A stretch of 64,000 nucleotides of DNA. Origin: a virus. Both the position numbers and the translations under genes were made by a program. Location of the stretch: positions 18,296 to 82,295 of the IMG/VR virus record IMGVR_UViG_3300033144_005375, one strand, 5' to 3'. The notes beneath the pieces are model-generated. The model was not told where the DNA came from. It did not search any database and was given only the letters and a program-made list of their open reading frames with translations. This document shows, one piece after another, positions 1-64,000 of the stretch (its first letter is position 1; every line of letters begins with the position of its first letter).

Positions 1-1
1 T

Positions 2-1213
2 CGTGATTCCCGAAGAAATCAGGAAAGCGGTTCCCCAGACGACGAGGTCGTCCTTGAGGATGAAATCCGCGCCTTCGATGAAATCGTTGTTGAGCGGAAC
101 GATGCCGCACCGGATGACTTCCGTGACGTTGATGTTCGCCAGGTAGTCGAAGGTGTCCTGCCAGGTGTTGAAGTAGTACTCGATCGTGACGCTGGCACCG
201 ACCTCGGGTGCGAACGGAAGAGTCACGGCCCGGTTTTGACCATCAACCTCGGTCGGGATGACCTGGATGCCATCCACCCGAACCGTCACTTTTGACGTAT
301 CGGTGGTGGTGATGCCGCCATTGGTGCCATCGACGATGGGACCGTTGAACGTGAAGTAGGTCTGGTTGCGGTTGGTGTCTTGACCCTGCGTGAAGCCCAA
401 GATGACGTTGGAAGAGCCGTCACCCATGAGCAGATCGCGGTCTGCAACGAGTCGAACAGCCGTGAGGCCGAAGTTGTTGGTGTACTCCGAGGCCACCAAG
501 GAGGTGCCCGTAGCAGCACCATTGATCAGCGAGACAATGGTGGCAGCGGTGACAGAGCCCGTGGGGAAGACGGTTGTGACGATCTGCTGAGTAGCCAGCG
601 TCGAGTCAAAGTCCACGGTGACACTGAACTGGTTGGTCTCCGAGGTGAACTCGTACTGGTTGCCGATCGCACCATCGAGGATGGCGCTGATCTGAGTCGT
701 CTGGTTCGACAGGTCATCAGTGACCAGCGTGTCCGTGCGCTTGAAGAAGTACGTGATCCGCACATCGTCCCCAAAATTGGGGGCGGTGCTGATCTCGATG
801 ACTCCAACGTCTGCGCGGGCCACGCTCAGGACCACGTCGGCCTGACCGTTGATCGTGACGAAGATCGAGCTTGGGTCTGTGGCGATGATGCCGGCGCCGT
901 CCCCGTTGGTGATCGGGAAGTTGCGCACCTGGATGCGACGACGCTCACCGTTGAAGTCACCAAGGAGGACCTCACCCGTGTCGGTGATCTGAACGACCGA
1001 ACGGCCGGTCTCGTCTTCTTGTGGGACCTGCTGGTCTACCGAGCTCGATGAGCCACGGATGATCTCGAGGTCTTGCTGTTGGAGAAGCTCATTGCCCGTC
1101 CCGATGAGTACCGGAATGCGTACACCAGCCAGCACCGCAGAGACAGGGCTCTGGAATAGCGTTCTCGTGTAAATTCCTGGTGGCGAATAAATGTTGCCCG
1201 GAAAATCTGCCAT
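2..1213 (-). CDS. Tail sheath-like protein, N-terminal part (runs off the window start)
   Basis: Not in the ORF track; I translated it by hand from the ATG at 1213: MADFPGNIYSPPGIYTRTLFQSPVSAVLAGVRIPVLIGTG..., open to the window edge. The YxxPG(I/V)Y start followed by a beta-strand and xIG is typical of contractile sheath N-termini. GGAG is not evident upstream, but GAGG is. Confidence 0.7.
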   Translation of the reverse strand, partial: MADFPGNIYSPPGIYTRTLFQSPVSAVLAGVRIPVLIGTGNELLQQQDLEIIRGSSSSVDQQVPQEDETGRSVVQITDTGEVLLGDFNGERRRIQVRNFPITNGDGAGIIATDPSSIFVTINGQADVVLSVARADVGVIEISTAPNFGDDVRITYFFKRTDTLVTDDLSNQTTQISAILDGAIGNQYEFTSETNQFSVTVDFDSTLATQQIVTTVFPTGSVTAATIVSLINGAATGTSLVASEYTNNFGLTAVRLVADRDLLMGDGSSNVILGFTQGQDTNRNQTYFTFNGPIVDGTNGGITTTDTSKVTVRVDGIQVIPTEVDGQNRAVTLPFAPEVGASVTIEYYFNTWQDTFDYLANINVTEVIRCGIVPLNNDFIEGADFILKDDLVVWGTAFLISSGIT

Positions 1214-1355
1214 GATGGAGTTACCTCTTCGGTCTTAGGGCGCACGAGTCCAGTGGAGCTCAAAGCCCTGGTTGCAGTCGCTGGTTGCGCTAGAAAAGCG
1301 CTGAGGTTCACATTTGAATCGCGTCCACGTTCGTCTATCGATTTCAATTTGGCCG

Positions 1356-1450
1356 TCTCCCGAAGGAGAGGAATTCTGCTTGGTGCTCCGAGGAGCTGCG
1401 TTTCAATTGGGTCTGTGGATCTAGTTCAATCTGGGTCCTCCCGAAGGAGG
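1356..1450 (-). promoter_or_regulatory. Two C(UUCG)G tetraloop hairpins in the sheath-gene leader
   Basis: Minus strand TCTCC-TTCG-GGAGA (1356-1369) and CCTCC-TTCG-GGAGG (1437-1450), in a 258-bp intergenic region. Confidence 0.6.
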
Positions 1451-1471
1451 CCGGGTGTAGCGACAGCTCCC

Positions 1472-1954
1472 TTAAGAAGCAGCCTCGTCTGGAAGCTCAA
1501 CGGCACCGGCGGACCGGCCGCCCTCTCGCTTCCACTCTTGAATTCGTTGCATCGCCTCTTGGTTCTTGAGGCGCGCTTTCTTCGCGCCGATGCGCTCCTG
1601 CTCCGTCATGACGAAGTACTCGCCACCATCGAGGCGGCTCAGGTTGTCGCCAGTCGTTTCGTTGGCGGTAATCACGCGACGCTTGTAGTCGGATCGTTTT
1701 TGGAACTCGAGCAGGTTGGCCTTGGCGCTTCGGCCGATCACCACATCCACGTCATGATCGACGGAGGTCGCTCCCGTGTTCTGGGGACCTGGGGCACCAG
1801 GCCGATGCGCGAACGTGAAACTCGGAGCCGAAACTGCTCGGGACGCACTTTCACCGCACCTCTTGCAAGGAAGCGTTTCCTTGGCAGCCGTCTTGGACTG
1901 CATCGATCCGAACTGCAAACCACAGTCGGAACAGTGGTACTTGAAAATAGGCAA
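1472..1954 (-). CDS. FmdB-family zinc-ribbon protein
   Basis: MPIFKYHCSDCG...CKRCG...RAVSAPSF matches the FmdB pattern MP.YxYxCxxCG...CxxCG. Confidence 0.75.
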   Translation of the reverse strand: MPIFKYHCSDCGLQFGSMQSKTAAKETLPCKRCGESASRAVSAPSFTFAHRPGAPGPQNTGATSVDHDVDVVIGRSAKANLLEFQKRSDYKRRVITANETTGDNLSRLDGGEYFVMTEQERIGAKKARLKNQEAMQRIQEWKREGGRSAGAVELPDEAAS

Positions 1955-1995
1955 CGCGCGCGGGCTCCGTCTATATGTGCGCCTCTATAGGCCCA

Positions 1996-3232
1996 CTATC
2001 GAAGCATCGGCCCTGTGTTCTTCTTGCCAGAGAACCCAGGCTTGCCTCCGTACCAGGGATCGGAGGTCTGACTCAGACCCAAGTCGGCCATCAGTTTGAT
2101 GTTGTCCTGGATCTGAGCGATCTGCTCGTCCGTCAGGCCACCAATCTGCTCGATGAAGGGAGGCGTGAGAGGAGCTTGGCTCGGCCCCGTAAGATCGAGA
2201 GGAGCTCCTCCGCTCGGTTCGACACCACGGATACAGATCCCGAGCGGTACGTGAATACTCCAGTCGGTCTGGAGCTGGAGACTGAAACTGGCGTTGTAAT
2301 ACCAGTCGTCCGCATTGTCGTCGTAAACCTCTTCCGTCTCCCCACCCATGCTGATCGACAAAATCTCGATCCCGGCCGTCGAAAGTCGAGGACGAGCTTT
2401 CACGTTGAGCCAAAGGGTCCCGAGCGATCACGTCCACGTCCATCGTCAAATCCCAGCGACCCCCGTACTCCATCGCGGAAATCGACCGTTTGCGTTGAAC
2501 CACGACCGCAAGACGGTCTCCCGCCGTGACCCGACGACCAAACGCCAAGATCGCACCCGGGATGGGCTCCGTCAGAGCTCGTTCCTCCATCACCGCCCAT
2601 GGACCTGTGGTCTCACCAGGCACCTTGTAGTCGGCTGAAATGAAATCCTCCTCCGACACGAGATCGTCGAGAAGGGTGATCTCTCCAGTCTCGGCATCGA
2701 CGTTGTAGTTCACCCCTTCGTACAACTGGATGTTTCCGGGCATCCGGTACAACCGAAGCGTCCCGGCCAGGAAACCTCCGTTTTCGAGTTGGTACTGCGT
2801 GTCGTTGATCTTGAGCGGGGTTTCGTCCACGACCTCAAGCAACGGGTCAAGGTAAAACGCCTTGTCCGTGGGGTTCCCGTTCGCATCACAGAAATCCACG
2901 TAGTAGATCCCCGGAGCCGTCGGGAAAATCCCTCCGTTGTTCTGGATCGCGACGCTGTTCTCCTTGACCCACTCGATGGAAAGACCAGGCTTCCCTTCGA
3001 CGTTGGCCAAATAGATGTAGCTATCGACGTGCCCTTGGAAGTTGTCCGCAGCGAGCTGCACCTGGTTGCCGGAACTGTTCTTGAGAACGATGCCGTACTG
3101 CGGGCGCTCGCGGAACGAGTACTTGCCTTCGATGTGATCGACGATGTCCTGGTACCGAGGGTGGTACGACCAGTAGTTACGAAGTTCTTCGATGAAAACG
3201 CGATGAATTTGTTGGGTGAGGAAATAGTACAC
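1996..3232 (-). CDS. Putative virion neck or tail-completion protein, split by a frameshift at about 2403
   Basis: The frame from 3232 is protein-like up to DVIARDPLAQRE and then turns into junk. A second frame (ARPRLSTAGIEILSISMGGE...LQTDWSIHVP) is protein-like from the same point. Located in the structural module. Confidence 0.55.
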
Positions 3233-3277
3233 AGCTCAAAGCCCCCTATAAATTGGGGAGTCCATAGAAGGCTTTGG

Positions 3278-3292
3278 CATAGGACGAAAACC
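3278..3292 (-). promoter_or_regulatory. Putative late promoter motif GGT-N7-CNAT
   Basis: GGTTTTCGTCCTATG, about 45 nt upstream of the 3232 start. The motif recurs at other structural gene boundaries. Confidence 0.5.
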
Positions 3293-3300
3293 GTTTCGCC

Positions 3301-4204
3301 CTACTCGTCGTCCTCGACGTACTCCTGCATGGCCTGCACCAGGAGCCCTCGAGCCACGGCATCCAACGGCTCTTTCGCCGCCCGGACTTCGCTGATCTCG
3401 ATGGGGAACTTTTTACGTTTCTCCTTGAAGACCTCAGTGAAGAATTCGAGGAACCCTCCAGCTTTGCTGGTGCCACCCGACACGACGATGGGGATCGGCT
3501 TGGGCAACGAGAACTTGCCTTGGATCTTCTTGAACTCACTCGCCACGTTGTCGATGGAGTACTCAATCAAGTTCTTGTAGTACATGGCCATCGCCTCCTG
3601 CTCACGCCCCTCGGGACGCATGAGGTTGAGCCCTTTCTCCTTGAGCGTGCACATGCGAGCCTGAGTTGAGTTCACCGACTTCGCAGCACCCCGCGCACTC
3701 GGAGTAGATGATCGCCAACGCCTCGTTGCTCGGGTACGCCTTGTAGCCGCACTCAGTCACGATGCGTTCGAGCACACCACGGTGGTAGACCACGTCGCGA
3801 TCTGGGTCATCGACAGGGGCTGCCGGCACCGAGATGTAGCAGACTTCTTTCTCGCTCTTCGGCGTCCCAAGGACGTGCTTGACGAGGATGCCCAGGATCT
3901 CGAGCGCGTCGATCTCCCCGGCCGCGATGAGACCGGACTGGAGAGGGCGCCGCACTTCTCGGCTGAACATGTTCGCCATGTCGTAGGCGGCATCCCCAAC
4001 GATGACGAGACCGTCATCCGTCTGGACATAGTTGACCCCGCTGAGTTTGAGCATCTTGCGGTGCTCAGCAGGAAGATCGAGGAAAGCATCACGAATACGG
4101 TTCGTGATGACGCCCTCTTTGGTGCGTCGGGCGGCCACGATGTTCATCGTGCCCATATCGAGCCCAACTCCCAGGACCAGCTTTTCACTATCGGTTTCGC
4201 TCAT
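3301..4204 (-). CDS. Actin-fold (MreB/FtsA-like) ATPase, split by an apparent internal deletion and frameshift at about 3690
   Basis: Phosphate-1 loop VGLDMGTMN and connect-1 SNEALA lie in ORF 3602-4204. Adenosine loop IVVSGGTS and connect-2 EPLDAVARG lie in ORF 3301-3675. The phosphate-2 loop is absent. Confidence 0.75.
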
Positions 4205-4929
4205 GACTTCTCCTCGTTCACATTCTTTTTACCGCGCCGTTTGCTTCGCAGTGCACGGAGAGCTGCATCAGCGTCGTCGAGGTCGCCCGCGCCTTCGCTG
4301 GTTTTCTGTTTCACGTCGATCTTGGCCTTGGTGTCCTTGGACACGATGGTCTTCGGAATGAAGACCGGTTCTGCGGGCCCAGAGGACCTGCGTGCGCCAG
4401 GAGCGGCCCCGGTGCCTCCACTGGGCATCCCCACGCGCCGTAGGACGTTCTCCATGGCCGCCTCAAGCTGAGCGGGGTCCACAGGGGCCGGCGCCGCTAG
4501 GGCCTCCTGGGGCGCCGGTGGGACCATCTGAGCAGCCATCTTCCCCATCTCGGCTGCGATGGCGGATTGAAGTCCTGGCAGGAGATCTCCCAATAGCTCG
4601 GCCTTGAGCTTTTCGGTATCCACCTCCTGGACCACCGTCTTCTCAATCACCGTTTCAGTGTGCTTTTCAACCACCGTGTTGGTCAGTGGAGGGTTGTTCT
4701 GTGGACGGCTGTGAGCCACGAACGGAGGAGCGGGACGCCTGGGGTTTTGAGTACCCCGACGGGGCTTGCGACTTACGCGGACATTCCCCTTTCCTTGCTC
4801 CTTGCGAAGATCAACCGAAGCTCGAGCCGAGGCTTCGGACACCCAGCGCTGTTCGCCACGCCGCAAACCGACGATCCCCAGATCGGGGATGTCGCAGGGG
4901 TGGCAACAGATAATCTGGGCTTCGATCAT
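4201..4929 (-). CDS. Hypothetical protein
   Basis: ATG at 4929 overlaps the upstream stop (ATGA); its own stop overlaps the actin-like ATG. Confidence 0.7.
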   Translation of the reverse strand: MIEAQIICCHPCDIPDLGIVGLRRGEQRWVSEASARASVDLRKEQGKGNVRVSRKPRRGTQNPRRPAPPFVAHSRPQNNPPLTNTVVEKHTETVIEKTVVQEVDTEKLKAELLGDLLPGLQSAIAAEMGKMAAQMVPPAPQEALAAPAPVDPAQLEAAMENVLRRVGMPSGGTGAAPGARRSSGPAEPVFIPKTIVSKDTKAKIDVKQKTSEGAGDLDDADAALRALRSKRRGKKNVNEEKS

Positions 4930-5504
4930 GCAATGGGGGTTTTCGTGAGAACCTTCTTGACCTGCTTGGCGAGCATCTTTTTCATCCGGCGTCGGGCCTT
5001 TTCGTACCCACGCCGCACGAACGTGTTTTTCTGGAAACCGGGGTGAATCCACGGTGCTTGGTCTTGGCCTGGGGCCATGCGGTATCCTATGTTACCGGAG
5101 TTGACCACCATGACTCGCTTCCATGCCGGACGGCGTACACCTTTCATTTCAAAGGGTCTACGCCCCTTACCGTCAGAAATGGCACCTGCCACACTGTTGG
5201 CAGGATCGATCTTCGCTTCGTGTTTTGAGTTGAGGTACGTGTCCCAGTCCGAATAGATCTCGACCACGGTGCCTTTGATCTTGTATTTGAACGAATCGAA
5301 AAACCTAACCGAACGTGGAATTCCTTCCGGACTCCCAACCGGAGTCGGCTTGTTCCCCTGTTTCGCAAAATCCTTAGCCGCCTCGTAGACGATGCTCTCC
5401 ACGAGCAGTTTGCCAATCTCGTTCAGGAACGCATCGTCGATAAAATCGTCCGACTCAAGATTCGCCCAAGTTTTGCCCGCAGTTTTCTTGATCCGAAATT
5501 CCAT
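4926..5504 (-). CDS. Putative virion morphogenesis or neck protein
   Basis: The layout (LVESIV...SFKYKI...VEIYS...WIHPG...FVRRGYE) resembles HK97 gp10-like or tail-completion proteins; structural context. Confidence 0.5.
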   Translation of the reverse strand: MEFRIKKTAGKTWANLESDDFIDDAFLNEIGKLLVESIVYEAAKDFAKQGNKPTPVGSPEGIPRSVRFFDSFKYKIKGTVVEIYSDWDTYLNSKHEAKIDPANSVAGAISDGKGRRPFEMKGVRRPAWKRVMVVNSGNIGYRMAPGQDQAPWIHPGFQKNTFVRRGYEKARRRMKKMLAKQVKKVLTKTPIA

Positions 5505-5507
5505 CAG

Positions 5508-5702
5508 CTACTCCACGTTGAAAGTCAGGGTGATAAATTCTGCGGCTGTTGGGGCTTTGCCCGTCACATCAGCTCGCAGCACCCCATCCTCCAGGCGGAG
5601 ATCGCCTTCAACATCTGTGAAACCGTACTCTCGCATCAGCGACATCTCGTCCCACATGTAGTCGGCTGTCGCCGACACGATCTTCTCGTCTCGCTCGTCC
5701 AT
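5508..5702 (-). CDS. Small hypothetical protein
   Basis: 64-aa ORF that fills the gap in the operon. Confidence 0.6.
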   Translation of the reverse strand: MDERDEKIVSATADYMWDEMSLMREYGFTDVEGDLRLEDGVLRADVTGKAPTAAEFITLTFNVE

Positions 5703-5717
5703 GGCTATTACACAACC

Positions 5718-7164
5718 TCAATAGGTTATGTTTTCGTATACTGGGGTGCGGCCTCTTTGCTCGCGCTCGTTGGGGACGTTGTCCTTCTCGGTTTGCATCG
5801 GGGTCTGCTGGTACTGCGCGCCAACAGGGTACGGACCCTCGGGCGGGTACTCGGTTTCCCAACCGCCGCCTTGCACAACGGCAGGGCGTCCACGACATTC
5901 CGGCCAGCAGAGCTCCGTCGTGTCGAACAACGGGATGGTGTACCTGATGTCGTTCTCATCGAAGTACTTCATCTGGAAGTGCTGCTGCATCGCATTGCCG
6001 CGGTTGGACGGCTTGCGAACAGGGCCAATCGAGTAACGCTCGTTGGTCTGCTTCACGATGAAATCACGCATGGAGAGCATCGGGCTTGGACCGGTCCACA
6101 CGTCCTGTGTGTGCTCCACATAGCGCCCAGTGGGACCTTGCTTCACAGCTCGCTCTGCATCATCAGGCGCGACGATGAGATCGTAAGGACCTTCGTAGCC
6201 GCCCACGAACCCGGTGCCGAAGCATACCTTGCAGCGGGAATCCGGCTGCTGCATGAACTCGAGCGTTTTCGGATCTCGGCGACAGAAGCACCGTTCGCCG
6301 CTCGTCTTTTTCACGAAGATCTTGACGCGCTCGCCACCCTGCTCGAGAATCCAGTTGTTGCGGCGCATGGCCTCACGCCAGATGTAGTCGATACGCTCGA
6401 CCGTCCGGTGCGTGATCGGCTCAGTGAAATCGAGAGGGGTCTCGCGGAACCCGGTAGGAGACGCAGGGTCCTGGGCCACCGTCGTGACTCGGTACCAGAC
6501 TTTCTTGTCCAGGTCGGTCCTGACCGCGTTCCGGTTGTAGCGGTAACTGATCGACACCGCACTTTCAGGGCCCGTCGGAAGCGTGGGCTCGATCCAGCGT
6601 TCCGTGGCGAAGTTGTAGCCACGCACGTTGATGAGAGTGATCTCCCCGGTGGGGCCGAACACCGCATGGACGGGCACGATCTTGTTGTCGATGACGAGTT
6701 GCACGTCCATCGGGCTGTTGGCCGCGACGGCTTGACCCGAGTTTTTCACGATCGGCAACTTCGACCTCAGAGTCCACGAACGCGTTGTCCGTGAAATCCC
6801 GGTAGAAGGTGCCACCTACAGGAGCGATGTTGAGGCGCTCGTAGGGGCCTCGTTCCGAGGTGTTACTGCGATAGATGTTGACGCCAAGAACGATGAACTT
6901 GCTGTTCTTGGCCAGAACGGCGGGATTGTCCCAACGAATGTCGAGCGTCCCCGTAAACAGCGGGCTGACGACCTCAGCGTTGATCGGTGGGGCCGGACAT
7001 TCGTTCGGCCCCACCTCCCAGCCGGGGCAGCCAGGACCGAAAGGCCCTAGCGGCGGATCGACGCATGGCGGCACCAACGGAGGATCTGGCGTAGCACATG
7101 AAACCGGCTCCAGCGGATTCGCTTTTGCAGCCCATGGTTCAGATCCCTTGTTGATGCACGTCAT
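5718..7164 (-). CDS. Putative head-closure or neck protein with an FN3-like N-terminus and zinc finger, frameshifted at about 6765
   Basis: ORF 6565-7164 is protein-like up to FVDSEV (LDIRWDNP...GVNIYRS). ORF 5718-6815 is protein-like from KLPIVKNS (CFC...CKVCFGTGFVGGY). Confidence 0.6.
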
Positions 7165-7177
7165 AGTTACCTACTCA

Positions 7178-7600
7178 TCATGAAGACGCGGGAGCGCCTC
7201 CTTGAGTCTGACCCGCCTGGGGCGGGTTGACCAGTCGAACGGTTCCGTCTTGCAACGCAACCCATTGGGTTCCACCTTCCAAACCGAAACGCTTGGAGAT
7301 GGCGTTGATGTGTCCTTGACCCTGCTCGTCGAGTTCGTCAAGTTTCGCGATGACGCGCATCTTGAGAACCTCGTGCTCACCGACCTTGGCGAGGAGCTGT
7401 TGGGACTGCTGCTTGATCGACATCAGCGCCTGTTGCTCTTCGGGGGTCAGCTTGCCCAGAACTCCGGGCATCTGGGCTTGCGCCTCAGCCGCCGGGGTTT
7501 CAGGAGTCTCCGCAGCCGCTGCCTCGGGAGCAGGGGTCTGGGGGGCGGGATCGGTGTTGGAAGTGGTGTCTTGTTCTGTTTCCATTTGAGTCTCCGGCAC
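7178..7600 (-). CDS. Hypothetical coiled-coil protein
   Basis: 140-aa ORF; GGGTAGAGT lies 6 nt before the GTG start. Confidence 0.7.
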   Translation of the reverse strand: MPETQMETEQDTTSNTDPAPQTPAPEAAAAETPETPAAEAQAQMPGVLGKLTPEEQQALMSIKQQSQQLLAKVGEHEVLKMRVIAKLDELDEQGQGHINAISKRFGLEGGTQWVALQDGTVRLVNPPQAGQTQGGAPASS

Positions 7601-7609
7601 GTTCGTACT

Positions 7610-7849
7610 CTACCCACGCCCCATAACTTTGGCGGCTTCGTCTTCGAGCAGGATCCGACGATGGGCCCGAAGATCCGACAAGAAACTGTCGAAGTGGGTG
7701 CCCACCCGGTCGCCCAGGGTGAGGGTCCGAGCGTGTTTGACTACACTGGGGAATTTCTCGAAAGACCAGAACACGTTGCCGTCCTGGTCGGTGTACTGGT
7801 ACATGCGGAGCCCCTTCGTCGAGGATCCTTCTTTCGTGGAATCCGTCAT
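7610..7849 (-). CDS. Hypothetical protein
   Basis: 79-aa ORF with ATGA coupling and a GGAAG RBS. Confidence 0.65.
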   Translation of the reverse strand: MTDSTKEGSSTKGLRMYQYTDQDGNVFWSFEKFPSVVKHARTLTLGDRVGTHFDSFLSDLRAHRRILLEDEAAKVMGRG

Positions 7850-8424
7850 GGTCTTCCACCCTTCTTGGCCTGCGCTTCTTCTCTCTTTTCGTCTTGAAGC
7901 TGTTCGATCATCTCGTCGAGGTCGTCCTCGGTTTTGTCCATCTGGGCGATCTGCTGTTCGATCAAGTCATACGCAGCGTCCGCAACCTGCTCGGGCTTGT
8001 GCGCCTTCTGGGCTTTGGCCATAGCAGCCAAAGACCGCTCGTCAAGGATCTTGGACACCTTTCGCTTGTCGAGGCACTTGCCTTCAAAACGCATGGAACC
8101 GAGGTAACAACCGTCTTTCTGCTTCCTCTTTTTTTTCTTCTTTGACGCAGTTGGGAGCGGCTCTTCACCAGTAGTCGTTGCCTCTACGGAGCCACCATCG
8201 TCGTCAGCAGCCTCGGGGAACCCAAAAAGCTCTTCGCCAGACTCCCCACCGGAAGACATACCGGCAAGCCCTGCTCCAGCCTCATCCTCGTACGCGTCTT
8301 CCGGCTTGTCACCGTCGTCCGATGAAGCCACCACAGCCGCTGCAGTCGGCGAGTCTCTCTCATCGACCTTCGTGCTCTGCGACGAAAGGCAGGAAATCAA
8401 GAGCAGCAAAAAGCTACTGCCCAC
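7846..8424 (-). CDS. Putative lipoprotein with C-terminal coiled coil (possible o-spanin-like)
   Basis: SSFLLLLISC lipobox-like start; overlaps the upstream TM protein gene. Confidence 0.5.
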   Translation of the reverse strand: MGSSFLLLLISCLSSQSTKVDERDSPTAAAVVASSDDGDKPEDAYEDEAGAGLAGMSSGGESGEELFGFPEAADDDGGSVEATTTGEEPLPTASKKKKKRKQKDGCYLGSMRFEGKCLDKRKVSKILDERSLAAMAKAQKAHKPEQVADAAYDLIEQQIAQMDKTEDDLDEMIEQLQDEKREEAQAKKGGRP

Positions 8425-8719
8425 GACGGTCGCGTAGTAGCTTTTTGATCTCATCAATCTTCTCAACCACGTTGTCGAGCTTGCCCTCGAGTCGTACGAG
8501 CGCAAGCGAGTTGTTCTGGACGGAGTCCGTCACATCGGAGAGTTTCATGAAATCCTCCTGGAGTTCCGTGATGCGCTCGTCCTGGATCGCGTTGTTCACC
8601 TCCAGCGTGCCGCCCCAGATGATCAATGGAATGACAAGTGCCGACAGCACCTTCAAGATGATGTCGAGAAACTTCGCTGCGCCGTCTTTTGACGAACTGG
8701 AACTAGAAGAGGAAGGCAT
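8414..8719 (-). CDS. Single-TM coiled-coil protein (holin or i-spanin-like)
   Basis: Hydrophobic segment IILKVLSALVIPLIIWGG followed by a heptad coiled coil. Confidence 0.6.
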   Translation of the reverse strand: MPSSSSSSSSKDGAAKFLDIILKVLSALVIPLIIWGGTLEVNNAIQDERITELQEDFMKLSDVTDSVQNNSLALVRLEGKLDNVVEKIDEIKKLLRDRRGQ

Positions 8720-8759
8720 GGAGAACCCGTGCTCTGGTAAAGGGGACCCTATAGGGCCT

Positions 8760-9149
8760 CTACCGAGCCTTTAGAATGCTAGCCATCAGGTAGCGCGCAG
8801 TGACGCGTGCCACCTTGTTGAGCTCAAGTTCGTCTCCGTCCGTCTTGACCCAGCCTGACTCCTTGAGCGCGTCCACCGCCTGGCGGAAGAACTCGGGGCC
8901 TTCGTTGTGGAAAGGGTAATGGCGGCTGATGTCGCTGCTCATGGTCTCGAGGTTCACCGTGCCTTGGGCAGGGAGATTCTCGAGATACCGTAGAACGATA
9001 CTCTGCGCTTGCTTCATCGAGTCCCCGCCGAAATCGTTGCGGAGATCGGTCCACTCGACGCGACGAGGCTCGAGATCGCCTCTAAGAAATTGCCAGGTTT
9101 GTGGTTCACGAAGTGGCATGGTTGGTCTCCAGTCTGAGGGCCCACTCAA
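8760..9149 (-). CDS. Small winged-helix-like protein with RVxxRYL tail (start uncertain)
   Basis: FRQAVDALKESGWVKTDG resembles a wHTH wing; ends in KVARVTARYL. Confidence 0.55.
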   Translation of the reverse strand: MSGPSDWRPTMPLREPQTWQFLRGDLEPRRVEWTDLRNDFGGDSMKQAQSIVLRYLENLPAQGTVNLETMSSDISRHYPFHNEGPEFFRQAVDALKESGWVKTDGDELELNKVARVTARYLMASILKAR

Positions 9150-9193
9150 GGGGTTGTGATAGGGGTTTCACCGGCACAGCTCAATACGTGAAA

Positions 9194-9427
9194 TTAGAGG
9201 TTTCCCTCAGCGTGTTTGTAGACGGCATCATGACGTTTGCAGGCCGCATCCAGTTCATCCTTGGCGCCCACATCTGGACCACCATGACCGGGACCGCAAT
9301 GGTTCCCGTACCATTGGAAATCAAATCCTTTGGGGACAGCTTCGGTGTAGTCGCACACAAACACACGGACGCTGAACACCACAGCAACTCCGAACGTGGC
9401 CCAAAAAAGCGTCTTGCGACTCCACAC
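9194..9427 (-). CDS. Membrane-anchored or secreted phospholipase A2-like mini-protein
   Basis: Hydrophobic N-terminus, then WYGNHCGPG (Ca-binding loop) and DELDAACKRHDAVY (DxxCxxHD catalytic motif). Confidence 0.65.
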   Translation of the reverse strand: MWSRKTLFWATFGVAVVFSVRVFVCDYTEAVPKGFDFQWYGNHCGPGHGGPDVGAKDELDAACKRHDAVYKHAEGNL

Positions 9428-9500
9428 AAGTTTTTCGCTGTTGAAGCCAACTCTTCATCTGACTCCCGCCGCTCCTCGGCTCCTTTTTGACTGATTTTAG

Positions 9501-10139
9501 TCATCCTTTTGAAAAAATGCTGAAAGACGCGTAGCGAATCTCGGCAGAGGTTGCGGCGGTAACCATCTCCCCCTCGACAAAATATCGCTGAAGATCGAGG
9601 ACTGGATCGGTGTTTGAAATCATCGTGAACGGCACCCAAACGCCCGCAGTGTCGGGCTGCACGAAGTCTGCCGAAAGCGGCACGGTCGGATTGCCGGGCT
9701 CGTCGTCGCCCATCATAAGGCGCAGATTGCAATCGCCGCCCGCTACCTTGATCTCCCCCGTAACGCTACCCACTGCATCCGCCGGATCGTCGAACCAAGT
9801 CAAAAGTCTACTGCGCAAACCGTCCAGGACGACGGTTGTTGTTGTCGTGAGCGTCGCCTCGGTAACAAAGCGAGAAGCCTGAAAAACGAAGGTCAACGGC
9901 TTATCGACTTCGACGAGAACCGGGTCGGGCACCGCGTCTCGGTCGACGTGCCATTGCTTATGGTTAGCCGCGTCAACGTAAGCGGTCCAGGCCGTATCGA
10001 TCCCAGCGTAGCCCGTCACGGGCACAGCATGCTCGTTCTCAAATTGTGTCACCGCAGTGGCCACGTCTGCGCGCTTTCGAAATTCCTCTACCCGCACGGT
10101 ACCTCCCGCGCCTGCGTCGTTATAGATTGCGACCCACAT
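9501..10139 (-). CDS. Putative virion or tail-fibre-associated protein
   Basis: Coupled to the upstream gene (TGATG); beta-rich composition. Confidence 0.6.
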   Translation of the reverse strand: MWVAIYNDAGAGGTVRVEEFRKRADVATAVTQFENEHAVPVTGYAGIDTAWTAYVDAANHKQWHVDRDAVPDPVLVEVDKPLTFVFQASRFVTEATLTTTTTVVLDGLRSRLLTWFDDPADAVGSVTGEIKVAGGDCNLRLMMGDDEPGNPTVPLSADFVQPDTAGVWVPFTMISNTDPVLDLQRYFVEGEMVTAATSAEIRYASFSIFSKG

Positions 10140-10804
10140 CACGAAGGCTCCATGATGAAGTACATTGTGCATTCTCCCGGTTTATCATCATCGTCGTATT
10201 CAATTTCCACGTAATCCCCCGCCACCACACTCACACTGATCGTTTCCACGCCGCCAAAGTTTGCGTTGATGTTGGCGAGCACGACGGTCGCTTCCACGGA
10301 CCCGTTGATGTGGACCTTCATTTGGGTCGTACTGGTCGCCTCCTTCGTTTTGTAGACTAACTTAGTCAGCGTCCCGGTGAGCCCGATCGGCTGGCGGGTT
10401 TTCGGCTTTGTGGAATCATCAGCATCGCTTGATTTCCCATTAGCGACTAGAAATTTGGTTGTACTGTCACTTTTGGCTCCAAAGGGACAGCACGCAATGC
10501 GGTCAGTTCCTCCTCCTCCTCCGTTAGCTATCGACGCAGCATCCTCGGGGCTCGGGATGTTTGCAAAAACGTAATCCGTGTCAAACACAAGGATCTCGCC
10601 GGTCTGTGAGCTGGTCAATTCGACGACGACCTCATTGCGCGGGTCACCGATAGATGGCGCGACCGTATTTATGAGGTCGTTCCGCGCGGCGTTTCCAATT
10701 CGCACGATGATCCCGACCTGCATGCGCCCAAGGTTGTGGGTCACCGTGATGCTACTGACCCCAGAAAAGGTCTGCGAAAACAAAGGATAGAACTGGCCTG
10801 CCAT
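10139..10804 (-). CDS. Putative virion protein
   Basis: SITVTHNLG motif common in phage minor structural proteins, a Gly linker and a beta-sandwich-like C-terminus. Confidence 0.6.
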   Translation of the reverse strand: MAGQFYPLFSQTFSGVSSITVTHNLGRMQVGIIVRIGNAARNDLINTVAPSIGDPRNEVVVELTSSQTGEILVFDTDYVFANIPSPEDAASIANGGGGGTDRIACCPFGAKSDSTTKFLVANGKSSDADDSTKPKTRQPIGLTGTLTKLVYKTKEATSTTQMKVHINGSVEATVVLANINANFGGVETISVSVVAGDYVEIEYDDDDKPGECTMYFIMEPS

Positions 10805-13360
10805 TTATAGAGTCCCTCCGTCGCTGAAGGCGACGCCTTCAAGGATCATCGTCCACATCGTTAGATCCTGATTCGGCGTTCCGTCCGAATCTAGCTCGAA
10901 CCGAATCATCACCAGATCGCCGCCGTAATATCCATTAATGTCAAAAGAGCCAAAAACCATTGAAAGAGCAAAATTGCTGGTCGTGGTCGTTCCCGTTAGC
11001 GCTGTCGGGCCAATGGCCTGACCCGCATTTGCGGTCAGCGTGTCGGTGTTGGCGAGCACCCGAGGAATGGGCACGAGTCCGCCTGACGGGTCGGCAACAC
11101 CTACCCCTTGCACTTCCACCGGGAGCACAGAAACAGTCCCGGTTGGCGCGGTGGTCACGGGCTGCGAACCCGTAACCGAATACACCGGGGTTATTTTCAA
11201 AGGGAACGCGGTGCAGAGACCCTCGGGGAGAACCAACTGAGTATATATGGCGTCCCCTGAGCTGTTCATCCGGCTGTTTGGCGCATTCTGCGTCCACCCT
11301 GTCGGCAACCCTCCGCTGCCAACAATGATGTTTCCTGATTGGACGCCGCCGCTCTCACCGAAGACGTTTCCTCCGATGATCAGCGTTTTTCGCCAAAGGG
11401 CCAAACCTAACGCACGACGACGACCCAATTTGTTGAGTTGGACGTGGCTCGGAGAAAGCCAAACCGTCTCGAAAGTCGGAAGCGTGGTGACCGTGCCGGT
11501 GATCCTCCACCGGACCCAATAGGACGGGCCGATCACAGTGCCAGCCCCGTCCACCGTGGCGAGCCCCCACGTCGTCTCCGTGTCTATTCCGTACTGGAGA
11601 AACTCGCTAGACGCTGCGCGCAGGAATACGTCGCTCGAATAGCGGTAGGTCTCGACCTCTGACGATGCCTGTACACCCACGCCTACCCACGCCGCGCCGT
11701 CCCATATCTCGATGGCGTATGTGCCATCGACGCCTGCCGCCACTTGAGCGACCTTGGCGCCCCAGTGTTTCAAGGCTGCGCCGGCCGTTGTCTCGCGCGA
11801 CGAAGCGAAGTAGATCGCGTTACCAACTCCGACCCCTTGGAATGTCAGCGTCGAACCCGATCGGCTCTGCGCCGCTGCCGTCTCGTCGGTCTGCGATCCG
11901 CCGGTCACAACTGACCCGACCATCGTCTCGCTGCCGTCCGTCGATATGACTTTTATCCCGTCAGAATAGGACGATCCTTCTCCGACCAGCAGGGCCGACC
12001 CGAGTTCGGGGAATCCCGTCACTAGGTCCGCACCGACAACGCGAGACTCAGCGTCCCGCGTGGACGTGAGCGTCTGGTGGAAAGTGGCGTTTAGCTGCAT
12101 TGTCCCGATGGCGGCGGACGGAAAACTAAACAGCGGCTGCACCGTCGTGCCGCTCACCGTAATCGACGTACCTACCCCGGTGAGCGCGGGGTCGACCAGC
12201 AGACTTACGACCGTCGGGTCGATTTTTCCGCCGATCACCGTGACGGCTACGCCGTCCGAGGCAATATGGGCTCCTACGGGAATCCCGAACCAGTTCGGGC
12301 TGTAGATGATGCAGGTCGATGTTCCTGCTACGTGGATGCAATCACCCACGTTGGAGTTGCCGACGTTATGCGCCTGGCCTTGAAATCGTCCAGTGCCCTC
12401 CGTCAACGTGACGTTAGCGATCGTGCCCGCCGACTGTGGAACGTGGACATCATCAAGGGCAAGCACTGCCGCGCTCACGCGTAACAGATTCGTCATGCCT
12501 CCAAGCGAGCACCTTATGTTTCCACCTACGACCTTGCCCGTCCCCGTCTTGACGAGGCCATCGCCTGAGCCCGTCGCCCCGTCGCCTCGAAAATCTAGGT
12601 TATACACAGTGCCGGTGCCGGCGCTGTGGGCAACGCCTGCCACTGATGCCGTGGTCGGCACCGTGACGGCGAATCCTTGCATGTAGCTGCCATCCAATAG
12701 CGTGATCACGTGCGAGACCGCAGCGGCATCGCCTAGGGTGGTGACGAGGAAACTACCCTCGCCGATTAGTGACACCCCCACGGGTACTGTGAGGCCGGAT
12801 TCGGCATAGGTCCCAGGCCGCACCATCACCACGTCCCCGGATGTGGATGCCGTGAGAGCTGCGCCGATCGTCAGCCACGGCAGATCGAATCGATCTGATG
12901 TGGCCGTGCCATCGTTGCCAGCCTTGTCGACCCAATTGATCGACGTGGTAGTGATTGCAGGCGGTGGGCCTGCGGGCACCCAAACGGCTGCGCCATTGGT
13001 CGCATCCACACAGATGTAGGCCGAATCGTTTGTGGTGTCGATCCACATCGACTTTACGCGGTAGCCGGCGTCCGCATCGTCATTGACGGTAGGGGCTGCC
13101 GCCGCCGAATCATTGTCGAGCACGCGGTCATACCCGATGTAAGCCTTGGACTGCTCCTCCGTAAGCACTACGGCGTCCACGGTGAGGGTGATGTCTCCCG
13201 CGTCGATAAAAGCGTTGAGTTCGGGGTCGTTCACCACGTCATCAACAAGCACGCTGTCCGTTGCCAGAATGCTGCCGCTGGCGGGCACGTCGATCCCAAG
13301 CTGTACGAGTGGGATGAGCGACGCCGTGGCGTTATCTAGTTGAATAGCTGGGTTCGACAT
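10805..13360 (-). CDS. Tail fibre or spike protein with a pectin-lyase-like beta-helix
   Basis: PTVNDD..GYxVxSxWxDT and AVW fibre motifs; WVDKAGND...PWLTIGAAL...GDVVMVRPGTYAE is a beta-helix N-cap. Confidence 0.7.
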   Translation of the reverse strand: MSNPAIQLDNATASLIPLVQLGIDVPASGSILATDSVLVDDVVNDPELNAFIDAGDITLTVDAVVLTEEQSKAYIGYDRVLDNDSAAAAPTVNDDADAGYRVKSMWIDTTNDSAYICVDATNGAAVWVPAGPPPAITTTSINWVDKAGNDGTATSDRFDLPWLTIGAALTASTSGDVVMVRPGTYAESGLTVPVGVSLIGEGSFLVTTLGDAAAVSHVITLLDGSYMQGFAVTVPTTASVAGVAHSAGTGTVYNLDFRGDGATGSGDGLVKTGTGKVVGGNIRCSLGGMTNLLRVSAAVLALDDVHVPQSAGTIANVTLTEGTGRFQGQAHNVGNSNVGDCIHVAGTSTCIIYSPNWFGIPVGAHIASDGVAVTVIGGKIDPTVVSLLVDPALTGVGTSITVSGTTVQPLFSFPSAAIGTMQLNATFHQTLTSTRDAESRVVGADLVTGFPELGSALLVGEGSSYSDGIKVISTDGSETMVGSVVTGGSQTDETAAAQSRSGSTLTFQGVGVGNAIYFASSRETTAGAALKHWGAKVAQVAAGVDGTYAIEIWDGAAWVGVGVQASSEVETYRYSSDVFLRAASSEFLQYGIDTETTWGLATVDGAGTVIGPSYWVRWRITGTVTTLPTFETVWLSPSHVQLNKLGRRRALGLALWRKTLIIGGNVFGESGGVQSGNIIVGSGGLPTGWTQNAPNSRMNSSGDAIYTQLVLPEGLCTAFPLKITPVYSVTGSQPVTTAPTGTVSVLPVEVQGVGVADPSGGLVPIPRVLANTDTLTANAGQAIGPTALTGTTTTSNFALSMVFGSFDINGYYGGDLVMIRFELDSDGTPNQDLTMWTMILEGVAFSDGGTL

Positions 13361-13361
13361 A

Positions 13362-14351
13362 TCACGCCCTCCATTTCACACGGGTCCAGACAATCCCGTT
13401 GCTCAATTGGTTTACTCCGTCATTACGCATCCCCAAAACACCACCCTGACTGAAATCGTCGTTGAGCGTCGTGTCCTGACCAGAGACGGCGGTTGAGGCC
13501 ACCGATGAAATCGTGATGCCGTCTTCAGTTACAGCAAAACTGGCGGCATCCGTGTCCGAACGCGTGTACGCAAGGCTCACCACCGTCCCGTCAAACATAG
13601 CCGTGTATCCACGCGTAGAAGACATACGGAGAGTCCCGACCTGAAAGTAAGACCCGCTGTTGAGACCCCCTTGATCAGAAGCATTGAGAATGCAGGTTTC
13701 GACGCTCAACCATTTTGAGCGGCTGCCGTCGTAACGCATTTCCATTTCAAGGACCGTATTGTAGTAACGGTCTCCTTCCGCCGGGGCTGGAGCTGTTGGA
13801 TCAGTTGCAGAATCCGCGTAATGCTTGGGACCGTTGACTTGAACAATGCCGCTGTCCCCTGTCCCGAAACCCGAACCAGGATTGATGACAACATCCCCAC
13901 CATCGTTGTTACCGGCAGTGGCATTACCAGCCGTAATGGGGAGGTCACCCCCAGCTCCGGCTCCGTTATCTTCCCCAACGATGGAATCTCCACTGGAAAT
14001 CTCCGCGTCCGTCCCCCCAGTTGAATTTCCAATGGCGAGAACAGCGGACCAAGCAGGCGTGGTGCCAGAACTGGTGAGCAACTGGGACCACCCAGTGGTC
14101 GTCCCATCCGTATTGACCCACGTTTGACCTGTAGACGCCAACGTCCGTTGGTAGATGTCTCCTTCGTTGCCAGCCAGGAGAGCGACGTTAGGATCTGCGG
14201 TCCCCCTCTTGATATTGTCCGCTGTGAGAACACCGCCGGACTGAAGGGTGAGATCGACCGAAATGAACAAGTCATCGGACGACACGTCGATGGTGCGGTT
14301 AAGCCCCAACGTGTCGTCATTGATGACGAGGTTATCGATCTGGTTCGCCAT
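13362..14351 (-). CDS. Tail fibre-like protein
   Basis: Gly/Thr-rich; contains PAEGDRYYNT...MRYDGSRSKW. Confidence 0.6.
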   Translation of the reverse strand: MANQIDNLVINDDTLGLNRTIDVSSDDLFISVDLTLQSGGVLTADNIKRGTADPNVALLAGNEGDIYQRTLASTGQTWVNTDGTTTGWSQLLTSSGTTPAWSAVLAIGNSTGGTDAEISSGDSIVGEDNGAGAGGDLPITAGNATAGNNDGGDVVINPGSGFGTGDSGIVQVNGPKHYADSATDPTAPAPAEGDRYYNTVLEMEMRYDGSRSKWLSVETCILNASDQGGLNSGSYFQVGTLRMSSTRGYTAMFDGTVVSLAYTRSDTDAASFAVTEDGITISSVASTAVSGQDTTLNDDFSQGGVLGMRNDGVNQLSNGIVWTRVKWRA

Positions 14352-14357
14352 TCAGAC

Positions 14358-14573
14358 TCACTTCACCTTGCTTGTTCCTGCAACTTCGACAGCTTTAACT
14401 GTCACTCCCCAACCCACATCCTTCTGATCCCCACCAAGGTGTTGACCCACCAACGCCCCCAGCCGACGCCGCGAGTAGCGGGCCAACATCCCTGTGATGT
14501 TGGCCTTCTCTTTGGCGGTGAGTTCCGCCTTATCCGGCTCGACTTCAAACTCGACTGTGAGTGTTACTTTCAT
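14358..14573 (-). CDS. Small hypothetical protein
   Basis: GGAG RBS; fits the gap between neighbours. Confidence 0.6.
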   Translation of the reverse strand: MKVTLTVEFEVEPDKAELTAKEKANITGMLARYSRRRLGALVGQHLGGDQKDVGWGVTVKAVEVAGTSKVK

Positions 14574-14584
14574 GGTTCAAACTC

Positions 14585-17467
14585 CTATGGGCGGACAGCA
14601 ATGAACTGTGGCTGGAACAGGACCAGCGGAGAGGTGTCAGCCCCGTCCGCACCCTGGAGGATGCCCAGGAGGTAGATGACGTTGCCGGACCCCGTGGGGG
14701 CCGTCAGCGTGGCTTCTCCGGCCGTAGCGCTGACGAAGACAGGACTTCCATTGCTGGCAGCAGCCGGTGCCGCGGCGAAAGACATCGCCACCAGAGAGCC
14801 TGCTACGGTGAAGACTTTGACCGGAGTGGTGTCGGCGGCTGTGAAAGCAACGATGCCGACAGCCAGGCCATCCAGGGTCGTACCCGTATTAGAATCCGCC
14901 AAAATGGCATCACCTGTGGTGGCTTCGATGGTCACAATGTCTCCCACCGTAAGGGCCTCACCTGCGGTAAGGGTGAGTCCGGCACCACTTGCCACGATGT
15001 CAACGAACTGACCCATATCAACGGACGGAGAGGCCGCCGTTGAGTCAAACGTCATGTACGTGTTCGCACCATCGTCGATCACCATTGCCGTTGAGTTGGC
15101 AGCTTCAAATGTGACCGTGATGTCGTCAGCCGAATTGATGTCAATCGTGCCCGACGTGGTGGTTTCCAGGGTCAGGCTGGCAGCAGCAACCGAGAAGTTC
15201 GATGCGGCACCAGCGTCGAGAGAGATGGCCTCCGTGCCAGATACATCGAAATCACCTTCAGCAGCCGAAGTGGTGATCGTGTTTCCAGCCACATACGCCT
15301 CTTGCAAGGTCTCAGTCGTATCCCCTGTTGCAATCTGCTCCCAAGTTGAGCCGTCATCTCCCGCACCGTTGGCATCCACCTGAATGTACGCACGACCACC
15401 AGTTGCAGCAGTCGTTCCGTCGTTGAAGAAGAACACCGAACCAGCAGTTGCTGTGTGACTCGGCACCGTAGACCCGGCATAGAGGTCAGAGTTACCTCCA
15501 CCCCCACTGCCCGTCAGGCCCAGCATGATCTCATCGGCATCGAATGCCCCGGTGATGTCCACGCTTCCGTGAACACCGGTCGTGAAACCATCGCCGGGCG
15601 CCAGGGTGATGCTCGCACCATCCGCAGTGCCAGCCGTCGAGCTACCTGCGGTAATGGTGATGTCGTTACCCGAGGCATCAGCCAGGTCAGCGGTATCCAC
15701 CGTGACGGTCGTGCCGGCGTTGATGTCTACGGTCGTGGCCGCTGTGACATCTACCTCGGCTGCCGAAGACAGAAGCAAATCACCACTTGTTGCGGTGGAG
15801 ACCGTCAGGTTGCCGCTTGTGGCTGTGACATTGGATACCCCAGTACCGTCAATGCTGAAAGCGCCCGTCGACAACATGTCGAACGTGCCCGTCACGTCGA
15901 TGTCCATACCCGCACCAGCGTTCATGTCCACCAGAGCGACACCATCAAGGAGAAGCGTTCCACTGGTTGTGGTGCTCAGGGTCAGGGAAGCCGCATCAAC
16001 CGTGAAATTGGAGGCGCTAGAAGCATCAAGGCTGATTGCCTCAGTACCAGAAACATCCAGAGAACCATTTACAGCATCCGTGACGATGGTATTGCCCGCC
16101 ACGTAGGAGAGCTGAAGCGAATTGCCAGCACCCGTGCCTACAACGGTCCAAGCCGTCGCAGCGGCACCGGTCTTGATGTACATTTCACCGGAAGTGCCGG
16201 CGTTTGCAACATCGCGGTGATAGATCGATCCGACAACGGCTGCGACGCCTGCGGCGGCCGTTGGGTCAACCCCACCAACGAAAACGCTGTAACTGTCTCC
16301 GCCCGTGCCGGAGTTCGTGTAAGTAGCAAACGCCGTCACCTGATCCACGGTGGAGTCAAACGTGAAAGCGCCTGTGCCCGCATCGAAGTTCACCGAAGTA
16401 GCGCCTGTGACGTTACCCATCGTGATGGTTCGTGCTGCGGCCCCAGTGCCGATGTCGATAGCAAAAGCGTCAGCATCGTTTCCGATGCTCAAAGCTCCAG
16501 CCGAAGAGTTGATCTCAACTCCGTCGATGCCATCAATCAGGGCGCTGCCTGATGTGGTCGTCGAAAGCGTTAAATCCCCGGCGTCTACGGTGACGTTTGA
16601 TGCTGCCGTACCGTCGATGGAGAACCCATTGGTCCCCGTCATCTGAACATCAAAAATCGTGCTATCGAAATCGAACGGGGAATCGAGATCGATCCCACCC
16701 GAAGTCGTGATGACGAAAGTTTCGGTGCCGGCAAAAGTGACGTTGCCTTCACCCGCCGAGGTGGTGATGGTGTTGCCTTGGATATAGGCTTCCTGAAGGT
16801 CCACCACCCCCTGCATCGTGATGGTCGTGTACGTGAGGCCCGTGGTCGTGGCCCCTGTGTACGACTCCCAATCTCCACTGGAGTTGCCACGCAAGACGTT
16901 GACGTTGACGAGTGTGATCCCGCCCGCGACCGTCGTGTCCGTCACAAAATCGTTCGTGAACCAATCCTGTGTATTGGCGAAAGTTCCCAGACCGCGAATC
17001 GTGAGGACATTGGCGGCATGGCTCTCGACCTCAAAAAGACCATCGTTGGAGGGGTTATCCGCCCCATCCACCTGGATGATGTCACCCGCCGAGAAAGTCG
17101 CACCACCCGTCGTACTCACCGTTGCATTCGCAGCGCCCGCACGCGCAACGAAACCAGTAGCCGCCACCGTGTCGGTCGTCGCGGTCGGCAGCACGTTGAC
17201 GACAAAACCGCCAGTTTGCGCCACAGCAACGGTGTAGTCCGCATTCAGGTACAGATGGTTGTCTCTGATGTTGACTGCTTCGGAGTGGACCGTGAAAGTC
17301 GTACCGTTGACGGTCAAATTCCCGGCGATGACCACACTCGCCCCGGACACCCACGCCCAGTCATTGCTGGTTTCGATGATGTCAGGTGTTCCTCCCGTCT
17401 CAGGAGTCCGAGACAGACCTGTCGTAAGATCTAAAAGGAGAAGGTTATCGGTTTGTGTGCCAGCCAT
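14585..17467 (-). CDS. Long tail fibre-like protein
   Basis: 960 aa, Thr/Gly/Ala-rich, three LQxxYxxGNTIxT repeats; C-terminal domain shared with the adjacent gene. Confidence 0.7.
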   Translation of the reverse strand: MAGTQTDNLLLLDLTTGLSRTPETGGTPDIIETSNDWAWVSGASVVIAGNLTVNGTTFTVHSEAVNIRDNHLYLNADYTVAVAQTGGFVVNVLPTATTDTVAATGFVARAGAANATVSTTGGATFSAGDIIQVDGADNPSNDGLFEVESHAANVLTIRGLGTFANTQDWFTNDFVTDTTVAGGITLVNVNVLRGNSSGDWESYTGATTTGLTYTTITMQGVVDLQEAYIQGNTITTSAGEGNVTFAGTETFVITTSGGIDLDSPFDFDSTIFDVQMTGTNGFSIDGTAASNVTVDAGDLTLSTTTSGSALIDGIDGVEINSSAGALSIGNDADAFAIDIGTGAAARTITMGNVTGATSVNFDAGTGAFTFDSTVDQVTAFATYTNSGTGGDSYSVFVGGVDPTAAAGVAAVVGSIYHRDVANAGTSGEMYIKTGAAATAWTVVGTGAGNSLQLSYVAGNTIVTDAVNGSLDVSGTEAISLDASSASNFTVDAASLTLSTTTSGTLLLDGVALVDMNAGAGMDIDVTGTFDMLSTGAFSIDGTGVSNVTATSGNLTVSTATSGDLLLSSAAEVDVTAATTVDINAGTTVTVDTADLADASGNDITITAGSSTAGTADGASITLAPGDGFTTGVHGSVDITGAFDADEIMLGLTGSGGGGNSDLYAGSTVPSHTATAGSVFFFNDGTTAATGGRAYIQVDANGAGDDGSTWEQIATGDTTETLQEAYVAGNTITTSAAEGDFDVSGTEAISLDAGAASNFSVAAASLTLETTTSGTIDINSADDITVTFEAANSTAMVIDDGANTYMTFDSTAASPSVDMGQFVDIVASGAGLTLTAGEALTVGDIVTIEATTGDAILADSNTGTTLDGLAVGIVAFTAADTTPVKVFTVAGSLVAMSFAAAPAAASNGSPVFVSATAGEATLTAPTGSGNVIYLLGILQGADGADTSPLVLFQPQFIAVRP

Positions 17468-17479
17468 GGTCTTGTTCCT

Positions 17480-19168
17480 TTATCGGCGTTGCGCGATGAA
17501 CTGAGGACGGAACACGACGGTTGGAGTCGTCGTGGCTCCGTCGGCACCTTGCAAGGTGCCGATGGTGAAAATCGTATTGCCCGAAGTGGTGGGCGGGGTG
17601 GGGGTTGCGAATCCTGAAATTGCTGAGATAAAAACGAGGCTTCCGTTCAACGCTCCTGCGGGAGCGGCGCTGAATCTCACAACCGGGCAAGTGCCTGATT
17701 TGGTGACAACCTCTACAGAGGCACCTAGAAGAACGGTCTCGTTTGCGACGCCAATCACCTCCCAATTAGCCCCGGCAATAGAGGAATCCGCGCGGATGGC
17801 ATCTCCTGCGGCGTCGAGAGCCACCAGATCCCCTATTGTGAGGGCTTCTCCGGCAGTAAAGGTCTTGACCTCCAGATTGCCGAGCGCGTTATCGAGGCCC
17901 GCCAGGTGCGCCGTCAGTTCTTCAACACTCGTGACTTCCGGGGGAGTGGTGTCTCGCGTGTAATTCGTCGGGATATACGTGATGTCGAGGATGTCCCCGT
18001 CAATCTCGTCCGTTCCATTGTGAACATGTGTGGGGGCATGAGGCGCAGGGATCGGATTGCCGAAACTCAGGATCCCAAAACTGTCCGTGATGATGGCTTG
18101 CCCCGCGGTGCCGTCCGCATTCGGCCAAGTCAGCCCATCAATGATCACATTGTCACCAACGCCGGCTCCTGGATCGAGCACCAGATCGGTAACACCGATG
18201 ATGCTGTCCCCAGTGGACACGCTAATGTTAGTGCCTCCTGTGACGTTCCCTAGTATGAGCGTCTGAGCCAGAGTCTCTCCGCCACCACCACCACCAGGGA
18301 TGGTGATGTCCACGGCACCAGCACCCGCCGTGCTTGCGGTGACTCCAGCGCCAATGAAATCGAACGACGTGACCGCAGCATCGACAAGGACACCTTCGTC
18401 GAACACCGCAACCGAACCGCCCCCACCACCTCCAGCGTTGGGGAAGAACTGGCCGCCGATGTAACCGAAGACGTTGGTCCCGAAACCCCCAACATCCCCT
18501 GTCGAGTTGAACTGGGAAACGACCCGACCTTCGGTGAGGCACAGATTGATCCCCGTGAGCGTAACCAAAGGGAGAGGAGCTCCCGTTGGGAGGGGAACTT
18601 CAATGAGGTAAGAGCCCGGATCAGCACCACTCAAACCGTCCCCTGGAATGGCTGCCGAGATGACGTACTCGCCGTCGAACTCCCGATACGCAGCCGGCAC
18701 CCCTGGGGCCGAGAACCCAGTGATGGTGACGGGCTCGCCGACCATGAACCCGATCGAGTCAAGGAGGGTGGGGATCACGTTGTCGGGAATGACGAACCGA
18801 AGCGTCTCCGCCCCTCGTTCGACATTGAGAACCGCAGGCCGGAGGGCTTGCCCCGTTCCTGCTGGGCCGCCACAATTCCCTTTGTCACGAAACTGGAGGA
18901 TGATCTCCGTCGTGATCAGCCCCTGCTTTGTGAAAATGCAGATGTCCCCTTCGTGCCAGGACACGAAAGTGCGCGTGGACATGGGGATGTCCACCGGTGG
19001 CAACGTCGTACCGGCGCCAAACGGAATTGGAACCGCTCGAGTACGATTCTTCTGAATCGTGATCTCGTCGAGATCGTAAAGAGTCACCGACGCCGGATTA
19101 GGGCGCCCGTCGGCGTAGACCCCTGTGTGGGTACACCGGACGATCAGAACGGCGACAATGTTGCTCAT
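17480..19168 (-). CDS. Tail fibre or decoration-like protein
   Basis: HAPTHxxxGTDEI motif; the C-terminal TAGEALTIGD...FRPQFIA domain is paralogous to 14585-17467. Confidence 0.65.
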   Translation of the reverse strand: MSNIVAVLIVRCTHTGVYADGRPNPASVTLYDLDEITIQKNRTRAVPIPFGAGTTLPPVDIPMSTRTFVSWHEGDICIFTKQGLITTEIILQFRDKGNCGGPAGTGQALRPAVLNVERGAETLRFVIPDNVIPTLLDSIGFMVGEPVTITGFSAPGVPAAYREFDGEYVISAAIPGDGLSGADPGSYLIEVPLPTGAPLPLVTLTGINLCLTEGRVVSQFNSTGDVGGFGTNVFGYIGGQFFPNAGGGGGGSVAVFDEGVLVDAAVTSFDFIGAGVTASTAGAGAVDITIPGGGGGGETLAQTLILGNVTGGTNISVSTGDSIIGVTDLVLDPGAGVGDNVIIDGLTWPNADGTAGQAIITDSFGILSFGNPIPAPHAPTHVHNGTDEIDGDILDITYIPTNYTRDTTPPEVTSVEELTAHLAGLDNALGNLEVKTFTAGEALTIGDLVALDAAGDAIRADSSIAGANWEVIGVANETVLLGASVEVVTKSGTCPVVRFSAAPAGALNGSLVFISAISGFATPTPPTTSGNTIFTIGTLQGADGATTTPTVVFRPQFIAQRR

Positions 19169-19214
19169 GAGAGGGTCCGAAGGCGGGATACACGAATCCC
19201 TACCTACGCCCTGC

Positions 19215-19229
19215 TATCGAGCGAAAACC
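19215..19229 (-). promoter_or_regulatory. Putative late promoter motif
   Basis: GGTTTTCGCTCGATA upstream of the 19168 start. Confidence 0.5.
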
Positions 19230-19271
19230 GAGCAAAACGGCCCTTGCGGGCCAGGCGCATTCTAGAGCGAC

Positions 19272-20954
19272 TTACGTCAAGAATTCAGCCAACCGTGTTT
19301 TCACGTTCCCAGGAACGGTCTTGACCTCGGATTCCCAGATCACCAGGCACTCGAGCCCAACCTCAGCGTACGCCTCGATGAGTTCTTGCTCGTGCTCCTC
19401 GGGCCACATATCGGTGAACTTTTCACTATGCCAGTAGTCCCCGTTGACTTCCACTACCTTGCGGAGATCGCGAAAAGGGTGATCAGGGACCGGTCCGCGC
19501 AGCACAAAATCAGGGTTCTTGTGTCGCCCTAGCCGCGGGAGCCATCGCCAAAACCTCCGATCTCCCGTGTACATGAGCCGAGGTTCGAGCTCTTGGACTA
19601 AGCGTTCCGGAACGTTTGGGCCTCGTTGATTGGCCTGGGCATGCAACATCAGTCGAGCGTATTCCCGATCCTGCATCGGGTGCGTCATCCCGTAACGCTC
19701 AACCAGGTCCTCAACCGTCTCGGCGTCCTCGTCGTACGTGGGGAATTCGTGGCCTACTTTGGAAAAGCACTCCCGCAGGATCTTCTCCTTCACCCGCGGC
19801 CATGCAAACGGGTTGTCGTCTCCCCGAAGAACCGGACGCTTGCCTACCAACGCTTCTTGAATCTGGACATAGAGCCGAGATCCCCGCGAGAAGATCTCGG
19901 GATCTCCATATCGTTCAGTGTTTGTCCGACCAGTCTTCCCTCGTGTTTCTTTGTCTTGCTGGGGGTTCTCAACTCCCCACCGGTCCAACATCGTACGCAT
20001 TCGACGAAACCGCGCCACGGCACCAAAATCACGCACCATCCACGCGATACATATCTGCCGGTGACGCTTCATCTGCGTGAGACTTGTACTCTCGTGGCCG
20101 CACAGGCACAGCTCAGGGACCTCTGTGTTAGGCCACCCCTCACAAATCGCCTTGTGGCGACTCGTGACCTTCGTGAAAGCCTCGTCGCAGTGAGGGCAAA
20201 TCTCGTAACTCCCAGAAGCAATCAGGGCTTCTCGATGACGCCGCTCACGCTCGCCACGTTTCCGCGACAACTCCAGAAACCATGCAGGAGCCCGTAAGAA
20301 AGACCGCGCCCCGTGGCGCTCCAAGGTGGTCTGCTCGGTACGTGCCCGAATCTCAGGTACCTGCTGGGGATTCTCGGCGCCGTGCCGCTCCTTCATGGTG
20401 CGCCGGATCTTGGTTTTGATCGGTTCAGAGGCGAAGACGTTCTCGGCCCCGTACCGCTCGAGGTTCGTCTTGGCTCGGCGCCGCTTCACCGCCTTCGCCT
20501 GAAGATGGTGATCGACGCCGTACTTCTTCTGCGCGGCCTGACGGGTCTTCTCTTTAACCTCGTCACTTTGACCGACGTTATCGACGCCGTACTTCTTCTG
20601 CGTCGTCTTCTTACGCTTGGCGCCTGACGACCGAGCAACGACAGGAGCCCTGGGGAACTGAGCTTCGTACTCTTTCCGTTTCATGCCCTCGTGGGCCCGT
20701 TTGAGATGATCACTCAGACGTTTCACACGAATTTGTGTGCCCTCAGCCGCACAGAGAAGGCACCCGACGTAGTCCTCGTTCTCGACCTTCTCAGAAGCCC
20801 ACAGGCCGCGCTGAAAGTGCCTGTCGAAGTTGAACTCCGACGGAGACACCCCAATCACCTCGTCCCATTTGGAGCAGCCGTTCGTGTGCTTCGGGATAGC
20901 CTTGGAAGACGAAAGGACTTTCTGACAAGCGGGGCAGCACACTACCGAAAGCAA
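19272..20954 (-). CDS. Homing-endonuclease-like protein (zinc fingers, YGVxN repeats, Vsr/DUF559-like nuclease)
   Basis: C2H2/C2HC motifs, several (K/R)YG(V/A)xNPxQ repeats, and C-terminal PDF...EVNGDYWH...LVIWESE. Confidence 0.75.
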   Translation of the reverse strand: MLSVVCCPACQKVLSSSKAIPKHTNGCSKWDEVIGVSPSEFNFDRHFQRGLWASEKVENEDYVGCLLCAAEGTQIRVKRLSDHLKRAHEGMKRKEYEAQFPRAPVVARSSGAKRKKTTQKKYGVDNVGQSDEVKEKTRQAAQKKYGVDHHLQAKAVKRRRAKTNLERYGAENVFASEPIKTKIRRTMKERHGAENPQQVPEIRARTEQTTLERHGARSFLRAPAWFLELSRKRGERERRHREALIASGSYEICPHCDEAFTKVTSRHKAICEGWPNTEVPELCLCGHESTSLTQMKRHRQICIAWMVRDFGAVARFRRMRTMLDRWGVENPQQDKETRGKTGRTNTERYGDPEIFSRGSRLYVQIQEALVGKRPVLRGDDNPFAWPRVKEKILRECFSKVGHEFPTYDEDAETVEDLVERYGMTHPMQDREYARLMLHAQANQRGPNVPERLVQELEPRLMYTGDRRFWRWLPRLGRHKNPDFVLRGPVPDHPFRDLRKVVEVNGDYWHSEKFTDMWPEEHEQELIEAYAEVGLECLVIWESEVKTVPGNVKTRLAEFLT

Positions 20955-20992
20955 ATCTAGCTTGCTTCTAAGTTGTTGAAATCATTGAGTTT

Positions 20993-21901
20993 TTACACAA
21001 ACGAGCGGGGCGATAAAATTCCCCGGCCGACCTGGGGACCGAAGGCAGATCGCACACCGAAGCCAAACTTCGGCTGCTGCAACCCACGAATGAATTTCAC
21101 GGTACGCGCCTTGGCCTCTGTGGCCTTGTCGAGCTGCCCCTCAGCGTTCTGCTTCAAACTCTCGTACTTGCTAGACTTCTCGATGCTGAGGCTGATCCCG
21201 CCAATGCTGTAGTCAAACTCGTCGTGCACCCAATTGATGCTGAGCGCGAACAGGGCATGGACGGCAGCACCCCACAGGATGAACGTGCGCCACACCGGCT
21301 TGCGGGCGCACAGATCGTTCAGGGTGCGGATACCCTCCGTCTCCGGCGGCATCGCGTTGAACCAGTCCAGGGCCATCTCGAGGTAGCACAGAAGCTCGTG
21401 GTCCTCCCAGACGTACCCGAAAACCCGGTTGTACTTCTTGATGACCCCCTCCTGCGTAGGAGGGCGGAAATGGTAGTTCCGGTCGGGGTTATTGTCCCGA
21501 AGCATGATCCGGAGTTTTTCGATCAAATCCTTCTCGCACTTCGACAAAAGTCGCTGCCCCAAGGTGCTGGTCGCAGGGTCGATGACCCCAAACTCCTGCA
21601 CGACCTCTTGGACCTCATCCATCAAGGACTTGCGGAACGACCAACGGATTCGGTAGTCGCCCGCAGTGACCCCAGGAGGCACCATGATGGCCGCGTAGTA
21701 CTCGCCCACCGCAGGGTTCTGAGGAGCCCTCTCGGCCGGTCCTACGAGCACCTCGATGCCTGGTGGGCCCTGGCTCTGATCCACGTAGTACAGCGCGTAG
21801 TTGATTTCGGCCGCGTTGCAAGGGACGCCGAGTTCGTCCACCAGGAAGATCTTGAGATCGTTCCTACCGAGTTCTTGCCCAACAGTGAAGCATACGGCCA
21901 C
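20993..21901 (-). CDS. Putative head-tail adaptor or neck protein
   Basis: Ig-like N-terminus (GDYRIRW) and LRIMLRD...EMALDWFN...YSIGGISLS, an adaptor-like layout. Confidence 0.55.
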   Translation of the reverse strand: MAVCFTVGQELGRNDLKIFLVDELGVPCNAAEINYALYYVDQSQGPPGIEVLVGPAERAPQNPAVGEYYAAIMVPPGVTAGDYRIRWSFRKSLMDEVQEVVQEFGVIDPATSTLGQRLLSKCEKDLIEKLRIMLRDNNPDRNYHFRPPTQEGVIKKYNRVFGYVWEDHELLCYLEMALDWFNAMPPETEGIRTLNDLCARKPVWRTFILWGAAVHALFALSINWVHDEFDYSIGGISLSIEKSSKYESLKQNAEGQLDKATEAKARTVKFIRGLQQPKFGFGVRSAFGPQVGRGILSPRSFV

Positions 21902-21904
21902 GGC

Positions 21905-22420
21905 CTACAACCTTATGTCGCCGAGCTCGAAAGTGTCGGCCACCGAGATCGGCAATTCTTCGCCACTCGAGGTGTCTTTCACTTCAATTTCGACCCCTTT
22001 CCCGGTTTCGGTTTTCACGTTGACTTCGGATTCGACCTCGATCTTGACCTTCATCTCGTGAGGTGCGGCCGGAGGGCCGTCGTCGAGGAGGTTCTTGCTC
22101 TTGGTCACCCACTCGTCCATGACGTGCAGGAGGTCGTCCAGGAACTGCTCGTCCGATTGGTCGATCGATTTGTACTGAATGAGCCGCGTGTAGATCTCGG
22201 TCTTCCCTTTGAAGGCCGCCTCGATCCCTTCTTTGGTGGTCTTCCCGAGGTCGTCGATCACACCCACGCTTGTCACAGCCGCATCAAGCTGGGGGAGAAC
22301 TTCTTGCTCGATCGCCTTGCGCGCCAAAGGTGACACGGCCAGAAGCGCCGTCTTCTCCCGTTCGGAGGCGACGTGCTGCTGGACCGAATCGTCCCCTTGG
22401 ATGAACTGCTCAAGGCGCAT
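21905..22420 (-). CDS. Hypothetical protein
   Basis: 171-aa ORF in the operon. Confidence 0.65.
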   Translation of the reverse strand: MRLEQFIQGDDSVQQHVASEREKTALLAVSPLARKAIEQEVLPQLDAAVTSVGVIDDLGKTTKEGIEAAFKGKTEIYTRLIQYKSIDQSDEQFLDDLLHVMDEWVTKSKNLLDDGPPAAPHEMKVKIEVESEVNVKTETGKGVEIEVKDTSSGEELPISVADTFELGDIRL

Positions 22421-22426
22421 TGAAAA

Positions 22427-22675
22427 TCACTTGTCCTCGTGAGTCAGGGCCTTCATGACCTTGATCTCGTCAGCGTACGTGAGAGCCGAGACCTTGCTGG
22501 TGCGGTTGTAATACTGATCCCGAAGGTCACGCATGGACGCGCTGTCCGCTTCCCCAAAAAGGAAGTAGACACGTCCCCCATCTCGTTGCGTGCCAGTCAG
22601 TTTCACTCCTGCGACCTTGAGGTATGCGCCGTAATACAGGTCCGAAGTCCTGTAGCCGGTCTTTTCGTCTGTCAT
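22427..22675 (-). CDS. DUF5659-like small protein
   Basis: YRTSDLYYGAYLKVAG...RVYFLF pattern; GGAG RBS. Confidence 0.6.
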   Translation of the reverse strand: MTDEKTGYRTSDLYYGAYLKVAGVKLTGTQRDGGRVYFLFGEADSASMRDLRDQYYNRTSKVSALTYADEIKVMKALTHEDK

Positions 22676-22747
22676 TTTCCATCTCCGTTCGTATGTTTGG
22701 TTATTTGACCGTCCCAGAAAGGGAGGAAGACGTAGGCCGATGACGAC

Positions 22748-23440
22748 CTACGGGAAGACCGTGCCGGTTTCGTCGTAGACCCCGACAGCCGACCCCGTGG
22801 TGGGGACGCCGAGCACGTTGTCGTACGTGAAATTCGCGGACTTGAGCAGCGAGATATTGCCGTTCAAGTTCGAGACCTTGAACCGACCAATGTCGTAGAG
22901 CGGCGTGTAGGTGCCTTGCACGAAAGCGCCAGCGCCTCCGTCAAAATCACCAGCGCCGTCAGAGATCGCCGCACCCGCCGGAATCACGTACTGATTGCCC
23001 GCCAAGACGCTCAAAAGCTCGCTCAGAACACCCGTCGAGCCTCCACCGGTCAAAGAGGTGCCGCCCACAACAGCCGCCAGGACGACATTCACAGCCGCGA
23101 GATCCAGAATGGTGCCCGCCTGTGCGATCACCACGAGCGCCGCCGCAGCAGTGTCAGCTTCGGTACCGCTGAACACGGCAGAAGTCGCAACACCAGTCGT
23201 GTCGATGTTGCCAATCAGATAGGCCGCGACACCTGTCAGATCGACGGCCGCAACGAGCGGAGGACCGGCCGTAACACCAGCCGCGATCAAAGGCTGCGGG
23301 ATGTTGTGGATGTACCCCGTCTGGCCAGGACCAGGCGTGTAGATCTGGTTCCGGCTCGAGGTGTTCGGCCAAAGGTCGACCACCTGGAGAGTCCCAGAGG
23401 GAATGTCAGTCCGACGCATGATGAGAAACATTTGGGCCAT
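22748..23440 (-). CDS. Putative virion protein, paralogue 4 of 4
   Basis: IMRRTDIPxGxLQVxDLxPNxSxRN N-terminus and VYDxxGT C-terminus. Confidence 0.75.
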   Translation of the reverse strand: MAQMFLIMRRTDIPSGTLQVVDLWPNTSSRNQIYTPGPGQTGYIHNIPQPLIAAGVTAGPPLVAAVDLTGVAAYLIGNIDTTGVATSAVFSGTEADTAAAALVVIAQAGTILDLAAVNVVLAAVVGGTSLTGGGSTGVLSELLSVLAGNQYVIPAGAAISDGAGDFDGGAGAFVQGTYTPLYDIGRFKVSNLNGNISLLKSANFTYDNVLGVPTTGSAVGVYDETGTVFP

Positions 23441-23460
23441 TGTCTTGTCTCCTTGGGTTT

Positions 23461-24510
23461 TTACGGGGTGAAAAAGGTTCCGTCGTCGTTGTAAACGACT
23501 ACAGCTTCGCCATTGGGGTTTCCGGCTACACCCCCGTAGACGAAACCATTGTCAGTGAACCCGAGAAGTTCACCTTGTGCGAAAGAAAGAGGGAGCCCGT
23601 CATTGAGGAACAGAGCTCGTAGGGTGCCAACGATGAAACCAGGACCCCCTGCCGTGCCGACCGGAGGTTGCACATCGAAAGTCGTGCCATCCGAATCGAT
23701 CTGGGTGTTGTTGGGGACGAAGTACTGACGCCCCGCAAGGATGTCGAGAACGTCATCGAGCTGCACTGCCGTGATGGCACCCGTAGTCAACGCACCATTG
23801 ATCGCACCCAAAGTGAGAACACCAGCCGCTGAAGTCAGGTCACCAAAAGCGAGAAGCCCCAACACGTCCGACGCATTGGCGTTGGCCTCCACTGCCGTGA
23901 GGGAGTCCGCATCCGCACCACCAGCCATCGGCGTGGAAGTCAGGCTCGCGCTTGTCTGTGCAATCGCAATACTGTTGCCGGCGGTCCCCACAACGTTCGC
24001 CGTGATAGTCACAACGCCCGCAACAGGAACTGCCGTAACGAGCCCCGTCACGGTGCCTGGAGGCGTGCCGTTCAGAGGATCGTTGATGGCTGCAGCGATC
24101 TCCGTCGCAATAGCTGCGACGGAGCCACCGGAAGTGTCCCAGTCATTCGACCCCGGCGTACGTGGAACCGCAGCTCCAGTGTAAAGCTGACCATCCACCG
24201 TGAACGTGTCACCGGGCATCGCAGGGAACGCAATGGCGGTGATGTCACCAACCGCCGCCGCACCGCCCCCATCGTTGACGTTCGTGGCGAACCACCCCGC
24301 CAACCCACGCGCCTCCCGACGCATGATAATGGGTGTGCCGCCGCCTCCCGGCTGCATCACGACGACCGGGTCGTTCTGAACTGGGTCCACGTACTTCGTC
24401 TGGCCTACTGGCTCGAGCGTCAGGTTCCGCAACGAAGTGTTCGGGTCCATATCCAGAATCTGGAGAACCCCAGCCGGAACATCGCTCCGTTTCATGATGA
24501 TGTACGGCAT
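23461..24510 (-). CDS. Putative virion protein, paralogue 3 of 4 (with inserted domain)
   Basis: Same termini as the other paralogues, plus a ~120-aa insert (VTITA...GTAGNSI). Confidence 0.75.
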   Translation of the reverse strand: MPYIIMKRSDVPAGVLQILDMDPNTSLRNLTLEPVGQTKYVDPVQNDPVVVMQPGGGGTPIIMRREARGLAGWFATNVNDGGGAAAVGDITAIAFPAMPGDTFTVDGQLYTGAAVPRTPGSNDWDTSGGSVAAIATEIAAAINDPLNGTPPGTVTGLVTAVPVAGVVTITANVVGTAGNSIAIAQTSASLTSTPMAGGADADSLTAVEANANASDVLGLLAFGDLTSAAGVLTLGAINGALTTGAITAVQLDDVLDILAGRQYFVPNNTQIDSDGTTFDVQPPVGTAGGPGFIVGTLRALFLNDGLPLSFAQGELLGFTDNGFVYGGVAGNPNGEAVVVYNDDGTFFTP

Positions 24511-24957
24511 TGTCAGGGCTCCTTACGGCGTGAAGATGGTTCCGTCGTCGTTGTAAACAGCCACCGCTTCCCCGTTGGGGGTCCCTGCGACGCCTCCGTA
24601 AACGAACCCGCTGTCGAGGAAACCCTCGAGCTCCCCAACGGCGACCGACAGAGTCAGGCCATCGTTCAGGAACAGCACTCGGTTGGTCGCATCGATGAAC
24701 CGAGGCCCCTCGGGCGTACCCACTGCGGGAGCGATCTCGTAGACACCAGCATCTTCGACCAGCGTATCCGCAGGAACGAAATACCGACGCCCAGCCAGGA
24801 TGTCGAGGATATCCGTGAGTTGCCCGGCGACGATGGCACCAGCCGTCAGTGCACCATTGATCGCACCCAAAGTGAGAACACCAGCCGCTGAAGTCAGGTC
24901 ACCAAAAGCGAGAAGCCCCAACACGTCCGACGCATTGGCGTTGGCCTCCACTGCCGT
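23792..24957. repeat. 107-bp exact direct repeat (23792-23898 and 24851-24957)
   Basis: Base-by-base comparison from GCACCATTGATCGC to CCACTGCCGT; the flanks diverge. Confidence 0.9.
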
Positions 24958-25569
24958 CATGCCGCCTGCGTTGACACCACCCGAGAGAGCGGCACCAGAC
25001 ACCGTGAGGTTGGCACCCGTCTCGGCCAGCGTGATGCCGTTGCCTGCCGCACCGTCTTGAACTGCGGTGAGATCACAGGCTCCAGAACCACCGAACACCG
25101 CCGTCACGTAAAGAGACAGACCGACAGGGATGTTATTGATAACACCGGTGAGGTTGGCAGCAGTTGCGTCCTCGGTACTTCCGATCTGCACCTCGAAAAT
25201 CGAAGCTGGTGCATCCCGAAACGTGAGAGTCACATTCGGGCCACCCACAGTAGAAGTTCCGACGGTGGCAGTGTCGCCGTCGATCGCATTGCCAGCCCCT
25301 ACCGTGATGTCACCACTGGCCGCAGTGCCGGCTACGTCAGGGACATTGGTGAAAAACCAGGCAGCAAGTCCTTGAACATCACGGAACACGGTGCGCTCCA
25401 TCCCTGTCGGGATATACGCGACGACCGTTTCGTTGACGACAGGATTGACGTACTTGGTCTGGCCTGGAACGTCCAAGGTCAGGTTCCGGAGGGACGTATT
25501 GGGGTCCAGGTCGAGGACTTGGAGAGTGGCTCCCGGGATGTCACTCCGCTTCATGATGATGTACGGCAT
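24523..25569 (-). CDS. Putative virion protein, paralogue 2 of 4 (with inserted domain)
   Basis: MPYIIMKRSDIP...; insert ending GAAGNGITL...LSGG. Confidence 0.75.
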   Translation of the reverse strand: MPYIIMKRSDIPGATLQVLDLDPNTSLRNLTLDVPGQTKYVNPVVNETVVAYIPTGMERTVFRDVQGLAAWFFTNVPDVAGTAASGDITVGAGNAIDGDTATVGTSTVGGPNVTLTFRDAPASIFEVQIGSTEDATAANLTGVINNIPVGLSLYVTAVFGGSGACDLTAVQDGAAGNGITLAETGANLTVSGAALSGGVNAGGMTAVEANANASDVLGLLAFGDLTSAAGVLTLGAINGALTAGAIVAGQLTDILDILAGRRYFVPADTLVEDAGVYEIAPAVGTPEGPRFIDATNRVLFLNDGLTLSVAVGELEGFLDSGFVYGGVAGTPNGEAVAVYNDDGTIFTP

Positions 25570-25578
25570 CGTGTCTCC

Positions 25579-26244
25579 TTAGAGGACCGCACCATTGTCT
25601 GCGAGGATGGTGAGGGCCGGCCCGATCACTCCGTTATATTCGAAGTCCGCGCGTTTGTAGTTGAACAGGTCCCCCGCGCCGTTGGACACGTTGAAAGCAC
25701 CTGTCGCCAGGATGTTCTTGACGCCGGGCAGCGTCGCGAAGAAACCGTTCCGAACGGGGTTGAACACGTTGCCACCATCTTCAACCGTGCTGCCAGCCGG
25801 AAGTTGATACTTCGCTCCGGAAAGGATCGACAGCACTTCCGTCAAAACACCCGTCGAAGGACCGGCCGTGAAATCGGTACCGGCGGTGGCGCCTGCAGCA
25901 ATGAGTGCAGCATTCACGTCCGCCACCGTGATCGAAAGGCCGCCTTCCGCGCGACCGATGACCGCAACCGCCGCATCGTTGGCGTCCGTAGCAGTGATCG
26001 CCGTGCCCGACGAATCCTCGGTGTTATCGATAAAATAGGCCCCGAGACCGCACGAGTCGCGCAGAGTCAGGATCGGGCCTGCGCCCGTCGTGAGCACTGC
26101 GACCTCGGTCGGAATGTCGCGGACATACCCGCTCTGACCTGGAGGATCGAGCGTGTAGTTCCGCTGGGAGTCGTTTGGCTTAAGGTCATCGACCTGAAGC
26201 ACCCCATTCGGGATGTCGGTCCGGCGCATGATGATGTATGGCAT
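25579..26244 (-). CDS. Putative virion protein, paralogue 1 of 4
   Basis: MPYIIMRRTDIPNGVLQVDDLKPN; GGAGG RBS. Confidence 0.75.
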   Translation of the reverse strand: MPYIIMRRTDIPNGVLQVDDLKPNDSQRNYTLDPPGQSGYVRDIPTEVAVLTTGAGPILTLRDSCGLGAYFIDNTEDSSGTAITATDANDAAVAVIGRAEGGLSITVADVNAALIAAGATAGTDFTAGPSTGVLTEVLSILSGAKYQLPAGSTVEDGGNVFNPVRNGFFATLPGVKNILATGAFNVSNGAGDLFNYKRADFEYNGVIGPALTILADNGAVL

Positions 26245-26295
26245 CGTGAAAATTCCTCCGGTACCCGGGTTGGGGGTCTCTCTATTGGAGAGGGC

Positions 26296-26310
26296 TATAG
26301 ACAGATAACC
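26296..26310 (-). promoter_or_regulatory. Putative late promoter motif
   Basis: GGTTATCTGTCTATA upstream of the 26244 start. Confidence 0.45.
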
Positions 26311-26322
26311 GATAGAGCGCTG

Positions 26323-27108
26323 CTAGCGCAGACCGGTCACGGTTGAGATCAGAAGCGAGAAATTGGGATTTCCGCCCGTAGAGCACAGGACGAGGTCGTC
26401 CTTCATGCCCGAAGCATGGGAAATACTGGTTGCCGGGTCGATCTGGATCAGAGGCTGATCTTCGGCAACGGCGAAATACAGCGGGAGGGCCGCATCGTGA
26501 TTCGTGATGACGATGGCATCGGCAAAAGCTGGGACACCGAACACCATGGCCCCTTGAGGAGCCGGGAGACCAGGTACAGCGGTGCCCAAGCTCGGAGCTG
26601 TCCCATACAGCGAAAGCGCTGGGCGTGGCACGCTCTGGAAATCGGGATCCCGCATGATGAGGATCTTCGACTGGTTCGTCCCGCTCGCCGTTCCTGGGAA
26701 AACGCCACCAGGGTAGCCAGCAGGAACGCTGCCTGCCGCTGCCGCCGAAGCCACCGTGGAAACCTGAGTCCGAACGAACCAGAGGTTGTTGTCGGGTGGG
26801 ACTTCCGGACTCAAACCGAAGAATTCATTCGGGTCGAACGTCGCTCGAGTCTGACCACGCGTGATGTCACCGGAGATTGCCGTTCCCTTTTGCCGGATCT
26901 CCTTGCTGATGAAGGTGCGGTCCCGAAGCACCTCGAACAGTGCAGTCGTACCCACACCACCAACACCGTTGAAAGCTCCGTAGGCGTTGTCCAACGTGTT
27001 GGCTACGCGAATTCGGTAGCCAAGGATGTCTTCATTGTTGATGAACTGGATCAGAGCGAACTGCTTCGCACGATCCAGAATGTTGGGAATAGGGATGCCG
27101 CTGCTCAT
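26323..27108 (-). CDS. Hypothetical, probably structural, protein
   Basis: 261-aa ORF with ATGA coupling. Confidence 0.7.
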   Translation of the reverse strand: MSSGIPIPNILDRAKQFALIQFINNEDILGYRIRVANTLDNAYGAFNGVGGVGTTALFEVLRDRTFISKEIRQKGTAISGDITRGQTRATFDPNEFFGLSPEVPPDNNLWFVRTQVSTVASAAAAGSVPAGYPGGVFPGTASGTNQSKILIMRDPDFQSVPRPALSLYGTAPSLGTAVPGLPAPQGAMVFGVPAFADAIVITNHDAALPLYFAVAEDQPLIQIDPATSISHASGMKDDLVLCSTGGNPNFSLLISTVTGLR

Positions 27109-27497
27109 GCCGAACTAGCCTTGTCTTTCCGAGCCAGCCGCTCGTAGCCGCTCGAGTCTTTGCCTTTGGACTTCGCGAGCTTGGCAGCATCGCTCCAAGA
27201 ATCGGTACGCTCACCACCCACGTTGGGAGCCAGCTTCGGGATCGCCCCGTCCATCTTCAGCTCATGTTGCTTGGCACCGGCACGTTTGCGGTTCGCAGCC
27301 ATCTGACCCGCGACCCGACCATTCTTGGTGCCCCACGAATCCCCTTTGAAAATGGTGCCAGGGAAACGATGGCCCAAAATCCGCTTCGACATCGTCTCGC
27401 ACTCGGGACAAGGCTGAGGATCTTGGTAAAACTTCAAAGGAACGAGTTCGTCGAACTCGATCTCACAGGCTTCGCATTCGTAGGTGTAAGTCGGCAT
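27105..27497 (-). CDS. FmdB-family zinc-ribbon protein
   Basis: MPTYTYECEAC...CPECE...FKGDSW. Confidence 0.8.
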   Translation of the reverse strand: MPTYTYECEACEIEFDELVPLKFYQDPQPCPECETMSKRILGHRFPGTIFKGDSWGTKNGRVAGQMAANRKRAGAKQHELKMDGAIPKLAPNVGGERTDSWSDAAKLAKSKGKDSSGYERLARKDKASSA

Positions 27498-27498
27498 C

Positions 27499-29280
27499 TC
27501 AGGATTCCTTTCCTTCAAAATACCGACGAAGCACACGACGACTGATCTGTCGTTCCAAATGCCGTTGCGCCACGCGCGCTGCGATTCGTGCTTCCACAGG
27601 TTCGATCTCAATTTGGTAAGAGCTATCGACGAAAAACCGCGAACCCAGCTTCCGGAGCGGGCTCTTCTTGGGTCGCACGAAAAAGTCCTGGGATTTATCC
27701 AGCACCGCGTAGGCGTGCTTGCAGACCGGTCTCCAACGCGCAGGGTCTCGAATCTTGGGGTAGGCGGCCGTCCCCTGGAGTTTCCCCTTCTGGTAGTCGC
27801 TTTTGGTTCCCCAGTGCTCAGGGCCCCACCAACGCCAGAAGGGGCAACTACATGAAATTCGCAGATTGAGTTTCGGGAAATTAGTCGCGTTGCCCCGTTT
27901 GAACGCCTGGACCTTCACCGTGTGGTCCCCAGACTTCCATGTCCAGATCCAGTTCTTGGTGTCGATACGGCTCAGCTTGGGGATCCGCTTCTTCGCCCGC
28001 TGTTTGATCTTCTTGTCGCACCGCTTGAGGATGTCGCCGACCGTGAAAGCCTTCCGTTCGAGCCCGAACTTGCCACGCTCACCAACACCGAAGTGCGGGT
28101 GCGTGAGCTGGTGGATGAACTGCGCCGTGGCCTGCTTCACCTGGAAGTTGTTGTTGCGCTCGTAGCGATCCTGGCGACCGTCAGGAATGGCCTGGGTGTT
28201 GTTGACCATGTCCGTGTACCAGGACATCGGCAGGACCTTCCCTGAACCATCCGTCGGGTTCGAGGTCGAAACATCCGGGTAATCAAGACCTCCGGACGCT
28301 GGCGGCTCGAGCTGCCACTGGAGACCCTTCTGCTCTTTCCCTGGTAGATCAGGAGCCCGCAACGACTCGCCCTGCTGCACGGCCTTGTCCTTGCGCGGGG
28401 TGCCGATGTCACGGCTCTGGCCTTTCCCGAAGTTCTGGTCGAGTTGTCCAGGGGGCACCGTCTTCTTGGTGTGCGTGTTCCAGTTGGAGGGCCAGTTGGC
28501 CGCGTCCAGCTCGATCCCCAGCATCTCCATCACTTCGCCCAGGAGCTCCATCCCGGCCTGCCTCTGTCCCTCCTCGATACGCCACTCCTTGGTCTTCTGG
28601 GCCGGCGTACGCGGATCGATGCCTCGACGCGTGTACCGCGTCGGGTACTCACGCCGGTACTTCCGCTCGAGCTTCTCCTTCGGGAGCCGTTTCCCCCGAG
28701 TTTGGTACTCTACCCTCTCCTCGCGCTTCTTCTTGGGGTTGCGCGCGTACCAACGCTTGGAACGCAAACGTCCTACGTTGCCCTGGTTCTTCTGACGCTC
28801 ATCCGGGAAAATCCCCCCGGTCGTAAGCTGATCGTCGATCGGGTCCTCTTCGTAGATGTCGTCTACGGGTCCAAGCTCGAAGGAATCCTCGCCGGGATCC
28901 TCCGACATACCGAGCGTCTCGTTCCGACGCGTTGGCATGTTGTAGTCGAACTTGGTCGGGTGCCCGTACTCCTCACCAGGAACGGACAGGGTTCGGTCCG
29001 GAACCTTGCGAGGCTTGTTGTAAGTGGTCGGACCGATCCGCTTCTCTCGCTTCTTGTCGTGGTTGGACGGAAGCGGGAGGGCGCGTTGTTTCTCGTGAGA
29101 CTGTGGGAGTTCGACGGGCCACGTCGAATCCAAATTCGACTGGCCTTGATCGATCGAACCGTTGTCGAACTGAGCAGGGAAAATCCCATCATGGGAGTCC
29201 TGATCGACAACGGTTTGGTAGCCAGGAGTATCCTGCCACCGAGGGCGATACGCCTTCTTCTTGATGCCAAAGTCGGGCAC
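27499..29280 (-). CDS. Largely disordered protein with a C-terminal SWIM-like zinc finger
   Basis: ISCSCPFW...VCKHAYAV; RVAxRHL motifs at the C-terminus. Confidence 0.7.
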   Translation of the reverse strand: MPDFGIKKKAYRPRWQDTPGYQTVVDQDSHDGIFPAQFDNGSIDQGQSNLDSTWPVELPQSHEKQRALPLPSNHDKKREKRIGPTTYNKPRKVPDRTLSVPGEEYGHPTKFDYNMPTRRNETLGMSEDPGEDSFELGPVDDIYEEDPIDDQLTTGGIFPDERQKNQGNVGRLRSKRWYARNPKKKREERVEYQTRGKRLPKEKLERKYRREYPTRYTRRGIDPRTPAQKTKEWRIEEGQRQAGMELLGEVMEMLGIELDAANWPSNWNTHTKKTVPPGQLDQNFGKGQSRDIGTPRKDKAVQQGESLRAPDLPGKEQKGLQWQLEPPASGGLDYPDVSTSNPTDGSGKVLPMSWYTDMVNNTQAIPDGRQDRYERNNNFQVKQATAQFIHQLTHPHFGVGERGKFGLERKAFTVGDILKRCDKKIKQRAKKRIPKLSRIDTKNWIWTWKSGDHTVKVQAFKRGNATNFPKLNLRISCSCPFWRWWGPEHWGTKSDYQKGKLQGTAAYPKIRDPARWRPVCKHAYAVLDKSQDFFVRPKKSPLRKLGSRFFVDSSYQIEIEPVEARIAARVAQRHLERQISRRVLRRYFEGKES

Positions 29281-29283
29281 GGG

Positions 29284-29700
29284 CTACCCCTCTCCGAGGT
29301 GCCGTCGCGCAACTTGACGCGCCATGTGTCGCTCCAACACCCGCTGCGTAGTTTGTCGAAGCATGGGAGCCGAAAAGGAACTCGTGCCTTCCACCGTCTC
29401 ATCGACACGGTTACGTCGGGTGATCGGGAGACGCTCACGAAGATGGTCCTTGCCCATCAAAGAGAGCGCGTAATTGATCTCGTCGAGCTGCTCCTCAAGG
29501 ATCTCGAGCCGCTTCGGAAAGTTCACGATGATGTCCCCGGCAACCTGATAGAGATGCTCTTTTTCTGGGGAACTCTCGACGAGCTTGAGCACTTTCGACA
29601 AAAGTTGGTGCAACCGGTGGGCTTCCACCCGTGCGGCACTTACGCCTCCAGTGATCAGGGCCCAGCCGGCCTGGCTTCCTGCGCTTCGTGAAATCGACAT
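29284..29700 (-). CDS. Hypothetical helical protein
   Basis: AAGG RBS; C-terminal RVLERH and QVARRHL. Confidence 0.7.
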   Translation of the reverse strand: MSISRSAGSQAGWALITGGVSAARVEAHRLHQLLSKVLKLVESSPEKEHLYQVAGDIIVNFPKRLEILEEQLDEINYALSLMGKDHLRERLPITRRNRVDETVEGTSSFSAPMLRQTTQRVLERHMARQVARRHLGEG

Positions 29701-29722
29701 GGCGCCTTCACAAGGGGCGCCT

Positions 29723-29737
29723 CATTGGCCGAAAACC
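29723..29737 (-). promoter_or_regulatory. Putative late promoter motif
   Basis: GGTTTTCGGCCAATG, 22 nt upstream of the 29700 start. Confidence 0.5.
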
Positions 29738-29747
29738 GAAACCCAAC

Positions 29748-31367
29748 CTAATTGTCGTCTTTTTTGGCCTCAGCCCGCTTTTTGAGGGCCGCTGCCATGG
29801 CCTTCTTGATGTCCTCACGGGCCAAGTTCGTCTCCACGGCCAGAATCCCCTTGAGATACTGAGGATCCTTCGTCAGATACTTCAAAGCAGCAGCGACGCG
29901 CACCTTGACCGGCCGATCCTTGTCCCAGTTGAAATCGGGGATCAGCATCTTCACAGCCTCGTAGGCCGGATCGTGTTCCGGACGCCGATGGACCTCCGGC
30001 ACAGGACTGCTCACAGCGTCTGGGAGCACATCTTGAAGCGTCTCCCCACTCTGGGCCTCCTGCACGTCCCCAGTGGCCACGACCGTCACTGGGGCTCCCT
30101 GGGACACGTTCCCAACGACCACCCCATCCTCTTCGTACTTCTCGACCCGAAGGCGCTTGCCACCGGCGGCACGCTCGATCGCAGTGCTCGAGGTGTTCGC
30201 ATCGCTGGCCACGAAACTCTGCTTGGCTGGCGAAAGGATCCGACTCACGGCAACCCCACCGTCGATGGTGACAGGAGGCGCAGCACTGGCTGTCTTCCGA
30301 GTACCGACCTGCGCGCCATCGCCCATCATGATCGACTCTCGGTTCCCCGAGGTGACCTTGGCCGACTCGTCCAACCGAATCGGGGCGCCCGCGGTATTGG
30401 ACAATTTGATCCGAGAAACTTCACGTTGCTCGTCCACGACAATCGCACCGCTGATGCCGGGGCGCTTGGGGGCGCGTGCCTTTTGGGGGACCGCAGGACT
30501 CACACGCATGGCGATCTCCTCCTCACGCTCGATGATGGTGCGCTTCTGGTCACCAACGTTTCCGACGACGGTGCCTTCGGTCTCCGTCGTGTCCTGCACG
30601 ATAGGCATCGTCAGACGCTCATCCTGCATGTCCACGGGAAGGCGACGAGCGCTCGTAGGTTTGGCAACGGCCTTGCGCTTCGCGACCTTCTTGGACTTCC
30701 TCTTCAGAGGGGGCGCCGGATCGTCTTCCGCCCAGTTGAGGAGCGCGATGATGTCGGAATCGACCTCGGCCCTCATCTCGGCCTGTCGCTCTTCCTCTTC
30801 GGTGTCGTCCTCTTCCTCGGGCTCCGTCTCGAAGAGAATCATCTCCTCTTCGATCTCGCTGAAGATCTCGTCAAGCTCTTCGTCACCGGTGCTCTCGACG
30901 TAGTACTCCTCGCCATCCGCCACGGCTTCACGAGCTTCCGGACTTTCGAGTGGCACCCGTCGCGTCGCCTCGAGATTGGTAGCTTCACGCGCAGCCTTGC
31001 GATCTGCGATCGAACCCACCATGCGCTCGTCGTCTTGCTCGAGAGTGATCGTGGTGCGAACCACCCGCTCATCACCACGCGTCTCGGTTGGACGCACCTT
31101 GATGCCGGCAGCCTTGGGACGAACACTCATCACCTGCTTGCCGACTGGCACAAGCCAGTTCGAGTTGAGGATCGCAGTACGAAGCTGCGGCACATCAGGG
31201 AACTCCCGGCCATCCTTGAGGATGACGGTGGACCCGTCGTACTTGAGTTCTTCACCGAGCGCTGGCGTGTAGCCACCTCCGCTGGTGTTGATGAATCCGA
31301 GGGACAGTCCCTCGACTCTCACTTCGTAGGTCCGGAATTCGTTTACTTGAAAGTCGATTGCAGGCAT
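29748..31367 (-). CDS. Hypothetical protein with an acidic central region
   Basis: 539-aa ORF; GGAG RBS. Confidence 0.75.
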   Translation of the reverse strand: MPAIDFQVNEFRTYEVRVEGLSLGFINTSGGGYTPALGEELKYDGSTVILKDGREFPDVPQLRTAILNSNWLVPVGKQVMSVRPKAAGIKVRPTETRGDERVVRTTITLEQDDERMVGSIADRKAAREATNLEATRRVPLESPEAREAVADGEEYYVESTGDEELDEIFSEIEEEMILFETEPEEEDDTEEEERQAEMRAEVDSDIIALLNWAEDDPAPPLKRKSKKVAKRKAVAKPTSARRLPVDMQDERLTMPIVQDTTETEGTVVGNVGDQKRTIIEREEEIAMRVSPAVPQKARAPKRPGISGAIVVDEQREVSRIKLSNTAGAPIRLDESAKVTSGNRESIMMGDGAQVGTRKTASAAPPVTIDGGVAVSRILSPAKQSFVASDANTSSTAIERAAGGKRLRVEKYEEDGVVVGNVSQGAPVTVVATGDVQEAQSGETLQDVLPDAVSSPVPEVHRRPEHDPAYEAVKMLIPDFNWDKDRPVKVRVAAALKYLTKDPQYLKGILAVETNLAREDIKKAMAAALKKRAEAKKDDN

Positions 31368-31433
31368 GGATGCGCTCCCCTGGGTTGGTGAAAACCGACC
31401 AGGATTACGTTACCCACCTAGATCGCAAGCGGA

Positions 31434-31745
31434 TCAATGAACTGTTTCCCCGTTTTTCCGCACCAAAACGGCTTTCGGGGGCTCTTCGGGGTCCTGGGCT
31501 GGAAATTCCTCCATTGCGCAGCTCAGGGTCTTCCGAATGTTGGGCAAAAATTCCCGCCGAACTCGGACTCGAGAGACCACTGTGGCTTCCTGGAGGTCCG
31601 CCGAGTAGATCATGAAATCCAAGAAACAGTCGTCGCCGATCTCTTTGACAACGCGAAACGCATTTGCGTACTGCCCGAACTTCACGTCCTCCTGGACGTT
31701 GACCTTCGTGATGCGTTGAGACTCAGCCATGCGTAAGACCTTCAA
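31434..31745 (-). CDS. DUF3467-like protein
   Basis: GQYANAFRV...CFLDF...VVSRVRV pattern. Confidence 0.55.
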   Translation of the reverse strand: MKVLRMAESQRITKVNVQEDVKFGQYANAFRVVKEIGDDCFLDFMIYSADLQEATVVSRVRVRREFLPNIRKTLSCAMEEFPAQDPEEPPKAVLVRKNGETVH

Positions 31746-31764
31746 GAACTACTGTACCCGTGGG

Positions 31765-32088
31765 TCAGATATCCACCTCACCAGGTTCGAAGCCCATCTC
31801 GAGCAACGAGGTGCGGTAACGGCGGGGGATCTGAAAAATGAAAACAAGACTACCATCGCAAAAATGAGTACCGACCGGGAAGGATGCGCTGGGGCATTCT
31901 TCAAAAAGAATAGCTAGATCATCGAACCGCTCTGCCACCCGCTGCATCGCAACCGCAACGTGCGACATCCCGACCGGCACGTCTTCGTGTTCCTGCAAGG
32001 TTTCACTCACGTTCGGGAACCGAACGTGGCAGGTAATCTTCTCATCCGGGGACGGGAAGCGGAGCACTTGGGCTTCCGATGCCATCAC
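31765..32088 (-). CDS. Hypothetical protein
   Basis: 107-aa ORF in the operon. Confidence 0.6.
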   Translation of the reverse strand: MMASEAQVLRFPSPDEKITCHVRFPNVSETLQEHEDVPVGMSHVAVAMQRVAERFDDLAILFEECPSASFPVGTHFCDGSLVFIFQIPRRYRTSLLEMGFEPGEVDI

Positions 32089-32102
32089 TGTCTTAGAGGT
32101 GG

Positions 32103-32681
32103 TTATAGGGTTACAACCGTCGCTTCCCGGAGGAATTCATGGATCTCCTCCGAATTCCTGAACCACTCGGCCTCTAAACGCAGGTGGGAAAAACGCGCGT
32201 GTAAGGCGGCTTCCCGATCCATCGTGCCGGGAACCGTTCCCAACAACGTCAACTTGTGCGCGTTCGCAGTTTGAAGTTCCCCAATGCGTCTTTCGATGTC
32301 CTGTGTCCAACCAATCTTGATCGGCCCACCCATACCGGCCTCGACGAAATACACGAGACCATCTCGATCTTTGAGCGCGATGTACTCTGGCTGGTAGCGG
32401 ATCGTTGTGACCCTCACTCGACCATGCACTTCGAATGACTGCCACAGTCCCGTCGAAAGTACGCTGTAGAGCGGCTCTTCCGTGACCGGGCCGTATGCGT
32501 ACGTGACGCCGGAGTTCGTCTTCGTTTCGTCCAGACGAACAAAGTCGGTTCGAAGCACACGCGATGATGCGTGCGTGTCCATCACACAAACGTGATGCGT
32601 CGGAACGAACTCAGCGCTCACAAGGATGTCGGAGTAACACTCCTCCACATCCGTCCGCGTGTAGATCGGTGGTCGGGCCAC
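32103..32681 (-). CDS. T5orf172/MUG113 (GIY-YIG-like) domain protein
   Basis: VYFV...IKIGWT...RRIGELQTAN...EAALHARF...EWF. Confidence 0.8.
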   Translation of the reverse strand: MARPPIYTRTDVEECYSDILVSAEFVPTHHVCVMDTHASSRVLRTDFVRLDETKTNSGVTYAYGPVTEEPLYSVLSTGLWQSFEVHGRVRVTTIRYQPEYIALKDRDGLVYFVEAGMGGPIKIGWTQDIERRIGELQTANAHKLTLLGTVPGTMDREAALHARFSHLRLEAEWFRNSEEIHEFLREATVVTL

Positions 32682-32714
32682 CCTTCTCTCTACCCACTAG
32701 TTGTTTGATAGGCC

Positions 32715-33359
32715 CTACGGACCTGGACTATCGAGCATCCAAATCTCGATGGCCTTCTCGATCGCGTACTCCTTGGGCATCGCACCCAGTTCGTAGCCCT
32801 CGTAAAGACTCTCGGCGCGCGGGCGCATGTGCCCACGGATCGCTTCTTCGGATGCCCCGAAAAGACGCTTCACCCGGTAGCTCTCTCGGTACGCCTGGAC
32901 CTCAAGCGCCCAACGACCTTCGGCGACGACGTACATGAGGCCCATCTTGAGCGGCGTGTGGGCGTCGTACTCACGGACGTGCACGATCTCATGCCACAGG
33001 ATCTCGGCCTGCGTGGCCTCCGCCATCTCGTCCCAGTGCTTGGCGACGTAGATCTTGCTGGGGAAGGTCGTCGTGAACTTCTCCCACTGCTCGATCCCCT
33101 CGGCCTTCGGGAGAATGCGGATGCCGTTGTCCTCGATCTCCTGCATGGCGAGCAGCCACGCTTCGTGTGAGTCCGAAGGGATGACCCCTTCTTCCGCCAT
33201 CTCCGATGTACGGTTGGCCAGCTCTTCGTAAAAAGGAGTCGAAGGGACGCCATTTTCGTCATAAGCCGGTGGGCCGACGATGTCGATGGACAGTCCGTGG
33301 GGACACCCTGTTGCGAAAAGAGTCAGTCCGAGTGTGAGCGACGTGAGTACGGTTCTCAT
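32715..33359 (-). CDS. Lipoprotein with a zincin-type metallopeptidase motif
   Basis: Signal peptide MRTVLTSLTLGLTLFATGC; HEIVH plus a downstream E in ALEVQAY. Confidence 0.7.
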   Translation of the reverse strand: MRTVLTSLTLGLTLFATGCPHGLSIDIVGPPAYDENGVPSTPFYEELANRTSEMAEEGVIPSDSHEAWLLAMQEIEDNGIRILPKAEGIEQWEKFTTTFPSKIYVAKHWDEMAEATQAEILWHEIVHVREYDAHTPLKMGLMYVVAEGRWALEVQAYRESYRVKRLFGASEEAIRGHMRPRAESLYEGYELGAMPKEYAIEKAIEIWMLDSPGP

Positions 33360-33442
33360 GATGCCTCCATCGAAGGGGCTCCTATAGAGAGAACAGCGCT
33401 TAGGGTCAAAGACAGCCATGGTCTCAGGGTGTGCCGGATGCC

Positions 33443-35608
33443 CTACACACGCAAAAACCAGCCCGTGTGTTTCTCGAAAGTGGGAACGAGCGCGTCCTTA
33501 GCGACTTTGTACTGACCCACGACATGCAACGCCCCGGATGCGTCCTTGGCCATGAACAGAATCTCGCATTGTCCCGGCTCATCTTCCATCATGGAAATCC
33601 CGCATTGGGTTCCCTTAGATGCCGTCCGGTTCGGCCAGCTAAACAGCAGCTCATTTTTGTAGAGTTTGAGGTCGCGAGCTCCAAGCATGCTTTCGAGCTT
33701 CCGACGACCACCCAAGGCTTCCAGAATTTCGTGGGCCTTCTTGTCACTGCCCCTTTTGAGACGGTCGATCAGTTTGCTGATCTCGGTCTCGGACATCTTC
33801 TCCAGGGAACTCTTGGACGGCGACTTCCGGCCAGCTTGTTCGAGCAAACTGTGGGCATACGAAACCTGCTTCGAGGAAGCAACCGTCTTCTCTCCCTGCA
33901 TTTTCTCAATGAGCGAGGAAATCTCAGCCTTGGTCTTTTTGGCCAATTCGGATTTCGTATGGTTTTTGCCCTTCTCCTCCGAGAGATCGAGGGCGAACTG
34001 GACCTGAGCCGCAGTCGCATTGTCGATCTTTTCTTCGGCTTCGGCCGCGAGCTTGGAGTGAACGAGCTTGAGTTTGAGGACCGGAAAACCGAGCCCACTA
34101 CCAGACTCCCACACCAACGGCATTCCCTGACCACGATCAGCCAGCATCTCTTGCTCAGGATTGACGCCCTGCAAAAGAACTCCCGGAATGTCAGGGTCGA
34201 AATCAGAATCCACGAGACGTGTCGCGACCTGTTGGGGGTGAAGCTCGTTGGGCGAGTAGAGGATCTCGATCAGGTCGCCTGCACGGAGGTTCCGCAGCAT
34301 CTGGTGCTGGGAGAACTCGTCCATGGCGAAGTCCCGGATGTTGATGTTGATGTTCCCCTCCTTGACGACCTCGCCCAGCAGGGCCTGCCGGAAGCTCGAA
34401 TCTTTTTTGGCAAGATCGATGATGGCACGGGTGGCGTTTTTGGTTGTCATGGCTTTATCCTTTTTGCTGCGCTTCTTGGGGAGGCTGTCCCAGATCTTAT
34501 TCAGGATCTGCATCTCAGTCTTGTCGAGCTGTGGCGCACGCTCGACTTTTTCAGAACCCTTGTTCTTGCCTCGGCTCTTCTCCGAAGCGTTGTGGAGAAA
34601 CTGACCGACCGTCTTCCCATCAGCCTTGGCTTTTCGATCAACGTATTTCTGGAGAACCTGGTCCCTACCGACGGGGAGCTCAAGTTCGATCTCAGAACCT
34701 TGTTCGAACCAGTACTTGCGCCCTTCCGGGAAAGACATCAATTCACTGATGCGGAAAGGGTCCCCAGGCTCTGAAAAAGAACTCGTGTCCTCAAGCTCTT
34801 CGATGAGCCACTTCGGCATCTGACTCACGTCGTTCTCTGGGATATCCCCGTCAAACCCGAGCAGAGGCCAGACGTAGTAGCCCACGTAGTCACCGTCAAA
34901 GCTCCCGGCTCCTACCGTCTTGATGTAGCTATCCGGGGCTACTTCTTTCATGCTGGCCACCTGGGTCGCCAACATCCGCGTCCCCATCCCTTTGGGCGCA
35001 CCACTATCAAGCTCCAGGTGCTTATTCTGGATACTGCCGAGACGACCGTTGAGGAAAAACATCTCCCGGTCCATCTCCACAATATCGTCGCCCTCTGCGG
35101 TGACCATCACAGCAGACCGGTTACCCCTCTTCAAGGTCATGAGTTTCACCGCCTTGAGACCTGGGACGCCGCCGCCTCCGGCCAGATCGAGAGCCAACTG
35201 CTCGGGGGTCATGCCGGCCTTTTTTGCGGCCTCCCCCAAGATGCTGTGAAGCTCCTGTTTGATCTCGTCAGAGTCTTCCCCAAAGGAGCCGTACTCCACC
35301 TCGACGCCCTTGTACCGGTCAGGGTCCTTGTTGGGCGTGAGAGTCGTAGCCTGGAGGGCCTCTTCCGGGATCTGCCGTTGGGGCTTCTTCGGCTCTTCCT
35401 GGGGACGCTGACGACTACGCCTCCAGTACTCGTGGATGCGCTGTTGCTCTTCATCCGGCAAAGTTGCGAACGCGACCTCCACCTTCCGACCGTCAGGATT
35501 CGGGTTCCGGAACTTGCGCCCGCGCATCGCCTCCAGAAACTCCGGAGCGTACTTCGCCCTCCGGACCATCCCCGGGGGTCGAGAGAACAGATCGAGCACA
35601 GCAACCAT
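33443..35608 (-). CDS. Multidomain protein C with a GNAT-like domain
   Basis: LDLFSRPP; KGMGTRMLATQVA...GYYVWPLLGF; short SxxQ...K(A/T)EISxLI repeats. Confidence 0.75.
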   Translation of the reverse strand: MVAVLDLFSRPPGMVRRAKYAPEFLEAMRGRKFRNPNPDGRKVEVAFATLPDEEQQRIHEYWRRSRQRPQEEPKKPQRQIPEEALQATTLTPNKDPDRYKGVEVEYGSFGEDSDEIKQELHSILGEAAKKAGMTPEQLALDLAGGGGVPGLKAVKLMTLKRGNRSAVMVTAEGDDIVEMDREMFFLNGRLGSIQNKHLELDSGAPKGMGTRMLATQVASMKEVAPDSYIKTVGAGSFDGDYVGYYVWPLLGFDGDIPENDVSQMPKWLIEELEDTSSFSEPGDPFRISELMSFPEGRKYWFEQGSEIELELPVGRDQVLQKYVDRKAKADGKTVGQFLHNASEKSRGKNKGSEKVERAPQLDKTEMQILNKIWDSLPKKRSKKDKAMTTKNATRAIIDLAKKDSSFRQALLGEVVKEGNININIRDFAMDEFSQHQMLRNLRAGDLIEILYSPNELHPQQVATRLVDSDFDPDIPGVLLQGVNPEQEMLADRGQGMPLVWESGSGLGFPVLKLKLVHSKLAAEAEEKIDNATAAQVQFALDLSEEKGKNHTKSELAKKTKAEISSLIEKMQGEKTVASSKQVSYAHSLLEQAGRKSPSKSSLEKMSETEISKLIDRLKRGSDKKAHEILEALGGRRKLESMLGARDLKLYKNELLFSWPNRTASKGTQCGISMMEDEPGQCEILFMAKDASGALHVVGQYKVAKDALVPTFEKHTGWFLRV

Positions 35609-35613
35609 CTGGT

Positions 35614-38600
35614 CTAGGAGTCTTCCTTGCTCAGCTCGGTGAGCAACAGCTTACGGAACGCATCGTTGCCTGTAGCGAGATCCACGAGATTCCGCGCGGC
35701 CTCCTTCTTGTGCTTCTTCTTCTTTTTGTTTTTCTTACGAGTTTCGGCACCCATCGCGTCCCAGATGCGGTTAGAAATCTCCTCTTCCTCGGGACCGAAG
35801 GTCGGAGGCTCCTCGACACCCTTCTTCTTGGACTTGCCCTTGGACTTATCCTCGTTCTTGGCCGCCGCGCGGTTCAAGAACTGGTCCACACCGACATCCG
35901 CCTTCTTCTTGGCCACTTCCTGAACGTATTTCGTCAGGTACCCGAGATTCCGAGAACCCTCACTCAAATCGAATTTCATGTTGTCCTCCCCCCTCCCGTG
36001 ATCTTTCCACCAGTCTCGAGCTTCTTGACCGGCCTCCATGACATCGATATAGGTCAGACCGCGTGAGCCGGCAGAGTGGACCTCACGAATCGAATCCTTG
36101 ATGCTGTCAGGCATGCGGTTAAACTGGTCACTCGGGAAAGATTTGTTATAGCCGAACCGCGGCCACACGTAGTACCCGTTGAACTGACCGTCTCGCCAAG
36201 GGCCATTGCCGGCCGGCTGAGTCGAAAGGTACTTGAATCCCATCTCCCGAGCGGCAGCGACTTGAGTGGCAAATGCCTTGAGGCCCATCTGTTTGGGGGC
36301 CGAAGGCTCCAGCTTAAAAATGCTGTTGTAAATAGAGGACGGCTTGCCGCCCTCGAACTTGACCACCCGGCTCATCGTTTCGATGTGGGTCCCCCGAGTT
36401 CTCACAGTGAGCTCTTGGTTCCCACTGTAACCCTCCACAGAGATGCTGACGTGGGTCACCGAATTCGCGAGACCACCCGCGCCAACCAAATCGGCGATCA
36501 CATGCTTCGGATCTCTACCCGCAGCTTTGGGGCCCAAAAGATCCCTCAAAGTCTCTTCGGTTGCGCCATACAAAGTAAAACTAACGTCGTCGTAACGAGC
36601 CGCCTGCTGGTTGGTAGTCAGTTCGCCATGACCCGGCTCGGCAAAACCACCAGGAGGGGCCACGAGCGGAGGCAAAAGGGCCTCTGGAAGATTGCCCTTG
36701 GTGAGGTAAGCCCACTGTTTGAGGTCCGCCTTGCTGAGCTCCTCAGAGTCTCCCTCATTTTCTCCCGTGTTAGCGTTAATGGGCTGGAGTTTCATCGAGT
36801 CTGAACCGATCGACTCGACCCGAACCCACTTGGGGGTCCGGTGGTGCATCGCACGAACCACTTGACCTTGCCGCACGTCCGAAAAGGTCTTGACGCGGTC
36901 ACCCGTTTCCGCCTGCTGCGGAGTCACGGCGATCTTGTAGTCACCGTCGAGATCCGCTTTTCGGACCTTCGTGGGACGACCAACTCCTCGACCGTCATGG
37001 ACATCCTGGATGTGGATCGCGGTGGGCGTCCGATGAACCACTCGATAGGTCTTGTCGCCCTTGGTCACATAGCTCCCAGGGCCCACGTCCGCAGGTGACG
37101 TGATGACGTGGCCCGGACCGATCATCCGCGTGTACGGACCGCGTTGCTCGAAAAGGGTTTTGTTGAGGTCACTCGGAGCCGCCCTCTGGTGCCCCTGGGC
37201 ATCCATGACACGGGAAACAACCTGTCCATTCGGTTTGATCGCCACCACCTCACGGTGCTGGTTCTGGTCACGCAAATAGTTGTTCGAGAAAATGTCCCCA
37301 ATACGAAGCTGACGCGGTTCCGTGATCGTGTCTCCCACGGGGATGTGGGGGAGTTCCCGCTGCCGTTCTCGTTCTCGGTCCCGCCGTTCTTGTCGCTCTC
37401 GTTCTTCTTGTTGTATGCGTTCTTGACGTTGCTCGCGTTCCCGCTGGTCTCGCGCGGCAGCTCCTGTGGCCGGGTCCGCCACACGCTCGTACTGCCCACG
37501 CCCGCTGAAATCCCCTTCCCGAGTGATCCAGGCACGAGGTGTCGTCCGAGGGTCCCGAAGAGTCGCCCCTGTCTCAGCACTGACCTGCTGGGTCTTCATG
37601 TCGCCGTTCGGCAGCACCTCGAGGATCTTGCGCAGGCGCCCCAGACGGGTCAGCTCATCATTCTGGATGAAATCGCCAGCACGGAGCTGCTTGGTGTCAT
37701 CGACTTTGGTGCCGATCTCGACACGCGGTCCCTCATCGGCATGCTTGACAACCTTGTGGTCTTGGATGGAAGTGAATGGAAGGTTGTAGGAGCCATCAAT
37801 CAGGTTTCCGTTGTCGTCCACCTTCTGGACCTTAATCACCCGGCCTTCGTGGAGCAGCTCAAGAATCTTGCGACGAGGTTGACCGTCGTTCGCCTGAAGG
37901 AGGTCCCCCACGCGAACCCGGCTAGGCCGTACAGCCTTCTCGCCGATCTGAGCGCGAGGTCCGTCACCGACAGGTGAGTACTCCCTGAACGATGACTCGT
38001 TCATCGTCCGGGCACGTTCGCTCCAGGACCCGTTCTCTTTTTTCCACTGGTAAATAATCTCCCCGTTTGACGCGTCAACACGGGAGATTCGGATTTCGTT
38101 GCCATCCGAGTTCCGAAGGATGGTGCCAGTCATCATGGCGTCATACGCACTGATACCCTCCGACGGTTGCTGCTGTTCGGGAGCTTCTTGCTTCTTGTAC
38201 TGCATGTTGCGGAAACTGGCTGGGCTCATGGTCCGCGCCCGAGCACTCCAGTTCCCGTCCTCTGTCTTCCAATAGTAACGAATTCGTCCCTCACCATCGA
38301 TGTTCCGGAACTTCATCTCGTGGTTGTTCCGGCCCCGAAGGATGGTGCCCATCTCCAACTCATCTGCGTTTTGGAGAACCCCTCCAGACTGCTGCCCTTG
38401 CTGCTGTTTCCAGGCTGCGAATTCACGAGCGATTTCTTGCCGGAAGTTCTCGTAGTTCATCCCAGTGTTGAACCGGACACGAGGCTCTCGGCTGTTACGC
38501 CGACGACGACGCTGAACTGGATCGGGATGCTCAACAAGCTCACGACCACCCTCATGTTTCTCATCGAGAAACTGTTGCCACAGCTCCTCTCCCTCGAAAC

Positions 38601-39036
38601 CCTCACGGTCACGTCGAGGCCGACGAGCACGTCCCCGTCCTGGGGGAGTCGGGGCCGGCGTTGGGGTTGGGGCGGGCTGAACTGAAGGTCTTTGAGGGGA
38701 TTCTGGGGGCGGACTGAACAGGTCGCGACCGCCTGCGGGTGCCTCGGGCGCAGGTGTCGGAGCCGGGGTCGGAGCCGGTGTCGTCGCACCTGGTTCGGGA
38801 GGCCGAGTGAACAGGTCCAGGACCGGTGCCGCCGCAGGGGCAGCAGGAGCTTCGGCAGCCGGCTCCGGGGCAGCAGGAGCCGCTGGTGACGGCGTAGAGG
38901 CACCTGGTTCGGGAGGCCGAGTGAACAAATCGAGCGCTCCGGAAGAGCCGCCAGCGGGGGCCGCTGGAGCGGGCGCAGAACCACCCTGATCGTCATCCCC
39001 CGGAGGAGGTTGAAACAAATTGAAACTAGCGGCCAT
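35614..39036 (-). CDS. Multidomain protein B with SH3/KOW-like repeats and a GNAT-like domain
   Basis: Pro-rich DLFTRPP repeats; repeated VGD-beta units; KQMGLKAFATQVA...GYYVWPRFGY. Confidence 0.8.
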   Translation of the reverse strand: MAASFNLFQPPPGDDDQGGSAPAPAAPAGGSSGALDLFTRPPEPGASTPSPAAPAAPEPAAEAPAAPAAAPVLDLFTRPPEPGATTPAPTPAPTPAPEAPAGGRDLFSPPPESPQRPSVQPAPTPTPAPTPPGRGRARRPRRDREGFEGEELWQQFLDEKHEGGRELVEHPDPVQRRRRRNSREPRVRFNTGMNYENFRQEIAREFAAWKQQQGQQSGGVLQNADELEMGTILRGRNNHEMKFRNIDGEGRIRYYWKTEDGNWSARARTMSPASFRNMQYKKQEAPEQQQPSEGISAYDAMMTGTILRNSDGNEIRISRVDASNGEIIYQWKKENGSWSERARTMNESSFREYSPVGDGPRAQIGEKAVRPSRVRVGDLLQANDGQPRRKILELLHEGRVIKVQKVDDNGNLIDGSYNLPFTSIQDHKVVKHADEGPRVEIGTKVDDTKQLRAGDFIQNDELTRLGRLRKILEVLPNGDMKTQQVSAETGATLRDPRTTPRAWITREGDFSGRGQYERVADPATGAAARDQREREQRQERIQQEERERQERRDRERERQRELPHIPVGDTITEPRQLRIGDIFSNNYLRDQNQHREVVAIKPNGQVVSRVMDAQGHQRAAPSDLNKTLFEQRGPYTRMIGPGHVITSPADVGPGSYVTKGDKTYRVVHRTPTAIHIQDVHDGRGVGRPTKVRKADLDGDYKIAVTPQQAETGDRVKTFSDVRQGQVVRAMHHRTPKWVRVESIGSDSMKLQPINANTGENEGDSEELSKADLKQWAYLTKGNLPEALLPPLVAPPGGFAEPGHGELTTNQQAARYDDVSFTLYGATEETLRDLLGPKAAGRDPKHVIADLVGAGGLANSVTHVSISVEGYSGNQELTVRTRGTHIETMSRVVKFEGGKPSSIYNSIFKLEPSAPKQMGLKAFATQVAAAREMGFKYLSTQPAGNGPWRDGQFNGYYVWPRFGYNKSFPSDQFNRMPDSIKDSIREVHSAGSRGLTYIDVMEAGQEARDWWKDHGRGEDNMKFDLSEGSRNLGYLTKYVQEVAKKKADVGVDQFLNRAAAKNEDKSKGKSKKKGVEEPPTFGPEEEEISNRIWDAMGAETRKKNKKKKKHKKEAARNLVDLATGNDAFRKLLLTELSKEDS

Positions 39037-41857
39037 CGATCATTTCCTTCCGCATCTGCTTCCAGACATTGTCCAGAATCTTCTCGTCTTCATCGTCGAG
39101 TTCAGGGGCCTCTTCGACCTCGGCACCCGACTCGCCATCGTCTTTTTCTTGGGCAGCCAAGAACAGGGCCACCCGGCTCAGGCTCGCGGCACGCTGGAGA
39201 TATTCATCCGCACCAATGCCAGCAGCCTCGGCCTTTTCACGAGCGTACTTGGTCAGAGCCTCCACGCTCAGTGAATCCTCTCCCAACGGGAAAGTCATAC
39301 CGCGACCCGTTCCCCATCGGCGCCACCAATCTCGGACAGGTTTGCCCGCAGCCATGACGTGGACAAACTCCAGTCCGATAGGCATCGCACCCTCCTGCTG
39401 ATCCGCCTTTTGAGGGTAAACCTCGAGAACCTTAGCCCTCAACTCTTCCGGCATCGCATTCCAAGAACCACTGGGGTAGTTGGCGTTGTATCCAAGAGCG
39501 GGCCACGCGTAGTAACCCTTGTAGGTCCGGTCGTAAAAACTACCAGCAGCCGAGGTCGAAAGCTGCTCGAACCCAAGCTCTCGAGCCATCGCCACTTGGG
39601 TCGCCAACATCTTCGTACCGATGCCTCGGCCTTTTCGTCCTTTCACCTTGAAATGAGCATTGCTGATATTAGTCGGTTTCCCGTTGGCATCGAAATTAAT
39701 GTGGCGCGTCATCACGCTGACCCCAGGACCCCTCCCCTGGACCGTAATGCTCGAACCGTATGCAGTAATCGTGAGGCTCCGCAAAGAGTTAGCGATACCT
39801 CCAGCTCCGGCCAGATCCGCGGCGACCTCAAGAGGGTCCCGATCACCGAGCTTGTCCCCGAGCAACGTTCGGATCTTAGCCTTCGTCCCCGAAGTCGCGT
39901 TGATCTCCACATCTGCGTAACGATCAGGCTGGAAATTCGGAGTGAGATCTCCTTGACCCTTCTCGGCAAAGGACATCTCCCCACCATCAGGACCAGTGAT
40001 TTTCTTGGGAGGGGGTTGGAGTTTCCTGGGAAGCACGTTGATGCGCCGGACGTGGGCCCAATCCGAAAGCTCCGCACCCGTGAACTCTTCGGGCTCCCCG
40101 ATGTCGCGACCCGTCCGCGAGTTGACACGCTGGATAGTCATCCCCCCTGTGTCACGCGAAACGGAAACGATGCGAGCCCACGTCGGCTTCTTGTCCGAGT
40201 AGATCTTGACGATCTTCCCTTCCCGCACTCGGTGGTCCAGCCGGGAAAGCCGTGTTCCGGGAGGCTTGCGTTTCAGGGGCAGCGAGGGTTGAACGTAGAA
40301 GAACTCTTTGTCCTTAAGGGCCTGAGCTGGGATCTCTTTGGGACGACCGTAACGACGCTCGGACTTCGGGTCGTACTCCTGCGCCATCATCGTGTCGCCA
40401 TCCACCTTGGTGACGTAATACTGCTTGGCGTCGTCACCCTCCCCGACACGCATGATGCCCTTGCGGCGCATCTGTCGAGGTTCTTGAACGCGCTCATCTT
40501 TGATAGGCGCCAGACCCGACTCGAGCAATCGCTTGAACCGTCCGGTAATTTCTTCGGGCTTGAGGCGCTCCGCTTGGCGATTTGTGAGTAGCGTATCCGT
40601 AATCTCTTGGGGAGGGCCAAAGTTCCCGTGGTTGTACTCGGTGGCTATCAACTTGTCGCCGACACTGCGCACCATGACATACCGAGATTCGCCATAGCGG
40701 GCCTTGAACCTGAGAACGTCACCTTCCGCCACGTCCTTCGGATCTCGGACCTCCCCAAAAGGACGCTCGCGGTCAGGATCAGGCGTCGGTGCAGGCTCGG
40801 GCTCGGGTGTGGATTCTGGTGCCGCTTCCGGAGCAGGCTTCCGAAGGTACCCTCCGCCACGTTGTTTCTCGATTTCGTCCGGGTAGTACCAAGGGCCGCC
40901 GTCACCACGAATAGCGCCGTCTCGAATTTCCGTGACCTTGAGGAGCTCCTGGCCTCGGAAACCGTCCTCGTAGAACCCGTCGCCTACCTTGAAACCCGAT
41001 AGGTCATCGACGGTATCGAAACCTTCGGGTATTGCCTTCGAGCGAGGCATCTGTTGCCGTTCGGGCTCGGGTGTCTGCTCCGGTTGTGGCCGCTCCTTGA
41101 GCGTGTACTGGTCACGCACAAAAGTGGAGCGCCGCAACGACTGTCTTCTGTTGCTCCACTCCCCGTTTTGCTTTTTCCAGTGGTACTCCACGCGCCCGTC
41201 ATCGAACACGCGAGTCACCTTGATATCTCGACCCGTTCTCGAACGGAGGATATCTCCGCTTTGGACCTGGTGAGGGTCACGAATCGGACCTCCGCCACCA
41301 GGAGCCTGGCTTTGCTGGCTCTGTCGGAACCTCTGCAGCCACTCCTTCCGAACTCGAGCCTGCTCCGGATCTGGGAGCGAACCGAACTGCACGTCCTGTC
41401 GCGTGTCGGGGTTGCGGAATTTCTTGGGAGGCGCCGAGAACTGGTTGAACGCCGCACGCTCCTCATTGGAAAACTCAGCACCGGGTCCCGCCGGCTCACG
41501 AGGTGCACGAGGCGCTTCGGGCTCGGCTGCGGGACTAGATGGCTCCTCTGGAGGTCGGGTGAACAGGTCAGCGACCGGGGTGGGCTCCGGTGTGGGCTCC
41601 GGTGCCGGTTCCGGTGTGGGCTCGGGCTCCGGGGTGGGTTGAGCTTGAGACGGTTCCTCTGGAGGTCGGGTGAACAGGTCAAGAGGCTCGGGGGCTGCTT
41701 CCGGTTCTGGAGCTGCTTCGGGCTCGGGGGCTGCTTCCGGTTCCGCGTCGGAAGGCGGACGTGTAAACAGGTCCAACCCTCCCGATGGCGCCGAAGGAGG
41801 GGGCGACGCAGGAGGAGCCTCCGAAGTCGGAGCCGGCTGGAACAGGTTGAACGCCAT
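39026..41857 (-). CDS. Multidomain protein A with SH3/KOW-like repeats and a GNAT-like domain
   Basis: Three DLFTRPP copies, PEP repeats, GRGIGTKMLATQVA...GYYAWPALGY. Confidence 0.8.
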   Translation of the reverse strand: MAFNLFQPAPTSEAPPASPPPSAPSGGLDLFTRPPSDAEPEAAPEPEAAPEPEAAPEPLDLFTRPPEEPSQAQPTPEPEPTPEPAPEPTPEPTPVADLFTRPPEEPSSPAAEPEAPRAPREPAGPGAEFSNEERAAFNQFSAPPKKFRNPDTRQDVQFGSLPDPEQARVRKEWLQRFRQSQQSQAPGGGGPIRDPHQVQSGDILRSRTGRDIKVTRVFDDGRVEYHWKKQNGEWSNRRQSLRRSTFVRDQYTLKERPQPEQTPEPERQQMPRSKAIPEGFDTVDDLSGFKVGDGFYEDGFRGQELLKVTEIRDGAIRGDGGPWYYPDEIEKQRGGGYLRKPAPEAAPESTPEPEPAPTPDPDRERPFGEVRDPKDVAEGDVLRFKARYGESRYVMVRSVGDKLIATEYNHGNFGPPQEITDTLLTNRQAERLKPEEITGRFKRLLESGLAPIKDERVQEPRQMRRKGIMRVGEGDDAKQYYVTKVDGDTMMAQEYDPKSERRYGRPKEIPAQALKDKEFFYVQPSLPLKRKPPGTRLSRLDHRVREGKIVKIYSDKKPTWARIVSVSRDTGGMTIQRVNSRTGRDIGEPEEFTGAELSDWAHVRRINVLPRKLQPPPKKITGPDGGEMSFAEKGQGDLTPNFQPDRYADVEINATSGTKAKIRTLLGDKLGDRDPLEVAADLAGAGGIANSLRSLTITAYGSSITVQGRGPGVSVMTRHINFDANGKPTNISNAHFKVKGRKGRGIGTKMLATQVAMARELGFEQLSTSAAGSFYDRTYKGYYAWPALGYNANYPSGSWNAMPEELRAKVLEVYPQKADQQEGAMPIGLEFVHVMAAGKPVRDWWRRWGTGRGMTFPLGEDSLSVEALTKYAREKAEAAGIGADEYLQRAASLSRVALFLAAQEKDDGESGAEVEEAPELDDEDEKILDNVWKQMRKEMIDGR

Positions 41858-42135
41858 CAGCCTTTCCTCGTTTCCTTGAGGAGAGCTTCACGAAGTTCTG
41901 TATTTTCACGAGCGAGGTCGAGGATCAAGCCAGCCGACTTTTTACGATTCCGGGCCTCCTCACGACGACGCTTCTGGATGATCTCCCGACGCATCTGGTC
42001 CCACACCGAATCGAGGATCTTCTCGTCTTCCTCGGTTAGGACGATCTCCTCCACCAGCTTGCGCATCTGTGGCTTCGTCTTGGGGCGCGGTTTTCGGGAG
42101 TTGGCCATTGGATCGGGTCCAGCGAGAGGAAACAC
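41857..42135 (-). CDS. Small protein made of the C-terminal modules shared with proteins A-C
   Basis: LTEEDEKILDSVWDQMR and ILDLARENTELREALLKE. Confidence 0.7.
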   Translation of the reverse strand: MFPLAGPDPMANSRKPRPKTKPQMRKLVEEIVLTEEDEKILDSVWDQMRREIIQKRRREEARNRKKSAGLILDLARENTELREALLKETRKG

Positions 42136-42156
42136 CTCTCCCGTCCATGGAAGACC

Positions 42157-42171
42157 GATAGCCCGAAAACC
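42157..42171 (-). promoter_or_regulatory. Putative late promoter motif
   Basis: GGTTTTCGGGCTATC at the head of the multidomain-protein operon. Confidence 0.5.
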
Positions 42172-42182
42172 ACGCCCGACGA

Positions 42183-42380
42183 CTATTGCGCGTCTTGCGT
42201 CAACCAGTTTTCACGATCGAGTATCTCAAGCTCGACCTCTCGGTGCCACTGGCGCTTGAGATCGGCCTTGTACTTGCCCTTGAATCCTCGGGCTACCTTC
42301 TTGCCACACACCTCCTTGATCCAAACCCATCGGCAGCCCATGGTGGTGCACTGTTCTTTTCTCTTGTTGCTTTGTTGCAT
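42183..42380 (-). CDS. Small basic hypothetical protein
   Basis: GAGGA RBS; 65 aa. Confidence 0.5.
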   Translation of the reverse strand: MQQSNKRKEQCTTMGCRWVWIKEVCGKKVARGFKGKYKADLKRQWHREVELEILDRENWLTQDAQ

Positions 42381-42507
42381 TGCTGAATCCTCCGGCCCCT
42401 GCGTCGCAGCAGGAAGGCGGAAAGAGGTCGTCGAAGATTCAGCAGCCGCGGTCCTACGGGAGGGCGCGACCCGGGGAAACTACCGGATCCCTGGGTACGA
42501 TGCAAGC

Positions 42508-43155
42508 GTGGCCACCATCCTCCCCGGCAAATTCATCTTCCTCGCGCAGCCACACACGGGCTCGAGCGCCATGGTCCTGGCTTTCCAGGACGCTTTTCCC
42601 GAAGCCCTGGACCTGCGCCCTCATCACATGAGTATCTCCGACGTGAGGGGCCTTCCCGGGGCCACCCGGATGCAGCAGATCAGCCGGCAACGCACCCGCG
42701 TCTGGGACCACCGGCCCGCGAAACGAGCATCGATGTCTTCGATCAACGGGAGCGTCGATCCCGACATCGTGCACAAGTACATCACCGGGAAAGAGCATGT
42801 TTTCACGGTGATCCGAAATCCCTACGACTTCCTGGTGAGCTGTTTCGTGCGTCGGGGACAAGGACAGTCGTTCGAGTCCTTCGTCCGCAGCTACCACGCG
42901 TCTCCCTACATCGAAAACGGGAAACTCTACTACCACGCGCCCAACTGCAACTCAGTCCTGTATTGGGAGAAGATGCCGCTGTGCATCCACCGGATGATGC
43001 GCAAGCTCGATCTACCCGAGTTCGAGATCGGCACCCACAACGTCACCAAAGACAAAGAGCCCTGGCCGAGCTACTTCACGCCCGAGGCTTTCGAGATCGT
43101 GAACGAGCGCTTCGGCAAGGAGTTCTCACCGCACTACAAGATGCGGCACGCCTAG
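42508..43155 (+). CDS. Sulfotransferase (family 2-like)
   Basis: 5'-PSB-like FIFLAQPHTGSSA and 3'-PB FTVIRNPYDFLVS; GGGTACGAT lies 6 nt before the GTG. Confidence 0.75.
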   Translation: MATILPGKFIFLAQPHTGSSAMVLAFQDAFPEALDLRPHHMSISDVRGLPGATRMQQISRQRTRVWDHRPAKRASMSSINGSVDPDIVHKYITGKEHVFTVIRNPYDFLVSCFVRRGQGQSFESFVRSYHASPYIENGKLYYHAPNCNSVLYWEKMPLCIHRMMRKLDLPEFEIGTHNVTKDKEPWPSYFTPEAFEIVNERFGKEFSPHYKMRHA

Positions 43156-43700
43156 GGAACGACCACGTCTTTGCGTTCGTACGCGAACGCAGAAGGGGGC
43201 TCCGAAGCCATCGCCCTCCGTTGCCAGTCATCAGGCTCAGACGGCTCCATCATGCGCAGGAGGGCTCCTTCGTAGGCGACCGCTCGCGAACGTAGCTCAT
43301 CTTGTTGGCCCAACTTGCCGTTGTACGCATCCACAGCCTGGGAGACCACGAAAGTCACAGCCCCCAACTGTCGAGTTGGGTCCTCTGCCGCCATCACGGC
43401 CCAGTTGGGTGGGATCAAAATGACCGACTGCTGAACACCATCCCGGGCAATGACCGCCATGGTCAACGTCGTAACCTCGGCATGGATCGCTGTCAGGCAG
43501 TGCTCGTGTTCGATAACTTTCCAAGCATAAGCGCCCAGGTCGCTCAGGTCCGCGAGCTCAAGGCTACGGAGAGTCTCCACGCAACCGGTGAAAATACGCT
43601 CGACTCGGTGTGCCTGAGCACGCACGCCAGCATCCGGGCTGTCGTCTGCCTGGATGGCCTGGTCCCCGAAGAGATGGGAAATGATGTTCGTTGCATTCAT
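43152..43700 (-). CDS. Hypothetical protein
   Basis: ATGA-coupled to kptA. Confidence 0.6.
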   Translation of the reverse strand: MNATNIISHLFGDQAIQADDSPDAGVRAQAHRVERIFTGCVETLRSLELADLSDLGAYAWKVIEHEHCLTAIHAEVTTLTMAVIARDGVQQSVILIPPNWAVMAAEDPTRQLGAVTFVVSQAVDAYNGKLGQQDELRSRAVAYEGALLRMMEPSEPDDWQRRAMASEPPSAFAYERKDVVVP

Positions 43701-44281
43701 AGATGTGCTCCGTAACGGGGGTCTTCTGGCCACACGAGGAAATCAGTCGGGACGTGGTCCGTGTACCAAACGTCGTTGGCCGTCAGAAAAAACTGGTGGC
43801 CGTCATCGTGCATCTTCTTGGCCTCGACCTTGATGATGACGGGCTTGCCCCTGCGCTGCCCCACGTTCACCGCCGTCGCGTAGTCCCCAGACAGGTGGAC
43901 CGCGTGCCGGTTCATCTTGAGCAGGCCAGCCGACTTGATCGGTGTGACGAACTTGGTCGGCGTCCCATGGTACAGGGTCTCCGGCGGCTCGGTAGGCTTG
44001 TTCCCGAGATCGACCTGGACGCTGTGTCCCTGTCGAGCCCGGATCTTGGTGCCGTCTTCGCTGTACTCGAACCGCTTCTTGTTGTTGTCTCGAACGACCT
44101 CATCCACGATCTCGCGGTTGAGACCACGAGCTCGCTTCACCACCTGGCACTCCCGAAGGAGCGTCTTCACATCAGCCCAGCCGTTCTTGTCCAACTCGAT
44201 CCCGATCTTGCCGGGGTTGTGCCGCAGCACGAGGCTCAAGAACTTCGAGTACCCCTTTAATTGATTCTCTCTCGTATCCAT
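43697..44281 (-). CDS. kptA: RNA 2'-phosphotransferase (Tpt1/KptA)
   Basis: SKFLSLVLRH, KKRF, IRARQGHS, LYHGT, RHAVHLS and WYTDHVP motifs. Confidence 0.95.
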   Translation of the reverse strand: MDTRENQLKGYSKFLSLVLRHNPGKIGIELDKNGWADVKTLLRECQVVKRARGLNREIVDEVVRDNNKKRFEYSEDGTKIRARQGHSVQVDLGNKPTEPPETLYHGTPTKFVTPIKSAGLLKMNRHAVHLSGDYATAVNVGQRRGKPVIIKVEAKKMHDDGHQFFLTANDVWYTDHVPTDFLVWPEDPRYGAHL

Positions 44282-44415
44282 GTCTTTCTCTTTTCGGGCT
44301 GACTATACGCGGATTATGGTCGAGTCAACTCTAATCATGGACAGGAGTGTCTTGATGGTCAGGACGTAGGGAGGGTCGAGCTCCGACAACTCCCAGCGTT
44401 ATACGCTTGCGGGAT

Positions 44416-44745
44416 CTACGCGTCGGGTTCCAACGAACACATGAGCGGATGCCCGTGCTCGGTAGCGAAACCGTGGACCACCGAAACCTTCGTTTCGGCG
44501 ATTTCATGGGTGTAGACACCCGCGATGCCGACACCCTGTTTGTGGACCTGCATGGTGATCCTCATGGCCTCGTCCTCGGCCTTCCGAAACACATGCTTGA
44601 GCATGCCAGCGACCCACTCTACAGGAGTGAAATCGTCGTTGTGGATGAGGACCTTGTACATGGGCGGCCTGCGAGTCTTCTGCTCCTCGCGCTCCTTGAG
44701 CCCAACGCCGCTTTTTCGTTCTTCGTCCCGATCTCGTTCCGACAT
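44416..44745 (-). CDS. clpS: ATP-dependent Clp protease adaptor ClpS
   Basis: PPMYKVLIHNDDFTP...VHKQGVGIAGVYTHEIAETK...HPL. Confidence 0.95.
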   Translation of the reverse strand: MSERDRDEERKSGVGLKEREEQKTRRPPMYKVLIHNDDFTPVEWVAGMLKHVFRKAEDEAMRITMQVHKQGVGIAGVYTHEIAETKVSVVHGFATEHGHPLMCSLEPDA

Positions 44746-44781
44746 CTCTCTACTTCTACCCGATCGATAGGCTCGTCACCG

Positions 44782-44997
44782 TCACATGCGCCGAGCGATG
44801 GAGGCGTTGGCCCACATGCGGGTCTCCTCCAAACGCTCCATCGCCAGTGCCTGCTCATGAGAATCCGGGCACACCTCGGCGATGAGGTCCGCCAGTTCAC
44901 GGATCTTCGTACCGAGCTTCGTGTACCGCTCCTGCTGATCCCCCTTGGGAGGATGGTAAGTGAAACGGATGTCGAGTTCTTCCTTGGTGAGGGCCAT
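44782..44997 (-). CDS. Acb2/Tad1-like helical-hairpin protein (putative immune-signal sponge)
   Basis: RFTYHPP..DQQERY...CPDSHEQALAMERLEETRMWANASIAR pattern. Confidence 0.7.
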   Translation of the reverse strand: MALTKEELDIRFTYHPPKGDQQERYTKLGTKIRELADLIAEVCPDSHEQALAMERLEETRMWANASIARRM

Positions 44998-45005
44998 GCC
45001 CCACC

Positions 45006-45524
45006 CTACCCGAACACGTCAAACGCCGAAGGCTGATTCTCCCCAACGCCTTCCCGAATCTCATGTTCGGAAGCGACGGTGCCGTCCTTGAGGACATGGG
45101 CCAGCTCGATTCCGCGGTCTATGAGATCGGCCCCCACCAGACGGCGCCTGTGGCACCCAATGGGGTCGGCTTCGCTGCACATCAGGGCGACGGCCCCGAG
45201 CGCAGCATTCTTCTCCACGCCGCCCAGGAGCTCCTCGAGCGCTTCCTGGTACTGGGACGACGCCCGGATCTTGTCGTAGTCGATCTTGCCGTTGGTCAGA
45301 AGCGCCTTGTCCTCTGGAACGCCTCCCAGGGAGTGGCCCATCCACACGTAGGGAATCCCGGCTTCCTGGAGGTCTTCGGCGATCACGTACCGGTTGAACT
45401 GCGGGTTGTAGCGACTGAACGGTTTGCTCCGCACGTCCACCACGACGCCGATGCCGTTCTGCTTGAGCCGCTGGATCAGGTTCTCGGTGGGCACGTTGCT
45501 GTGCCCGATCGTGAAAAGTCTCAT
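45006..45524 (-). CDS. DUF488 family protein
   Basis: LFTIGHSN, VDVRSKPFSR..PQFN, LGG, ALMCSE...CHRR. Confidence 0.9.
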   Translation of the reverse strand: MRLFTIGHSNVPTENLIQRLKQNGIGVVVDVRSKPFSRYNPQFNRYVIAEDLQEAGIPYVWMGHSLGGVPEDKALLTNGKIDYDKIRASSQYQEALEELLGGVEKNAALGAVALMCSEADPIGCHRRRLVGADLIDRGIELAHVLKDGTVASEHEIREGVGENQPSAFDVFG

Positions 45525-46189
45525 CCGTTGAGCAGGTCCATGATGTTGGGGCCCTCGATCACCTTGGGCTTCTCGCGCCACGTCCAGGACTTGCGAGCCT
45601 CGAATGGCAGCTTCCCGTGTTTCTCTTCGTAGACCGCCAGGAAAGCACGAGTCCCCTTGTTGACGTAGCCGCCGCCAGTGATCTTGCCGAACTCGGGCTC
45701 GTACTTCCGGAGAATCTCGTCCATCGCACGGTCTCGCTCCACCTTGGCGATGATGGAGGCCGCCGACACGCAGGTATGCCTTTCGTCCGCCTTGTTCTCC
45801 GCTCGGAGGTTTCCCCATTTGGCTCGAAGGCGTCCGAAGATTGGCTCACCGTCACAGATGATGTCGTCCTCGGCAGTGGCCTCGAGTTCTTCGAGAAGCA
45901 TCATCACCCCTTTCCGTTCAAGGTCATCGAGGCGCCCTTCTTTCACGAACTCATCAATCTCAGCGGGGTGAAACGAGACGAGGGCCCAGTGGCAGCGGGC
46001 CCGGACCGCCGGGACCGCTGCGAGACGGGCCATCTTGGCCTTCTTGCCGCTGCCGTATTTTTTGCTGTCCTGGATGCCGAACTTTTGGAGCTCGGCTTCT
46101 TGTTCAAACGTGATAGCCACGCCAGCCATCACCAGCGGACCCAACACGGGCCCCCGTCCCGCCTCGTCGATTCCGATCAGCCTCTTCAT
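45521..46189 (-). CDS. rnhB: Ribonuclease HII
   Basis: IGIDEAGRGPVLGP, DSKK, DG, KAD, VSAASIIAKVERD, GY. Confidence 0.93.
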   Translation of the reverse strand: MKRLIGIDEAGRGPVLGPLVMAGVAITFEQEAELQKFGIQDSKKYGSGKKAKMARLAAVPAVRARCHWALVSFHPAEIDEFVKEGRLDDLERKGVMMLLEELEATAEDDIICDGEPIFGRLRAKWGNLRAENKADERHTCVSAASIIAKVERDRAMDEILRKYEPEFGKITGGGYVNKGTRAFLAVYEEKHGKLPFEARKSWTWREKPKVIEGPNIMDLLNG

Positions 46190-46722
46190 GGAATCCTCTC
46201 GTAGATGCCTTGGTCGGTGCCCCACTTGAGCCAGTGCCCGATGATCGGATCGAGCATCCCCGCGTGCTCCTCCGGGACCACGCTCTCACCGGTGATTTCG
46301 TGCAAGGCGCAGATGCACCCCCAGATCGACAAAGTGCTTGTCGAAGGGTCGTCACAATCAAGGACCTGGAGGAGTGCCGGCACGATAGCTTTCCCCATCT
46401 CCACCAGGTCTGTGTACTGCGGGTAGCCGATCGGCATGCTCGATAGGAACTTGGTCTCTTCGTACAAATCTCGGAGAACTTCCTCCACAACTTCTTGATG
46501 CGGGTAACGCCCTTCCGGAATGAATCTGCTGCTCTCCAACGCGGCCTTGGCTGCGTCTACGCAAGCGGGGCACGCCAGAAGACGCCCTTCGTTCAGTGCG
46601 TTGGCCGTCACATGATCGAGCCCGATGAATATGAACTCGCGCTGCCACTTGGTGTCGCACCAAAAGGCTCTCACCTCGATGGGGTGCTGGATGTGCTTGA
46701 CGTAACTTGGAAGTAATCTCAT
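46186..46722 (-). CDS. Hypothetical protein with a HEAT-like C-terminus
   Basis: ATGA-coupled at both ends; LVEMGKAIVPALL...ALHEITG. Confidence 0.6.
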   Translation of the reverse strand: MRLLPSYVKHIQHPIEVRAFWCDTKWQREFIFIGLDHVTANALNEGRLLACPACVDAAKAALESSRFIPEGRYPHQEVVEEVLRDLYEETKFLSSMPIGYPQYTDLVEMGKAIVPALLQVLDCDDPSTSTLSIWGCICALHEITGESVVPEEHAGMLDPIIGHWLKWGTDQGIYERIP

Positions 46723-47234
46723 GGCAGTTCCAGGATGAAGCAGCGGTCGTTCGGGGCCTCCGGGATGTAGATCGCGTTCCATCGAATGTTCCGGTTCGGC
46801 ACCATGGCCGTCTCGCCCTCAAGCTCGAAAGGACGTTCCGGCGGCCTCTCCCCCAAAACCAAACGCACACGCTCGGTCACGAGACCCTCTTCGACGCGGT
46901 AGTTGAGAACAGTGGCCACGTCGCCAGCCCATCCGACGACGAGCACACAATGAAGGTTGTGCCCGACCTCGGGATTGTAGACGGTGAGCAACACCGGGAT
47001 CTGACCTTGCACTCGAGCCGCGTCGATCGGGACCGCACGCAAGCCGAAGTGCTCAGCCATTCGTTCTTCCGATATGCCGGCCGAGCCATGACGGCATCCC
47101 GAAACCTCGATGATCTCCTCCCACTCTTCGGAGGAGGGATCGACACACGGGATGCCGTAGAAGCGACAGGCATTGACCATCGCCCGAGGGAGACAGTCAG
47201 CAAATTTGCTGTCTTTTTGGCCGACGTACTGCAT
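46719..47234 (-). CDS. Papain-fold (C39-like) cysteine peptidase
   Basis: Q..DC near the N-terminus, HCVLVVG, and a downstream N in VLN. Confidence 0.55.
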   Translation of the reverse strand: MQYVGQKDSKFADCLPRAMVNACRFYGIPCVDPSSEEWEEIIEVSGCRHGSAGISEERMAEHFGLRAVPIDAARVQGQIPVLLTVYNPEVGHNLHCVLVVGWAGDVATVLNYRVEEGLVTERVRLVLGERPPERPFELEGETAMVPNRNIRWNAIYIPEAPNDRCFILELP

Positions 47235-47245
47235 GGTCAGTCATT

Positions 47246-47503
47246 CTACGCTGCCATCTTTTCACGAAACGTGTTTCGTCCCACAGAGGTGTAGTCCCGG
47301 CGCCTACGGATGGGCTGCGTGAGGCTAGCAGCCAGTTTCGCGCGTCCCGCCGGGGTGTTGATGTACTCGGAGATGAGCTTCTGCTTGATCCTCTCCTTTT
47401 CGGTGAGGACCTTCCCGCGCCCTTTGCACACCTCACATTCCGCGAGGCTCGTGAAAAGCGGGATGACGCCCTTCCCCTTGCAGTCCTTGCACTCGGCCAT
47501 CAC
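47246..47503 (-). CDS. DnaJ-type zinc finger fused to a capsid-N-terminus-like peptide
   Basis: CKDCKGKG and CEVCKGRG, then KQKLISEYINTPAGRAKLAASLTQPIRRRRDYTSVGR. Confidence 0.65.
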   Translation of the reverse strand: MMAECKDCKGKGVIPLFTSLAECEVCKGRGKVLTEKERIKQKLISEYINTPAGRAKLAASLTQPIRRRRDYTSVGRNTFREKMAA

Positions 47504-48846
47504 GCATCCTCCCTGAGCCGCATCGAAAGCAGGTCCCGCGATGCGAGGAGCCCCTCGTCCACGAGGTCACGAACGAACTGCGGATACCATTCGGGGTGGT
47601 GGATCTTGATGGAGACGCGAAGCACCTTGTTCTCGGCGTCCTTCTCGGTGGGTTCAGGGAACTCCACCTCCATGCCGTTTTCCGGAGGCACTTTGACCCC
47701 AGCTTTTTTGGCCTTGACCCGAACCGCTGCGAGCAACTCTGAAATCCTCTCCAACATGGCGTCACGGATATCCCCGTTGTTCTCTTTGCCCTCGAACGCC
47801 GACAGCGTCTTGCGCATCTGAGTCTGGAGGTGCTCGGCCATGTACTGCTGCATCACCGTCGCGTTGTCCTTCTGCTCCCAGAACGTGACACCCGAGACCT
47901 CCAGCTTCTCGAAGGCTTCCTCGACGGTGATCTTCTCGTGCAGCCACTCCTGGAACACCTCGTCGAAATTGTCGTGCCCATCGTTCCCCGACTGGAGCGC
48001 CGCGTGCTGGGCATCGTGACGCGTCTTGTACGGGCCCTCGGACCCTTCGTCGGGGTATTCGGCATCGTGGAAGTACCAGCCAGCCGGGAACGGGCTCTCG
48101 ATCTGGATCACGTTCGGGCCGTCAAGAACCGTCGGCTGCCACATGTCGGGGCGAAGGCTCGTCGTCTTCAACCACCAATTGTCGTCCCTGTCGTAGAACG
48201 TCGGTGCGCGTCGGTCTGTAAACCCCGCATCGTCATCAAGCATCGTCACGACGTGGTGTTGTCCCCGAAGCTCAATGCTCTTGAGGACGTGGTCCACGAA
48301 CTCCTGGGGGAGACGCACGTTGTGCTTCTCGAGATAGTGAGCGAGACCTTCGGGCCACACGTACACGCCGTCCGTGAGCTCGCCACGCCCCATGTCCAGC
48401 GTTTCCTGGCGGCTCGAAAGGTTGGCGTCGGTGCTGTTCTTGGAAGCCGTTCGCCGAGCTGCCCGACGCTGCTCCCAGGTCAGAGACTCATCGGCCGTCC
48501 CGGCCCCGGCAAAGAAGTTCTTCCGGACCCCGAGAACGGTTGGGTCCGGGTCACAACCGAGACGGCACCAGCCGTACAGACCGTTGCCCTCAGCGATGCG
48601 CACGAGGGCACCGCCCCGGAGATAGCTGATCACCCTGCGACGCTCCTCGGGGTCCCAGGAGGCGTCCACGAGGTCCATGGGGTCAGGCCACTTCTGCTCC
48701 CAGTAGTGTTTCCAGAAACCGATCATGCGCAGCTTGACGGGCTTGTCGCGGCCGTCGTCCAGGACGCGACGGGCTTGCATGTAGGTCTCGCCCGTCTCAG
48801 CCATGCGGGCACGGACGCGCTTCTTGAATTGCTTGTTTTGGGTCAT
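47500..48846 (-). CDS. Multidomain protein with an N-terminal basic helical tag
   Basis: Starts MTQNKQFKKRVRARMAETGETYMQARR; internal TDGVYVWPEGLAHYLEKH. Confidence 0.75.
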   Translation of the reverse strand: MTQNKQFKKRVRARMAETGETYMQARRVLDDGRDKPVKLRMIGFWKHYWEQKWPDPMDLVDASWDPEERRRVISYLRGGALVRIAEGNGLYGWCRLGCDPDPTVLGVRKNFFAGAGTADESLTWEQRRAARRTASKNSTDANLSSRQETLDMGRGELTDGVYVWPEGLAHYLEKHNVRLPQEFVDHVLKSIELRGQHHVVTMLDDDAGFTDRRAPTFYDRDDNWWLKTTSLRPDMWQPTVLDGPNVIQIESPFPAGWYFHDAEYPDEGSEGPYKTRHDAQHAALQSGNDGHDNFDEVFQEWLHEKITVEEAFEKLEVSGVTFWEQKDNATVMQQYMAEHLQTQMRKTLSAFEGKENNGDIRDAMLERISELLAAVRVKAKKAGVKVPPENGMEVEFPEPTEKDAENKVLRVSIKIHHPEWYPQFVRDLVDEGLLASRDLLSMRLREDA

Positions 48847-49006
48847 CTTCGATCTTTCGTCTCCGATGAAAGGTGTCGATCCCGCGCTCGACCCCATCAT
48901 CTGACGAGGTTCGAAGATCCCTGCTCGAGGTTTGGTGGCCCCTCTGTCTCCGTTGCATCCTGTCCGCGGGGACAGGCTATGGAGATCAGGCGTGAACGGA
49001 TCGCCC
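48847..49006 (-). ncRNA. Candidate structured leader RNA 1
   Basis: Begins about 6 nt after GGGTAAGGT; at least six hand-identified stems, including one pairing with the start-codon region. Confidence 0.5.
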
Positions 49007-49038
49007 ACACCCACCTTACCCAGCTTTTTGGTTGGCGT

Positions 49039-49575
49039 CTACTCCATCCGCGAGATGAACCAAGCATCCGTGGTGGGGGACACGCGCCACAAGCCCCAGT
49101 GGCTCTTACCGTCCTCATCAGGGCGCCAGGCGACAACGTAGTCGTCACCCTCTCGCCGTACGACATGCCACTGGTGCTTGCAGATCGACACGGTGTCGGA
49201 CTCGACACCATCTTGCACGAACTCCTTCTCGACGACGGTGTCCCCCTTCTCGATGAGGGAGTACCAAGGACGCGAGAACGCCAACGGTGGCGTGTGCTCG
49301 AGCGGCTCTTTCCCATCGATCAGGAGACGAGCAAGAAGGCCGTCTCGTAGTGAGTGCCCAGCTTCAACCTGGAAATCACGACCGTCCTTGAGGGGAGCGT
49401 AACCACCTTGAACACGCAGCTCCATCCAGCGGCCGATGATCTCAACGGTCTTCCGTGCTTCCTCGAGGTCCATGTGGGGGTTCCTAGTTAGGGAGGACAT
49501 TAGGCGGAGTATTGAGTTCTCAGTTGCGTCCCTTGGAGACTTTCTTATGAGGTCCTCGGGGACTGTGTTCGCCAC
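49039..49575 (-). CDS. Hypothetical protein
   Basis: 178-aa ORF with an AGAG/GCAAG upstream region; continues the operon. Confidence 0.6.
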   Translation of the reverse strand: MANTVPEDLIRKSPRDATENSILRLMSSLTRNPHMDLEEARKTVEIIGRWMELRVQGGYAPLKDGRDFQVEAGHSLRDGLLARLLIDGKEPLEHTPPLAFSRPWYSLIEKGDTVVEKEFVQDGVESDTVSICKHQWHVVRREGDDYVVAWRPDEDGKSHWGLWRVSPTTDAWFISRME

Positions 49576-50630
49576 TCTTGCAGCGTCAGAGCGAACCCGG
49601 TGTCTTCGAGCAACCGGCGCAACGCAACCGTGACGTGGTCGCGCACTAGACCACGGATCTCGGGGTTCGCAAGGTGGCTCTTGGTCGGCTGTGTGTACCG
49701 GGGCTCTGGCACGAACACCGACAACGCGATTTTATGCCCCACGTCGTCGAGCCCAACCTCCCGCAGGGCTTCTTCGACTCCCAGGATGTGGGTGCCGCTG
49801 CTCGTACGGATGCTGTTGGCCCAGGACATGAACTTGGACTTGTCGTCTGGATTGTGCGTCCACTGGATCGCCAGATCGAACTCCAAACCCTCACTACGCA
49901 CGACGACCTGGAAAGGCTCAGTCGGGTGGTAGCCGTACTTCGGGAACGACACTTTCAGAAAATCGGACATGCCGCCGGGCATCGAGATGGCACGGATATC
50001 GTCATCAGATCGGATGGTCCCCTGGAGGTTGGTGCAGGTGGCAGCCATCGCTTCCATCCGTCCCTCAATCCCCGCTCGATTGAACGCCACTTCGTCGAAG
50101 ATCTCGGAGTCGGCCTCAAAAGACACAGAGAACGTGAACCCCTCCGGCAACGGGGTCACCTCGAACATCCAGTCATGTTCAGGCTCCCCACGTCGGTAAC
50201 TCCGCGTGTAGTATTTGCCCTCGTAGAGCGCCGTTACCCGGAGAGTCTCCGAAAGGGCTCGGACAATGACGAGCGAGCCACGGACCTGTTGCTCAGAGAT
50301 GAGTCCCCGGTCAAGCCCCCGGTCAAGCTCACCGAGCGCGCGGTCGAGGGCCTGGTGCACACCGCCGTCACCCATCTTGTCGAGAGAGAACGGCGGTTGG
50401 TTGTCGAGGATGGTGACCCGATTACCGTCCAGTTCCACGAGGAAACGATCGCCGCGACCCGCTCGAGCGTTCTCCAAAATGTTGTCGAGCACGGCGTAGA
50501 CGAGATGGTGCTGCATGCCCGCGTGCGTGCCCCCCAGGTACATGCCGGGACGCATGCGGATGTGCTGAGTCGGGCTCGCGATGATCTTGAGGGGGCTGTT
50601 GCCCCATCCCTCTTCTTTTTCGTCCGCCAT
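49545..50630 (-). CDS. Degenerate GyrB/ParE N-terminal (GHKL plus transducer) fragment
   Basis: HIRMRPGMYLG, HHLVY, WANSIRTSSGTH and PEPRYTQPTK are present. ATPase motifs are altered and there is no TOPRIM domain. Confidence 0.8.
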   Translation of the reverse strand: MADEKEEGWGNSPLKIIASPTQHIRMRPGMYLGGTHAGMQHHLVYAVLDNILENARAGRGDRFLVELDGNRVTILDNQPPFSLDKMGDGGVHQALDRALGELDRGLDRGLISEQQVRGSLVIVRALSETLRVTALYEGKYYTRSYRRGEPEHDWMFEVTPLPEGFTFSVSFEADSEIFDEVAFNRAGIEGRMEAMAATCTNLQGTIRSDDDIRAISMPGGMSDFLKVSFPKYGYHPTEPFQVVVRSEGLEFDLAIQWTHNPDDKSKFMSWANSIRTSSGTHILGVEEALREVGLDDVGHKIALSVFVPEPRYTQPTKSHLANPEIRGLVRDHVTVALRRLLEDTGFALTLQEWRTQSPRTS

Positions 50631-51190
50631 CAGGCTTCTTTCCGAAGCCTCTCCCGGGCTTCCATGAGTGCGAATCCCAGGAGATTCTCGCCCTTCCACT
50701 TGTTGGGGTCCTTCGAGTTGGCCTCTTCACGGCGAAGACCGATGCCCCACACCTTGTCATGCGGACTGGCCTCCACGAGCACCATGTCGAGAGTTCCGAG
50801 AAGGAAATCTCGCAGCTCAGGAACCTGACCGAACTTGGCGACGTTGCCGACAACCACGGCCTCGAACTTGTTTCGATCCCACTTGGCCTGGTCCCAGTTG
50901 CTTACCCGGCGACCGAGAAGTTTCGCCTCGTCGGGGCCCGGACTCGCAAGGATGGCTTGAAGAGACATGCCGTCCTCCATGAGACGGGCCTTCTGCGCCA
51001 TCATCCAGTGCTCGGCCGTCGGGTACTTGATGCCGTCGATCTCGAAGTCAGAAAAGTGCCACTGCGAGAAAACGTAAGGGCCGAGTTTGCTCGTGTCGCC
51101 CCCCTTGCGCCCCCAGAATTTGAGGAAGTCGGGACGGGTTCCTTCGTTCCATGCTTTGACGAGTGTGGCTCGATCGCGGAAGTCCATCAC
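50630..51190 (-). CDS. NADAR (YbiA-like) family protein
   Basis: FSQW...TAEHWMMAQKA...AKLLGR...LVEASPHDKVWGIG...WKGENLLGFALMEARE. Confidence 0.93.
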   Translation of the reverse strand: MMDFRDRATLVKAWNEGTRPDFLKFWGRKGGDTSKLGPYVFSQWHFSDFEIDGIKYPTAEHWMMAQKARLMEDGMSLQAILASPGPDEAKLLGRRVSNWDQAKWDRNKFEAVVVGNVAKFGQVPELRDFLLGTLDMVLVEASPHDKVWGIGLRREEANSKDPNKWKGENLLGFALMEARERLRKEA

Positions 51191-51251
51191 TCTTTCTACC
51201 CCTCTGAGACGCCCTCCGAATCCCTTTTCACGAACGGCCTCTGAGAACCAA

Positions 51252-51773
51252 CTACGCTTGTTTGGCCGCCCACGCCTGGATCTTGCGACGATCCTTGCCC
51301 TTGGCCCGGTCGCTCAGAAGAGTGCCCTCCAGGTGGTCGTACTCGTGCTGGAGGGCCACCGAGAGCAGATGGTTGTGGCTCGAATCCATCGTGACCTCTT
51401 TGCCTTCGCGATCGAAGGCTGTGATCTTCACCCACTCGGGACGGCCTACCTCCGCCAGTAATCCAGGAAAACTGAGACAGCCTTCGGGTCGCACCAGACG
51501 GTTGTCGTTCACGGGCTCGATCACCGGGTTGATGAAAACCCAAGGCTCCGTCCGCTTGTTTCCGTTGATGGGCTTCTGATCGAGGATGAAGATGCGAACG
51601 TTCTGCCCCACCTGGGGAGCGGCCAAACCGACTCCTTCGTGGTAGAACATCGTGTAAATCATGTCGTCGATCAGCCCTTGAAACTGATCGAGTTCGTCCA
51701 AATTCACGGGGATGCTCGCAGCCTTCAACGAGGCAACGGGGTACTCGAGGATGCTGAGCAATTTGCCGGACAC
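51252..51773 (-). CDS. def: Peptide deformylase
   Basis: GVGLAAPQVG, EGCLS and QHEYDHLEG motifs; GTG start 6 nt after GGGTACAGT. Confidence 0.95.
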   Translation of the reverse strand: MSGKLLSILEYPVASLKAASIPVNLDELDQFQGLIDDMIYTMFYHEGVGLAAPQVGQNVRIFILDQKPINGNKRTEPWVFINPVIEPVNDNRLVRPEGCLSFPGLLAEVGRPEWVKITAFDREGKEVTMDSSHNHLLSVALQHEYDHLEGTLLSDRAKGKDRRKIQAWAAKQA

Positions 51774-51876
51774 ACCACGACTGTACCCACATGTCCCACA
51801 ACTATGCGAACCCGACCCCACGATCTTCGCAGGGTCGTCTCCATTTTTGAATACCGGTCTTATGGCCGGTTCTTTA

Positions 51877-52653
51877 GTGACTGTGTCTGATGTAGTGCCC
51901 CTACGTGTTCTCCTCGGAGAGAGCAACCCCGGTGATGTTGCGATCCTGGAACACATTCTCACCGAGATGTCGGTCGAGCTTCGTCATTGCAATTCGTTGG
52001 CAGATCTCGAACAACACGGAAAAACCTGGGACCCCGACGTGGTGCTTCTCGACCTGCACCTCGAAAACAGTCAGGATTTCATGGTGACCGCTCGGAGCGT
52101 CGTCGCACTGTTTCCGAACATCCCCATCCTTGCGCTCACCAGTCTCGACAACGAATCCTTTGCCCTACGCGCACTGCAAGCCGGCCTCTCAAGGTACTTG
52201 ATCAAGGGCACGCTTTCAGGCGCGGACTTGATGCGGACCCTCAAAGAAGCACAGGCGAGACAACGAGCCCTGCAACTCTCGCTACCCCCAACGTTCAACC
52301 AAAACGATCTTCGAGAAATGATCCAGGATGCGGTCCGTACCGCGCTCAGCGAACCGGACGACCCCAAAGAAAAATCATCCGTCAGAATCGCAGTCTTGGT
52401 CGTCGTCTCGGTCTTCCTTCTTCTGGGAGGCGCCGTGGGCTGGGGCTACTACCAGATCCAGCAAGCCCACGACGCCAGGAAACCCGCCAAGAAGACTGAG
52501 CAGGACAAAAAGGCGGACCAGTTCCAGGAGTTCCAGAGCCTCCGCAACGCGCACTTCAAAAAGCTAACGCGTTGGGAGAGCAGTGGAAAACTAGGACCGG
52601 CTCCAAAGAAACCACCGCGCCTCGAACAGCTTGAGCAAGAGCTGTCTAAGTGA
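51877..52653 (+). CDS. Response-regulator receiver domain plus TM protein
   Basis: PDVVLLDLHL, PILALTS and YLIKG receiver motifs, then TM IAVLVVVSVFLLLGGAVGWG. Start uncertain. Confidence 0.75.
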   Translation: MTVSDVVPLRVLLGESNPGDVAILEHILTEMSVELRHCNSLADLEQHGKTWDPDVVLLDLHLENSQDFMVTARSVVALFPNIPILALTSLDNESFALRALQAGLSRYLIKGTLSGADLMRTLKEAQARQRALQLSLPPTFNQNDLREMIQDAVRTALSEPDDPKEKSSVRIAVLVVVSVFLLLGGAVGWGYYQIQQAHDARKPAKKTEQDKKADQFQEFQSLRNAHFKKLTRWESSGKLGPAPKKPPRLEQLEQELSK

Positions 52654-52654
52654 C

Positions 52655-53344
52655 CTAGTGAACCGGAGGGGCCCCTCCCGAACCGGAGCCCGAGCTGTCG
52701 TCGGAATCCGGCACGTCGCTCGTGCCGATGTCGAAGTTACCACCACCACGGTAGCTGGACATGACTTCGCTGACCCCGGCGGATGCAGCGCCCACGTCGG
52801 CCTTGTCGTACATGAGGCGCTTACCCTTGGTGCCCGCCATCATGCGAGCGCCGTCGTCGAACCCCTTCTGGTCCGCGGCCAGGAACAGGAACTCCCAGTT
52901 GTACTTGTCCGTCACGCGACCGATGGCTTCCTGCACATCCTGGGCACTGTTCTCGCGCGAAGAGTTCTCCTGACCGTCGGTGATCATGACGACCACGACC
53001 TTGCCAGGACGATCGGTCTTGGCCTCTTTGAGGATGCGGTCCTCGAGCGACGAAAGAGACTTGACGGCGGCATCGTTGAGCGCGGTTCCTCCACGCGGAA
53101 CGAGGCGGCAGTTGTCCTGCTGGATGTCTCCCGAAGGCTTGGCCTCGAAGACGGTCTCCCACTCGTTGTCGAACTGGTAGAGGCTGACACGGCAGCGGCC
53201 GGGCTGGCCGTGCTGCTCGGTGATGAGGGTCCACAGACCACCTTCCATGTCGTCCTTGATGGAGGACATGGAACCGCTGCGGTCGAGAATAATGGCGACC
53301 TCGGTGAGATCGCTGGTGGGGGGTACTCCGGTTACGTCTGTCAT
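52655..53344 (-). CDS. vWA domain protein
   Basis: MIDAS DRSGSM, GGTALNDA and ITDGQENSS. Confidence 0.9.
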   Translation of the reverse strand: MTDVTGVPPTSDLTEVAIILDRSGSMSSIKDDMEGGLWTLITEQHGQPGRCRVSLYQFDNEWETVFEAKPSGDIQQDNCRLVPRGGTALNDAAVKSLSSLEDRILKEAKTDRPGKVVVVMITDGQENSSRENSAQDVQEAIGRVTDKYNWEFLFLAADQKGFDDGARMMAGTKGKRLMYDKADVGAASAGVSEVMSSYRGGGNFDIGTSDVPDSDDSSGSGSGGAPPVH

Positions 53345-53562
53345 GATGTGTTTTCCTTGTTCCTTTGTTTTTGTTGTTGCCGAACCCAGCGAAGGACCAC
53401 GTATTTGGTTGCCCTCCCCGGAGACTCGAAGCCTTCATCGTGGGCCTCTTTGACCAGCTCGGCAAACTGATCATCGGTCAAATACAATGTCACTCGATTA
53501 CGAGCCGGGTTGTCCGAGTAGGGGCGTCCCATCTTTTCACGAACCGTCCTGCTCTCTGACAC
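53341..53562 (-). CDS. Ribbon-helix-helix-like DNA-binding protein
   Basis: MGRPxSDNP..RVTLYLTDDQFAELxxxA pattern. Confidence 0.55.
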   Translation of the reverse strand: MSESRTVREKMGRPYSDNPARNRVTLYLTDDQFAELVKEAHDEGFESPGRATKYVVLRWVRQQQKQRNKENTS

Positions 53563-53662
53563 AAATTTGGAAAGATTCCTCGATTAATCGATCCCACTCG
53601 GGGACCTCGATCTCGATGGAAAGATGCCGCTGCCAGACCAGTTTCCGTGCCATCTACCTGTT

Positions 53663-53980
53663 CTACCCCTCACGAAGCCCCTGGAGCGCCGTGAAGACCT
53701 CCCGGCCGACCCGGGCCGCGTCTGTGGGCTGATCGTCAATGACGACTGTGAGGGTCTCTGGGCCCATCAAGACGTGGATGAAGTCGTGGGGGACCTCCTC
53801 GGGCTCGAGTTCTCGACGAAACGAGTCCTGATCCCGGTAAACGAACATCTCGCCGGGCTCCGTCCGGTGGAGAATGGCGTCGGGCCACCGCTGCCGTACC
53901 TCAGAAATCAGGGTCCACCAATCATCTGCGCTGGTGGACCCTTCCAAAATGAGGTCTATGCCTCCTGGAGTCACGGCCAC
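53663..53980 (-). CDS. Hypothetical protein
   Basis: 105-aa ORF overlapping the end of the upstream gene. Confidence 0.55.
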   Translation of the reverse strand: MAVTPGGIDLILEGSTSADDWWTLISEVRQRWPDAILHRTEPGEMFVYRDQDSFRRELEPEEVPHDFIHVLMGPETLTVVIDDQPTDAARVGREVFTALQGLREG

Positions 53981-54327
53981 ATGCTACCGACGTTCGGGAA
54001 CTCTTTTTTGAGTCGAATCGCAGACTCCGTCGCTCTCATGAGCCCGACACGAGGTTTGACATTCCGATCGGACCACAAACAGTCGAGGATGAGGCTGGAC
54101 ATCCCATCCGCATCCAAGAGCAGGTACTCGTTTCGCAAAAAGTCGCGAAGCTCGGAGCCGTGCCACAAACCCCAGTTGTTCCGCATCCACATTCCGATTC
54201 CAAAATGCGCCAAAGCACCGGCCTTGCGTCGTGGGCGGCCACTCCACCGACGCAGCTCCTCCGGAGACATCATCTCTTGAAGAGCAACGACAGCTTCTTC
54301 CAATGTCGCCGGGGTCGTTTCATCCAC
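53971..54327 (-). CDS. DUF6794-like protein
   Basis: PATLEEAV...HFGIGMWMRNNWGLW...ADGMSSLIL. Confidence 0.65.
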   Translation of the reverse strand: MDETTPATLEEAVVALQEMMSPEELRRWSGRPRRKAGALAHFGIGMWMRNNWGLWHGSELRDFLRNEYLLLDADGMSSLILDCLWSDRNVKPRVGLMRATESAIRLKKEFPNVGSMWP

Positions 54328-54346
54328 ACCCCCATGCTACCGCGCC

Positions 54347-54601
54347 TCACCGACACTCGTCGCACCGGACCTTTTTGGGTGCCGGGACCACATCCTCCAG
54401 GGCTCGAATCGTCGTCCCCTGTTCTCGATCCCCACCCCGGCGCACCCCGGCCTTGTACACGTACGTCACGGGACGGATATCATCGTGACCGCACTCCAGT
54501 ACAAGGCACCACCAACGACCAAGTTTGTCGTCATCCTCGAGGATGGCTTCGGTGACTTGTCGAAACGGGTCTTTCCGATGCCTTCCACCCTTATACCCCA
54601 C
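54347..54601 (-). CDS. Small zinc-binding protein
   Basis: LECGH...PKKVRCDEC; start uncertain. Confidence 0.55.
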   Translation of the reverse strand: MGYKGGRHRKDPFRQVTEAILEDDDKLGRWWCLVLECGHDDIRPVTYVYKAGVRRGGDREQGTTIRALEDVVPAPKKVRCDECR

Positions 54602-54603
54602 AA

Positions 54604-55167
54604 TCAGGCCGGACGGTACTGAGTCTCTGCTTGGTCCACAAAAGCGTCGAAAGCTGCGTCATGCTGCTCTTCCGCCTGCTCCTTGAACCGCTGGAACACG
54701 GGATCCGGATCGCCCGCGACCACCTGCACCCCGTCTCCCTCTCCACGAACCCAGTTGACAGCCAAGGCGAACATGGCGTGGGTCACGGCCATCCACACGA
54801 GGCCGTCTCTCCACAAATCGCGGGCCTCCCCCTGGAGCTCCGTGTAGATCGCATCCCCCACCACTTGCTCGGGGTCCCCAGGAAGGAACCCGTTGATCTC
54901 CTCCCCTTCAAGTCGGGCGTTCATCCAGTCGAGGCTCATCTCGACGTACGCACGCAGCTCTTCTTCGGTGAAAACAGGATCGAACGCAAGAGGGTGGCCC
55001 TTCATGCGATCCTTGATGCCCCACTCCCGGAACTGCGAACGCATCGAGCCATAGAAATCCTCGAGCGGGATGAGGTTGTTCGCCGCCTCCGCAATGTTGG
55101 GCAGCATCGCCGCCGTGGCAGCAACTGGAAGAGCGACGATGGCTTTCAGAAGGGCGCGGCGGTGCAT
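54604..55167 (-). CDS. Tat-signal-bearing paralogue of the 20993-21901 neck-like protein
   Basis: MHRRALLK...AEA signal; the core aligns by eye with the C-terminal half of 20993-21901. Confidence 0.7.
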   Translation of the reverse strand: MHRRALLKAIVALPVAATAAMLPNIAEAANNLIPLEDFYGSMRSQFREWGIKDRMKGHPLAFDPVFTEEELRAYVEMSLDWMNARLEGEEINGFLPGDPEQVVGDAIYTELQGEARDLWRDGLVWMAVTHAMFALAVNWVRGEGDGVQVVAGDPDPVFQRFKEQAEEQHDAAFDAFVDQAETQYRPA

Positions 55168-55214
55168 GGTCAACTATACCCCACTCTCCCCCACGAAATA
55201 TCACCCACGTATTT

Positions 55215-55673
55215 TCACGAAGATGTCTCGTTCTTTTCCGTGTACTCGCGAAAAACAACCCCATCGACCTCGCACTTGCCTTCGCACAGTTTGCAGTTGC
55301 TCCGGTACATGAACAGTACCGTCCACCCCACCCCTTTGCAGGCCGGGCACGGAACGGGATCGTAGAAATCGGACGCAAAATTGGGGGAGTAGACGTTGGC
55401 CTCGGCGTCTTTGGGCTTCTCGTACTCGAGCCCGAGCTGCTCCGCGATCTTCTTGACCAAGTCCTCACCTTTGAGGGTCTCCGAGGCTTTGGAGTAGACC
55501 GACTTCAAAGCCTCCTTGAGTTCGTCGTCGTCCATCTCCTTCTCCAGAGCCTTCACGACATCCAGCTTTTTGAGTTCGAGCAGATCGCAGATCGTCTCGA
55601 AGGGCAGAGATTGCTTCACGTACAACCGGTACATGGCGTCCCAGGTGTCGTTCCGGCTGTTGTCGCAACTCAT
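55215..55673 (-). CDS. HTH-like plus DnaJ-type zinc-finger protein
   Basis: LPFETICDLL helix pattern; CPACKGVG and CKLCEGK. Confidence 0.65.
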   Translation of the reverse strand: MSCDNSRNDTWDAMYRLYVKQSLPFETICDLLELKKLDVVKALEKEMDDDELKEALKSVYSKASETLKGEDLVKKIAEQLGLEYEKPKDAEANVYSPNFASDFYDPVPCPACKGVGWTVLFMYRSNCKLCEGKCEVDGVVFREYTEKNETSS

Positions 55674-55682
55674 GCTGTCACT

Positions 55683-55862
55683 CTACCGCAACCACGCCGA
55701 GCGCCGGTCGGGGTTCGACACTTGGCCCTCCCAGACGTGCTTGCAGTCCTTGCAGATGATCTTGGCCTTCACGTTGAGCGCGTGATTGTTCTGCTCCAGG
55801 CGCTCCGTCTCGACGGAGATGCTGCCGCACTCGGGACACTTGATTTGTCGAACGCTGGTCAT
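55683..55862 (-). CDS. Small zinc-ribbon protein
   Basis: CPECGS...CKDCKHVW; ATGA coupling. Confidence 0.6.
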   Translation of the reverse strand: MTSVRQIKCPECGSISVETERLEQNNHALNVKAKIICKDCKHVWEGQVSNPDRRSAWLR

Positions 55863-56152
55863 CGCACACCGTCCGGAACGGCCACCCACACGGTCGTGAT
55901 GGTTTCCTTCTGCTCGACCTCGGGAAGCCTGAGCACCTTGTCGTCACTCCACCCCTCGGTGGTGTAGATCCCGTGCTCGGAGTTGCACCCGTACTCGAAC
56001 TCGTAGAACTTCCCGTCGTCCTTCGCTCGGAAGATCACGGTGATGGGGGAGTACCCGCTACCGGAATCGTAGGCCCCTTCTTCACGATGCACGGTGTCGT
56101 CCTGCTCGAAGACCACGTCCTTGATGTACTCGAATCGAAATTGCCTGGACAT
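55859..56152 (-). CDS. Hypothetical phage protein
   Basis: VIFRAKDDGKFYEFEY...EVEQKETITTVW; GGAG RBS. Confidence 0.65.
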   Translation of the reverse strand: MSRQFRFEYIKDVVFEQDDTVHREEGAYDSGSGYSPITVIFRAKDDGKFYEFEYGCNSEHGIYTTEGWSDDKVLRLPEVEQKETITTVWVAVPDGVR

Positions 56153-56157
56153 GCCGT

Positions 56158-56373
56158 CTACTCCTTGGCCTCAACGGCAGTAGCGAGAGTTTCCAACCCT
56201 TCCTTCACGGCGATCCCGAGAAACTCCACCGCCCCAGGCTCCTGCTGAGAACCCTTCCCGAGCGCACGAAGCTCGAACGCCACCGCAAAAAGGGCACCTG
56301 CGATCAACGCACAGCCTCGTTCAGTGGGATCTTCGGACTCGAGATATTCCTGGACTTTGTCTTCCGTCAACAT
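56158..56373 (-). CDS. Hypothetical protein
   Basis: ATG at 56373; contains GAVEFLGIAVKEG. Confidence 0.55.
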   Translation of the reverse strand: MLTEDKVQEYLESEDPTERGCALIAGALFAVAFELRALGKGSQQEPGAVEFLGIAVKEGLETLATAVEAKE

Positions 56374-56428
56374 CAAGGCTTCTACGCGGCCACTTTTCAC
56401 GAAAGAGATTGACTCTCGACAACCTCGG

Positions 56429-56911
56429 CTACCGTGGCCCACGCGCGCACCTGGTGGACCCGCGCAAAGTACGTTTCACTTTAGAGAGCGATCCGTATCC
56501 ATTCGTGCGAAGCCACGCGTCCACGGCCGTCCAAGTGGTCTTGTACCCCAGGTACGCCGTCGCATCTCCAGACCCGACAGACGGTTGGTTCTCTGTCGCT
56601 CTGTGGAACCGGAAAATCCCCTTCTTGATGATTTCAAGATCATGGGTAGCCCGGAGAGGTTCGATCCCCATCTCCCGACAGAGCTGGGGGAGAGAACTTT
56701 GTCTATTACGGAGCCACGCGTTCACGGTCGACCAAGTGGCCTTGTAACCCACGTACTCCGTCGCATCTCCAGAGTTCACAACCGGGCGTTTCCCCGTCAC
56801 CTGGCGATGCCGACGAATCCCCTCCTTGATGTCCTCAAGATTGTGAGTCTTGTAGATCCCGAGGAGAGTCCCCAGTTCGGCACAGTTGCGGGCCTGTTGT
56901 GCGCCTCTCAC
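56429..56911 (-). CDS. Helical-repeat protein (2 repeats)
   Basis: Two THxLExIKxGI...P...SGDATxYxGYKxTWxxVxAWLR units. Confidence 0.75.
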   Translation of the reverse strand: MRGAQQARNCAELGTLLGIYKTHNLEDIKEGIRRHRQVTGKRPVVNSGDATEYVGYKATWSTVNAWLRNRQSSLPQLCREMGIEPLRATHDLEIIKKGIFRFHRATENQPSVGSGDATAYLGYKTTWTAVDAWLRTNGYGSLSKVKRTLRGSTRCARGPR

Positions 56912-58629
56912 CGTGCCACCCCCGAAATCTTGTTGCGTCCTTTCTTGGGGAGTCCAAGCTCGTCACAGAATTTTGAGACCGAGGACCCGTGATGGTTGCG
57001 GAGCCACCCGTCCCAGGCTTGGAGATCCAACTGTACGGGGCGGTGACCGTGCTTCTTGAAAAAATCCATCATCACGATACGCGCCTGCTCCAAAGTCCTG
57101 CTGTACTGCCACTCCTTCGGCAGACCGAGTGCATCGCAGAACTTGCGCAATGATGACCCACGATACTCAAGCCATCCCTGCCAAGCTGGCAGGTCCTTTT
57201 TCCGCGGTCGTTTTCCGTTCTCCTTGTAGAACCCGAAGACGACTTTGCGCGCTTCCTCCTCGGTTCGGTCCATTCGCAAGAGAGGGGCGTATCCCATTTC
57301 GTCACACACCGCAGGCAAATTCGTGCCGCGAGTCCGGAGCCACCCGTCAACCTTCTGCATGTCTTTGACCCCGGGCCGACGACCATACTTCTCGGCAAAT
57401 TTACGAATCTCGGTTCGGACTGAGCCCATCGTCCTGCCTCGTACCTCGGGACGTTTCGCTGAGAACCCCATCTCTTCACCGAGTCGGGGTAACGAGATGT
57501 CCTGCGACCGAAGCCACCGCGCGAGCTTGGGGAGATCCCGATGTCTCGGCCGATGCCCGTGGGTCTCGTTAAATTCCCCGACTTCGTGTCGAGCAATCTC
57601 CATGGTGTAGCCGTCTACGGGAAGTCCCATTTCATCGCACAGCTCCCGAAGACTGCTGTCATGTCGCTTGAGCCAGTCGGCTCCTTTTCGTACCTCCTTA
57701 TTCATCGGGCGCCGCTTCTCACGGTCGTAGAACTTTTGGACCTCTTGGGTCACCTGCTTTTTGGAAAGCCTCACACTGGCCTTCCCGGGGTGCGCAACCC
57801 GGGAAGACAGTCCCATATCATTACAGACGCCGTGGAGCGTAATGCCTTTGTGGTGTGCTCGGAGCCAACTACACCAGGCCCCCATCTCTTTGTTCGTTGG
57901 ACGGCTCCCGTGCTCGTTGAAAAATGCCTGAAGATCCTCACGGAGGCGAAGCATGGAACGACGCTTTCTGCGACCTTCAGGAAGCCCCATTTTGTCACAG
58001 AGCTTCGATAGGGTCGTACCCCTTCTCCTCAAGAAGTTGACCCACTCAATCATCTCCTTGTTCGTTGGACGGCGCCCTTCCCGGTCGTAGAGCCGCTGGA
58101 TTTCCTCACGGACCCGTTTGATCGTGCGTGGGGTCTTTCCTGTGGGGAGCCCCATTTCGTCGCACAAATCGTGGAGCGACATCTTGTGGTGGTGGGCAAG
58201 CCACTGGTTTTCGCCCGTCATCTCCCGATTCTTGGGCCGTCTACCCTCCCGGTCGTAGAACTTCCTGATCTTCCGTTCGATGCCCCCCTTCGTGCGCCCG
58301 AAATTCCGACCTCCGGGAAGTCCAAATTTCTCGCAGACCTTGTGAATCGAACTGCCGCGCCGCATCAACCACGCGTCCACGTTACGGAACCCATCTTGAT
58401 CTCTCGGGCGACGCCCGTGCCTCTTGAAGAAAGCGAGAATTTTGGTCTCCACACTTCCCATCGTTCTTTTCACGCTCTCCTTGCGATTGCGAGGCTCCGC
58501 GAGTCCCAACAAGACCGCCACACCATGGCAAGTCCGAGCTTGCGGACTTTCCAGCTTTGCCAGATCGAAACCGTCGATCTCCCCCTCGGCTCCTTCGTCA
58601 CTCATGTGGTCGGTCTTGTCGAAAGTCAC
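56908..58629 (-). CDS. Helical-repeat array protein (9 repeats of about 55 aa)
   Basis: RT..V...I..F...HGRRP...D.....WL...G.SL...CDEMGLP repeated nine times; GTGA overlap with the helicase stop. Confidence 0.8.
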   Translation of the reverse strand: MTFDKTDHMSDEGAEGEIDGFDLAKLESPQARTCHGVAVLLGLAEPRNRKESVKRTMGSVETKILAFFKRHGRRPRDQDGFRNVDAWLMRRGSSIHKVCEKFGLPGGRNFGRTKGGIERKIRKFYDREGRRPKNREMTGENQWLAHHHKMSLHDLCDEMGLPTGKTPRTIKRVREEIQRLYDREGRRPTNKEMIEWVNFLRRRGTTLSKLCDKMGLPEGRRKRRSMLRLREDLQAFFNEHGSRPTNKEMGAWCSWLRAHHKGITLHGVCNDMGLSSRVAHPGKASVRLSKKQVTQEVQKFYDREKRRPMNKEVRKGADWLKRHDSSLRELCDEMGLPVDGYTMEIARHEVGEFNETHGHRPRHRDLPKLARWLRSQDISLPRLGEEMGFSAKRPEVRGRTMGSVRTEIRKFAEKYGRRPGVKDMQKVDGWLRTRGTNLPAVCDEMGYAPLLRMDRTEEEARKVVFGFYKENGKRPRKKDLPAWQGWLEYRGSSLRKFCDALGLPKEWQYSRTLEQARIVMMDFFKKHGHRPVQLDLQAWDGWLRNHHGSSVSKFCDELGLPKKGRNKISGVAR

Positions 58630-60650
58630 GGCGTGGCCTCCATGTTCTTCTGACGCCACGCCATGACAGTTTCCTTGGAGACCGGATGGGCTTGAAGGTA
58701 CGCGTTGACCACACGCCAACTGGTTTCGTACCCCACGTAGGGCGTGGCATCACCGGACGAACTCGTGGGAGGTTTGCCGTGTTCCTCGATGTACTTCACG
58801 GTGCCGGCCATGATGTTGTCGGTGCGGTGTAAAATCCCGACAGTCCTACGCATACTCCGCTCGATCTCTTTGGCGTCACGCCCCGTCAACCGGGAAACCA
58901 TGCGCCAGTTCTTCTTCGACATCGGAGGATCGAATTTGATCTTCCCCCTGTGCTCGCGCACGACGTACTCATCGAACAAGGCGTTGAAAGCCCCCGGAAT
59001 GAGGTCCACAGGGCTCCCCACCGAAGACTTTCGAGACTTGTCCGCAGGGTCCGGCTTCTTTGGCTTGAACATCCTGCGATACGCCAGAGCAAGGGCCTCC
59101 AGCATCGCCTCCCGAGTGTCCTCATCCTTGACGACCGCCGTCACCCGAAGACGCAACAACATTTTCCCTCGGTCATCGAGCCCGAATTTCTCCGCAACAC
59201 GATCCATTTCCGCGAGGCTCAGACTGTCTTCTTCGGGCCGAAGGAACTTGAACGCCACATCAACAGCTTGCATCTCCTCATCCGTGGGCTGGAGCTTGGA
59301 CTCGATCTCGTCGAGGTCCACAGACACAGGTGCCGCAGGAGTGTTGAATTTCACCACGTCCCGGATCACCGACACGAGCATCTGCCCGGCCTCATGGTCC
59401 TCGAGATGCCCAGCCATGAGCAACGCCATCCGAAGGTGGGCGGACTCGAAGGCAGGACGCGCCATCTTGACCTTCATCTCTTTCGTGAACTCCGGCACGA
59501 AGAACGTGATCCGAGCGATCTCAGGATGAAGATGCCCCGTGATGCCCTCCTTGGTTCGGAAAGCGCGACCCCAACGCTGGTTGGTGCGTCGAATCGATTT
59601 CGGGAATCCAACGTGATAGACGTGGCTGCACAGAGGCCAGTCGGTGCCCTCGTTGAACCGCGCGCAAGCAACGATCACATCCGCCTCTGAGTCGTCGATG
59701 TGGGTCACCTCGCGCTCCGTGGCCAGGAGAGCAACCAAACTGTCCTGGAACGCTTTACCGGTGCCCACCGCGTTGTGGACCCTGGCCTTGTCGCCGCCGC
59801 GGTACGGAACGCGCTCCTTCTGGAACGCCTCCACAACACGATGACTCCACGACTTGGATTTTCCGGGAGGAACGATCACAATTACCTTCGGGTAACCATC
59901 CCTGCGCCACTCGCGAACCATTTTCTTGATCGCCCCGGTGCTGATGCGCCTGGGGAGCTTCCGCCCGTAAAGCTCATCGTTGGTACGCACCCGATAACCG
60001 GAAAGCCCCACCGCGTGGATCTCAAAGTACTTCGGGGCGTAGCGTTTCCCATCCACATCCGGCAACGAATGCTGGGCGATGGAGCGGCGCACCTGGACGA
60101 AACTTTCGTCGTACACCCGTAGACCATCCGTTCGGTAAGGCGACGCGGATACTATGGCCAAACACCCTCCACGGTCTGTCCACTCCTTGCGCTTCTTGCT
60201 GATAAGAGGCGCATCGTCTGTGGTTTCCACGGTACTCCCGTGAGCCTCGTCCACGAACAACACCCACCCCGTCAAATCCTTGGGTAGCGAAATGCCGGTG
60301 AAAGACTGACGACAGACCACCGCAGCGAACGGCCGATCCTGCCAGTGTTTCCGGAGCCATTTCCCGACAACCCGTTTGGTGCTTGGCGCCCCGTTGTAAA
60401 TGGTGGGCTCGAACAGACTTTCCGGAGCAGCCCCGTTCTTCATGAAACTGTCTCGGATCGTCACCATCGGAACCGTCACCACGGCGCCGTTCCAGTCCCC
60501 TCGACTCAACTCGGCAATAACGGAGGAGACCACGGTGGACTTCCCGGCCCCGGTCGGGGCGTTGTAAAGCACATCCCGACCATCGTGAAGGGCCCCGAGA
60601 AGGGCTTTGCGGTGCTTGACTTGGTATGGGCGGAGTTTGAACTTCGTCAT
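58626..60650 (-). CDS. Superfamily 2 helicase/ATPase with a C-terminal helical repeat
   Basis: LRPYQ, APTGAGKS, VDEAH, SASPYRTD, FNEGTDWP and QRWGRAFR. Confidence 0.88.
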   Translation of the reverse strand: MTKFKLRPYQVKHRKALLGALHDGRDVLYNAPTGAGKSTVVSSVIAELSRGDWNGAVVTVPMVTIRDSFMKNGAAPESLFEPTIYNGAPSTKRVVGKWLRKHWQDRPFAAVVCRQSFTGISLPKDLTGWVLFVDEAHGSTVETTDDAPLISKKRKEWTDRGGCLAIVSASPYRTDGLRVYDESFVQVRRSIAQHSLPDVDGKRYAPKYFEIHAVGLSGYRVRTNDELYGRKLPRRISTGAIKKMVREWRRDGYPKVIVIVPPGKSKSWSHRVVEAFQKERVPYRGGDKARVHNAVGTGKAFQDSLVALLATEREVTHIDDSEADVIVACARFNEGTDWPLCSHVYHVGFPKSIRRTNQRWGRAFRTKEGITGHLHPEIARITFFVPEFTKEMKVKMARPAFESAHLRMALLMAGHLEDHEAGQMLVSVIRDVVKFNTPAAPVSVDLDEIESKLQPTDEEMQAVDVAFKFLRPEEDSLSLAEMDRVAEKFGLDDRGKMLLRLRVTAVVKDEDTREAMLEALALAYRRMFKPKKPDPADKSRKSSVGSPVDLIPGAFNALFDEYVVREHRGKIKFDPPMSKKNWRMVSRLTGRDAKEIERSMRRTVGILHRTDNIMAGTVKYIEEHGKPPTSSSGDATPYVGYETSWRVVNAYLQAHPVSKETVMAWRQKNMEATP

Positions 60651-60653
60651 GAC

Positions 60654-61517
60654 CTACTCCCCGTCCTTTCCAGTTCCTGTTGCCAAGGGACGTGTTCCGT
60701 GCTCCTTGTAGTATTTCCGGATGCCCTTCTCGATGTCCTTGAGGTTGTGGGTTCCCACCCCCCGTTCAGGAAACAATTCGTTGAGATACAGAGGGATCTC
60801 CCGATCCTCACTGCGCAGCACCAATGAGGTCTTCAAAAGAAACTTCATCTGCTCGAGGGTTTCCGCGAAGGTCACTTTGGAGGAGTTACTCTCCCACTGA
60901 CGCAGTAAACGACCGAGCGTTTGAGTCACCCCGCGCCGATAGGCACGTTCCGCGGGACTCTGGGGAGCGAGCCCAGAGGTAGCCGTCTCTTTGGCAACTT
61001 TCCACCTGTTTCCGTTGAACACGTCGCCGAGAGCAACACGTCGCATAGGGGCCATGCTCTTGACCGCCTCCTGCAACGGCTGCCATGCCGCTTCCAAATC
61101 CTCCTTTGAATAGCAAATCGCCATCAACCGAGACGCCAAAATGTGAGGGAGCTCCTCTCCCCGGCAAAGGGCCTCATGGAGACTCACCGCATCAGGGTCT
61201 CCAGAGACTCCCTCACCGTCCTCGTCCAGAAAACTGCGACCAAAATAGTCAATGGGATCGTGAAGCATCGGATCACCAGACCACTCCGCACGCATCAGGA
61301 TGACGCAATAAGGAGCACCCTCCGGCACCGTGCCAGTCGGGAACTTCGAACTGTGCACCGCCTTCGCAATGTTCCAGTTCTTGTAGCCGTGACTTGATGC
61401 TACAGCATGGAGACAGTTGACGTGACCGAGCTCGATGCCCTGTTCCGCGAGATGCTGACGCAGCAGCTTGGCCTGAGTTTTGAGAGATGGGATGGTAGAC
61501 GAATTTGTGCTGTCCAT
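60654..61517 (-). CDS. Protein with an N-terminal Glyoxalase_8-like helical domain and a C-terminal half repeat
   Basis: LKTQAKLLRQHLAEQGIELGHVNCLHAVASSHGYKNWN; ends THNLKDIEKGIRKYYKEHGTRP. Confidence 0.75.
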   Translation of the reverse strand: MDSTNSSTIPSLKTQAKLLRQHLAEQGIELGHVNCLHAVASSHGYKNWNIAKAVHSSKFPTGTVPEGAPYCVILMRAEWSGDPMLHDPIDYFGRSFLDEDGEGVSGDPDAVSLHEALCRGEELPHILASRLMAICYSKEDLEAAWQPLQEAVKSMAPMRRVALGDVFNGNRWKVAKETATSGLAPQSPAERAYRRGVTQTLGRLLRQWESNSSKVTFAETLEQMKFLLKTSLVLRSEDREIPLYLNELFPERGVGTHNLKDIEKGIRKYYKEHGTRPLATGTGKDGE

Positions 61518-61683
61518 GATCGTGATCCTTCCTGGTGAGACCCTTAAGAGTTCCGTGCTCGCGTTACGGGGTCTGGGTCTCGAGGAGTGGTCAACGACCA
61601 GGGTTGGAGACGCAGGGTTCGTCAGCGGAGCTTTACCGAGTCTCCCGGGGGAGATGCGAGCGGTAGGCGCTCCTGATGCCTTC
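61518..61683 (-). ncRNA. Candidate structured leader RNA 2 (possible pseudoknot)
   Basis: Stems AGGC/GCCT, TCTCC/GGAGA, TGGTC/GACCA, GAGACCC/GGGTCTC and CCGT/ACGG; the last loop contains GCGAGC, complementary to upstream GCTCGC. Confidence 0.5.
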
Positions 61684-61760
61684 ACCCCTTCTACCCCATC
61701 TTTTTTCACGAACAGCTCAACGAACGATCAACTGCCCCATCCGGGCTGTCCGAGCCCAGT

Positions 61761-61796
61761 CCCTCTTGATCCCGGGGTGACCCTCTTGATCCCCGG
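61761..61796. repeat. Tandem 13-bp direct repeat CCCTCTTGATCCC, 20-bp period
   Basis: Copies at 61761 and 61781, in the divergent intergenic region. Confidence 0.7.
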
Positions 61797-61878
61797 ATCA
61801 GCGGCTTTTTTCGTGAAAATCCCAGTTTTGCTGTCAGGTGCTGTCAGCTCTCGGTGTCTACGGAGTGGACCTAATGAA

Positions 61879-62406
61879 ATGGGAATCACGAACGACCTAC
61901 ACACGCGCTGCCACCTCAACCGCCTACGCCGGCACCACGATGCCATGATGGCCCTGAGAGACGACTCGAGGGCCCAGGAGGAGTTCGAGCTCCACGCCTG
62001 GGCCTTCGCCCGGATACTCATCACGTCGGACTACATGAAGCACCTGCTCGATGACATGGTCCAGTGCCATCACCGGCAGACCACCATCTGGGAGATCGAC
62101 GCCGAGTTGGACCGAGACCAGTACCCCAACGCGATCCCTCCCATCTGGGCTCTCGAACTCGTCGAGCTCATCCTCCGTGCCTGCTCCGTCATGAGCAGCG
62201 TCGACTCCAACCACAACACCGAGTTCTACGGAGTCTGGGACGCCTTGAACATGATCGAAGAGTGGAGGCCCTTCGGCAACTACACCAACGCGATCCTCAC
62301 CACCATCTCTGAGGAGGACTACACGAAATGGAGTCGCGGGGGGCTCAACCCCAACTCGTGGCTTGGGTTCCCCATGTTCCTGAAAAAGATCCCCGACGCC
62401 AATTAG
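61879..62406 (+). CDS. Hypothetical protein
   Basis: Protein-like from MGITNDLH; GGAG upstream; GC3-rich codons. Confidence 0.65.
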   Translation: MGITNDLHTRCHLNRLRRHHDAMMALRDDSRAQEEFELHAWAFARILITSDYMKHLLDDMVQCHHRQTTIWEIDAELDRDQYPNAIPPIWALELVELILRACSVMSSVDSNHNTEFYGVWDALNMIEEWRPFGNYTNAILTTISEEDYTKWSRGGLNPNSWLGFPMFLKKIPDAN

Positions 62407-62435
62407 AAAACCCCCGCTCCCGAAGGAACGAGGGT
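62407..62435. terminator. Hairpin with a minus-strand UUCG loop and U-tract; possible intrinsic terminator
   Basis: AAAACCCCCGCTCC-CGAA-GGAACGAGGGT immediately after the 62406 stop. Confidence 0.5.
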
Positions 62436-62510
62436 CTTCACTGGCCGAAGCCGCTATTTCTAGCGGGTGACGGTCAGCCTGGTGAGGCCGCGCGGGTTGT
62501 AGGCCAAAAC

Positions 62511-63044
62511 ATGTTAGAAAGAATGATGACGATGACGGCAGCCTCATACCAAAACGAGTCTCTTTCTTGGGAAGAGCGGTACGCTCAACTTGAGAAACAC
62601 CACGAAGAAGAGACTGCGCGGCTCGCCACGGAAATCGAAAACTACAAGAAGCCCCCTTACGCCAGAACTACCATCATGAAAAGCGCGGAGGTTGACGAGT
62701 TGATCGAAAAGGGAATCAAATTTCCCATTCGTACGCTCCACGGCCTTGAGTTCCGTGGGCTGCTCGGGGACATCGTAAAAGAAGTCACCTTGGAGCCTAC
62801 GGGTGAAAAAGACCAATACCAAGCCAGAGTTGTCATCGTTGTCCGATGCGTCGAATCTGGATTCGCTAATCGGGAGGTCATTTTTGAAACTCAGGTCGAT
62901 GCCTCCACGCAGTCTCTCCAAAGAGGGCTCACCGTAGAACAAGAGATCGTCCTGGGTCTGCTCCAGCATCTTGTCTCCCACGAAATACAGGAAGACCTGC
63001 GCCTCGACGGAAAGCACATCGTTACCCCGAAACACGAAATTTGA
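62511..63044 (+). CDS. Hypothetical protein
   Basis: N-terminal coiled coil; C-terminal HEIQExLRLDGxxIxxPxH; start uncertain. Confidence 0.6.
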   Translation: MLERMMTMTAASYQNESLSWEERYAQLEKHHEEETARLATEIENYKKPPYARTTIMKSAEVDELIEKGIKFPIRTLHGLEFRGLLGDIVKEVTLEPTGEKDQYQARVVIVVRCVESGFANREVIFETQVDASTQSLQRGLTVEQEIVLGLLQHLVSHEIQEDLRLDGKHIVTPKHEI

Positions 63045-63206
63045 AGTCTGGACGCTCTCCATCCTTCTGATCTCGCTACCCCTTCTTCGGACGCCGACGA
63101 ACCCAAGGCTCCGACCATCGGGTTCTCGGTCTTTGAAAACTTGACCGGGATCCGACCGAACGTCGCGATAACCGGATTCAAGGGCTTGGATCACCGCTAG
63201 ATCGAT

Positions 63207-63998
63207 CTAAGCCCTGCGGAACACGAGGATCGGCTCCGTGGCGCGCTCCTTCACCCGGTTCAGTCGAGCAAGCGGCATCCCCAAAGTCCTCTCGTACTCG
63301 AACCCCACTTCCAGAGCCAGAGCCTTCACGCGATCCGGCAACGGGAACACCTCTTTGCGGTGCCGAACATCAGCCACGTTCAGCGCCAGCACCCCACCCT
63401 TCCGAAGCCCCTCGTGTGATCGTTGGATGAGCGGCTTCATGAACCCCTCGATCCACTTCTCGAACGTGGAAAAGCTGCGGAAGGACTGCGCCTCACTTTC
63501 ACCGTAGTGCTCCACGTTGAAATACGGAGGCGACGTGAACACCATGTCCACCTCGGGCACCTTGAAAGTCTGGGCCGGCTGGAGAACCACCTGGGCCTCG
63601 TAGCCCAGAGCTTCCGCCAACTTCTGGTTCCCCACCACGGTCTCGGGCTCGACATCGGTGCCGACGTACTCGACCCCAGCCGCAGCCGCCCCCATGAGGC
63701 GTCCTCCCCATCCCGCACAAGGGTCCCAGACGCGCCCTCCCTTCGGACAGTACGTTTCGTACATGAGTTTTGCCACGGCTGGACGGAACACTCCTGGGGT
63801 CCGGCAGCCCATGGTGAGCGCCTGGAGGACGCGATCTGGAAGTACCGGATCCCCGTAGCGGAGCTGAAAACGGGCCGCCTTGAACAATGCCTTGTCCTCA
63901 TGCCATTTTTCGTAAGCGGAGGCACGACCTCGATAGGAGCTTCGATACCGGTGGGGAAAAAAGGAAGCACAGGCCCTCGTCCCCCTCCAAGACTGCGA
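63207..63998 (-). CDS. Amino (N4-C/N6-A) DNA methyltransferase, 5'-truncated by the window end
   Basis: WDPCAGWGGR SAM-binding motif and FTSPPYF catalytic motif; frame is open to the window end. Confidence 0.88.
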   Translation of the reverse strand, partial: SQSWRGTRACASFFPHRYRSSYRGRASAYEKWHEDKALFKAARFQLRYGDPVLPDRVLQALTMGCRTPGVFRPAVAKLMYETYCPKGGRVWDPCAGWGGRLMGAAAAGVEYVGTDVEPETVVGNQKLAEALGYEAQVVLQPAQTFKVPEVDMVFTSPPYFNVEHYGESEAQSFRSFSTFEKWIEGFMKPLIQRSHEGLRKGGVLALNVADVRHRKEVFPLPDRVKALALEVGFEYERTLGMPLARLNRVKERATEPILVFRRA

Positions 63999-64000
63999 GC

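Follow-up and report, generated by a model that had tools for sequence, protein, structure and literature searches.

Organization of the locus

The window analyzed here, a 64,000-nt stretch of DNA, comes from an IMG/VR virus record of 82 kb, whose source is a large uncultivated marine-sediment phage. On its minus strand, a leader of ~165 to 170 nt adjoins the start of the gene for a 287-aa protein (Table 1). An earlier note on this DNA had proposed a leader ahead of a gene with a Glyoxalase_8-like domain, and a conserved non-coding leader of ~170 nt is confirmed at this position. The region given in that note, 61518-61696, does hold the leader, but the ATG occupies 61517-61515 and not 61518. 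All four sequence motifs listed there are present on the minus strand where they had been placed: GGGGTAGAAGG ends at 61687 and is followed by AGGC-atcaggagc-GCCT, and GAGACCC (61581-61575) and GGGTCTC (61543-61537) enclose CCGT-aacgcgagc-ACGG. The statement that the leader heads a helicase and repeat operon holds in the window, but no helicase follows the leader gene in two relatives, L004 and G001.

Table 1. Coordinates of features at the leader locus (window numbering)
Feature	Position	Strand	Basis or remark
Gene for the 287-aa protein	60654..61517	-	ORF with ATG at 61517-61515
Conserved N-terminal domain, residues 1-55 (coding sequence)	61353..61517	-	Predicted three helices; Pfam Glyoxalase_8
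Start codon ATG	61515..61517	-	Predicted to pair within H7
Shine-Dalgarno-like AGGAAGGA	61526..61533	-	8 nt before ATG; predicted to pair within H8
Conserved non-coding leader, whole	61518..61697	-	Alignments of variants and covariance model
P2, long irregular hairpin	61514..61602	-	Consensus model
P2 helix H7	CCUGGUCGU (61602-61594) with ACGAUCAUGG (61523-61514)	-	Consensus model
P2 helix H8, including GAGACCC/GGGUCUC	61590-61575 with 61543-61527	-	Consensus model
P2 helix H9	61567-61562 with 61555-61550	-	Consensus model
GCGAGC, 3' strand of proposed loop-loop pairing	61557..61562	-	P2 apical loop
P1 core, three-tier hairpin (~50 nt)	61624..61675	-	Best-supported element; consensus fold
P1 helix H3	61673-61669 with 61631-61627	-	Consensus model
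P1 helix H4	61665-61661 with 61638-61634	-	Consensus model
P1 apical helix H6, loop CCCG	61654-61650 with 61645-61641	-	Consensus model
GCUCGC, 5' strand of proposed loop-loop pairing	61656..61661	-	P1 internal loop
GGGGTAGAAG, instance of recurrent motif GGNGTANAAG	61688..61697	-	Conservation boundary in alignment
Box TTCGTGAAAA	61703..61712	-	5 nt upstream of GGGGTAGAAG; inverted-repeat arm
Box TTCGTGAAAA, second copy	61810..61819	+	Faces divergent plus-strand gene starting at 61879

The N terminus of the 287-aa protein matches Pfam PF20066 (Glyoxalase_8) at 44.1 bits, against a curated cut-off of 23.7 (E = 2.8e-11). The match is partial, with protein residues 4-57 covering profile positions 3-56 of 143; unlike in Glyoxalase_8 proteins, the rest of the profile is absent and unrelated C-terminal parts stand in its place. 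These N-terminal ~52 to 55 residues are the only part common to the proteins of leader-carrying relatives, which diverge completely after about residue 52 and have C-terminal parts that are unrelated in each variant. The domain was found in 129 cluster representatives of 52 to 990 aa at E ≤ 0.001, and ~20 cluster representatives, 114 to 486 aa in length, have an N-domain identity above 55%. An AlphaFold2 model of the domain consists of three helices (mean pLDDT, 73.2). A Foldseek search of this model against the PDB returned nothing at E ≤ 0.001 (best E, 1.0), and the candidate assignment as a SAP/HeH-like domain was not borne out by it.

Upstream of the leader, the two TTCGTGAAAA boxes form a perfect 10-nt inverted repeat flanking the divergent intergenic region. 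Their core, TTC(AC/GT)GAA, is found at 16 sites in G000 and 38 in G001, compared with 1.3 and 2.7 in mononucleotide shuffles. The box may be read as promoter- or operator-like. The adjacent GGGGTAGAAG is the point at which conservation between phages begins; the sequence just upstream is unalignable. The GGNGTANAAG motif that it exemplifies has 3 matches in the window (0.62 expected) and 26 in G001 (7 for the reversed control). Fifteen of the 26 matches in G001 lie at most 20 nt from a start codon opening an ORF of at least 50 aa, and in these phages the motif usually stands just 4 to 7 nt before the start codon. We take GGGGTAGAAG to be a putative -10-like promoter or gene-start element. Scans of positions 61300-62100 for consensus sigma-70 promoters and for intrinsic terminators found neither.

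Leader variants and non-coding nature

Besides that of the window, full variants of the leader are present in L003/L004 and in L005/L006/L009, together with one truncated variant in L013. A covariance model built from three leaders scored 223, 219, and 173 bits on the three full variants and 54 bits on L013, in which H4 and H6 are kept, the latter as GUCUCC-UUCG-GGGGAC. The leader always lies directly before a gene with the Glyoxalase_8 N-terminal part, and each of the two records searched holds one copy. In four carrier contigs (G000, G001, L003, and L013), the locus is within ~0.4 to 2.5 kb of the contig end.

The leader is non-coding. Alignments of its variants contain indels of 2, 3, and 5 nt, and a six-frame codon comparison over an ungapped 85-nt block gave 5 to 13 non-synonymous versus 0 to 4 synonymous differences in every frame. 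A small ORF within it, P0005, is open in the window and L004, and closed in L005/L009. Given the indels and the lack of synonymous bias in any frame, we rejected a coding role, be it as an N-terminal extension or as a small ORF in either direction.

Searches of IMG/VR with the 287-aa protein, the P0005 product, and the protein downstream of a second long leader of the window (copy 1, see below) gave no further relatives, and the sole IMG/VR match to the N-domain alignment was a 230-kb record. Three leader DNA patterns retrieved from IMG/VR only L009 (the L005 variant), the truncated L013, and L039, which was rejected as a chance match inside coding sequence. One pattern scan of GTDB yielded three matches in Micrococcus, Gemmataceae, and Solirubrobacteraceae MAGs, which we likewise rejected as chance because the covariance model gives them at most 8.2 bits. 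No leader match was found among GenBank phages by blastn in distant mode, and none of the sequencing runs recorded as RNA contains the leader stretch. Exact pieces of the leader are present in sediment, marine-sediment, and hydrothermal-vent metagenome runs; four sequencing runs yielded short unitigs identical to the window and one 50-nt piece (88% identity, other context), and no usable leader variants.

Consensus structure of the leader

Folded as single sequences, the leaders do not stand out. The earlier note had set stem stability above that of shuffled controls as its own test, which the single window sequence fails, having no clear advantage over shuffles (z = -1.34; 21 of 200 fold as stably); the corresponding z-scores are -0.61 for L004 and -0.54 for L005. 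For the consensus fold of the three sequences, z was -2.40 (2/300 column shuffles as good), and for that starting at the putative transcription start it was -2.71 (4/300). Both strands of 6 of the 55 consensus pairs have changed, compared with 3.2 to 3.3 in shuffles, and six such compensatory pairs were reached in 22/300 and 15/500 shuffles; this covariation is thin because there are only three full variants. Under the model, 88.7% of cells are paired, versus 39 to 56% in slid-partner controls. The consensus model was derived on the sense strand, and the antisense strand of the whole leader gave a z-score of -2.16, near the sense value; since the two score almost equally, strand assignment comes mainly from gene orientation and G-U pairs. 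At the level of the aligned sequences, we count both the conservation of the leader and its consensus structure signal as shown, although the latter is modest.

The structure signal is most pronounced in the P1 core, for which the consensus fold had z-scores of -4.17 and -3.90 (0/300 shuffles each) on the sense strand and -2.97 on the antisense strand. Three of its pairs have changed on both sides (alignment columns 33:73, 48:63, and 50:61), and all variable pairs of H3, H4, and H6 remain paired across the variants. The apical loop itself varies (CCCG, UUUG, UCC, and UUCG), and bases of its stem change with pairing kept. One-sided changes in P1 always retain pairing through G-U; pairing is kept in 81 of 84 cells on the sense strand and in 66 of 84 once the model is mirrored onto the antisense strand, a comparison that is biased towards the strand of the model. 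The 5' hairpin AGGC/GCCT described in the earlier note is present, but it is invariant across the variants and absent from the consensus model, which instead pairs GGAGC with GCUCC in a covarying arrangement.

For the P2 hairpin, consensus folds had sense-strand z-scores of -2.5 to -2.7 and nearly equal antisense ones (-2.61 to -2.74). All three full variants retain the GAGACCC/GGGTCTC helix that had been noticed earlier. H7 and the H8 core are invariant and thus uninformative on pairing either way. In the alignment, the anti-Shine-Dalgarno strand and the flank of the Shine-Dalgarno (SD) sequence co-change (UCCU/AGGA, UUUCU/AGAAG, and UUUCC/GGAAA). Conservation is clearly higher in the P2 apical region than in the linker, where the indels fall.

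A pseudoknot between GCGAGC and GCTCGC had also been suggested. The two strands are complementary, and all 6 of 6 pairs are standard in the three full variants, with one compensatory change (C-G to U-A in L005), but this is not significant on its own: 81 of 200 column shuffles also produced a covarying 6-bp helix. Because shuffling gives such a helix so often, the loop-loop pairing cannot be claimed as shown.

Predicted pairing of the translation start

We calculated the mean pairing probability of the region from -14 to +3, which for the three variants was 0.855, 0.764, and 0.814. Shuffling of the upstream part lowered it to 0.578, 0.565, and 0.462, and the observed values were reached by 0/200, 8/200, and 1/200 shuffles, respectively. 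In these folding models, pairing of the SD sequence and the AUG by the upstream leader is above chance in all three variants. Such pairing is compatible with the autoregulatory or switch role put forward in the earlier note.

With moderate confidence, we propose that positions 61518-61697 are the 5' untranslated, cis-acting translational leader of the mRNA for the 287-aa protein. Transcription would begin at a putative site a few bases after GGGGTAGAAG, which would interpose a leader of ~165 nt between this element and the start codon, unlike the usual 4 to 7 nt. The leader would fold into two parts: the 5' P1, conserved in structure with covarying pairs, and the 3' P2, conserved in sequence, whose strands would pair with both the SD region and the start codon. 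P1 and P2 may in addition be tied together by six base pairs between an internal loop of the former and the apical loop of the latter. We infer the direction of regulation as follows: ribosomes could not load on the folded leader, so that translation would be held off until P2 is opened or remodelled by a trigger, which may be a protein, a small ligand, temperature, or a helicase.

The conserved stretch could alternatively act as DNA, as an extended promoter or operator of the N-domain gene in which palindromes would serve as binding sites for phage regulators. It opens with recurrent DNA motifs, namely GGNGTANAAG and the 12- to 14-fold enriched box core, its structure signal is nearly symmetric between the strands, as inverted repeats in DNA would give, and its single-sequence folds are not significant. 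Operators, however, usually need far less than ~170 nt, and here conservation extends over that length from the promoter-like motif to the ATG. Three further features argue against this alternative: (i) loop and stem of the apical hairpin change while remaining paired, which is typical of an RNA helix and not of half-site recognition; (ii) the one-sided changes in P1 are all G-U on the sense strand, subject to the strand bias given above; and (iii) the upstream strands are specifically complementary to the SD sequence and the AUG. Taken together, we consider action as DNA rather unlikely.

Conservation and recombination

Leader identity is 0.89 between the window and L004, 0.73 between the window and L005, and 0.73 between L004 and L005, compared with 0.55, 0.54, and 0.69, respectively, at third codon positions of the N-domain (Fisher p = 6e-7, 0.014, and 0.34). 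Between L004 and L005, the leader is thus not conserved in excess of third positions. Moreover, the leader groups the window with L004 and third positions group L004 with L005; because these groupings are incongruent, the similarity of the leaders may stem partly from recombination rather than constraint.

This incongruence is what would be expected if the leader and N-domain had no dedicated function and formed a constant 5' homology arm that recombines between phages while different 3' cassettes are swapped; leader similarity would then be a trace of recent exchange. The same explanation would account for the unrelated C-terminal parts joined in every variant and for the N-domain heading 129 cluster representatives of such different lengths, and the position near the contig end in four carriers fits a population-level variable spot. 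It accounts poorly for P1, whose pairing is kept through compensatory and wobble changes although the leaders of the window and L005, and of L004 and L005, are 27% diverged. The stronger conservation of the P2 apical region relative to the indel-bearing linker and the pairing of the translation start above chance in 3/3 variants also speak against it, and recombination and function are not mutually exclusive. We therefore regard a purely recombinational origin as improbable, somewhat more so than action as DNA.

Searches for known RNA families

At gathering scores, Rfam 15 has 0 matches in the whole window. At E ≤ 10, positions 61450-61900 gave just two matches, both at chance level: Guanidine-I, on the plus strand opposite the leader, with 16.6 bits at E = 1.3 (gathering score, 63), and a fungal snoRNA with 11.8 bits (gathering score, 48). 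Membership in a known Rfam family, be it riboswitch, ribozyme, leader, or small RNA (sRNA), was rejected, as the gathering score was never reached. ARAGORN predicted neither tRNA nor tmRNA in the window. Literature searches on Glyoxalase_8/PF20066 and on phage cis-regulatory RNA motifs retrieved no papers; since the literature was covered only in part, the newness we claim is absence from Rfam 15 and not from print.

We also considered an independent trans-acting sRNA, in sense or antisense orientation. On the antisense strand, the consensus folds about as well as on the sense strand, and the P2 apical loop is highly conserved in sequence with few predicted pairs, as target-binding loops can be. 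Against such an RNA stand the lack of a terminator-like site in the scanned interval, the lack of an Rfam match, and the position of the element, which always abuts the start of the same gene and has the SD sequence and AUG as its 3' strand. We consider an sRNA very unlikely.

Comparison with copy 1

The earlier note had paired this leader with a second one in the window, copy 1 (48847-49038, minus strand), as diverged copies of a single RNA-protein module (switch, ribozyme, or RNP), with a small basic helical N-terminal domain encoded downstream of each. The two leaders are both long and share their strand and a GGGTA-type motif near the start; copy 1, folded singly, is more stable than its shuffles (z = -3.37, 0/200). 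Its hairpin string occurs once, at 48988-49005 on the minus strand. A search of copy 1 with the leader covariance model gave only 4.1 bits (E = 0.15; positions 48600-49300, 701 bases, filters off), and with default filters the copy-1 region was without a match at E ≤ 10 in the window; this score and the single leader copy per record count against two diverged members.

Likewise, the supposed parallel between the N-terminal domains found no counterpart in the protein sequences. The N-terminal 60 residues of one downstream protein gave no BLASTP alignment with those of the other at E ≤ 100, and the copy-1 N terminus matched no Pfam family at E ≤ 10 in a comparison run in which that of the leader gene matched Glyoxalase_8 at 3.4e-12. 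The copy-1 protein has no relative in G001, though G001 carries the leader, and no Rfam ribozyme was found at the gathering score or at E ≤ 10, contrary to the ribozyme option. Judged from sequence, the 5' likeness of the two leaders is better explained by the recurrent gene-start motif of this phage group, and we find a shared RNA-protein module scarcely credible.

Relation to known leaders and implications

The leader looks like a new but ordinary translation-control leader, not a two-copy RNA-protein machine, and it opens no new class of mechanism. Three known systems offer comparisons. The leader of phage T4 gene 32 mRNA is a pseudoknot-containing translational operator under autogenous control, in which the gene 32 protein binds an unstructured stretch beside the pseudoknot. 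By analogy, the two may have in common a phage 5' leader, a pseudoknot-type fold, and control of their own gene, and in both a link between leader and protein is plausible; they have no similarity in sequence or Rfam model, and here the SD sequence and AUG would be buried in a long hairpin. In riboswitches with an SD-sequestering expression platform, an upstream folded domain whose loops are conserved is followed by an occluding helix. The predicted two-part layout, the helix occluding SD and AUG, and the possible tertiary contact resemble these; in contrast, no known aptamer family matches, the downstream gene suggests no ligand, and the variants are too few for a pocket to be recognized. RNA thermometers (ROSE, fourU) mask SD and AUG with imperfect hairpins containing G-U pairs and internal loops, usually without strongly conserved loops or a separate covarying hairpin. 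The predicted masking is alike, whereas the phage leader is much longer and has both a separate covarying 5' hairpin and strongly conserved loops; none of the Rfam thermometer families matched it.

A more speculative extension, doubtful in our estimation, is that the leader and N-domain form a fixed 5' module in a polymorphic gene family of large marine-sediment phages. A single regulatory RNA and a single three-helix N-terminal domain would be retained, with many unrelated C-terminal effector parts exchanged behind them, and the N-domain would bind the invariant P2 apical loop or the P1-P2 contact, so that all variants would share one autogenous translational control. If true, this would represent a new RNA-protein pair and a new organization of a hypervariable phage locus.

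The cis-acting translational leader that we favor would, if real, be an as yet uncatalogued cis-regulatory RNA from large uncultivated phages. It would mean that one gene, from a family with a constant N-domain and freely exchanged C-terminal parts, is singled out for translational control in genomes in which this start motif stands just 4 to 7 nt ahead of the ATG in most genes. The locus also gives a handle on the gene-start or promoter-like motifs of a phage group without a cultured member.

A conserved, non-coding leader ahead of the 287-aa protein gene

The window covers bases 18296-82295 of the IMG/VR virus record G000 (82,295 bases; completeness estimated by CheckV at 16%), and its minus strand carries most of the genes, the leader included. 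Between motif GGGGTAGAAG and the Shine-Dalgarno (SD)-like sequence, ~170 nt hold no convincing ORF. We consider it somewhat probable that this stretch is a cis-acting folded 5' leader that keeps the translation start of its gene closed.

Coordinates of features of the leader locus and of the places compared with it
Feature	Position	Strand	Remark
Box TTCGTGAAAA	61712-61703	minus	first element in 5' to 3' order
Motif GGGGTAGAAG	61697-61688	minus	3' of box TTCGTGAAAA
P1 core (helices H3, H4, H6)	61675-61624	minus	5' hairpin
Putative pseudoknot strand GCUCGC	61661-61656	minus	
P2 strand CCUGGUCGU	61602-61594	minus	3' hairpin
Putative pseudoknot strand GCGAGC	61562-61557	minus	
SD-like AGGAAGGA	61533-61526	minus	
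P2 strand ACGAUCAUGG	61523-61514	minus	contains AUG
ATG	61517-61515	minus	start of 287-aa protein gene
287-aa protein gene	60654-61517	minus	
SF2 helicase	58626-60650		close behind 287-aa protein gene
Protein with HNH-associated repeats	56908-58719		after SF2 helicase gene
Divergent intergenic region	61518-61878		
Divergent gene	start at 61879	plus	
Perfect box copies	61703-61712, 61810-61819		10-nt inverted repeat, one facing each divergent gene
Tandem 20-nt direct repeats CCCTCTTGATCCCGGGGTGA, CCCTCTTGATCCCCGGATCA	61761-61800		plus-strand coordinates; between both boxes
GGNGTANAAG matches	61688-61697, 56540-56549, 54590-54599	minus	
Third place	54347-54601	minus	opens with GGGGTATAAGGGTGGAAGGCATCGG
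Copy 1	48847-49038	minus	
Copy-1 hairpin	48988-49005	minus	single occurrence

A protein search with the 287-aa protein (1861 candidates) returned 5 proteins at E <= 0.001; full-length relatives numbered two (80% and 68% identity), and in two of the five matches the likeness was limited to the first ~52 residues. Scanning JGI metagenome contigs with the alignment reduced 124 pattern-matching stretches to 6 confirmed loci. L003 and L004 were taken as one sequence across the region (identical covariance-model scores), as were L005 and L006 (identical rows in alignment A2); L007 and L008 are AT-rich, 34% identical, and carry no leader. A DNA-pattern scan of IMG/VR located the L005 variant also in G001 (230,069 bases, estimated 90% complete), as well as a fourth variant, L013, in which the contig end cuts the leader off after 71 nt. 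Since GenBank phages, GTDB genomes and further DNA patterns yielded no genuine additional leader, the evidence base consists of the partial variant L013 and three full ones. In four contigs (G000, G001, L003 and L013) about 0.4-2.5 kb at most separate the leader gene from one end, and in those of L004 and L006 it sits further in; its closeness to an end may stem from assembly breaks where the locus varies within the population, or from a genome terminus.

The three leaders can be aligned from GG(N)GTA(N)AAG through to the ATG (mean column identity 86%), and upstream of that motif the variants have no alignable sequence. The proteins encoded downstream are alike over residues 1-52 and unrelated beyond. 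The leader variants are separated by 2-, 3- and 5-nt indels, codon differences across all six frames of an ungapped 85-nt block amount to 5-13 non-synonymous versus 0-4 synonymous, and the P0005 frame (a gene-caller extension across the L003/L004 leader) is closed in L005 and L009. Judged by these comparisons, the leader is conserved and non-coding.

The Glyoxalase_8 domain that the earlier note placed downstream scores above the curated Pfam cut-off, but the match spans only profile positions 3-56 of 143. The 55-residue N-domain occurs in 129 cluster representatives (E <= 0.001; 52 to 990 aa long), at the extreme N-terminus in nearly all of them, and representatives above about 55% N-domain identity carry many different C-terminal parts. 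G000 and G001 have one copy each. An AlphaFold2 model of the N-domain comprises three helices (mean pLDDT 73.2) and found no match in the PDB at E <= 0.001. Several relatives of the N-domain (P0014, P0019, P0020 and P0021) end in a common C-terminal motif, ...GMVFN..DTSNA, which may resemble ubiquitin-like 'multiubiquitin' domains.

Predicted structure of the leader and of its start site

As a single sequence, the leader (MFE -70.0 kcal/mol) was not distinguished from dinucleotide shuffles (z -1.34; 21/200 as good), a result which, on that test alone, the earlier note had named as refuting its proposal. The RNAalifold consensus comprises two domains with 55 pairs, both sides being changed in 6 of them. 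Its stability was compared with shuffles in which alignment columns were permuted and the conservation pattern was preserved.

Consensus-fold stability relative to column shuffles (in brackets, shuffles as good)
Region	Sense z	Antisense z
Whole leader	-2.40 (2/300)	-2.16 (4/300)
Leader from putative transcription start	-2.71 (4/300)	
5' domain	-2.49 (3/300)	-1.27 (35/300)
3' domain	-2.54 (2/300)	-2.74 (4/300)
P1 core	-4.17 and -3.90 (0/300 each)	-2.97 (2/300)

Compensatory pairs were in mild excess by both counts (6 vs 3.16 in shuffles, 22/300 reaching 6; 6 vs 3.3, 15/500 reaching 6), and paired cells fell from 88.7% in the model to 39-56% when the 3' partners were slid by 1-3 columns. The P1 core is the best-supported structural element of the leader: its variable pairs all stay paired, three by double changes and the remainder by G-U, around an apical loop that is variant-specific (CCCG, UUUG, UCC and, in L013, UUCG). 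The 5' hairpin AGGC/GCCT of the earlier note is present and invariant in sequence but absent from the consensus model, which pairs GGAGC with GCUCC in its place (C-G to U-A in L005).

In P2, CCUGGUCGU is paired with the AUG-containing ACGAUCAUGG, and the strand ahead of GAGACCC with the SD flank; anti-SD strand and SD flank change together across variants (UCCU/AGGA, UUUCU/AGAAG, UUUCC/GGAAA). Pairing probability from -14 to +3 was 0.855 in the window versus 0.578 with the upstream part shuffled (0/200 shuffles reaching the observed value), 0.764 versus 0.565 in L004 (8/200), and 0.814 versus 0.462 in L005 (1/200). It is unlikely, in our estimate, that the conserved stretch is instead a DNA-level operator. 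In favour of an operator, the 3' domain and the whole leader fold better than shuffles on either strand; against it, the pairing just described covers the start site of the RNA.

The pseudoknot GCUCGC/GCGAGC, also put forward by the earlier note, is able to form in 3/3 variants, with a clean compensatory change in L005 (GUUCGC/GCGAAC). Four of its six pairs link the P1 internal loop to the P2 apical loop, and it is therefore compatible with the nested fold. However, 81/200 column shuffles give a covarying 6-bp helix, so that the putative P1-P2 pseudoknot is graded as suggestive only.

Mosaicism of the locus

Leader identity was set against third-position identity in the adjacent N-domain coding sequence: 0.89 versus 0.55 for window-L004 (one-sided Fisher p 6e-7), 0.73 versus 0.54 for window-L005 (p 0.014), and 0.73 versus 0.69 for L004-L005 (p 0.34). 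Which sequences group together depends on the identity used, and the locus is therefore mosaic; the window-L004 leader similarity may in part reflect exchange rather than constraint. That the conserved stretch is a recombination relic nevertheless seems to us improbable, set beside the pairs retained in the P1 core.

Gene-start signals and the proposed second copy

The window holds three GGNGTANAAG matches, each of them on the gene strand, versus 0.62 expected (1/100 shuffles reach 3), and G001 holds 26, versus 7 for the reversed control. By a script rule, 15 of these 26 lie <= 20 nt from a start codon opening an ORF >= 50 aa; the usual distance to the start is 4-7 nt, and purine-rich SD-like bases often follow. 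Short-leader or leaderless transcripts may have GGNGTANAAG as their -10-like element. The box TTC(AC|GT)GAA, often longer as TTCGTGAAAAGATGG, occurs 16 times in G000 versus 1.3 in shuffles and 38 times in G001 versus 2.7 (12-14 fold enrichment), and has the appearance of a promoter or of a site for a phage regulator. It stands <= 30 nt upstream of GGNGTANAAG in 1/3 cases in G000 and 4/26 in G001 (expected 0.02 and 0.13), these five boxes lying 5-12 nt upstream in either orientation. The motif-to-ATG distance of the leader gene is about 165 nt in the window and 161 nt in G001. From the motif and box counts, the start signals are thus those usual for these phages, with ~165 nt interposed before the ATG.

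The tandem repeats between the boxes are not conserved in the upstream regions of relatives. A ~25-nt junction of G001, (A/G)GCACCGAGGCGCCTGACGG (L009 3340-3420, 4360-4440, 4620-4650; L005 4550-4800), recurs where successive genes end and also flanks, on either side, a small Cys-rich ORF of 62 aa inserted directly upstream of the leader. The junction resembles the scar of a cassette insertion; at this spot L004 carries another insertion, of ~215 nt.

Every motif named in the earlier note was found where it had been placed, and its copy-1 hairpin string GGCG-atccgttca-CGCCT occurs once. By itself, copy 1 is more stable than its shuffles (z -3.37, 0/200), and it contains a perfect CCUGUCC-CCGC-GGACAGG hairpin. 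Its grouping with the leader as one module found no support. A covariance model from the 3 leaders has one match in G000 and one in G001, with no other match above 12.7 bits in the rest of the window; the copy-1 region scores 4.1 bits with filters off, the N-termini of the two gene products are unrelated by BLASTP and Pfam, and G001 encodes no relative of the copy-1 protein. Copy 1 is unrelated to the leader. The partial likeness of the two over their first ~25 nt extends to the third place, at 54599, and is attributed to the start-motif context rather than to a shared RNA. By eye, ~22/25 first nt of the third place equal the leader start; the 84-aa ORF into which it continues encodes two Cys pairs, and the sole in-frame start of that ORF overlaps the motif. 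A two-member RNP or ribozyme is not supported and is highly improbable, the Rfam families giving no match to the leader that would favour a ribozyme.

None of the Rfam 15 families gave a match to the leader sequence family here, and the type of mechanism, a folded leader that would keep its gene's translation start closed, is already known.
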